38,142 nt of DNA, from positions 1 to 38,142 of the forward strand of contig JBCCQY010000082.1 in the NCBI GenBank assembly GCA_039208735.1, in the 5' to 3' direction. Below are positions 1-38,142 of this stretch, one piece after another. Origin of the DNA: Myxococcota bacterium. GTDB lineage: Bacteria; Myxococcota_A; UBA796; GCA-2862545. Position numbers and translations under genes: made by a program. Numbering within the stretch: the first letter of the stretch is position 1; each line of letters begins with the position of its first letter. Under the pieces are notes generated by a model. The model worked only from the letters and a program-made list of their open reading frames with translations. It did not search any database and had not been told where the DNA came from.

Positions 1-1572
1 GCCGCCTTCGACCTGCTCGTGGTGCCGGCGGATGAGGTACGCCCCGCGCTGTTGGCGTTCCGGCGGGAGGCGTTCGACCTGCTGCGACGCACCGTGCGGA
101 CCTTCGCTCTCACCTTCGTGCTCATGGTCTTCGTCGAGTACGTGATCGGCGATTTGCTCGGCATGGGCACATTGCTGTGGGTCACCGACACCCTATTCTG
201 GCTGTGGATCGGCCTGCTCACGATTTGGACGCTGTTGAGCTGGGAACCCTTGTTGCGGGCTCGCCTCCGTCGTCGCTTCGTCGAGCCCTCAGGGCCCATT
301 CGCTGGCTCCTCCCCGAGACGGGAAGCACCTGGCTGGCCCTTCCGCGCGCGGTGGGCCAACTCGTGATGCTCCTCGTCATTTTGGGGGCCGAGGCGATGC
401 ATCAGTTCGCCGTCGAAGGCACCGTCGTGTCGCTGGTCTACAACATGTTCAACCGTGCGGTGTTGCGCGACGATGCAGCTCCCGACCGGCCTCTCGAACT
501 CGAACTGCAACACGCGATGCGCAACGCCGAAACCCCAACCAAGCACCTGGTCGAGCGCTCGGAACTCGTCGAGATCAGCAACGCCCTCGTGAATTGGCGC
601 AAGACGGGTCAGCGAGGGCTGGTGGCGCTCGTCGGCGACCGAGGCAGCGGCAAACACACTGCCCTAGACGAAGTGGCCGAGCGGTTGACGGCCGCGGGGA
701 TGACGGTCCGTCGAGCCTCGATCACCGAGCCGCTGCGCACCCGCAAAGCGCTGGCGGCATGGCTTGGCGCGGCCTTCGGCATCTCACCGGAGGCCACCTC
801 CAACGAGGAGATGGTGGCTGCGATTCAATCGCTCGAACCTTCGTCCATGATCCTCGAGAACATCCACTACACGTTCCTGCGTCGGGTCGATGGACTGAAG
901 GTCCTCCAAACGCTGCTCTACGTGATGAACGCTGCGTCAGACCATCACTTCTTCGTGTGTTCGGTCCACGGGCCTGCATGGGACTACTTCGACGCGCAGG
1001 GCTCGCTCATCGACTGTGGCGTGTTCCAGACCGTCGTACGTTTGCAGCCCCTCGATAGCCAGCAGCTCCGCCAGATCACGCTGGCCCGAGCCGGTGACGT
1101 TGGGCTACGCGTGGACTTCTCGAGTCTGCACATCGGAAGCCTCGGCTCGGACCGTGACCTCGAAGCCGACCGCGCGACCGCGATGTACTACCGATTGCTG
1201 GCCGAAGCGAGCGGCGGCAACCTGCATGCCGCCGTCACCGCGTTCAGCCGCAGCCTCGTGCGCACCGACGACCCAGCCGTCGTCCAGGTGACGCTCCGGG
1301 AGGTCCTCGACGAAGCGGTGTTGCCCGACCTGGGCGAAACGGCATTGTTCGTCTTGGTCGCCTTGAACCTGCACGCCTCCCTTCAGCTCGACGACCTCAT
1401 CGAAGTCACCCATCTGCCGAGGGCGCCGCTTCGGGCCAGCGTGCGCGACCTGGTGTCGCGAGGATGGGTGGAATGGATCGGCAAGCGACTCCGACTCTGC
1501 GACGACCAACGCATCATGGTGAAGCGCTCGCTACGCCGGCGCCACTTTATCCACTTGGGGCCTGACGGATGA
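1..1572 (+). CDS. Membrane-anchored P-loop NTPase with a C-terminal winged-helix-like region (5'-truncated)
   Basis: Frame is open from base 1. N-terminal hydrophobic helices; Walker A GDRGSGKH; degenerate Walker B MILEN; C-terminal HTH-like LDDLIEVTHLPRAPLRASVRDLVSRGWV. Stop overlaps the MscS start (ATGA). Confidence 0.7.
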   Translation, partial: AAFDLLVVPADEVRPALLAFRREAFDLLRRTVRTFALTFVLMVFVEYVIGDLLGMGTLLWVTDTLFWLWIGLLTIWTLLSWEPLLRARLRRRFVEPSGPIRWLLPETGSTWLALPRAVGQLVMLLVILGAEAMHQFAVEGTVVSLVYNMFNRAVLRDDAAPDRPLELELQHAMRNAETPTKHLVERSELVEISNALVNWRKTGQRGLVALVGDRGSGKHTALDEVAERLTAAGMTVRRASITEPLRTRKALAAWLGAAFGISPEATSNEEMVAAIQSLEPSSMILENIHYTFLRRVDGLKVLQTLLYVMNAASDHHFFVCSVHGPAWDYFDAQGSLIDCGVFQTVVRLQPLDSQQLRQITLARAGDVGLRVDFSSLHIGSLGSDRDLEADRATAMYYRLLAEASGGNLHAAVTAFSRSLVRTDDPAVVQVTLREVLDEAVLPDLGETALFVLVALNLHASLQLDDLIEVTHLPRAPLRASVRDLVSRGWVEWIGKRLRLCDDQRIMVKRSLRRRHFIHLGPDG

Positions 1573-2411
1573 CCGAACCGCAAATCGAACAGTGGATCCA
1601 GGTCATCGCCTGGGAACGCATTCCCTTCGCCCTCGTCGTGGTCGTGGTCGCGTGGGCATTGATCGCCGCGTCGGGACGGCTCCTCGACAACCTTGCCTTG
1701 CGCTTCAACGAACGCCGGCTGGCCTTCAAACAGGCGAAGGCGTTGGTGCGCATGGGCACCTATGTGTTGGCGCCCATCGTCGTATTCTCAGCCGTGCTGC
1801 GACTTGAGAGTGAGAGCTTCTATGCGGTGGCAGGCACCCTCGCGGTTGCCCTCGGCTTTGCCTTCAAGGACCTCGCGGGCTCCCTCATTGCCGGCGTCAT
1901 CCTGTTGATGGATCGACCGTTTCAGGTCGGCGACCGCATCTCGTTTGGCGGCTTCTACGGCGAAGTCCAGGAGATGGGGCTCCGATCCGTCCGACTTGTG
2001 ACCCTCGACGATAACCTCGTCACCATCCCAAACAACAAGTTCCTCACTGACGAAGTCGCGTCCGCCAACGCAGGGGAGCTCGACGCGATGGTGGTGGTCC
2101 CGTTCTACGTCGGCGCCGCCGAAGACTTTGAAAAGGCCCGTGCCATCATTGCGGAAGCCACCTCGACAAGCCGGTACGTCTACCTCAAGAAGCCCATTAC
2201 GACCCTTGTCGAAGACAAGTTTCTCGGCGAGCGATTCGTGACCGTCATCACCGCCAAAGCGTACGTGTTTGATGTTCGGTACGAAAAGTCACTCGTCACG
2301 GACGTAACAGAACGCGTAAAGGTCGCGTTCCGCAAGCAGGGCATCCGTACTCCAGATCAGCAGTATCGCGATCTGGACCTCAACGACCGCGAGGCCGTCG
2401 GTACACATTGA
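1569..2411 (+). CDS. Small-conductance mechanosensitive channel (MscS family)
   Basis: Three TM segments; motifs ALGFAFKDLAGSLIAG, DRPFQVGDRI, GEVQEMGLRS, VTIPNN. Confidence 0.92.
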   Translation: MTEPQIEQWIQVIAWERIPFALVVVVVAWALIAASGRLLDNLALRFNERRLAFKQAKALVRMGTYVLAPIVVFSAVLRLESESFYAVAGTLAVALGFAFKDLAGSLIAGVILLMDRPFQVGDRISFGGFYGEVQEMGLRSVRLVTLDDNLVTIPNNKFLTDEVASANAGELDAMVVVPFYVGAAEDFEKARAIIAEATSTSRYVYLKKPITTLVEDKFLGERFVTVITAKAYVFDVRYEKSLVTDVTERVKVAFRKQGIRTPDQQYRDLDLNDREAVGTH

Positions 2412-2460
2412 AGCGAGCATGAAGCCCGCAATCACCACAAACGTAGAACGTTCAACGTGG

Positions 2461-2673
2461 TCAGCGATTCTGGAAGCGCTGTCGACTCGCAAGGCGTTCA
2501 CGAGCCGCTTCTTCAGCCTCTCGCTGCATCTCTATAGCGTGCCGACGATTGGCTTCGCATGCCACACAGAGGTCTTGCCCCCGGTGGACAACCGGCTCAC
2601 CGGTAATCTCGACCCCACACTGGTCACACGTCACCACGACGGTCTTCGAAAATAGGAAGTCGAACAGTCCCAT
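2461..2673 (-). CDS. Small zinc-finger protein (70 aa)
   Basis: Start MGLFDFLF with GGAG upstream; CDQC...CVAC pair followed by a charged helix. Confidence 0.65.
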   Translation of the reverse strand: MGLFDFLFSKTVVVTCDQCGVEITGEPVVHRGQDLCVACEANRRHAIEMQREAEEAARERLASRQRFQNR

Positions 2674-2741
2674 CTCATCTCCAACCCCATCAACGAAAGG
2701 CTTAGCACGTGAGACAGACGTGTCGAATCGAACTCGCGTTC

Positions 2742-2758
2742 TTGGCCAAACCGTTGCA
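2742..2758 (+). promoter_or_regulatory. Candidate sigma-54 promoter (-24/-12)
   Basis: TTGGCCAAACCGTTGCA has exact GG-N10-GC spacing and lies in an intergenic region. Confidence 0.4.
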
Positions 2759-2785
2759 ACCGGAAGCGGAGTTTGTGTCAGCACC

Positions 2786-2814
2786 TTGACGGAGCGCGGC
2801 GGTTCTCTGACAAT
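2786..2814 (+). promoter_or_regulatory. Candidate sigma-70 promoter
   Basis: TTGACG-N17-GACAAT, 23 bp upstream of the TTG at 2838. Confidence 0.45.
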
Positions 2815-2837
2815 GCCCTTACCGGGAATGAAGAATC

Positions 2838-3380
2838 TTGCTCGTCCTTGCAAACATATTGAGATTGTCGGTTGTGGCTCCACAACGCCTCGCCGCCCAC
2901 GCAGCCGACCTCGAAGAGCAGCCGGGGGGCTTCATCTGGCGAGTACGGCGTCGGTCACCCGCGTTTCAACGGAGCATTTCCTTGTTGGTCGAACTCTCCA
3001 CCGAAGGCCTGCTCATCGCCTGGTGGGTCGCAGCCTCCGGCGCAGGTGGAGCCTGGGTCGAAGCCGCCGTGCCAATATGGGTGGTGACGCAGGCCGTGGC
3101 GCTGGGGCTCGTGGTGGTATGGGAGGGACGGGGCCGCCAAGCGGTTCGGGTGGTGAAACTCGAACAGGATGCCCTGACGTTGGGTCGAACCGCATTGGCC
3201 GTCTCATCGGTCGAAGAAGTGGCCGTCCAATCGGAAGGCTGGGGACCCTGGCGCACGGCCGAGATGACGGTCACCTCCTTAAAGGGCACCGCCCTCCGCT
3301 TCGCGGCCGACGGAGACGACGATGCGAGCCTTCGCACCATCGTGAAGCGCATCCACGCGCAGGCCCGCTACGGCGCATAG
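2838..3380 (+). CDS. Hypothetical membrane protein (two TM helices plus a small beta-rich C-terminal domain)
   Basis: Two hydrophobic segments. An in-frame TGA at 2829 bounds the start; exact start uncertain. Confidence 0.6.
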   Translation: MLVLANILRLSVVAPQRLAAHAADLEEQPGGFIWRVRRRSPAFQRSISLLVELSTEGLLIAWWVAASGAGGAWVEAAVPIWVVTQAVALGLVVVWEGRGRQAVRVVKLEQDALTLGRTALAVSSVEEVAVQSEGWGPWRTAEMTVTSLKGTALRFAADGDDDASLRTIVKRIHAQARYGA

Positions 3381-3760
3381 ACCGTCAGGCCAAAGACCAA
3401 GACAGACACCGTCAAGCTCACCACAACGGCGAGCACGATGCCCGGATTGGTCTGTCCCTCGGCGATACGCGCGGGACGAAGAGGCGACTCCGGCTCCGCA
3501 TCCGTAGAGAATACCTCAGCTTCCGAGGCCGGGAGCTTCACTTCGGCCGGCTGAATCCGGGCGCGTCGGGGGCTTCGGCGACGGACGGATTCCCGCGACT
3601 CCCAAGACGGTTTGCGGAGACCGGCGGGCTGGGGTTTCGGAGCGCCGAGCTGAAAGGGAGGCGGGGGCGCATCGAGCGAGCTGTACTCGCTTGGAACCCC
3701 ATCGGGGGTTTGGGCGAACGGCAACGGTACAGGCATCGGGTCGTCGATGGTCTTGGACAT
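3368..3760 (-). CDS. Proline-rich hypothetical protein with a C-terminal TM anchor
   Basis: ATG at 3760 after AAGGGG; Pro-rich body; terminal IVLAVVVSLTVSVLVFGL. Confidence 0.6.
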   Translation of the reverse strand: MSKTIDDPMPVPLPFAQTPDGVPSEYSSLDAPPPPFQLGAPKPQPAGLRKPSWESRESVRRRSPRRARIQPAEVKLPASEAEVFSTDAEPESPLRPARIAEGQTNPGIVLAVVVSLTVSVLVFGLTVYAP

Positions 3761-3854
3761 GGGGTCCCCTTCGCCAGGGGCATCGGCGCGGAGGCGTCTC
3801 GGTAAAGGGCACGCGGACCCTTCGACGACGAGGTAGGGTCCAAGAGGAGGTGCA

Positions 3855-4358
3855 ATGCTGCTGGCGCTGACCTGGCTTGCATGCGCGGGATCCCCGGTCG
3901 AAGGGTGCGACGCCGAACCGTTGGGCGTGACGCTTGGGACCGGGGTGACGGCCTTCGAGCCGCTGGCCGCAAACGACGAAGTCATCATGGTGTTCGGCCC
4001 GCAGGGGGGCTGGCACATTGACGTAGCCGCGCGAGTCACCGGAGCGGGTCCGGATGTGGAGGTTCTCCCCATGGCAGAGCGCCTGTCCGACGGGCTCGCC
4101 CTCGCTGGCGATCAGGTCAGCTCGCTGGTGGCGTTGGTGGATTACGACGCTGAGAACTGTGCCGGCGATGTTGTTGGGATCCGGGCCTTCTTGGACGATG
4201 CGGACCCCGGACCCGATGTGCCCTATGCCGACTTCATCTGCAGCCTCGATGGGGCCGAGGTCGAACTATCGGTCGACGTCTCGGACTTTGGCACCCGAAC
4301 GGGCACGTCGAAGCTGGTCGTCACGACGCGCACGGACGTAGGCCAGGACTGTCCCTAA
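3855..4358 (+). CDS. Putative lipoprotein
   Basis: Strong RBS AGGAGG; MLLALTWLAC lipobox-like signal; GPQGGWHIDV motif. Confidence 0.75.
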   Translation: MLLALTWLACAGSPVEGCDAEPLGVTLGTGVTAFEPLAANDEVIMVFGPQGGWHIDVAARVTGAGPDVEVLPMAERLSDGLALAGDQVSSLVALVDYDAENCAGDVVGIRAFLDDADPGPDVPYADFICSLDGAEVELSVDVSDFGTRTGTSKLVVTTRTDVGQDCP

Positions 4359-4949
4359 TCAGGCGAGGCGCCCCAACACCCGACGCAGCCCAAACGCCAA
4401 TGCCCAGCACGATGCGGCCAGGCCGAGATGAAACCACGCCACTCGAGTGAACGGTCCCCAGCTGCCCGAACCGTTGACGAGCAGACCGCTGCCGACGACC
4501 CCAAGCGCCCCTGCGATGCCGATGGTCACGCCCCATGCATCATGGCGGCCCAGGCCGACGGCTCCGACCACCACCGCCGCCATGCCCAAGGCGGCCATGA
4601 TGGTGCCGAAGAAGGGATTGCCGATGAATGCGATGGCCAACAGCACGAAGGTGACGAAGGCGTAGGCCCGCCCCTGACGAGCATGCTCGGGCCACACCAA
4701 GGAGTTCAGCCAGCCCACTCCCACCATGGGAAACCCGACCTGCGAGGCGAGCCGCGTCACGCCTTGGTGGGTCATCTCCAGGTCGGGCGCGATGGTGAAT
4801 CGAAGTGCGCCAAATCCTGCGGCAAGCGCCACCATGAGCAACCCCACCCCTGCGGTAGGGCCTCCGCGGGACGACGACAGCAGCCGAAACCCTTCGACGC
4901 CCGCGACGATCGCAAGCAGCGCGTCGGTGATGGCCACATCGTTCAGCAT
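4359..4949 (-). CDS. Multi-pass membrane protein (DUF6962-like)
   Basis: About 7 hydrophobic helices; motifs AITDALLA, AAGFGALRF, WFH; start overlaps the upstream stop (TGATG). Confidence 0.7.
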   Translation of the reverse strand: MLNDVAITDALLAIVAGVEGFRLLSSSRGGPTAGVGLLMVALAAGFGALRFTIAPDLEMTHQGVTRLASQVGFPMVGVGWLNSLVWPEHARQGRAYAFVTFVLLAIAFIGNPFFGTIMAALGMAAVVVGAVGLGRHDAWGVTIGIAGALGVVGSGLLVNGSGSWGPFTRVAWFHLGLAASCWALAFGLRRVLGRLA

Positions 4950-5995
4950 CACGAACCCCCAAGGAGCGTGGTCAGCCAACCCGCTACGACGCTGGCGCGC
5001 AAGACCATGCCCGCCAAGAGCAGTAATCCCGTTGGGATGGCGAGGGTCAGCGCAACGCTGGCCAGCCGATCTAGCCACGTGGCCTCGGCATCCGAAGAAG
5101 CCTCGACGGCCCGATCATCGGTCTGGCCCTTCGTTCGAGGATCACGTTCGAGAAACTTCCGGTATGGCGAGCGGCCTTCGTAGGCGAACCACCACAGATC
5201 GGGTTTCGGATCGGGCTGCAGAGCGTGGCGCACCGAGGCGGGAATGTGGGCCACCGTGTCGCATCGTTGGCACCGCACGCGCCGCAATTGGCCATCCAAC
5301 CGCAGGGTGGCGCCGCAGGCCGGGCAACCAACATCGGGACCGCGCGCGTCCCTAGGCACTTCGACGGCATCGCGATCGGCCTGATGCTCATCGTCGATAA
5401 CACCGAGAAATCCCTTGTGAAGTGCCACGACGTCGGTCGAAACCGCGTAGCGAGCGGGCTCTCCACGCGAGGTGCGCACCTTAAGACGCCCATCGCCCTC
5501 GGAGCGAACATCAAGAGGCTCTCCACTGTCGGGGCCCATGGGCTGCCCTGACGTGACCCAGGCCCGTGCCGTCTCGGGCAGCCAGGCCCGCCACGCCGGC
5601 CACTCCTGGGGCGCGACCCACGTGCCCGAGTGGCGTTTGCCCGCTTCGTGGAAGGGATTCACCTGGTCAATCGCGATGAGGTAGCGCCGCCGGCCTTCGG
5701 GATGTTCGGCCATGAGGTCGGCGACCGCATGCCCCAGCTGCAGCACCCGCCGCCAGAGATCATCGTCGACGACGTTGTCGTGACGGCATCGAGGACAGGG
5801 CATCGGCTCATGGACCGCCACCCGCGTCACCGGCACGAATCGCTCACAGGACGCGCACTGGATCTCGAGCTTGATGCCCGCATAGGCCAACTCGGGCGGC
5901 GGCACTTCCCGCGAATGAATCGCCAATTCAGCGCCACATTCCTCGCAGGACGGCGCGTATGGGGGGGCGTGCACCCCGCAACGACAGATCCTCAC
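4949..5995 (-). CDS. Multi zinc-ribbon protein with a C-terminal TM helix
   Basis: GTG at 5995 with GGAG upstream; Cys pairs CRC..CEEC, CASC..CPRC, CPAC..CQRC; hydrophobic C-terminus. Confidence 0.75.
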   Translation of the reverse strand: MRICRCGVHAPPYAPSCEECGAELAIHSREVPPPELAYAGIKLEIQCASCERFVPVTRVAVHEPMPCPRCRHDNVVDDDLWRRVLQLGHAVADLMAEHPEGRRRYLIAIDQVNPFHEAGKRHSGTWVAPQEWPAWRAWLPETARAWVTSGQPMGPDSGEPLDVRSEGDGRLKVRTSRGEPARYAVSTDVVALHKGFLGVIDDEHQADRDAVEVPRDARGPDVGCPACGATLRLDGQLRRVRCQRCDTVAHIPASVRHALQPDPKPDLWWFAYEGRSPYRKFLERDPRTKGQTDDRAVEASSDAEATWLDRLASVALTLAIPTGLLLLAGMVLRASVVAGWLTTLLGGS

Positions 5996-6049
5996 AGTGC
6001 TCCCATCGGCCAGCAGCCCCCAAACCCGTTCGAGGGTATCCTGACCCAA

Positions 6050-6697
6050 ATGAGGTGGATCTCCTTCGAGCCTGATGCCTGGGGTGTCATCGCGATTGGC
6101 CAGACGGCTCGCGGGGTGATCGCGGTGGGCCAATGGGCCTACGGCGCAATCGCCATCGGTCAATTCGCCTTCGGCGGAGTGGCGGTCGGCGCCCTCGCCA
6201 TGGGTGGTGTCACCTTGGGGCTATCTTCGTTTGGGCTCTACTTGGCCGGCGGCCTCATTGGTGGAGGCGCTCACGCGCGAGGCCCCTGTGTGGTGCCGTT
6301 GCTCCCATCGCTGGGTCGGCCGAAGCGCGTCCCCGTTCCTGAGCGGCTCGCGAAGCTACGCGAGACCCGCCGCGAGGGATGGATCGCCATCCACCTCGAG
6401 CCCCTCGACGACCGCTTGCTGATCTATGAGGGCACGACGCGCCTCACCGACCTTCGCCTCGACGCGCGAATCCGACGGGCCGCTCGTACTGCGGCCCCGG
6501 CCGACGTGCTGGGCTTCGTCCGTCACACCGACGACGGGCCCATTCTCGATCGCATCCAAGTCCTGGCCAAAGAGCGCCTCGGGTCGCCGCGGTGGTGGCT
6601 CATCTGGATGGCCCAGTTGGTCGGGCTCTTCGGGCTGGCCCTTGCCGTCTGGACCTTCGCCGTCGAGCCGTTGTTCAGCGCCCTGCCCTTGGAGTAA
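6050..6697 (+). CDS. Membrane protein with N-terminal Gly-rich 10-aa tandem repeats
   Basis: ATG at 6050; repeats of AxGVIAIGQx type; C-terminal TM segment. Confidence 0.7.
   Translation: MRWISFEPDAWGVIAIGQTARGVIAVGQWAYGAIAIGQFAFGGVAVGALAMGGVTLGLSSFGLYLAGGLIGGGAHARGPCVVPLLPSLGRPKRVPVPERLAKLRETRREGWIAIHLEPLDDRLLIYEGTTRLTDLRLDARIRRAARTAAPADVLGFVRHTDDGPILDRIQVLAKERLGSPRWWLIWMAQLVGLFGLALAVWTFAVEPLFSALPLE
6077..6226 (+). repeat. Five degenerate 30-bp coding tandem repeats
   Basis: Encode AWGVIAIGQT / ARGVIAVGQW / AYGAIAIGQF / AFGGVAVGAL / AMGGVTLGLS. Confidence 0.7.
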
Positions 6698-6729
6698 GGC
6701 AGGACGCTCCCCACCGGATCCGTGCCGAT

Positions 6730-9700
6730 TCAGTCCTCGTCGGACTCGGGCTCGGATTCGCCTTCACCCTCGGCATCCGCCGAGGCTTCCTTCGCCGCGG
6801 CCTCTTCCATGCGCTGACGCAGCTTCTTCGCCGCCTTCTTGTCATACTGCTCAAGGAGCGGCAACCCACGTTCCCGCGCGTCGACGACCTCGTACTCGTA
6901 GCCGGCCTCGTCGAGAATCGGCTTGATGACATCGACGGGGCCCTGGTAGGTCAGAACAAGCGAATCGGCACAGGGGGCCATCGCTTTCTGCATCGACTCG
7001 GGCGTCACGTTGGCCAGAAGCTCGGGGAACTGCTGCCACTGTTCAAGCGACCGACCTGACTCGACCTGCCGCGAAAAGGCGTTCGCAAGGTCTTCGATCG
7101 CCTGCAGCCCAAGCCCTGGCTTCCGGGCCAATGAGAGCTGAGCGGCCTTGAAGCGGTGCATGGGGAACTTGCCCTGCGATCCATCCTTGGCCATTTTGAT
7201 GAACGCGTCTGTGGCAATGCCCACCCCATCGTTCTGGAACAGTCCATTCATGAGGAAGATGTGCGTGTTGCCAACGAGCGTCTGGGCCCCTGCCCCGGCG
7301 CCGTAGGTGATGCCCTCTTTGGCCCGCAGCTCGGCGAACAACTCACTGCCGATCATGGCGCGGAGCAAGGCACGGTCGGCACGAGCCTCCCGACCATCGT
7401 TGGCCAGACGACACGTCGCGGTCACGTCCGTCTGAGTGCTGCGCTTGTCATCGAAGAGGAACAACTTCGGCTCATACGTCTTGATCGGCGCAGCCTCGGG
7501 GACCTCGATGGACGTGTAGCTGGAGGCTTCGGTACGCCATCCGCCAAAGTACTGGCGAGCCGCAGCCAGTGCTTCCTTCGCATCCACGGCGCCAACGATC
7601 ACAAGCGTCATGTTCTCGGGGTGGAATTTCTGGTCGAGGTAGGACTGAACGTCACCCTTCTTGGTCTTCTTCATCCGCGTCACGTGCTCGTAAGGGGTCA
7701 CGCGGAAGGCGGGATGGTCCATGCCCATCGCCTCGTTCCTCACCCGAGTCTGCCAGTAGCCCGGGCTTGTCCAGGAACGCTTGATGCCCTTCGTACGACG
7801 GCGGATGTAGTCCCCCTTGCCGTCGAAGTCCGGCTTGATGGAGTCCAATCGCGCGCGCACGTACCACAACGCATCGGCCACGTTCATGGATGGCGCATCG
7901 ATACCGAGGGCCGACGACGCGGAGCCACCGCGATCGGACCACCCTGCCGCAATCCGCAGCGGCTCAAGCACCCGGCTGGTGCGGTCGGCGGTTAGCTCGT
8001 AGCGCTTATCGGCGGAAAACAGGCCCGCAAAGGTATCCATGTCAAAGTAGGAGGTGCGGCTGCCGCCGTTGCTCACGAGGCGAACCGACACCAAGGGGGC
8101 TTCACCGTGAGGGTAAACGACGACCCGCAGTCCGTTCGAAAGCTTCTCGTCGAGCAGCTTCCCAAAGTCAGGCGTCCGAACCTCATCGAGAATGACGTCC
8201 TTCGTGATCTTGTCGTCCGACACCATGGAGACGATTTTGTCGTCTTCGTTCGCGGCACCCACGTAGTCGGACTCTGAGCTGTCGAGCACCAACTTGTCTT
8301 CGGGCAGCGGCTTGAGGATGACCTTCGCCGCCCGGTCGCGCGTGATGTACTGCTGCACGAACGCGAGCACTTCCGGCATGGCAACCTGACCGAAATCGTT
8401 CATCGCCGTCGAGTGGTACTGGTGGTCACCCGTGTGATGGGCGTAACCACCGATGAGGGTGCCACGGCCGTCGTTGAGCCCCGAGACCCGATCCATCGAC
8501 GTCAAGGTGTCGGTCAGGAAGTTCAAGCGCGACAAGCCGAAGCCAAGTTCGGTGTAGCCGCGCTGAATGGGATTGGCGAGACGCTCTGGGTTCCAGATGT
8601 CGGTGAGCTGATCGAGCATCCTCTCGGCAATGCGCTCAGCGTTTCTCCCTCCCAGAACCTCCGTAAAGCAGAAGAAGACACTGTTTTCCTGGAACGGCAG
8701 GTAGCTGCAGGCCGTGCTCGGGAAGCCATTGCGCTTCAACACGTCGTACTCGCCGACGAACACCCGAGCTAACGCCCGCCCTACCTGACCGGAGGCAAGG
8801 AAGCCAACCACGTCCTCGCCCTGGTAGCCACTCGGCAGTGACCATGCCGTGATCGCAGTCAGGTTTTCGACGGGCGCCTCGTAGGTCTGGACCTCGCGCG
8901 TGGCCGGGTCACCCACTGGCAGGCCAAACCGTTCGTTTCGACGAACAATCTCGGAATCCACATCGAGAGGGCGTTTTGGATTCGCGGGATCCATTGCCAC
9001 AAAGTAGACTTTTTCCCGATCCGGATTTGCGGCGTCGATCTGGTCGATCGAAACGCCCGGACGCGGCGCGATGCGAATCAGGTCCTCGGTCAGGTCCGGG
9101 TGCAGCAGGTGCGGCGCAAAGCTCTCGACGATGAGCGAGCCTGCCTCTTCGGCATTAAAGTCTCCGACCACCACAATCGTGGTTTCATCGGCGACGTAGT
9201 GCTTTTTCGCAAAGTCGGCGATGTCATCGAGGGAGCAGTTATCGAGTGAATCGTGCGTTCCGATGCCGAGCCGGTTGTAGGGGTGTTCCTCGGGGAACAA
9301 CCCCTTCAGGGCATAGGTGTAGGCGTTGCGGAAGGTGCCATCGCCACGCATGCGCAATTCGTTGCGAATGACCTCACGCTCGGAATCGGCCTCTTCCGGG
9401 CGCACACCCTTGATCGTGTCAGTGAGCCGGTAGGAGGCGTACCGCATGAGCATCGGGAGCGCTTCTTTCGGGCACACCGTCATGTAGTTCGTCCAGTCCA
9501 TGGACGTTGACGCATTCAGGTTGCAACCCGCCGATTCAAGCACATCCCAGGTCTTGATCTGCGAATCCTCGACGTGGCGAGACTTGAACCACATGTGCTC
9601 AAGGAAGTGTGCGATGCCTTCCTTGCCCTTGGGATCACTGCGCGAACCGTGGTCAATGAAGGTCGTGATCGCGACCACCGGAGCGGAGTGATCGGGTTGC

Positions 9701-9867
9701 ATGATGACACGCAACCCGCTTGGGAACTGGAAGCTCCGCGAGTCAAGTCCGAAACCCGGCGGAAGCTGGGGCGACAGGTTCTGCGGTGCTGGCACCGAGT
9801 CGGCCGTGGTGGCAGCCTCGGCCGCGGACCACCCACCGGCGAGCGCCAGAGCCAAGAAGCACGTCAT
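6730..9867 (-). CDS. M16 (insulinase/pitrilysin) family zinc metallopeptidase, secreted, two halves in one chain
   Basis: Inverted zinc motif HFLEH; NAST; EREVIRNE; second half with LSNGLRVVV and LRAKEGITYG; signal peptide; acidic tail. Confidence 0.92.
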   Translation of the reverse strand: MTCFLALALAGGWSAAEAATTADSVPAPQNLSPQLPPGFGLDSRSFQFPSGLRVIMQPDHSAPVVAITTFIDHGSRSDPKGKEGIAHFLEHMWFKSRHVEDSQIKTWDVLESAGCNLNASTSMDWTNYMTVCPKEALPMLMRYASYRLTDTIKGVRPEEADSEREVIRNELRMRGDGTFRNAYTYALKGLFPEEHPYNRLGIGTHDSLDNCSLDDIADFAKKHYVADETTIVVVGDFNAEEAGSLIVESFAPHLLHPDLTEDLIRIAPRPGVSIDQIDAANPDREKVYFVAMDPANPKRPLDVDSEIVRRNERFGLPVGDPATREVQTYEAPVENLTAITAWSLPSGYQGEDVVGFLASGQVGRALARVFVGEYDVLKRNGFPSTACSYLPFQENSVFFCFTEVLGGRNAERIAERMLDQLTDIWNPERLANPIQRGYTELGFGLSRLNFLTDTLTSMDRVSGLNDGRGTLIGGYAHHTGDHQYHSTAMNDFGQVAMPEVLAFVQQYITRDRAAKVILKPLPEDKLVLDSSESDYVGAANEDDKIVSMVSDDKITKDVILDEVRTPDFGKLLDEKLSNGLRVVVYPHGEAPLVSVRLVSNGGSRTSYFDMDTFAGLFSADKRYELTADRTSRVLEPLRIAAGWSDRGGSASSALGIDAPSMNVADALWYVRARLDSIKPDFDGKGDYIRRRTKGIKRSWTSPGYWQTRVRNEAMGMDHPAFRVTPYEHVTRMKKTKKGDVQSYLDQKFHPENMTLVIVGAVDAKEALAAARQYFGGWRTEASSYTSIEVPEAAPIKTYEPKLFLFDDKRSTQTDVTATCRLANDGREARADRALLRAMIGSELFAELRAKEGITYGAGAGAQTLVGNTHIFLMNGLFQNDGVGIATDAFIKMAKDGSQGKFPMHRFKAAQLSLARKPGLGLQAIEDLANAFSRQVESGRSLEQWQQFPELLANVTPESMQKAMAPCADSLVLTYQGPVDVIKPILDEAGYEYEVVDARERGLPLLEQYDKKAAKKLRQRMEEAAAKEASADAEGEGESEPESDED

Positions 9868-9968
9868 CGTTCCTCCGAAGAATCGTTGACAGGTAACCGG
9901 TGAGACGGCCCCGCTGTCATGGGCAAGTGTAGTGTGCCCCTCCCCCTGATTGCGAAGGGAGATCCGAT

Positions 9969-10694
9969 CTACGAAGCAGAATCCGCACTATTTCGAAGTG
10001 TGGGTTTGTGTCCGATCAAGAGCCGGAGGGATGGCGCCTCGGGATGACCGAGCGGCTGGACGTAAGGGTCAAGCCCGGCCTCCACCATGCGACCCACCGC
10101 GACCGGCAGGTCGAAGTGTAGGTAGTACATGATGAATGGTGGAGAGACCAACGCGTTGCGTACGCGCATCACCGCGTTGAACCCTCGGAGAATCCAGTAG
10201 TCCCTTCGCCAAGGCGGCGGGCGTTCGCTCGTGATGGTCACGAATCGTCCGCCCGGCCTAAGAATGCGTGCGACCTCGGCGAACAGCGTCGGCTGATCGA
10301 TAGGCTCGAAGTGACCCATGGCGCCAAACGAGGTGACGAGGTCAAAGCGTTCGCCAAACGGCAGTGCGAGCGCGTCCCCCCGTACGAAGTGCACGGGCTG
10401 ACCCGCAAGACGCTCGCGACCCGTGGCGATCATGCCCGGTGAGAAATCGATGCCGATCGCCACCTCCGCGATCGCATCGAGCGCCCCAAGGCCTGCACCG
10501 GTGCCACAACACAGATCCAGGGCCATGCCGATGGGACGGTCTGAAATGCGTTCCACCACTCGCCCAATGACATCGTCAGGGGTTCGGAACGGAGTGCGAT
10601 CGAATTTCGGCGCGAGAAGGTCATAGCCTCCGCGTGTCGAAGAAAGCGCCTGCTGAAGAAGCTCGGCAAAGGAAGGTCCGCCGGGGCCGTACAT
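9969..10694 (-). CDS. Class I SAM-dependent methyltransferase
   Basis: Motifs LDLCCGTG, GIDFSPGM, GDALALPF, FDLV, ILRPGGRF. Confidence 0.9.
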   Translation of the reverse strand: MYGPGGPSFAELLQQALSSTRGGYDLLAPKFDRTPFRTPDDVIGRVVERISDRPIGMALDLCCGTGAGLGALDAIAEVAIGIDFSPGMIATGRERLAGQPVHFVRGDALALPFGERFDLVTSFGAMGHFEPIDQPTLFAEVARILRPGGRFVTITSERPPPWRRDYWILRGFNAVMRVRNALVSPPFIMYYLHFDLPVAVGRMVEAGLDPYVQPLGHPEAPSLRLLIGHKPTLRNSADSAS

Positions 10695-10745
10695 GAGGGT
10701 GGGTTATCCCCCGACCGTCACGTCGCCACCACACGGAGTCTGCGA

Positions 10746-11693
10746 ATGCTGACCCTCGTCGTCCATACGTTCGCCGCCTGGTTCGCCTGTACCGACTCGG
10801 TCGACATCCTGACCACCTGCGCGGGGGGCAACGTCAAGGCCTGCTACAGCGATGGCATCGCCAAGGTCAGCCTGTCCAGACCGATGTTCTCGGACGCACG
10901 CAAAGACTTCGCGCAGGCCTGCATGCCGACCTACACCAAGTCGGCCCGACCTAAAGACAACCATCCTGGAGCCTGCCACGAACTCGGCAAGCTCGTACGC
11001 GACGCCAAGGGGGGCCCGCAAGACCTTCCGCGCGCAGTCGAGATGTTCCAACTGGCCTGCCGAGCGGGGGTCCAGGAGTCCTGCATCGACCTCGGGATGC
11101 TCGTCTACGATCCCAAGGCCGACGCGGGCATTCGTTCGGAGCCCGCCCGCGCCGTGGAATTCTTCTTCAACGCCTGCAACCTGGTGACGCTGACCGCCCT
11201 CCCTGAAGATGGCAGTCCCGATCCCAATGCCCGCGCCTGTTTGGCGCTTGGCAACGCCTACCGTGACGGTCGAGGCGTCGAGAACAACCGCCCTGACATG
11301 GCCCGAGCCCGCCAGATGTACGAGAAGGGGTGTGAAGCCCGATTCGCGCCGGCCTGCGCCGCCGCGGGCGACATTTTGGCCAGGTCTTCGTCCACGTTGG
11401 TGAAGGCCACCGAGCTGTACCAACAGAGCTGCAAGCTCGACGCCCGCCATGGCTGCTTCCAACTCGCAAAGCTTCATGAGAAGCGAAAGTTCCCGGGCTC
11501 CGACATCAAGCTCGCCGTCGACTACTACCGAAAAACCTGCAACATCGACCCGACACGAGGATGCTACGAAGCCGCGGTGCTGCTCGAGCAGCGCGAAGTG
11601 ATCCCCCGGGAAGGCGAGGTCGAATCGCTGTACAACCTCGCTTGTGAGTACGGGCATACGATGGCGTGCAGCAAACGGAGTCCCGGCCGATGA
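10746..11693 (+). CDS. Sel1-like (Cys-bridged, Hcp-type) repeat protein, probable lipoprotein
   Basis: Repeated ACxxLG...D..RA...F..AC units; N-terminal hydrophobic segment ending in WFAC. Confidence 0.85.
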
Positions 11694-13129
11694 ACCCCGA
11701 AATGTCCCGCTGGCGGTCCCCGCTCGTCGAGCGCTACGCCAGCTCCGAGATGGCGTTCCTGTTTTCGGACGAGCACAAGTTCAAGACTTGGCGAAGGCTA
11801 TGGATTGCGCTCGCCGAAACCGAGGCCGCCCTCGGACTCGACATTTCGAACGCCCAACTCGATGCGTTGCGGCGAACCAAGGACGACCTCGATCCGGTCG
11901 CCGCCCGTGAGCACGAACGGCTCCTTCGCCACGACGTGATGGCCCAGGTTCACACCTGGCGGGACCAAGTCCCTGAAGCGGGCGGCATCATTCACCTGGG
12001 CGCTACGAGCTGCTTCGTCGGCGACAACACCGACCTCATCGTCCTGCGCGAGGCCCTCGAGCTGCTTTTGCCCAAGGTCGCCTCGGTGGTCGACCACCTC
12101 GCGAACTTTGCACGGACCTATGCAGACTTGCCCACCTTGGGCTTCACTCACTTCCAGCCGGCTCAGCTCACAACGGTGGGCAAGCGAGCCACCCTTTGGA
12201 TCCAGGAACTCTTGCTCGATCTGGTCGCGCTGCAGCGGGCCTGCGACGACCTGCGGTTCCGGGGAGCGAAGGGCACGACGGGTACGCAAGCGAGCTTTTT
12301 AGCGTTGTTCGACGGTGACCATGACAAGGTCGAAGCGCTCGACCAGCGGCTCGCCGAAGCGTTCGGGTTCAACCAGAGCTACGCCGTTACCGGACAGACC
12401 TACTCCCGTAAGGTCGATCTGCAGGTCGTTCAGGCGCTGGCGTCGTTCTCGTCCACCGCCCATCGCATCGCTTCCGACATCCGCTTGCTCGCGCATCTCA
12501 AGGAAGTCGAAGAGCCCTTCGGCAAGGCCCAGATCGGTTCATCCGCGATGGCGTACAAACGCAACCCCATGCGGTCGGAGCGGATCTGTGCCCTGGCCCG
12601 CCACGGCATGACCCTGTCCATGAATGCGGCTCAGACAGCGTCGCAGCAGTGGTTTGAACGGACGCTCGACGACTCTGCCAACCGTCGCATCACGCTCGCC
12701 GAAGGGTTTCTGTGCGCCGACGGCATCGTCGAAGCGCTGGCCAACGTTGCGTCGGGGCTGGTGGTGTACCCCGAAGTGATCGGCCGCCGCATTCGGTCCG
12801 AACTGCCCTTCATCGCCACCGAAAACGTGATGATGGCCATGGTGCAGTCGGGCCACGACCGTCAGGACGTCCACGAGTGGATTCGCGTCCACAGCCAGGC
12901 AGCCGCGGCTGAGGTCAAACTGCACGGTCGCGACAATGATCTGCTCGCTCGTCTCGCCAACGATGAACGCTTCCAGCCCATTCATGACCGGCTCGACGCC
13001 ATCGTAGATGCTCGCCAATACATCGGTCGGGCCCCAGAACAAACCCGAGCGTTCCTCGACGGCGAGGTGGCCGCAGCCCTCGCCCCGTACCGAGACCGCC
13101 TCCCCAAAACGTCTGACCTTCGCGTATGA
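11690..13129 (+). CDS. purB: Adenylosuccinate lyase
   Basis: Motifs [29 protein letters not shown] and fumarate-lyase signature [19 protein letters not shown] overlap with the upstream gene. Confidence 0.97.
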
Positions 13130-13713
13130 AGACGTTCCACGCTTGGATTTTCGATCTGGACGGCACGCTGACCGTCCCGATGCACGATTTTGCGGCGCTC
13201 AAACGTGAACTGGGGTTGCCGGCTGACCTCGACGTCCTCGCAGGCATCGCCAGCCGAGCCCCCGAAGAGCAAGCGCCCCTCCGAGAAGCGGTGCGGATCT
13301 GGGAACTCGCGCACTTGGACCGTGCGGAAGCCGGAACGGGGGCTCGCGAGTTGCTCACCCGCCTCCGTGAAGCTCGGATTCCTATGGGCATCGTGACCCG
13401 CAATACCCATGAGGGTGCCCGCGGGACCCTCAAGCAGATCGGCCTCTCCGAACTCTTCGACGATGCGGTCATTTACGGCCGCGAGGATGCCAAGCCCAAA
13501 CCCGCCCCCGACGCAGTGCTCGCCTTGCTTGAGCGGTTCTCGGTGGCCGCCGACCAGGCCGTGATGATCGGCGATGACATCCACGACCTGCAGGCCGCGC
13601 GGGCAGCAGGTGTCACGCCCGTGTGGATCGACCCCGTCGGCGAGGGCCCATACGCAGCCCATGCCGACCTCGTCATTACCAGTCTCGAACAAGTGTTCGA
13701 CTGGCTTCCTTGA
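13126..13713 (+). CDS. HAD-superfamily hydrolase
   Basis: Motifs [26 protein letters not shown]. Confidence 0.93.
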
Positions 13714-13723
13714 TGCGTCGGCG

Positions 13724-15094
13724 CTACCGCCCCAACTCAAACCGCAACGCGTTGTCCAGTTCGGGATGCAAGAACCGGTAGCCAAGCGCCTGAGCCTTCG
13801 CCGGCACCACACGCTGGCCTTGCAACACGAGTTCCAAGCCCCGTTGCCGACCCAAGGCAAGCTTGATCGCAAATCCGGGAGCAGGGGCAAACGCAGGTCG
13901 TCCGAGAACGCGCCCCATCGCCCGGGCGAAGTCGAACTGGCGTACCGTTCGCGGCGCTACGAGGTTCAAAGGCCCTTCGTAGCGGTCATCGAACAGGGCC
14001 TCGTGCATCAGTCCAAGATGGTCGTCAAGGTGAATCCAGGGCACCCATTGCTGCCCGCCTCCGACGGGCCCCCCCAATCCGAACTGAAACAACGGCAGCT
14101 GGGCCTTGAGGTAGCCGCCCAGGCCCGACAGCACGAACCCCGTACGCAGCAGGACGGTGCGAATGCCCGCATCGCGAGCTGGCGAGGTAGCCGCCTCCCA
14201 TTCGGCCCCCACCGACGCCAAGAACGTGTCGCCGGTCGGTCCCGCCTCGTCGACCTCGGTATCGCCGGTGTCGCCGTACAGGCCCACCGCTGACGCCGAG
14301 AGAAACACCTTGGGAGGCCGCTTCAACTCGCCCATCACGCGAGCGAGCACCGCCGTCGGGTGCACCCGGCTGTGCCGAATGACCTGCTTGCGCGCATCCG
14401 TCCAAGACTCATCCGCAATGGGTGCACCTTGCAGATGCACCACCGCGTCGAATCCTTCAAGCCATTCGCGATCGATGGCTTCCGGGTCATCCAGTGGGAT
14501 GTGGCGCCCCCGGGCATTGGAGCTGCGCACCAGGGGCACCACTTCGTGCCCTCCCGCGTCCAGAAAGGCGGTCAGTTGAGACCCGATAAGCCCCGACGCG
14601 CCCGAGATGAGCACTCGAAGCCGAGGACGGTCGCGGTAGCGGGCATGCCGCGCCAGGTCGTCGGCCGTGCGGCGATGACGAAACGGAAACACCCGATCTA
14701 ACCTGGACTGCACACCACCAATGGCCGCACCGAGGGCCCCGAAGGGCGCCCGCCACTCGATGCAGTCCTCAAGCAACGCCTCACCAGGGTCCGCCTCGGT
14801 AAACAGGTGCTGATGCCGCCAGTAGGCAAAGGGGCCCGACCGTTGTTCGTCGACGAACCGGCGTCCCGGCTCGTGCTCGGTGTGCACTGCGCGCCAGGTG
14901 AGCGGGATGGGCCCAACATGGGCTTGTAACTCCAGTTCTACCCCCGTTTCTACGCCACTGCCGGTACGGCTCATGACACGGATGGGATCCCAAGGTGGGT
15001 TGAGGCGTTCGAAAGCACCGGGCCGCGCATGCCAAGCGTACAGCTCGCTCGCGGTGGTGTTGGGGATTGGCGTCCGCAGACGGTAGGTCGGCAT
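13724..15094 (-). CDS. SRPBCC domain fused to a TIGR01777/YfcH-type epimerase-like oxidoreductase
   Basis: N-terminal WHARPGAFERL..FVDEQRSGPFAYWRHQH; then GASGLIGS, SASAVGLYG, GGGQQWVPWIHLDD. Confidence 0.9.
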   Translation of the reverse strand: MPTYRLRTPIPNTTASELYAWHARPGAFERLNPPWDPIRVMSRTGSGVETGVELELQAHVGPIPLTWRAVHTEHEPGRRFVDEQRSGPFAYWRHQHLFTEADPGEALLEDCIEWRAPFGALGAAIGGVQSRLDRVFPFRHRRTADDLARHARYRDRPRLRVLISGASGLIGSQLTAFLDAGGHEVVPLVRSSNARGRHIPLDDPEAIDREWLEGFDAVVHLQGAPIADESWTDARKQVIRHSRVHPTAVLARVMGELKRPPKVFLSASAVGLYGDTGDTEVDEAGPTGDTFLASVGAEWEAATSPARDAGIRTVLLRTGFVLSGLGGYLKAQLPLFQFGLGGPVGGGQQWVPWIHLDDHLGLMHEALFDDRYEGPLNLVAPRTVRQFDFARAMGRVLGRPAFAPAPGFAIKLALGRQRGLELVLQGQRVVPAKAQALGYRFLHPELDNALRFELGR

Positions 15095-15135
15095 GGCGGG
15101 TACGTAATCACCGTTGACCCCCGCTGGAGCCGCCG

Positions 15136-15741
15136 ATGGACGCGACTTGGACCGACGCGACCAACCCTTGGACCCTCTTCGACGCCTGGTACACCGACGC
15201 CCAGGCGAGTGAGCCCGACGTACCCAATGCCATGCAGCTCGCCACGGTGGACGCTTCGGGACAGCCCACCATCCGCACCGTACTGCTCAAAGGGACCTCA
15301 GAGGCTGGTTTACGGTTCTTCACGAACCTCGAGAGTCGCAAAGGCCTCGACCTGGCTGCCAATCCTCGAGCCGCCCTCGTGTTTCACTGGAAGACGAGCA
15401 AGCGCCAGGTCCGGGCTCGGGGCCCGGTCGAACGCCTGCCCAGCGACGAAGCCGATGTATACTGGGCAAGCCGTCCTCGCGGGTCCCAAATCGCAGCCTG
15501 GGCGTCCGCGCAGTCACGACCGTTACCCCACCGCGAGGCGTACGATCAGTCGATTGCCGAAGTCACGGCCCGGTTCGACGCGCAACCCGTTCCCAGGCCT
15601 CCGTTTTGGTCAGGCTACCGCCTGATCCCTGAAGCGCTCGAATTCTGGGAGGATGGCGCGTTTCGGATGCACACTCGACTCTGCTTCACCCGTGCCGATC
15701 TCTCCAGCCCATCCTGGAGCAAAAACCTTCTTTACCCATGA
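15136..15741 (+). CDS. pdxH: Pyridoxamine 5'-phosphate oxidase
   Basis: Motifs NAMQLAT, RTVLLK, FFTNLESRKG, RPRGSQI, WSGYR, EFW..G..RMH.R. Confidence 0.96.
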   Translation: MDATWTDATNPWTLFDAWYTDAQASEPDVPNAMQLATVDASGQPTIRTVLLKGTSEAGLRFFTNLESRKGLDLAANPRAALVFHWKTSKRQVRARGPVERLPSDEADVYWASRPRGSQIAAWASAQSRPLPHREAYDQSIAEVTARFDAQPVPRPPFWSGYRLIPEALEFWEDGAFRMHTRLCFTRADLSSPSWSKNLLYP

Positions 15742-15829
15742 GTCAACGGCCAACTGGTGTAACCGCGGTAGACTGAATTGGACACCGAGGTGCGCCGATG
15801 GAAACGGGGATTGTCGCCTGGAGCAAACG

Positions 15830-17230
15830 ATGGCCCCCCCTTCGGAGATGCCCCTTCGTGTTCTGCTTCTCGACGACCGACCGGCCGAACGTCAGGCCTG
15901 TCAGGAGCAACTGCGCGACCTTGGACACCTCGTCGTCGTTCCTTCGGAGGGGCAACGTCCAAGTCTGGCCGAACACGCCGCCGATGTGGCGTTGCTGCAC
16001 CTAGGATACCGTGGAGCAGAGGGCCTCGACGCGCTGAACCCGTTGCGAGAGGGCGCCCCGATGGTGCCCATCGTGGCCACCGGATCCTCTCCGTGGCCCG
16101 ACTTTGACCTCGCCGTCATCGAGGCGGGAGCCGAGGACTTTCTCCCGGAGCCTCTCGATGCCCATCGGCTGGGCGTCGCCTTGCGCCTTGCGGCCATTCG
16201 TTTCCGCAACCGCACCCCGGCTCCCGTCGAAACGGCACCGCCCGCACGCGGCCGCCTGCATCCGCTTTGGAAACTCGAGCCGGGCACGCATCTCGATCGC
16301 TACGAAGTCGAGCGCATCATTGGACGCGGAGGAATGGCGGTCGTCTACCGGGTACGGCATCGCAAGCTCGGCTCCGTCCACGCGTTGAAAGTCGTGTTGC
16401 CAGACGCCCAGTGCCAACGGCTGATCGTGGAAGGTCAGGCGCAAGCAAGGCTTCGGCATCCCAACCTCGTCCGTGCCACCGACATCCTCGAACTCGGCGA
16501 CGGAGTCGGACTCGTCATGGAGTACGTCGAGGGGCCCACGCTTAGCGACTGGATGGCGAGCGCAACCGCCCCGGCTCGCCAATGGCTGCGCCTGTTTCGC
16601 GGCATCGTTCGCGGCCTACGTCATGCCCACGGCCTAGGCCTTGTGCATCGCGACCTCAAACCCGCCAACGTGCTCCTCCTCGAAACCGACGAGGGGTATG
16701 TGCCCAAGGTGGCAGACTTCGGCATTGCTCGCCTCATGCCGCAAGTCGGGCTTCCGCCCTTGACCGGGGAGCGAACCGGAGGCATCGGAACGGTAGGCTT
16801 CGTCGCCCCTGAACAGTACGCAGATCCCGAAAGTGTCGACCAGCGCGCCGACCTGTTTTCGCTTGGCTGCGTGCTGTACCCCTTGGCCTGCGGCACCCCC
16901 GCATTCCCGGGCCGCGACCCGGCCACGGTGCTCGACGCCATGATGCGTGGCGACTACACCCCGCCCACCCACGTCGTCCCAGAACTAGGGCCCACGTTCG
17001 AGGCCATCATCCACGCACTGCTCCAAGTCGACCCCGAGCACCGCATCAAGGATTGCCAGAGTCTGCTCGAGCAACTCGACGGACTGGACGAAGCCCGGCT
17101 CCCACATCGGCGACCGGGGCTTTCGAATCCCTCGGCCGCATCGACGCTCGACCGGCTTGCCCTCGACGCCCACAGCTCCGCATGGACGACCGGATGGCAG
17201 CCGAAGGTCCCCGAAGGGCCCACGCGCTGA
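15830..17230 (+). CDS. Receiver-like domain fused to a Ser/Thr protein kinase
   Basis: GGAG RBS; REC fold (VLLLDD...AGAEDFL); kinase motifs GRGGMAVV, ALK, HRDLKPAN, DFG, APE. Confidence 0.9.
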   Translation: MAPPSEMPLRVLLLDDRPAERQACQEQLRDLGHLVVVPSEGQRPSLAEHAADVALLHLGYRGAEGLDALNPLREGAPMVPIVATGSSPWPDFDLAVIEAGAEDFLPEPLDAHRLGVALRLAAIRFRNRTPAPVETAPPARGRLHPLWKLEPGTHLDRYEVERIIGRGGMAVVYRVRHRKLGSVHALKVVLPDAQCQRLIVEGQAQARLRHPNLVRATDILELGDGVGLVMEYVEGPTLSDWMASATAPARQWLRLFRGIVRGLRHAHGLGLVHRDLKPANVLLLETDEGYVPKVADFGIARLMPQVGLPPLTGERTGGIGTVGFVAPEQYADPESVDQRADLFSLGCVLYPLACGTPAFPGRDPATVLDAMMRGDYTPPTHVVPELGPTFEAIIHALLQVDPEHRIKDCQSLLEQLDGLDEARLPHRRPGLSNPSAASTLDRLALDAHSSAWTTGWQPKVPEGPTR

Positions 17231-17244
17231 GGTACGATGCGACC

Positions 17245-18216
17245 ATGCCTCCACAGTACGAGATTCGATTGCCGCATGGGGAACACGCCGTTCCCCTGTC
17301 GGACGCACCGCGCACCATCGGCCGGGGCCCCGCAAACGACGTAGTCCTGACCGATGACACCGTGTCTTGGCACCATGCACAGGTCTGGCTCGAAGGCGGA
17401 GACCCGTGGCTACGCGACCTAGGCTCCCGAAACGGCACCTGGCGAAATGACCAACGCGTCACAGGTTCCACGCAGCTTGCGATAGGGGACCGCATTCGCA
17501 TCGGGACGACGGTCGAAGTTGTGCTTTCGGGTCCGGACGATCCGAGAGAGGGGCTCCACAAGGCGTTGCATGTCGAGGACGTGACGTCGGGGGTTCGACT
17601 GCTCGTGCGCGAGAATCGATTCCACATCGGGGGTCGCGAAGATGCCGATTTGCGCATCGAAGGGTGGCCCGATCGAGCCGCCACCATCCTCGTGCATCCC
17701 AACGGGGAGCTGTGGGTCGGCGGCCAGTCCGACGATGGGGAGCGTTGGGAGAAGCAAGTCGAACCTGGTGAAGTGCTCGAGATCCGAGGCCGGACCATCC
17801 GCATCGTCGAGGCCGAAGGCGAACATGCGCCAACCGTCGATCAGGCCGCGTTGGCCTATCCGTACGGGCTGACCGCCACGGCCAACGGGGCCGGCGGGCC
17901 TCAGGTGGTGGTGGAGGATCCCGTGAGCGGTCAGACCTGCCTTGTGACGGGCAACCGGGGGGTGTTGCTCTTTGTGCTCGCCCGTCGCCTCGCCAAGGAC
18001 CGCGAAGCGAGCAAAGCTCCGGCTGAAGAAGGTTGGTGCACCACTCAGGAGGTGCTCACCGGGGTCTGGGGACGGGGCCAGAAGGAAGCCAATCACCTCA
18101 ATGTCCTGGTGCATCGCCTGCGCGGGCAACTAGAAGATCAGGGCTTCGACCCCTGGTTTGTTGAGAAGCGCCGCGGTGGCATCCGCGTCCGTTGTGCCGA
18201 GGTCACCGTGCAATGA
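17245..18216 (+). CDS. FHA-domain protein with a C-terminal OmpR/PhoB-type winged helix
   Basis: FHA motifs IGR, VSWHHA, GSRNGT; C-terminal VWG...NHLNVLVHRLRGQL...RRGGIR. Confidence 0.85.
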   Translation: MPPQYEIRLPHGEHAVPLSDAPRTIGRGPANDVVLTDDTVSWHHAQVWLEGGDPWLRDLGSRNGTWRNDQRVTGSTQLAIGDRIRIGTTVEVVLSGPDDPREGLHKALHVEDVTSGVRLLVRENRFHIGGREDADLRIEGWPDRAATILVHPNGELWVGGQSDDGERWEKQVEPGEVLEIRGRTIRIVEAEGEHAPTVDQAALAYPYGLTATANGAGGPQVVVEDPVSGQTCLVTGNRGVLLFVLARRLAKDREASKAPAEEGWCTTQEVLTGVWGRGQKEANHLNVLVHRLRGQLEDQGFDPWFVEKRRGGIRVRCAEVTVQ

Positions 18217-19091
18217 GTGCACGGCCTGGACGCGTCGTGGCGACGCGGGGCCGGCGGGTGGTGGTGGCCGACGACGAAGGCGAGCGAACCTGCTTCTTAG
18301 CGGGACGTCGTGCGGTGGTCGGCGACCGCGTCCACTGGGTTGAAGCCCGGGGTGAGGGCGGCAAGCTCGTGAGCGTTGGCCCCCGCGAGACCGCTCTGGT
18401 GCGCGCGGATGCCCGAGGTCGCGAGCAGGTGCTTGCCGCCAACCTCACGGGCATCGCCATCATCACCGCCCCCAAGCAGCCCCCGTTCCGAGCGGGACTC
18501 CTCGATCGCTATGTCGTCGCCGCGGCCATCGGTGGGCTGACGAGTTGCGTCGTTCTGAACAAGGTGGACCAAGGCGTCTCCGACGAGGTCGAACGAGCAC
18601 TTCGGGTTCGTGAGGCAGCCGGAGTGGTCGTGTTGCGCACGTCCGTGCCCGATGCGCATGGCATCGACGCCCTCGCCGAGCAATTGCAGGACGGGACCTA
18701 CGCCCTCGTCGGACACAGCGGGGTGGGCAAGACCTCCCTCGCCCAGGCCCTGCTGCCGCAGGTCGACGTCGGAGAGATCGGTGATCTTTCCGAGCATTGG
18801 GGCACTGGACAGCACACGACGACGTCGAGCCGCATCTTTTCGTTGCCCAACGGCGGAGAACTCGTGGATTCTCCTGGAATTCGGACCTTCGCGCCCGGCC
18901 GGTTGAGCGCCAGCGACGTTCGCCAATACTTCCCGATGATGCAGGGGCTCGCCTGCAAGTTCCGTGACTGTCTTCACCGCGAAGGCGAACAGGGCTGTGT
19001 AGCGCCTGACGAGATTGATCCTGATCTTTTGGCATCTTACCGTCGTCTGCTTCACGAGATCATCGCGCTCGACGATCTTCGGGCGCCGTAG
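18213..19091 (+). CDS. rsgA: Ribosome small subunit-dependent GTPase A
   Basis: Circularly permuted G motifs NKVD, GHSGVGKT, HTTT, DSPG; zinc finger CKFRDCLH...GC. Confidence 0.93.
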   Translation: MSARPGRVVATRGRRVVVADDEGERTCFLAGRRAVVGDRVHWVEARGEGGKLVSVGPRETALVRADARGREQVLAANLTGIAIITAPKQPPFRAGLLDRYVVAAAIGGLTSCVVLNKVDQGVSDEVERALRVREAAGVVVLRTSVPDAHGIDALAEQLQDGTYALVGHSGVGKTSLAQALLPQVDVGEIGDLSEHWGTGQHTTTSSRIFSLPNGGELVDSPGIRTFAPGRLSASDVRQYFPMMQGLACKFRDCLHREGEQGCVAPDEIDPDLLASYRRLLHEIIALDDLRAP

Positions 19092-19140
19092 CCACGCTAG
19101 TTCCGCATCCTGTCCCAGAAAGCGTTACCCGAGGGACGGC

Positions 19141-19161
19141 TGAAAATGATTATCGTTTTCA
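19141..19161 (+). promoter_or_regulatory. Fur box
   Basis: TGAAAATGATTATCGTTTTCA is near-palindromic. The core at 19142-19160 matches GATAATGATAATCATTATC at 15/19 positions. It is an AT-rich island immediately before the AGGAG RBS of a TonB-dependent receptor gene. Confidence 0.85.
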
Positions 19162-19174
19162 ATAGGAGCTGGGT

Positions 19175-22100
19175 GTGGAACGCGTCGCGACGTGGCTGCT
19201 CGATCCCTTCGTCGATCCGGCAAGCCGCACCTACTGGGCCTCGCTGTTGGTGGCGGGGGGGATCGCCGGACTCCTTTGGCTGGTGAGCCGACGACGGTTC
19301 TTTGGCCCATCGTTGGGCGATACGCTGCGGCACCCATCCAGCTTGCTCGATGTTCAGCTGCTGGTCGCACGACAACTCTTGCGGGGGCTCGGCGCACTGC
19401 CCGTGATCGGTGCGGGCTTTGGACTCGCCACGTGGCTCGTCCGCCGTCTCGATGCGACCTTCGGCGTGCCCGACCTACAGGCGCCCGCCTGGGTCGTCGT
19501 GCCGCTCTATACCGCGGTCCTCTTCATCGTCTGGGACGCATCACGCTACGTCTTGCACCGCCTCATGCACGAGGTGCCCGCGTTGTGGGCGTTGCATCAA
19601 GTGCACCATTCGGCCGAGGTGATGACCCCACTCACCTTTCACCGAATCCATCCGTTGGAATCGCTCTTGTATGGGCTCCGAGGCTGGTTGGTGACCGCCG
19701 TTGTTGCAGCCGGCTTCTTCTGGGCCTTTCGCGACACCGCGACCATCTGGACCCTCGCGGGCGTTCACGGCGTTGGATTCCTGTTCAATGCGGCGTTTGG
19801 CAACCTGCGCCATAGCCACGTGTGGATCAGCTTTGGGTGGCTCGAACGCATCTTCGTGAGTCCCGCCCAGCACCAGCTGCACCATGCGGTCGGCCAGGAC
19901 CGCTGGAATTACGGCACGTGGCTTTCCATGTGGGATCAGCTCGGTGGCACCTTCGCACCGGCCGTCACCCCACCCCAGCGGCTGGGACTCGTCACCCCCA
20001 ACCATGACCACACCCTCTGGTCGGCGTGGTTCAGCCCCCTTGCGAGCTGGGTCCGGCCTGGGGTCCAAGGGGCGACCGCTGCCGTTGCATTCCTGTTGAC
20101 GAGCACAACGGCGTTCGGCGCGCCGCCTGACCCCGAGGAGACCGACGCGGAGGCTGCGGAGCCCGATGCCCGAATGATCGTCCGCGCCGAGTGGGAAACG
20201 CCTGGGTCGGTGAACGTCGTCGACGAGGCCCAGCTTGCACGGTTCGAACGCGACGACATCGGCGCCGTTCTGGGCAATGTGCCCGGCGTGACCATTCGCG
20301 AAGAGGACGGATTCGGACTTCGCCCGAATATCGGCATTCGCGGGGTGAGTTCGGATCGCTCGTCGAAGATCACGCTGCTCGAAGACGGGGTGCTCCTCGG
20401 TCCCGCGCCCTATTCCGCGCCTGCCGCCTACTACTTCCCCATGGTCACTCGGGTGACTGGCGTAGAGGTCTCCAAAGGGCCCGCCGCCATCCAGAACGGC
20501 CCGTCGACGGTCGGCGGTGCGATCAACCTGTTGTCGCGCGACCTCCCCGAAGGGCCCGCCGCCGCCATCGACCTCGCCGTTGGCCTACGGCGCACGGGCA
20601 AGGTGCACGCCTGGACGGGCACTCAAGGAGAGCATTTCGGCTTCATCGTGGAGGGCGTGGGGCTGCGGACCGACGGCTTCAAGGTCCTCGACGATGGAGG
20701 CCGAACCGGGTTTGACCGTGGTGAAGTGCAGCTCAAGGCCCGTTGGCGCTCGGCATCCAGCGGCTCCCGGACCCAAGCCATCGAACTGAAGCTCGGGTAC
20801 TCGGCCGAACGTTCCTTTGAGACGTATCTGGGCTTGCAAGTTGCAGACTATGCAAACGACCCCTATCGACGGTACGCGGCGACCTCCGAGGCGTTGATGC
20901 GCTGGCGGCGGCTCCTCGCTGAACTTCGCATTCCCGTCCGCATCGACAACGTGCGCATCGAAACCACGGCCTACCATCACGACCTCGAACGGGCGTGGAC
21001 GAAGTTCAACCGCTTTGACAATGGGCCCGACGTGCACGCGTTGCTCGCCAACCCGGTTGGCGGAACCAATGCGGTGTTCCTCGCCATTCTACGCGGCGAA
21101 GAGGACACCACCATCGATGGCCAGCGGCTGCTCATCGGTACCAACGACCGTTCGTTTCTCTCGAGCGGCGTGCAGTCCAAGCTCACCGTGCAACACACCC
21201 TCGGTCGAGCCACGTCGCGCTTCGAAGCCGGGCTGCGACTTCACGCCGACCAGATCACCCGCTTTCATACCGAAGATCCGTTCAATATGATCGACGGCCA
21301 GCTCGTCCGTGATGATGAGGAGACCGACGTCATCGAGGACACAACGTCCTGGGCACGAGCGATTGCCGGCTACGTACACGAGGACCTCATTGCGGGACGT
21401 TGGCACTTCGTGCCGGGCGTGCGCGTTGAATCCATTTGGACCCGACGAGAGCTAGCGGCCAACCCAGACTGGACCCATCAACTCGGCGTGTTGCCAGGGG
21501 TGGGGCTGCTCTACGACGTAACGCCGTCTACCGCGGTCTTCCTCGGCCTTCACCGAGGGTTTTCTCCAGTGGCGCCCGGCTCTCCTCAGGGCACGAGCCC
21601 CGAATCCAGCTGGAACACCGAAGGCGGCTTGCGATGGCGCGGGCCCAAGTCCTCGTTCTCTGCACTTGCCTACGTCAACGACTACATCAACCTTACCGGT
21701 CAATGCTCGTTTAGCGCGGGCTGCGTTGTGGACGCGATCGACCAGCAGTTCAATGCGGGTCGGGTCTGGGTCTACGGGGCCGAGGTTGAAGCCGAGCACG
21801 TCGTGTCCCTCTCGCCGACTCTGGAATTGCCGCTCCGCGCGACCTACACGTGGACCGAAGGGCGTTTCCGAACCGCGTTTGAGTCAGGGTTCCCGCAGTT
21901 CGGTGTGGTCTCGATCGGCGACTACCTGCCCTATGTGGCGCGGCATCAGGCGTCAGCGCAGGTGGGGCTTCGTCACCGTCGGTTCGATGTCGCCGCCTCG
22001 GTTCGCACCCGGAGCCCGATGCTGGACGCGGCCGGTCCATTCGACAGGCCCGAGATTCCGGCCTTGACCGTTCTCGATGTCGCGGCCAACGTGGCGATCT

Positions 22101-22246
22101 CGCGGAACCTCTCGGTCTACGCGACGGGGTCGAACCTCACAAATGCAAGCCCCTTGGTCAGCCTTCGCCCGTTTGGGGCACGGCCCCCCGCCCCGCTGCA
22201 AGTCATGGTTGGGGTAAAGGCGGCTACGGGGCAATCCACAAGGTAG
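19175..22246 (+). CDS. Fusion of a sterol desaturase/fatty-acid hydroxylase family domain and a FecA-like TonB-dependent receptor
   Basis: aa ~1-290 carry His boxes HRLMH, HQVHH, HSH, HQLHH and NYG..WD. From aa ~330: plug (VPGV..EEDGFGLRPNIGIRG, LLEDG, VEVSKGP..GGAINL) and beta-barrel ending in NLTN..RP..P..VMVGVK. Confidence 0.9.
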   Translation: MERVATWLLDPFVDPASRTYWASLLVAGGIAGLLWLVSRRRFFGPSLGDTLRHPSSLLDVQLLVARQLLRGLGALPVIGAGFGLATWLVRRLDATFGVPDLQAPAWVVVPLYTAVLFIVWDASRYVLHRLMHEVPALWALHQVHHSAEVMTPLTFHRIHPLESLLYGLRGWLVTAVVAAGFFWAFRDTATIWTLAGVHGVGFLFNAAFGNLRHSHVWISFGWLERIFVSPAQHQLHHAVGQDRWNYGTWLSMWDQLGGTFAPAVTPPQRLGLVTPNHDHTLWSAWFSPLASWVRPGVQGATAAVAFLLTSTTAFGAPPDPEETDAEAAEPDARMIVRAEWETPGSVNVVDEAQLARFERDDIGAVLGNVPGVTIREEDGFGLRPNIGIRGVSSDRSSKITLLEDGVLLGPAPYSAPAAYYFPMVTRVTGVEVSKGPAAIQNGPSTVGGAINLLSRDLPEGPAAAIDLAVGLRRTGKVHAWTGTQGEHFGFIVEGVGLRTDGFKVLDDGGRTGFDRGEVQLKARWRSASSGSRTQAIELKLGYSAERSFETYLGLQVADYANDPYRRYAATSEALMRWRRLLAELRIPVRIDNVRIETTAYHHDLERAWTKFNRFDNGPDVHALLANPVGGTNAVFLAILRGEEDTTIDGQRLLIGTNDRSFLSSGVQSKLTVQHTLGRATSRFEAGLRLHADQITRFHTEDPFNMIDGQLVRDDEETDVIEDTTSWARAIAGYVHEDLIAGRWHFVPGVRVESIWTRRELAANPDWTHQLGVLPGVGLLYDVTPSTAVFLGLHRGFSPVAPGSPQGTSPESSWNTEGGLRWRGPKSSFSALAYVNDYINLTGQCSFSAGCVVDAIDQQFNAGRVWVYGAEVEAEHVVSLSPTLELPLRATYTWTEGRFRTAFESGFPQFGVVSIGDYLPYVARHQASAQVGLRHRRFDVAASVRTRSPMLDAAGPFDRPEIPALTVLDVAANVAISRNLSVYATGSNLTNASPLVSLRPFGARPPAPLQVMVGVKAATGQSTR

Positions 22247-22907
22247 CCAGACCTCCAAGCGGTCCCATGAATGCTCCTAGGGCCGTCAAAACCATCACCA
22301 ACGCCACGGCGGTCCAGACCATCGGGGAGGCGTTTTGTGTGGGCGCTGGACTCGGCGCATGGGTGCTCGGAATCGAAGCCCGGAGGGCCTCCGCATCGAC
22401 CGAGGGGGTCTGTGACGGGACCTCAACCGTCTCGAGTTCGGGCTGTAGCGCCTCGAGCGTGGCCACCAGGGCCGCCGGAGAGGGGCGAGCTTTGGGGTCG
22501 GCATGGGCTCCGTCTGCGACGACAGATCGCAGCGGCTCGGGCAGATCGTCCCAACGAGGGCTGTCCCCTGCTGCGAGATGCAAGTCGGCCGGCGGCTGGG
22601 CCGTCACCAAGTGGAACAACACCAGTGACAGGGCATAGACGTCACCCGAGGGCGTTGGAGAAGCCCCCGGACGCCGGAGTTCCGGAGCCGTATACGAGCG
22701 TAGGACCAGCTCCGCACGGTCGGATGGCCAATGCAGTTCGAGCCCTTCAGGTCCCTGGACCAGCGTAGTCGGGCTCAACCCGCCACGACCTCGGCCTGCA
22801 GCGTGCGTCTCGGTTAGGGCCGCGAAGGCGTCGAGGACCACCGTCACGGCTTCGGTGGGTGGCAGGGGCCCCACATCGGTCAGGCGCGTCATGAGACCCG
22901 GTACCAC
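22224..22907 (-). CDS. Kinase C-lobe-only pseudokinase with a C-terminal TM helix
   Basis: YTAPE, SGDVYALSLVLFHL and DPKARP are present; Gly-loop, VAIK, HRD and DFG are absent. Start is GTG 22907 or ATG 22892. Confidence 0.7.
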   Translation of the reverse strand: MVPGLMTRLTDVGPLPPTEAVTVVLDAFAALTETHAAGRGRGGLSPTTLVQGPEGLELHWPSDRAELVLRSYTAPELRRPGASPTPSGDVYALSLVLFHLVTAQPPADLHLAAGDSPRWDDLPEPLRSVVADGAHADPKARPSPAALVATLEALQPELETVEVPSQTPSVDAEALRASIPSTHAPSPAPTQNASPMVWTAVALVMVLTALGAFMGPLGGLATLWIAP

Positions 22908-22911
22908 TTCA

Positions 22912-23082
22912 CCCCCCGTGGCGTCTGGCGTGACCGGGTTTCACGAGGGGACCCACGCAATGGATCGGCACGCGGGTTGCGAGTCACCCAGCGTCGCGCG
23001 GACTTCCCTCTCCCGCGCGCCGGACGATCCACGAATGGGCACCCTTGACCTCCGTGGCAACGGCCCACCGACCTACCGAGGA
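22912..23082 (-). ncRNA. Candidate structured RNA (long interrupted stem ending in a three-way junction); family unassigned
   Basis: Nested complementary segments read by eye; G-U pairs favour the minus strand (details in findings). Confidence 0.5.
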
Positions 23083-23139
23083 CAGTTCGTGGCCGACACG
23101 CTTCAGCTTGAACCTTGCGTATCGCTCATCTGCGAGGAG

Positions 23140-23574
23140 CTACCAGCGAGGCTTATAATCCTTGGGCGCGGGTTCGAAACCCGCCTCGTAGGTCGTCACG
23201 AAGCAATGTTGATTGCCATCGACCGGGACCGCCTCGACGTCGTCGCGGTAGGTCACGCTCCACGGGCTATCTCCGTCGACCTCTGCCGAGCAGGTAGCAG
23301 AGCCGAACGTCAGAATGGCGAGTTCAGTGCCGAACAGGGAGCGGTCCCGGTCGTAGAAGAACGACGTGGTCAGTACCCACTGGCCATCCAGGTCACGGTC
23401 GAGAAAGCAAGAACCGTTTTCGGGTGAGCGTGCGCCACCCGTGGCCCAAACCTCGACTTCAACAAGGCCGGGAAGCGATTCGGGCATCGTGAAACAAGGG
23501 TTGGCGTTGTCGACCACTTCCCGGGGAGCGCAGCCCCACAACACCCATAGCAACATCAAAACACTGCGATTCAT
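23140..23574 (-). CDS. Putative lipoprotein
   Basis: GGAGG RBS; MNRSVLMLLWVLWGC lipobox; four further Cys residues. Confidence 0.7.
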   Translation of the reverse strand: MNRSVLMLLWVLWGCAPREVVDNANPCFTMPESLPGLVEVEVWATGGARSPENGSCFLDRDLDGQWVLTTSFFYDRDRSLFGTELAILTFGSATCSAEVDGDSPWSVTYRDDVEAVPVDGNQHCFVTTYEAGFEPAPKDYKPRW

Positions 23575-23670
23575 CGATCCTCCACGGCGAGGGTACCCGA
23601 CGAAATTGCGAATGGGTCATCGCTGTCTTGGCTTGCGACGAATAATTCGGGCCCTGACGACGGAGGCGGC

Positions 23671-23997
23671 ATGAGCCAGCGGGTGTTCGAAGGGGTCGTG
23701 ATCAGCATTGCGCTTGGATTCTTCGCCATCTTCATGGCGGTTGTGGTGCCTCCGCTTCTCGAGCATCCCGATGTCCCTGGCGCGTTTGCTGCGGGATTCG
23801 TGAACCCCTACTCCTCCGGCTATTCCTCCGACGTCATCGCCTGCTGGCTCATCCTCATGGCCTGGGTGGCCTACGAGGCCAAGCATGTTCGCTACGGCTG
23901 GGTTTGCGTGCTGCTTGGGGTCGTGCCTGGCGTCGCGGTGGGCTTGGCGGGCTACCTCGTGTTGCGTGGCCGTCAGCTCCGGGATGCGGCCTCGTGA
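23671..23997 (+). CDS. Small membrane protein (DUF2834-like)
   Basis: GGAGG RBS; three TM segments; FVNPYSSGYSSD and VPGVAVGLAGYL. Confidence 0.75.
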   Translation: MSQRVFEGVVISIALGFFAIFMAVVVPPLLEHPDVPGAFAAGFVNPYSSGYSSDVIACWLILMAWVAYEAKHVRYGWVCVLLGVVPGVAVGLAGYLVLRGRQLRDAAS

Positions 23998-25467
23998 CCG
24001 AATCTGCTCGGCCCCGTCGTGGCAGCTTCGGTCGCGCGTTTGCGTCTTCGGCACTCGGTACTGGACTATCGCGAGGTCTCGGAGCCGCCCGTGAGATCGC
24101 AGTCGCCGCGATCCTGGGCGCATCGATCACCTCAGACGTCTTTCTGACGGCGTTCCTGATTCCGAACCTGTTCCGAAGGTTTGTAGCGGATGAGGGGCTC
24201 ACGGGTGCCTTGCTCCCCGCACTCGCCAAGGCTGAGGCCGAAGGTGGCGAAGAAGAAGCACGACAACTCGCCGCGAGCACTCTTGGGGTGCTCCTCGTCG
24301 TGAACGGAATCCTTTGTGTCATGGGCATGGTTGGAGCCAAGTGGCTGGTGCTGGTCTTTGCCCCGACCTGGCATGACGATCCGGTCAAGATGGCCCTGGC
24401 GATCGACCTGACGCGGTGGCTCTTTCCTTTCTTGACCATGGTCAGCCTTGTCAGTCACTTCGAAGCCTTGCTGAACCATCGAGGGCACTTCTTTGTGCCC
24501 AAAGCCGCGCCTGGGCTGGTGAGCGGAGGCATGGTGGCGAGCGCGCTATTGCTTGGCGATGTTCTTAACGAACCTGTCTATGCCTTGGTCGCAGGGGTGC
24601 TCGTCGGCGGGGTCGCCCACGTACTCGTCCACTTGCCCTTTGTATGGTCCCATTGGGGACCCATAGGTCTGTCGCTTCCCTGAAGGAGCGACCTCCCACT
24701 ACCACTACGGTCTGCGGCTCACGGACCTCGCCCAAGGCATCATTGCCGTCGCCATTGGCTCTGCGTTGTTGCCAAACCTCTCGGGAGCCGTCGCACAGGA
24801 CAATGACACACGATTCCGGACCCAGCTTGTCGGGGGGCTGCGGCTCGCAGGATTCTTGCTCATCCCGACCGCGATTGCGGTTTGGGTATGGGCAGAACCT
24901 TTGCTGGCCCTTTTGTTCCGAGTCGGTCGCTTCACCTGGGCAGACGTCGAAGCTACCGGGTTGGTCGTTCGATACCTCGTGCCGTTCTTGCTGGCGGTGG
25001 CTGGCGCGAACATCGTCAAGCGCGCATTCTATGCCCTCGGCGACCGAGTCACCCTGCTGGTGGTGGGAGCGGGGGGCTTGGTGATGACGGCAGGGCTGGG
25101 GTTCGTTTTGGCTTCCCGCATGGGCATCGCTGGGCTCGCCCTTGCACTTTCCCTTTCCACAGGTGTCCAGTTTTTGGCCTACCTCGTTGTCCTGCATGTT
25201 CGACAGGGCGCGGATTCAGGACTCCCCAACCTTCTCGGTCCATTCCTACGTATGACCCTCGCCGCATTACCGATGGGGGTATGGCTGTATGCACTGTACC
25301 CACTCGGGGATTGGGCGGCGGGCCCTTGGAAATGGGAGAACTGGGCCGTCAGCATCCTAGGCGGAACCGTGGGAGCAGGTCTCTATCTCGCTGTGGCCCA
25401 CGTTCTTGGCATCGACGAGATGGCTACGCTGCGCTCCCGTGCATCCGTGTGGCTTCGAGCGCGCTGA
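23994..25467 (+). pseudogene. murJ: Lipid II flippase MurJ/MviN, disrupted by an internal deletion plus frameshift near 24670-24683
   Basis: 5' part has SRGLGAARE and AFLIPNLFRRFVADEG and ends at GPIGLSLP*. 3' part resumes in another frame as FPEGATSHYHYGLRL..IGSALLP..RAFYA. Confidence 0.85.
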
Positions 25468-25520
25468 AGGACGGTCCTTCCCAGCAAGCCTATGATGCGT
25501 GCATCGATCAGGAGAGAACG

Positions 25521-26474
25521 ATGTTGCTCCTCTGGGCAGTCGCATGCGGGGTCTTCGGTCCCGACTACGGACCTTACAACTCCATTGTCCGCTTGCAGCG
25601 GGCCGCCGTAGAAGCCGCACCGTGTGACGCACCTGCCGTAATGGCGCTTGTCGAGACGCTGGAGAAGGTTGACGTGCCCGCGGCCCTGGAGGTCTACCGC
25701 ACCTACGATGGCGGCTGCGATCCGCGTGAACGGGGATTGACAAGCCAACACGCAGAGCGAGAACGGTCCGATGGCGACCCCGAACGAGCCCTTGCCCTCG
25801 GAGAGCGGCTGTTCGAGGCCAACCCGTCACGCATCCGCGCCCTCTTCATCGCAGAGGTCCTCGACAAGCTCGAGCGGGCCGAACAGGCCTTGGTCTGGCG
25901 TCGACAGGCCGTGGCCCTCGATCCGAAGGACGGGCAAGCGCTCCGCAAGCTGGCCGAGGTCGAGGAGGCGACAGGCAAGCCGTGCTCGGCCTACGTCCGC
26001 TGGCGCCAGCTTTGGGTCGCGGATCGCGACGCTCGCGGAGAGGCCGGTGTGCAAGCCGAGCGGCTCCTCGGGGTGCCCGCCTGTACCGATATGGTCGTGG
26101 CCGGCACCGACACCGTCCGCTCGACGCTTCTCATCCGAGCCTTTGTGTTTCCCATCACGTTCGGCGATTCGTCCATCGACCTCGGTACCGACACCGCGTC
26201 AGCGTGGACCTACGCAACCCACGAGGCGCTAGAAGGCGTGGCCACCGAGGACCTCGGCCAAGAGCTGTCGTTCAAGACCGCGTGGGGCGTGCTGAAAGGA
26301 GACCTGAAGCGGGTGGACCAGCTCCGGATCGGGGCGGTCGAACTCCATGACGTGCAGCTCGTGGCCGTACCCGTCTTGATGGACGGTCTCAAAGGGGCCC
26401 TGGGTCGCAACGTGCTCGCGCGTGTGTCCCTCAGGCGCGAGACCGAGGACCGCTGGACGGTAACCGCTGACTAA
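25521..26474 (+). CDS. Lipoprotein with a TPR-like region and a C-terminal retropepsin-like aspartic protease domain
   Basis: AGGAG RBS; MLLLWAVAC; helical repeats (RQAVALDPKD); DTAS, LRIGAVELHDV and GALGRNVL. Confidence 0.75.
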   Translation: MLLLWAVACGVFGPDYGPYNSIVRLQRAAVEAAPCDAPAVMALVETLEKVDVPAALEVYRTYDGGCDPRERGLTSQHAERERSDGDPERALALGERLFEANPSRIRALFIAEVLDKLERAEQALVWRRQAVALDPKDGQALRKLAEVEEATGKPCSAYVRWRQLWVADRDARGEAGVQAERLLGVPACTDMVVAGTDTVRSTLLIRAFVFPITFGDSSIDLGTDTASAWTYATHEALEGVATEDLGQELSFKTAWGVLKGDLKRVDQLRIGAVELHDVQLVAVPVLMDGLKGALGRNVLARVSLRRETEDRWTVTAD

Positions 26475-26507
26475 ACCCAAGGGAGAGCTGGCGATGAGCC
26501 AGGAAAC

Positions 26508-26810
26508 TCAAACGCCTTTCGTGAATCGCGGTGGGCCCATGACAACCTCCGGTTCACCCGCAAGCAGCGGTCCAACCTCCGCCATGTACGCGGCGAACCA
26601 TGGCGCAGCCGCGTTCGCCTGGAAGGCCTCGGCATTTGCGTACACCTCACAGAGCATGAATCGATCGGCATCGTGTGGATCATCGAGCCACAGGTAGAAC
26701 ACCTGCGCCTCGTTGCCCTCGAGGCGAGGCTGCAAGTGTTGTTGCCACGCGGCATGAACCGCATCGCGTTGCCCCGGTTGGGTCTGGGTCGTCACGATGA
26801 TGCTGAGCAT
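26508..26810 (-). CDS. Antibiotic biosynthesis monooxygenase (ABM/YgiN-like) protein
   Basis: Motifs TQPGQRD, DRFMLCEVY, AFQAN..APWF; GGAGG upstream of the ATG. Confidence 0.8.
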   Translation of the reverse strand: MLSIIVTTQTQPGQRDAVHAAWQQHLQPRLEGNEAQVFYLWLDDPHDADRFMLCEVYANAEAFQANAAAPWFAAYMAEVGPLLAGEPEVVMGPPRFTKGV

Positions 26811-26875
26811 GGTGGGAACCTCCGGAAGTCGCTTAGGCACCGGGCCTGTCCCTCACCATCCATCCTTGGGTGGAC

Positions 26876-27817
26876 CTAAGCCGAAAGAGCCTGTTCAACC
26901 TGGCGACGAAACGCCGCGGCGTGGGCAGCGGGCACGTGCAAGATCTGCCGGCGCATGCGAAGCGTTAGCGCACGGTGTTCCGGTACCGTGAGGCTGACGG
27001 CAATCAAGTCCCCTTCGACCGCGTCAATGGGCTGCGCCATGGGTAGAAATCCCTGCTGCCAATGGGTGTCGGACCGTCCGGGGAAGGTGTCGAGCATCCC
27101 GTCGCCAATCACCGCGACGAAGGCCGTCGCGAGGCCGGTGATTCGCCCGGCGCGTCGGACCTCGAGGAGCACGCCAGAATTCTTGGCCATCGACTTTGGA
27201 TTTGCGAGGTCGACCTCCTGCCAAGTGGCCCACTCACTTTTCACTTCGTCGGGTGCGATGGGCAGCGTGTATTCGAGGAGACTCAGCTCATCTGCGAAGC
27301 TGGCGTAGTCCAGGCCATAGTCATCCTTCATCGTCTCCCGCCAAAACCGCTGGTCCACGTCGTAGGCGGCGGGTGTGGCAAGGGCCATGGCACAGCCAAG
27401 GTGACTTGGCAGCATCGTGCCCCCCGGTTTGAGGAACCGATCTGCAACGTCACTCATGCAGGCAACCGTGTTCTCACCGAGGCCAACGCTGTCAAGCGTC
27501 TCGGAGACGACCACGTCCACCCGCTCGGGAAGCTCGACCTCATACGACATGCCGGCCAGCGGAACGAAGCGGTCGGGACCGTAGCCTGCGGCCCGCACGA
27601 TGCGGGTTGCGGTCTCGAGCACCGGTTTCAGTGCTTCGATGCCGTAGACGCGCTTGGCGCCGGCCTCGAGCGCCATCAAGGTCAGGGGCGCAAGCCCGAC
27701 CCCAATCTCACAGACCACCTGGCCCGGGCAGTGCTTGCGGATGGCGTTCTGATAGATCCGCATCCGATCGCGATCGGCCATCATCACGCGGTACTCTTCG
27801 ACGGTCCGTAGGTTCAT
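26876..27817 (-). CDS. Protein arginine N-methyltransferase (PRMT)-like SAM-dependent methyltransferase
   Basis: MMADRDR; motif I VCEIGVG; post-I VYGIE; VDVVVSE with double-E loop; FLKPGG; THWQQ loop. Confidence 0.85.
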   Translation of the reverse strand: MNLRTVEEYRVMMADRDRMRIYQNAIRKHCPGQVVCEIGVGLAPLTLMALEAGAKRVYGIEALKPVLETATRIVRAAGYGPDRFVPLAGMSYEVELPERVDVVVSETLDSVGLGENTVACMSDVADRFLKPGGTMLPSHLGCAMALATPAAYDVDQRFWRETMKDDYGLDYASFADELSLLEYTLPIAPDEVKSEWATWQEVDLANPKSMAKNSGVLLEVRRAGRITGLATAFVAVIGDGMLDTFPGRSDTHWQQGFLPMAQPIDAVEGDLIAVSLTVPEHRALTLRMRRQILHVPAAHAAAFRRQVEQALSA

Positions 27818-27871
27818 GCCCGTCCATCGGTGGCCACGCGAACCCCTTGAGAGGGCCTGTACCGAGGCACG

Positions 27872-28960
27872 TCATTCGATATCGCCGTGGTAGAGGTACC
27901 AGATGTTGTCCTCGTCTCGCTGGTTCTGCGCGACGACGTGCCCAATGCCACACCCTTCCACCAAGGCAATGCCGTCCGGCGTGAGGCGATTTTGCGTCAG
28001 CGTAAGCGATTGCAGGGTCTTGGGCGCTTCAGACTCCGCAATCATCCGAGCCCCTTCGTCGGTGATGGTGCCGTAGGACAGGTTCAGGATGTGAAGCCGC
28101 GCCAACATTCCTGACCGCAGGAGTTCGGCAACCCCCGCGTCCCCGGCGCTGGACTGCCACAAGGACAGTTGTCCAATGGCCTGCAGGTGCGGCGACCGGG
28201 CAATGTCACGCACGGCCGACAGAGGCAGGTAGCCCGACTCGTCATCGCCTGGCTCCAATGCGTGCGGAGCCAACGCCAAACGCTCGAGGTTGGCAAACGA
28301 AGGGTTCTTGGCCAACGCCTTCGTGGCGTGCTCATGGGCACAGGACACATCCAACTCTTCAAGGTCCGGCGCCTTCAAGCTGAACAGTGATTTCGTGTCC
28401 ACCCGGCGCCCACTCACCGTCAACGCACGCAATCGGGGCATTCCACCAGCAATCACGCCGGCCAGTCCTTCCTCGCGCAAGGAACCCGTGCCGTCCCCGA
28501 ACCGGAACGCCACCACCGAAGGAAAATTCACATTGACGAGCGGCTCAAGAACCTCGTTTTCCTCAAAGGCATACTCAACCGAAAGCGACCGGAGCAGATC
28601 CCGATCGGGCGATGCAACGAGCCCGGCCACCACGTCGGGCATGGCATTGACGAGGTCGAGGGTGTGCAGGAATCCCCGACGAAACCCCCAACGGGCTGAA
28701 AGAGGCTGGTCTTTGTTCGCAAACAAAGGGTCGCCCAACGGACCCAGCCACTCGCGCTCGTGCGCATTCAGCAATGCGCGCTCTTTGCCTTGCAACGAAC
28801 GACGCGTGGCCGGGTCGATCAGCGGGTCTTCAAGCGCCAGCTGAACGCGAATGAACTCCCCCCGGGGGTCGCCTCGCTGTTGGAGCCAGTCCCCCAGGAC
28901 CCTCCACGGATCAGGGTCATCGGGCGCGTCAAGGATGCGTTTGCGCAGTTCTTCAACCAT
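27872..28960 (-). CDS. TIGR02996-domain leucine-rich repeat protein
   Basis: ILDAPDDPDPWRVLGDWLQQRGDPRGEFIRVQ and FRRGF, followed by LRR units. Confidence 0.9.
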   Translation of the reverse strand: MVEELRKRILDAPDDPDPWRVLGDWLQQRGDPRGEFIRVQLALEDPLIDPATRRSLQGKERALLNAHEREWLGPLGDPLFANKDQPLSARWGFRRGFLHTLDLVNAMPDVVAGLVASPDRDLLRSLSVEYAFEENEVLEPLVNVNFPSVVAFRFGDGTGSLREEGLAGVIAGGMPRLRALTVSGRRVDTKSLFSLKAPDLEELDVSCAHEHATKALAKNPSFANLERLALAPHALEPGDDESGYLPLSAVRDIARSPHLQAIGQLSLWQSSAGDAGVAELLRSGMLARLHILNLSYGTITDEGARMIAESEAPKTLQSLTLTQNRLTPDGIALVEGCGIGHVVAQNQRDEDNIWYLYHGDIE

Positions 28961-28990
28961 GGTCCACCCACGATCGCACTCTACAACGCG

Positions 28991-29788
28991 CTACGCCCCG
29001 AACAACCCTTCAACAAAAGGGACCAAGGCCTCACCAATTTCGGTGGCTCGGGTCTTCTGAATGTTGTGGCCGCCCGTCGAGAAGCCCAGTCTCGGCCCGG
29101 CGGGCGCCAATGCGGCAAGCTCTCGCGAGATACGAGTTTCGATCAAGGGATCGTCTTCGGACCATGTGAGAAAGGTGGGAACCTGCAATGCCCCCACCGC
29201 AACCGCCATGGACACGAAGTCCAGCGCCCCAAAGCAGCGCAACGTGGACACGAGGTCGGGGTACGGCGTGGATCGTGGGAAGCCGGCCGCGTTGAAGCTG
29301 AAGCGAACGATCGGACGTAGCAACGAGGCCATGCCCCGCCGGTCGAGCACCGCGGACCACAGGTGAGGCTGGGCCATCCGATACCCCCGATGGGGGCGAA
29401 CGCCGGGGCTTGCCACCAGGACGAGCCCCACCACGCGCTCAGACGGGGACGCGGCAATGGCCAAGGGACCTCCCAGGGAGTGGCCAAGCAACACGCACCG
29501 GTCGATGCGCAGTGCATCGAGCAGCGGCTCGATGAGCCGGGCCCGCGACATCGGCGTACGCTCGGGGTGGGTCTCCCACGGCGTGGTGCCAAACCCAGGC
29601 AAATCCGGACGAATCATCCGCACACGGGTTCCCAGTGCGCTCTCGAGCCAACGAAAGTCTCGGTGCGACCCCGGTGCGCCGTGCAATGCAAGGATCGCGG
29701 GACCTGAGCCCGTATCGGTCAGCATCACCGGTCCTAGATCGGTCACGACCCGTCGGAGCGGAGGATCAGAGGGGTGATCGGGTGTCAT
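28991..29788 (-). CDS. Alpha/beta fold hydrolase
   Basis: Motifs LHGAPG, DLPGFG, GHSLGG, EDDP, GGH. Confidence 0.9.
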   Translation of the reverse strand: MTPDHPSDPPLRRVVTDLGPVMLTDTGSGPAILALHGAPGSHRDFRWLESALGTRVRMIRPDLPGFGTTPWETHPERTPMSRARLIEPLLDALRIDRCVLLGHSLGGPLAIAASPSERVVGLVLVASPGVRPHRGYRMAQPHLWSAVLDRRGMASLLRPIVRFSFNAAGFPRSTPYPDLVSTLRCFGALDFVSMAVAVGALQVPTFLTWSEDDPLIETRISRELAALAPAGPRLGFSTGGHNIQKTRATEIGEALVPFVEGLFGA

Positions 29789-29794
29789 GGCATC

Positions 29795-30682
29795 CTATCG
29801 ACGAGCGCGTTTCGGGCCTCGACGGGGGGCGGTAAGCCCCGCGTGGTAGAGCAGACGCACCACCCGCCAACGATGCGGTCGGTACGGCTCCAGCAACTCG
29901 AACATACGGGCATCATCGGCCCGGGGCTCCCCTGCGATCGCCCATGCCACATCATTGGGCAGGTGGATGTCACCGGGTGGCAAGGCATCCCCGTCACCAA
30001 GACACATGCCGCAGAAGCTTTCGACGGTCCAAGGCCCAATCCCCCGCAGGGTGGTGAGCTTGCTGCGAATGGTCTCGAGAGGTTGGTTCCGCAAGCCCTC
30101 GATGCGACCGGCTCGCTCACACACCCGCACGACGGTCGCCGCCCGCTTCTGCCCGATGCCAACTTGCCGCCACACATGGACGGGCAAGCGCACCAGCACC
30201 TTTGGATCGGGAAACACGGTGAGCGGAACCGGCCCCGGAGCAGGTTCGCCAAACCGTCGGACGAGACGGCCCCATCCCGACGTCGCCTCGAGAAACGTCA
30301 CCAGCTGCTGCAAGATGATGGCCACGAGGGCCTCGACCCACGCGTCGACCCGAGGCAGGTAGACGGGCCCCTGCTCGACAAGCATGCGCGCAAGTCTTGG
30401 ATGGTCTGGGGCAAAGGCGTGAGGTGAATCCTCAAGCCCCAGGTAGGCCGGAGCTGCCGCCACCACCCGCTCCGCACCAGGGCCAAAGCCGCGAATCAGG
30501 AATCGTTCCCCAACCGCTCGCACAAACAGGGTGGCCGGGCCATCAGGCGTCCGCATCGTCCGCACCAGTTCTTGGTCCGCGATGCGCATCGTGGGGTCGT
30601 TGCGACCCATCCGCAGAAACCGGACCGTCGCAAACAGGTCATGATCGGTGGGTCGGGCCAGGGTTCGTTCAGCGTCGGGCAT
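29795..30682 (-). CDS. DNA-3-methyladenine glycosylase II (AlkA-like HhH-GPD family)
   Basis: Motifs AIILQQLV, HhH LRGIGPWT, ALPPGD, YRPHR. Confidence 0.88.
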   Translation of the reverse strand: MPDAERTLARPTDHDLFATVRFLRMGRNDPTMRIADQELVRTMRTPDGPATLFVRAVGERFLIRGFGPGAERVVAAAPAYLGLEDSPHAFAPDHPRLARMLVEQGPVYLPRVDAWVEALVAIILQQLVTFLEATSGWGRLVRRFGEPAPGPVPLTVFPDPKVLVRLPVHVWRQVGIGQKRAATVVRVCERAGRIEGLRNQPLETIRSKLTTLRGIGPWTVESFCGMCLGDGDALPPGDIHLPNDVAWAIAGEPRADDARMFELLEPYRPHRWRVVRLLYHAGLTAPRRGPKRARR

Positions 30683-30699
30683 CGACCCGACGTAAGGAA

Positions 30700-31356
30700 T
30701 CAGGCCAGCCGTTGCCGCAGCCACCGTCGAAGGTCGGCCACCTCGGCCGGGGTGACCTCATGCGCGGCGGGGTAATCGTGCCATTCGGCGGTCACACCGT
30801 GGCGGCGAACCGCTTCGTAGGCCGCATGGCCCCCTGCCATGGGCACGACCTCATCGTTGCGGCCGTGCCCGAACCACAGGGGCGTGGCCTTGCCGGCATC
30901 GGTGAGCGCAGCGTCGAAGTTCGGCCGGTCCACGACATAGCCCGAAAGCACCATGGCCCCGCGGAGGCGTTTCTTGGCCCGCATCGCCGTGAACAGCGTC
31001 ATTGCGCCACCCTGACTGAACCCGATGAGCACAACGTTCTCGGCGGCAACTCCCCGCTGTGCTTCCCGGTCGAGCAAGGCTTGAATGTGCGCGGCCGACG
31101 CGTTGACATCCTCAACCGATTCTCGAGCTGGTGCCTCATGATCAAGCGAGCGAATGTCGTACCATGAGGGCATCCGGTGCCCCGCGTTGATGGTCACCGC
31201 CGCCACGGGCGCATGTGGAAAGACAAACCGCACATCCGTGAAGCCCAGGTGCGGAACCAAGGGCGCAAAGTCGTAGCCAGACGCCCCGAGGCCGTGCAGC
31301 CAGATGACCGTCGCTCGCACCGGACGCCCCGGCGTATGTTCCAGGCAATCGAGCAT
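30700..31356 (-). CDS. Phospholipase/carboxylesterase
   Basis: Motifs WLHGLGA, FPHAP, MPSWYDI, GFSQGG, HGRNDEVV; AGGAGG RBS. Confidence 0.93.
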   Translation of the reverse strand: MLDCLEHTPGRPVRATVIWLHGLGASGYDFAPLVPHLGFTDVRFVFPHAPVAAVTINAGHRMPSWYDIRSLDHEAPARESVEDVNASAAHIQALLDREAQRGVAAENVVLIGFSQGGAMTLFTAMRAKKRLRGAMVLSGYVVDRPNFDAALTDAGKATPLWFGHGRNDEVVPMAGGHAAYEAVRRHGVTAEWHDYPAAHEVTPAEVADLRRWLRQRLA

Positions 31357-31391
31357 GGCGCCTCCTTCGATTCCGGCGTAACCCGGGCCCC

Positions 31392-32213
31392 ATGATGCCC
31401 TTCTACCGACGCATCGTCGGCATCGACATGGCGGTGGACCGTCGGTCTGTGGCCGTGGGCCGCGCAACGTACCGCGATGAGGATGCCACGTTCCACATCG
31501 ACGAACTCGTACGCGGGTCGTCGCTCTCACCGGCCGCCGATACCGACGATCGACTACTGCAGACCGTGAAAACCATCGCGCCCGTGATCGCGCGCATGAT
31601 CGACGGACCCACCCTTCTCGCGATGGATTCTCCCTTGGGCTGGCCGGTGGCACTGGGGGCCTGCCTGGCCGACCACACCGCAGGTCAGCCGCTCGACATC
31701 CCCCTCCTCGACCGCGATCGGCTCTTCGTGCGCCGCACCGACCGCGCATTGACGACCCGGTTTGGCCATGCGGGCATTCACATTCGTCCGCTCGAAGTCG
31801 GAGCCGACCGCATCGCCCGCACCGCCCAGGCCGCCTTGGCGTTGCTGCATGAGGCGTGTCCCCGCGCCGTCTTGTGGTGGCCCGGCGAGTCCCCCCCGTT
31901 CACGGGCCTCGTCGAGACCTACCCTGCTGCCACCCTCGCCGCGATTCGGGGCCGCCGCGCCCAGGGCTACAAGGGCAACAAAGGTGGAGAGGCTCGCGCC
32001 GTCCTGTTCGACACGCTGGTCGAGTTGTCCGGGCCCGGGCACCACCACGTAGACCGCAGCTTCCGAGACGACTGCATCGAAAGCGATCACGCTCTCGATG
32101 CTGTGTTGTGTGCCCTCGGGGGGATCGACGTCGCCGTCGGACGCGCGCGCGGCCCCCGTGAGGTCGACGCCGCGCTACGGCGTGAGGGGTGGATCTGGGT
32201 GCGGGACCCTTGA
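31392..32213 (+). CDS. DUF429 family protein (predicted RNase H-fold nuclease)
   Basis: Motifs GIDMA, DSPLGWP, RRTD, VETYP, DHALDAVLCA, EGWI. Confidence 0.85.
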   Translation: MMPFYRRIVGIDMAVDRRSVAVGRATYRDEDATFHIDELVRGSSLSPAADTDDRLLQTVKTIAPVIARMIDGPTLLAMDSPLGWPVALGACLADHTAGQPLDIPLLDRDRLFVRRTDRALTTRFGHAGIHIRPLEVGADRIARTAQAALALLHEACPRAVLWWPGESPPFTGLVETYPAATLAAIRGRRAQGYKGNKGGEARAVLFDTLVELSGPGHHHVDRSFRDDCIESDHALDAVLCALGGIDVAVGRARGPREVDAALRREGWIWVRDP

Positions 32214-32252
32214 CCTTGCGGTACGGCGATCCGAGTCCGCCCGGAGACGCCC

Positions 32253-33326
32253 TTGCGCCGAGACCTCCTCGAGATCGACACCAGCTTCCAGGGATCCCCC
32301 TTCACCCAGCCGGTCGAGGCCCAAGACGTCGAGGCCCTGCGAGTCCTGCTCACCGGAGACTCCGTCATCGACTGGCGTCGCATGGTGTTGCCCGACTACG
32401 CATCGGTCGACCGATTCTTGAGGACTCACCTCATCGATCCTGACGATCCGGCCGATCGGGAACGGCTTCGCTACGTGTTCAACGAAGCGGTCAGCTATCT
32501 CGAAGAGCACCTCCGCATTCGCTTTCCCTCGGAACTGCGCAACCCTCGAGACGTTCGCGACGTCTTTGTCTGGGCCAACCGGTCGGACGGCTTTCGTCGA
32601 ACCCAGATCCTCTCGTGCGTGACGCTCAAACTCATGCACGTGATCTTCCATATGGAAGCCGCGGATCTGAAGTTTCGACTCCCGGTGAGCGAAGCCCAGT
32701 ACCTGCACCTGGCCCACCGTCGAATCCTCGAGCAAGCGGAGCGAATGCGCGAGCTGGGTCTGCCCATCATGGCGTTTTACGGCTCCCGCAAGTCCCGGTC
32801 CGCCATGATCACCAAGCTCCTTGCCAAGAAGAAGGCCGTCGCCGCGACCATCTTCGACAAGCTGCGCTACCGCGTCATCGTGTGTGACCACGACGCCATC
32901 GCGCCTACGCTCGCCTGGCTCTCACGCAACGTGTTTCCGTTCAACTACGTCGTACCAAGCGAATCCTACAACAACCTTCTCGACCCCAACGAGTTGCTCG
33001 TTCATCTCGCCCGCGAGGACGACCGCCAGCTCGTCGAAGACCGCTCGATTCGGTTCGACCGCATCCACACGAAAAACCAGTTTTCGGGCGCCAGCTACCA
33101 AGCGATCAACTGGATTTGCGACTACCCGGTGCGCATTCCCGAGACGGTTGAAAATCCGTTTGCGATGGAACTAGGAAGGGTCATCCACGTCAACGTGGAG
33201 TTCCAGCTTCTCGACCAAGAGACGTCGAAGCGAAACGAAGAAGGCGAGAATGCCCACGGCCTCTACAAGGCACGGCAGCACAAGCAAGTTGCGGCCCGCC
33301 TCAAACGAGGATTCGATTCCGAGTGA
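32253..33326 (+). CDS. TIGR04552-like protein with RelA/SpoT synthetase-type motifs
   Basis: Motifs SVIDWRR, RKSRSAMITKLLAKK, IFDKLRYRVI, YQAIN, VEFQL, NAHGLYK; GGAG before the TTG start. Confidence 0.8.
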   Translation: MRRDLLEIDTSFQGSPFTQPVEAQDVEALRVLLTGDSVIDWRRMVLPDYASVDRFLRTHLIDPDDPADRERLRYVFNEAVSYLEEHLRIRFPSELRNPRDVRDVFVWANRSDGFRRTQILSCVTLKLMHVIFHMEAADLKFRLPVSEAQYLHLAHRRILEQAERMRELGLPIMAFYGSRKSRSAMITKLLAKKKAVAATIFDKLRYRVIVCDHDAIAPTLAWLSRNVFPFNYVVPSESYNNLLDPNELLVHLAREDDRQLVEDRSIRFDRIHTKNQFSGASYQAINWICDYPVRIPETVENPFAMELGRVIHVNVEFQLLDQETSKRNEEGENAHGLYKARQHKQVAARLKRGFDSE

Positions 33327-33396
33327 CGATCCCCTGCGGTTCAGGTCATTCGGAGTTACATTGGCCCGGTCCTTGGGTCCGGATGGGTTGGGAGGC

Positions 33397-35037
33397 ATGG
33401 TGAAGCCACTGTGGCTGAGCACGGCATTGTTGTTTACAGCGTGCAACGGTTCAAATGGGCCGGTTTGTGACCAGAGCGAGCTGCTCGACGGCTATACCGA
33501 CGCCGACGGAGATGGTTTCGGTTCGAATTTGAGCGAAGTCATCCAGTTCTGCCCTGGTTTTGGTGATGGCTTGTCGCTTTCGCCGCTCGACTGCAACGAC
33601 GAAGATGCAGCGATCAATCCCGATGCAGTCGAACTCTGCAACGGCATCGATGACGACTGCGATGGCGTCCGGGATCAAGGCTTTGACAACCGGGTGTATT
33701 ACCCCGATGCCGATGATGACGGCTTCGGCGCGCGCTACCCGGCCGAATACTCCTGCATCCCGCTGGAGGGTCATGTCCAGAACAACACGGACTGTGACGA
33801 CTCCGACCCCTTCGTCAACCCTGGGTCCCCCGAGATCTGCAACGGCGGCATCGACGACAACTGCAACGGCCTGTCGGACGACACAGACCCGCAGGTTCTC
33901 GAAAGCTCGAAGCTAACGTTCTACCTCGACGCTGACGCCGATGGGTTTGGAGACCCCGACGCATCCTTCGAGGCTTGCCAGCCCCAGTCGAACTGGTCGA
34001 CCAACTTCGACGACTGCGACGATGGCAACCAGGCCATCAATCCAAACGCGACCGAAATCTGCAACATGCGCGACGACGACTGCGACCTGCTGTCCGACGA
34101 CGCCGACCCCTCGATCGACCCGAACAGTCAGATCGATGTCTTCATCGATGCGGACTTTGACGGCTTCGGCAACCCGGCTTCGCCTTCGCTTGCTTGCTTC
34201 GTCGACTTCGGAACGTCCGACAACGGCGACGACTGCAACGACAACAACTTCGACATCAACCCCGGCGTCATCGACGTGTGCAACTTCGGGATTGACGACG
34301 ACTGCGACCCGACCACCGCTGAAGACGACGTGTCGGGGCTCGGCTACTACGTCGACACCGACGGCGACGGGTACGGCGACACCTCAACCGAAATCCTGTC
34401 GTGCACGCCCATCGCCAATCGCGTCGTTCTCCCCGACGATTGCAACGAAAGCGACACCGGTATCAACCCTGGCATCGAAGACGTCTGCGAAGACGGCGTT
34501 GACCAGGATTGCACCGGCTCCGATGCGCGCTGCCGCTCCGCGTTCGAAGTCAGCAACCAGATCCTCGCCTTCACGATCAACAACTCGATGCGTGGCGTGG
34601 TCCTCGAACCGACCGAGGATGGCCTGGTCATCGACTTCGGCATCAAAGCGACGCTGAGCGACGCTTGCGAGCTCGACTACTACATTTGGCAGCGGCCCGA
34701 CGACAATTCACCGTGGAGCTTGCTCACCTCGGATCAGGTCTTGCACGAGCCGGCCACCGAGGTCTTCTTCAACTCAGGCGAACTCGACGTGGTCGTGACC
34801 GCGGGCACCCAGGTGGGCTACGGCGTCGCGTGGAACAACTGCCCCACGTCGGTGCGGGTCTTCACCGCGACCAACAACAATGTAGGCACGTTCGAACTCG
34901 GCGATTGGGTGGGGTGGGTCCGCGAGACCAACAACTATTCGGGCTTCAACGTGGCTTATACGCCACCTGAGTTCCTGACGTCCAGCGCCAATGTTCCGAA
35001 CATGGAAATCGGCTACAGCACGAGCTTCGTTCCGTAG
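33397..35037 (+). CDS. Lipoprotein with five MopE-like putative metal-binding Cys/Asp repeats
   Basis: LLFTAC lipobox; repeated DxDxDGFG...DCxDxxxxxNPxxxExCNxxDDDC; beta-rich C-terminal domain. Confidence 0.88.
   Translation: MVKPLWLSTALLFTACNGSNGPVCDQSELLDGYTDADGDGFGSNLSEVIQFCPGFGDGLSLSPLDCNDEDAAINPDAVELCNGIDDDCDGVRDQGFDNRVYYPDADDDGFGARYPAEYSCIPLEGHVQNNTDCDDSDPFVNPGSPEICNGGIDDNCNGLSDDTDPQVLESSKLTFYLDADADGFGDPDASFEACQPQSNWSTNFDDCDDGNQAINPNATEICNMRDDDCDLLSDDADPSIDPNSQIDVFIDADFDGFGNPASPSLACFVDFGTSDNGDDCNDNNFDINPGVIDVCNFGIDDDCDPTTAEDDVSGLGYYVDTDGDGYGDTSTEILSCTPIANRVVLPDDCNESDTGINPGIEDVCEDGVDQDCTGSDARCRSAFEVSNQILAFTINNSMRGVVLEPTEDGLVIDFGIKATLSDACELDYYIWQRPDDNSPWSLLTSDQVLHEPATEVFFNSGELDVVVTAGTQVGYGVAWNNCPTSVRVFTATNNNVGTFELGDWVGWVRETNNYSGFNVAYTPPEFLTSSANVPNMEIGYSTSFVP
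33493..34525 (+). repeat. Five ~65-75 aa Asp/Cys-rich coding repeats
   Basis: Units begin YTDADGDGFG, YPDADDDGFG, YLDADADGFG, FIDADFDGFG, YVDTDGDGYG. Confidence 0.85.
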
Positions 35038-35049
35038 CCAAGGTGGGCC

Positions 35050-35445
35050 CTACAGGTCCGACCGGAAGTCCATGCCGAGCCACACTTGGGTCGGCAGATT
35101 TCGGTCGTCGACCGTAGGCCCGTCTTGTTGGTCAGTCCACGCTTCGCCAATCCCAGGCCACTCGCGACGACGACCCACCGTCTGCCGCGCGACGGCCGAG
35201 AAAAAGCACGCCCATTCCCCTCGAGCCTCGGCTTCGACGGGGTCGAGCAACCAACCGAGCCGAAGCTCGGAGTCCTTGAGTCCCTTCAACTTGAGGACTC
35301 CTTTCACGAGGCCCACCTCGGCGATATCGCCGAGCGGTTGGGGCTCTCCGGTCTTCGCCGCACGACGGACTGCGGCTTCGAACGACTCGATCACCTGGTT
35401 GCTGACGTGTGGATCCGCCAGCAACAGCTCTCGAAGGTCGGCCAT
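35050..35445 (-). CDS. Hypothetical protein
   Basis: AGGAG RBS before the ATG at 35445; fills the gap downstream of the glycosyltransferase. Confidence 0.6.
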   Translation of the reverse strand: MADLRELLLADPHVSNQVIESFEAAVRRAAKTGEPQPLGDIAEVGLVKGVLKLKGLKDSELRLGWLLDPVEAEARGEWACFFSAVARQTVGRRREWPGIGEAWTDQQDGPTVDDRNLPTQVWLGMDFRSDL

Positions 35446-35508
35446 CCTTCTCCTCGCCCTCTGCATACGGGCCGCGCGATGGCGTTCATCGGACGGCTCG
35501 GTACCCTG

Positions 35509-36708
35509 TCACGGTACCAAATCCGCAAGGTCGACGGGTGAAGCAGCTTGCGGCTTCGTGAATGCCGCCTCTCTTCGAGCCTTGTAGTAGCCGAGGAGCG
35601 CCCGATGAAAGGCGCCTTGGTCATACCGCGTCACCACTCGCTCGCGGGACCGAGTCGCCATGGCCGCCCGGCGATCACCGGACTCCAGCTGGCCGAGCGC
35701 CCGAACCAGCGGCGTGACGGTCTTCGCCGGAACGAGGCGTCCGTTCTCTCCGTCGACGATCACCTCGTTGCAACCATTGATGTTCGAAGCGATCGCCGGC
35801 AAGCCCATGGCCCCCGCTTCCAGAAGAGAGTTGGGCAGCCCTTCGCGGTAGCTAGGCAAGACGAAGACATCTGCCGCCGCCAGATAGGGGCGAACGTCGG
35901 GTTGAAAGCCTACACATTGAATGCCTGCCCCCGTCAGCCGGTCCTGGGTCTCTGGCGGCAAAGGATCGAGGTCGGGCTCTGGGGCGCCCACGAAGACCAA
36001 ATGGCGGTCCGATCGGTCCCCCCGCCAGCGATGGAACGCCTCGACAAGCTCGACGACCCCTTTGTCACGAACCATGCGGCCGACGAAGAGGAGGGCCAGG
36101 TCGTCAGGACCCAGGCCCAACCGACCTCGGGTCTCGCGCCGCAACCGGCCATCGGGCGCCCAATGGGCGGTATCGATGCCATTGATCGACCCGTGGCCCA
36201 CCACATCGATCGGTCGGGCGGTGAGGTGGGCGTGAACCCAGTCCCGCAACCCGTAGCTGTTGCAGGTGAGGTCGGTAGCCGCGGCGTACGTGAGCCGTTC
36301 GGTGGCTTGCAACACGATCTTGCGGAGCTTGCGCGCTTCCATCAGGGGCATGCCTACAATGCCATGCACCCGAACCGGAACGCCCGCCGCCCGCGCGGCG
36401 ATCATGCCCACAAGACCCGCCTTTGGCGTGTAGGTCTGCACGATCGATGGAGCGAGACGTCGCAGGAGCGCCACGAGCCGAATCAGGGCTCGAGCGTCTG
36501 TCCACGGGGCAATGCGCCGAGGCAAGGGGACCTGAAGAATCGGCACGCCCTCGCGCGTCGCAATCCGGTTCAGATCTTCTGGGTGTTCGGGGGGAGAGGT
36601 CACAAGCGTCACGTCGAAGTGCTTGGCCAGCCACCGGGGCTGCCCTTCAAGCAGATTGTCGAGCGTGGCCGTGACCGATGTGAGGATCACGAGTTTGGCA
36701 CGCGTCAT
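35509..36708 (-). CDS. Glycosyltransferase family 4
   Basis: Motifs TYTPKAG, FVGRMVRDKG, LPSYREGLPNSLLEA, NGCNE. Confidence 0.93.
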   Translation of the reverse strand: MTRAKLVILTSVTATLDNLLEGQPRWLAKHFDVTLVTSPPEHPEDLNRIATREGVPILQVPLPRRIAPWTDARALIRLVALLRRLAPSIVQTYTPKAGLVGMIAARAAGVPVRVHGIVGMPLMEARKLRKIVLQATERLTYAAATDLTCNSYGLRDWVHAHLTARPIDVVGHGSINGIDTAHWAPDGRLRRETRGRLGLGPDDLALLFVGRMVRDKGVVELVEAFHRWRGDRSDRHLVFVGAPEPDLDPLPPETQDRLTGAGIQCVGFQPDVRPYLAAADVFVLPSYREGLPNSLLEAGAMGLPAIASNINGCNEVIVDGENGRLVPAKTVTPLVRALGQLESGDRRAAMATRSRERVVTRYDQGAFHRALLGYYKARREAAFTKPQAASPVDLADLVP

Positions 36709-37514
36709 GTCAGCACCTGCTCGACCACCCACCCCTCGACGCTCACAAAGCCATCGGGGTCAACGATCTGCCTCAGTCGGGTCACATCGGCGATGGACAT
36801 TCGGATTTCCTGACGCGGTCGATTCGTTGTGGAGAGGCAAACCCCCCGAATGGCCAGCGCATCAACGAGGCTTCGCACCGACACCCCAACACCACTCGCA
36901 ACATTGACGATCTCAAGGTCGGAGCGTGCCAATGCGCCGTAGCAGCGCACCACATCGCGAATGTGGATGAAATCCCGGATCGCATGCCCTCCATTGACGA
37001 GGCCAAAGGTCTGCGCTTCCCGTGCCGCAGCGACGATCTTGGAAACCACCGAGAAGTGGTCATCGCCCCCATACAGGTTGAAGAGACGTGCGATGCTCGC
37101 GGACCATCCCTGCCGTTGGGCCACCTTCAGGACAAGGTCCTCATTGGCCACTTTGAGGCCAGCGTGCAGACCAGCGGCACGGGGGCGGTCCGCCTCGCGA
37201 CACTCCTTGCTGTCGCCGTAGACGGCCGCACTGCTGGTGTAGATGAGCTTTTCAACCCGCCGTTCCGCCAACCAGTCCAGGATCGACGCGGTCGCTCCAA
37301 TCGCGCGGGCGACGTACCCCTGCGGATCGGAGGTGTCGCCAAGCGCCACCGCGGGCTGAAAGTGGTTGAGCACCACCAACAGCGGTGTCTCGCGGGCAAG
37401 GTCAGGAAAGCGCCCTTCGACGACGTCTCGCACCGACCACGCGAGCGCCCCGGGCCAGGCCATGGCCAGTTGACGGCTGAGATTGCTGGCTCGACCGAAG
37501 ATCAATGGGGTCAT
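36705..37514 (-). CDS. NAD-dependent epimerase/dehydratase-like extended SDR with atypical motifs
   Basis: Motifs YTSSAAVYG, RLFNLYG, RDFIHIRD, NVASG; ATGA overlaps on both sides. Confidence 0.85.
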   Translation of the reverse strand: MTPLIFGRASNLSRQLAMAWPGALAWSVRDVVEGRFPDLARETPLLVVLNHFQPAVALGDTSDPQGYVARAIGATASILDWLAERRVEKLIYTSSAAVYGDSKECREADRPRAAGLHAGLKVANEDLVLKVAQRQGWSASIARLFNLYGGDDHFSVVSKIVAAAREAQTFGLVNGGHAIRDFIHIRDVVRCYGALARSDLEIVNVASGVGVSVRSLVDALAIRGVCLSTTNRPRQEIRMSIADVTRLRQIVDPDGFVSVEGWVVEQVLT

Positions 37515-38142
37515 GCAGCACGTGCCCGAAGGTCAGAGGTCCGGGTCCGCGCCACCTTCGGAGGCGGCATGGCGACCAAGACCAAGAAGACGGCAAAGAA
37601 GGGCACGAGCGGCATGCGGTAGCGCGACAGGGTGCCCAAGTTCGCGGCGGTCAGACCGACCGCTACGCCAAACACGACCACGAAGCTGACGCACATGGCC
37701 ACGATGGGGTAGCGGCTCAATAAATCACCGAGCGTCCCCAAACGCCGCGACCATACGGCCCGCGCCGTCAACCCAGCGAACGCCAAGGTCTCGATTCCGT
37801 TCACCACCATCTGAGGGTTGTAGGCCTCAAAAAGGAAGGGCCGGTACAACGCGGTCAGCAGGGCAAACGGCGCAAATGCGAACTGCCCGATGAGGCTTCG
37901 CTGGCTCGGATCGCCGATCACGTAGGTCGATCCGCCCTTCGGATTGTAGCTGGCCGCCTGCAGCCGCGCGGTCTCCTCTCCAAGTCGTTCAAGCGAGAAC
38001 CTTGGGAAGATCTCACCGATCAGCACGAACGCCGCGACCGCGCCTCCCGCACCAATGAGCAAGGGCACGGGCCGAACCTCGAGGCGTCCACGGCGGGCGG
38101 CTTGCTTCACGTACAGGTAAACGCCCGAGGCCCCCGTGAGCC
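37511..38142 (-). CDS. Multi-pass membrane protein of a polysaccharide locus, possibly a Wzy-type polymerase (5'-truncated)
   Basis: Frame is open to the window end; motifs GGS, LYRPFLFEA, NLGTLSRYR; co-oriented with the epimerase and GT4. Confidence 0.7.
   Translation of the reverse strand, partial: LTGASGVYLYVKQAARRGRLEVRPVPLLIGAGGAVAAFVLIGEIFPRFSLERLGEETARLQAASYNPKGGSTYVIGDPSQRSLIGQFAFAPFALLTALYRPFLFEAYNPQMVVNGIETLAFAGLTARAVWSRRLGTLGDLLSRYPIVAMCVSFVVVFGVAVGLTAANLGTLSRYRMPLVPFFAVFLVLVAMPPPKVARTRTSDLRARAA

Follow-up and report, generated by a model that had tools for sequence, protein, structure and literature searches.

How can one gene specify both an inner-membrane enzyme and an outer-membrane receptor? 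The question is raised by a locus at 19175..22246 (+) of a 38,142-nucleotide contig from a Myxococcota bacterium (JBCCQY010000082.1, assembly GCA_039208735.1; the whole contig was analysed and is called the window here). The locus is a single GTG-started ORF of 1023 aa that runs without interruption. Pfam assigns it FA_hydroxylase at aa 114-259 (E 2e-24), Plug at aa 341-449 and a TonB barrel at aa 596-988, which bears out the desaturase-receptor fusion proposed by a sequence-only reading of the window. Elsewhere, the two proteins that this one ORF encodes have a gene each. We propose, with a probability of about 0.8 and on the strength of sequence comparisons, that the fused chain is a polyprotein processed by signal peptidase I (SPase I), probably cut after Gly315 to give an inner-membrane enzyme and an outer-membrane receptor. 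The parts of the gene are collected in Table 1.

Table 1. Features of the fusion gene and its upstream region (positions in the window).
Feature	Position	Strand	Basis
Fur-like operator (putative), near-palindromic, 14 nt 5' of the start codon	19141..19161	.	sequence
Ribosome-binding site AGGAG, ahead of GTG 19175	19164..19168	+	sequence
Whole fused ORF, 1023 aa	19175..22246	+	ORF and Pfam
FA_hydroxylase/sterol-desaturase-family inner-membrane domain, aa 1-280, about 5 hydrophobic segments, His boxes intact	19175..20014	+	Pfam, alignment, hydropathy
Conserved amphipathic segment at the enzyme C-terminus, aa 281-293, family pattern LLSAWxGP	20015..20053	+	alignment
Predicted internal Sec/SPase I-type signal, aa 294-315: basic residue, h-core, A-x-G; predicted cut G315/A316	20054..20119	+	sequence pattern
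Acidic stretch, aa 316-333, at the predicted N-terminus of the mature receptor	20120..20173	+	sequence
TonB-box-like motif MIVRA, aa 334-338	20174..20188	+	assigned from position and family pattern
Plug domain, aa 341-449; highest conservation	20195..20521	+	Pfam, alignment
Beta-barrel, FecA-related TonB-dependent receptor, lacking the usual C-terminal aromatic residue	20522..22246	+	profile searches, alignment

The rsgA gene precedes the fusion gene, which otherwise stands alone in this genome, and a scan of the locus for promoters and terminators gave chance-level hits only. A Logan contig from run X1 matches 18500-25600 throughout (0 differences, 0 gaps); it possibly derives from the same DNA source and is therefore not independent. 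Runs X2 and X3 contained just fragments of relatives.

The enzyme half belongs to the sterol desaturase family by a PF04116 match of 86.9 bits against a curated cut-off of 31. It carries the His motifs H128xxxH132, H141xxH144H145, H159, H213 and H233xxH236H237, followed by N245-x-G-x5-WD, and these His motifs and the N..WD motif are invariant across a 40-row alignment (A1). Among 118 full-length proteins, His boxes 1-2, the last box and N..WD are each present in 118, and the middle motifs in 114-115. The half shares its family domain and His boxes with the ornithine lipid hydroxylase OlsE, but it scores far below the OlsE NCBIfam equivalog cut-off (37.9 vs 475 bits) and belongs to an iron-uptake module. 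A sequence search of the PDB with the enzyme domain gave chance matches only (E >= 0.42), the corresponding profile search returned receptors only, and an Atlas search with the enzyme returned FA_hydroxylase clusters only.

The orientation of this domain matters for the junction that follows it. Hydropathy places hydrophobic segments near aa 20-38, 62-88, 105-122, 164-184 and 191-209, and none between the last His box and the linker. Members of the sterol desaturase superfamily have their His boxes on the cytoplasmic side. Hydropathy and this family knowledge together suggest that both the His boxes and the C-terminus of the enzyme are cytoplasmic. With cytoplasmic His boxes and no hydrophobic segment ahead of it, the linker would have its start on the cytoplasmic side, which a signal requires.

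The receptor half passes the cut-offs for TonB-dependent receptors in both its Plug (58.5 vs 23.9 bits) and its barrel (110.3 vs 27 bits). Its best solved relative is the ferric citrate receptor FecA (profile E 1.6e-36), and homologues appear in the sources under the name 'Fe(3+) dicitrate transport protein'. Unlike FecA, the fusion has an enzyme as its N-terminal part instead of a signalling domain, and its score lies far below the FecA NCBIfam equivalog cut-off (69 vs 1100 bits).

The fusion is conserved across a group of uncultured myxobacteria. In the best 120 of 1247 matches, 118 of the 119 non-self homologues, at 46-74% identity, hold all three Pfam domains; this is the outcome of the search suggested earlier for proteins combining FA_hydroxylase with TonB and Plug domains. 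Where homologues in that set bear a name, it is mostly that of Myxococcota or of a generic proteobacterial MAG. Every one of the 120 longer enzyme-domain homologues listed carries a Plug, and none of them shows another fusion partner. Within the class of the window's genome, 88/153 genomes match at E <= 1e-45. Loci were fetched for 78 class genomes, best matches first, which biases the sample toward fused forms; the genomes are also interrelated, so that fusion and locus counts are not independent. With that reading, the halves are fused in 64/78 class genomes spanning 6 families, adjacent but in different frames in 5 (4 coupled gene pairs and 1 probable frameshift), at separate places in 5, and incomplete or receptor-only within the locus in 4. 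Fused records also occur outside the class clade (L028, L030, L047, L055). Three apparent breaks were left uncounted as true splits, since they may be assembly errors: what looks like a frameshift within the linker of L125, and similar apparent frameshifts within the barrel of L020 and L161. Stops flagged in G014 and G028 proved not to break the fusion, both loci being fused in one frame.

What lies between the halves has the look of a signal peptide. As the sequence-only reading described, the junction of this gene has a basic residue, R294, an h-core AAVAFLL at 302-308, and A313-F314-G315 followed by A316, which puts the cut after nt 20119. Whether such a signal is conserved was asked of 191 fused sequences, 170 of which could be parsed (21 missed the pattern), giving 152 unique junctions. 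Sites were called by a simple rule rather than a trained predictor, and the null was obtained by shuffling the 16 residues ahead of the acidic boundary: A-x-A stands at that boundary in 105/152 junctions against 31.6 +/- 4.7 after shuffling (maximum 51 in 2000), and small-x-small in 134/152 against 77.8. A net positive n-region is seen in 148/152 junctions, the h-core is short (median 7-residue hydropathy 2.95), and the 12 residues past the boundary have a median charge of -6. By the same rule A-x-A is missing in 47/152 junctions; applied to the N-termini of unfused receptors, with some windows misplaced, the rule found it in 38/81. Mean column identity is 0.64 in the enzyme, 0.33 in the signal and 0.83 in the plug. 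The linker thus appears, from these comparisons, to keep the character of a signal rather than its letters, and it is in this sense that its conservation is upheld.

We suggest the following course of events. The enzyme would insert so that its His boxes and C-terminal end are cytoplasmic, and the linker would then lie N-in/C-out like an ordinary signal peptide, threading the receptor into the periplasm; both steps follow family topology. SPase I, genes for which are found in this genome, would cut at A-x-A/G, leaving the spent signal attached to the enzyme as a final helix, and the freed receptor would move to the outer membrane and fold there. The neighbourhoods of relatives agree with this topology. 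Among 80 genome loci, all 7 desaturases that immediately precede the receptor are fused to it, whereas an HTTM protein in the same slot, ending in what Pfam calls a 'lumenal domain', is fused in 0/21; as the genomes are related, this is a matter of consistency and not a statistical test.

Of the other explanations, the least improbable, though still improbable, is that the receptor is made from an internal in-frame start in the junction, possibly a non-standard one, and that the read-through form is a by-product. Two observations speak for it: some in-frame ATG, GTG or TTG lies within the 26 codons before the h-core in 48/59 fused loci, and split relatives have their overlapping starts at exactly this place. 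In those relatives (L021, L023, L134, L135) the enzyme reading frame ends at the junction, a few residues past the conserved segment, and the receptor start overlaps the enzyme end by 1-4 nt, the receptor having its own short signal peptide. The 48/59 figure, however, equals the background of 80%, a start led by a Shine-Dalgarno sequence occurs in the junction of 4/59 fused loci against a background of 13%, and no start position is conserved. The remaining 11/59 loci have no ATG, GTG or TTG there, and Met occurs in just 24/152 junctions. The gene studied here is one of the 11: the 25 codons up to its h-core contain no in-frame ATG, GTG or TTG, in line with the earlier claim that neither ATG nor GTG lies between the last desaturase motif and the signal. 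Its nearest in-frame starts are ATG M252, which falls in the desaturase motif, and a TTG that is part of the h-region. An internal start would also still deliver the enzyme only as the full fusion.

A slim chance, ranked next, attaches to an uncleaved linker acting as a sixth membrane helix, with the chain permanently bridging both membranes or the barrel left unfolded at the inner membrane. Such a helix is suggested by the 58/152 junctions in which some stretch of 19 residues reaches the hydrophobicity it needs (mean hydropathy 1.6), and a bridge by acidic linkers that sometimes reach about 100 residues or more. The enrichment of A-x-A argues against it, as does the basic or polar residue at -2 in 87/141 junctions, and unfused receptors carry similar acidic segments. 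The spacer from the predicted cut to the TonB box is at most 20 residues in 51/117 proteins and 4-9 residues in six (two other short values were mis-called). The periplasm is about 15-25 nm wide, and spacers of 4-9 residues are too short to cross it, which makes an uncleaved tether unlikely. The 5 genomes that encode the halves apart tell against a permanent bridge as well.

It is very improbable that the chain is cut by another protease, for example an intramembrane one, or at a site other than 315/316. Room for this is left by the A-F-G that this gene has instead of A-x-A, by the prolines at +2 and +3, and by the simple rule with which cut sites were called; against it, the family-wide pattern of small residues at -3 and -1 fits the rule by which SPase I frees outer-membrane proteins at an AXA motif (PMC13067283, in the portion of its text available). 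Finally, an assembly artefact or dead gene, which might be entertained in a fragmented assembly (288 contigs) with another broken gene, murJ, in the window, is ruled out by the conservation of the fusion, with more than 100 independent fused proteins, at 46-72% identity, that retain the catalytic histidines and the plug.

The split relatives bear on whether the products can work apart. On a tree of the receptors (FastTree, midpoint-rooted, with weak deep support), each split or fully separated pair is found by itself in fused surroundings, and the state changes 11 times in all. From this scatter we infer repeated fission, the direction itself being part of the inference, and such fission fits products working apart. 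The sequence-only reading had gone further and seen in the cleavage a way to produce a 1:1 pair. That idea is weakened, since in at least 9/78 class genomes each half has its own gene, in 5 of these at distant or otherwise separate places, and a fixed stoichiometry is therefore not needed.

What the fused gene is for is suggested by its company. The gene order in relatives is DUF4856, imelysin and then the fusion, and in marine gammaproteobacteria DUF4856, imelysin, receptor and desaturase are separate genes. Imelysins have been tied to Fur-controlled iron uptake (PMC3143127, available text). Upstream of the fusion gene, the inverted repeat at 19141-19161 is a putative Fur operator, an assignment we make from its resemblance to such sites. 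A pattern built from this repeat itself finds 48 like sites genome-wide against 0, 0 and 0 in three block shuffles; they lie within 700 nt upstream of 7/26 other TonB-plug genes, and one precedes the DUF4856-imelysin pair on contig C50. The genome has 4 Fur-family genes. The earlier idea that the enzyme acts in iron or ligand handling has therefore gained comparative support from both the Fur-like box and the imelysin/DUF4856 context. Iron starvation would derepress the gene, and its products would then work with the DUF4856 and imelysin proteins in iron uptake.

The 80 loci also point to the nature of the enzymatic step. An HTTM protein only is present in 35, a desaturase only in 28, neither in 17 and both in 0, and the locus has switched between the two at least 5 times on the tree; L039, for example, carries a desaturase where its sisters L034, L044 and L049 carry HTTM. 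The exclusion holds per locus and not per genome, because the present genome has the fusion and also an HTTM-imelysin locus on contig C51. This mutual exclusion and repeated switching suggest that two unrelated enzymes, the desaturase and the vitamin-K-carboxylase-like HTTM protein, share one job in iron uptake. A preprint notes this domain both in the vitamin K-dependent carboxylase and in a bacterial one, MloH (10.64898/2026.08.19.745780, according to the part of the text available).

Because desaturase and HTTM protein both come from enzyme families that add oxygen-rich groups, our tentative preference is that the enzyme does the job of the HTTM protein, most likely the oxygen-dependent addition of an iron-binding group to a membrane-held substrate. 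That it moves or reduces iron at the inner membrane is about as likely; we keep this role in consideration on account of an ABC ATPase found in 7/105 loci, the only recurring transporter part of the neighbourhoods. Plain lipid remodelling seems to us the least likely of these three roles.

How does the proposed polyprotein compare with known systems? By analogy, its nearest precedent may be FbcH, the cytochrome b/c1 precursor of Bradyrhizobium japonicum, in which an internal cleavable signal lies between a polytopic inner-membrane protein and an exported protein. Both have one gene, a polytopic inner-membrane protein, an internal signal and a second, exported protein. The two FbcH products, however, are inner-membrane subunits of one complex, whereas the second product of the fusion would be an outer-membrane barrel, which is not known to form a complex with the enzyme. 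The two-gene module of Pseudoalteromonas, Colwellia, Thalassotalea, Salinimonas, Zhongshania and others draws on the same four families and contains close homologues of the halves, but there the desaturase lies downstream of the receptor, each has its own start, and the receptor has an N-terminal signal peptide. Imelysin/IrpA operons, as far as the available text of PMC3143127 describes them, share the imelysin partner and Fur-like control and differ in the other members, which in the present module are DUF4856 or DUF5122, a receptor, and either a desaturase or an HTTM protein; neither 'TonB' nor 'desaturase' occurs in that portion of the text. In the literature searched, outside which most subscription papers fall, neither an enzyme-receptor polyprotein nor a desaturase in imelysin operons is described, and among the papers checked for the term DUF4856 does not occur. 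Database annotation calls these proteins TonB receptors and nothing more, and so overlooks the enzyme half.

The accepted view is that an outer-membrane barrel is produced with a short signal peptide at its N-terminus. If the proposed processing is right, a membrane enzyme of about 315 residues would serve as the signal here, and Sec insertion, barrel export and SPase cleavage would all take place on one chain. The full picture, in which a barrel is built as the cleavable tail of an inner-membrane enzyme, this arrangement is kept class-wide, and the enzyme is one of two unrelated, interchangeable ones that provide a chemical step not described before in a widespread DUF4856-imelysin-receptor iron-uptake system, plausibly by making the iron ligand itself, is a conjecture to which we give somewhat less than even odds. 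The fusion links a sterol-desaturase-family protein to iron uptake, and the desaturase-HTTM exchange offers a handle on two families with poorly known bacterial roles. Since the two-gene form occurs in cultured Pseudoalteromonas, Colwellia and Myxococcus, knockouts are possible.

A last feature concerns the end of the barrel. The receptor closes with a short tail in which the C-terminal aromatic residue of the beta-signal is missing. That residue is present in 2/63 fused rows and 48/84 unfused rows overall, and in 12/27 plug genes of this genome. The same-clade unfused rows also go without it (0/15), so its absence is a trait of the lineage and not an effect of the fusion.

A second locus in the genome that carries the window combines an HTTM (vitamin-K-carboxylase-like) gene, imelysin-like genes and a Fur-like box (contig C51, about 17300-22200), and is another module of the type seen in the relatives as the DUF4856-imelysin-receptor gene set. 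Genome-wide we counted 48 Fur-like boxes, named for their resemblance to Fur sites, with clusters on contigs C6, C21, C29 and C148; together these predicted sites outline a large putative iron regulon. Fifteen of the 27 receptors encoded in this genome lack a C-terminal aromatic residue. The module also varies among relatives: in many myxobacteria a DUF5122 beta-propeller replaces DUF4856 (loci L032-L034, L039, L044, L049, L063, L070, L071 and L076, among others).

Within the barrel of the fusion, C844 and C850 form a CxxxxxC loop, and both residues are invariant in the 40-row alignment A1; they are possibly a disulphide or a metal site. The kinase, the FHA/winged-helix regulator and rsgA, which lie directly upstream, were absent from the conserved neighbours of the fusion when neighbourhoods were compared across relatives.

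Selected features of the window
Feature	Position	Strand	Basis
Receiver-domain Ser/Thr kinase, FHA + winged-helix regulator, rsgA	15653-19091	as fusion	
Part of the fusion barrel with the CxxxxxC loop	20696-21745		
C844 and C850	near 21704-21724		alignment A1
murJ, broken copy	23955-25467		Pfam profile
595-aa protein carrying five putative metal-binding repeats of the MopE type	33250-35037		Pfam match
269-aa ORF with NAD-dependent epimerase match, and upstream 199-aa ORF	36705-38110	-	Pfam profile

The murJ copy in the window, the second in the genome, is broken: one fragment matches profile positions 1-180 and another, in a different frame, positions 227-431, and about 46 positions are missing. 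The genome also has an intact copy of murJ, on contig C69. The contig of sequencing run X1, which is possibly the source of the window DNA and thus not independent of the assembly, is identical at the broken copy. The alignment to the epimerase profile starts at position 82, and the start of the matching ORF overlaps an upstream 199-aa ORF without a Pfam match; the two may be one split gene.
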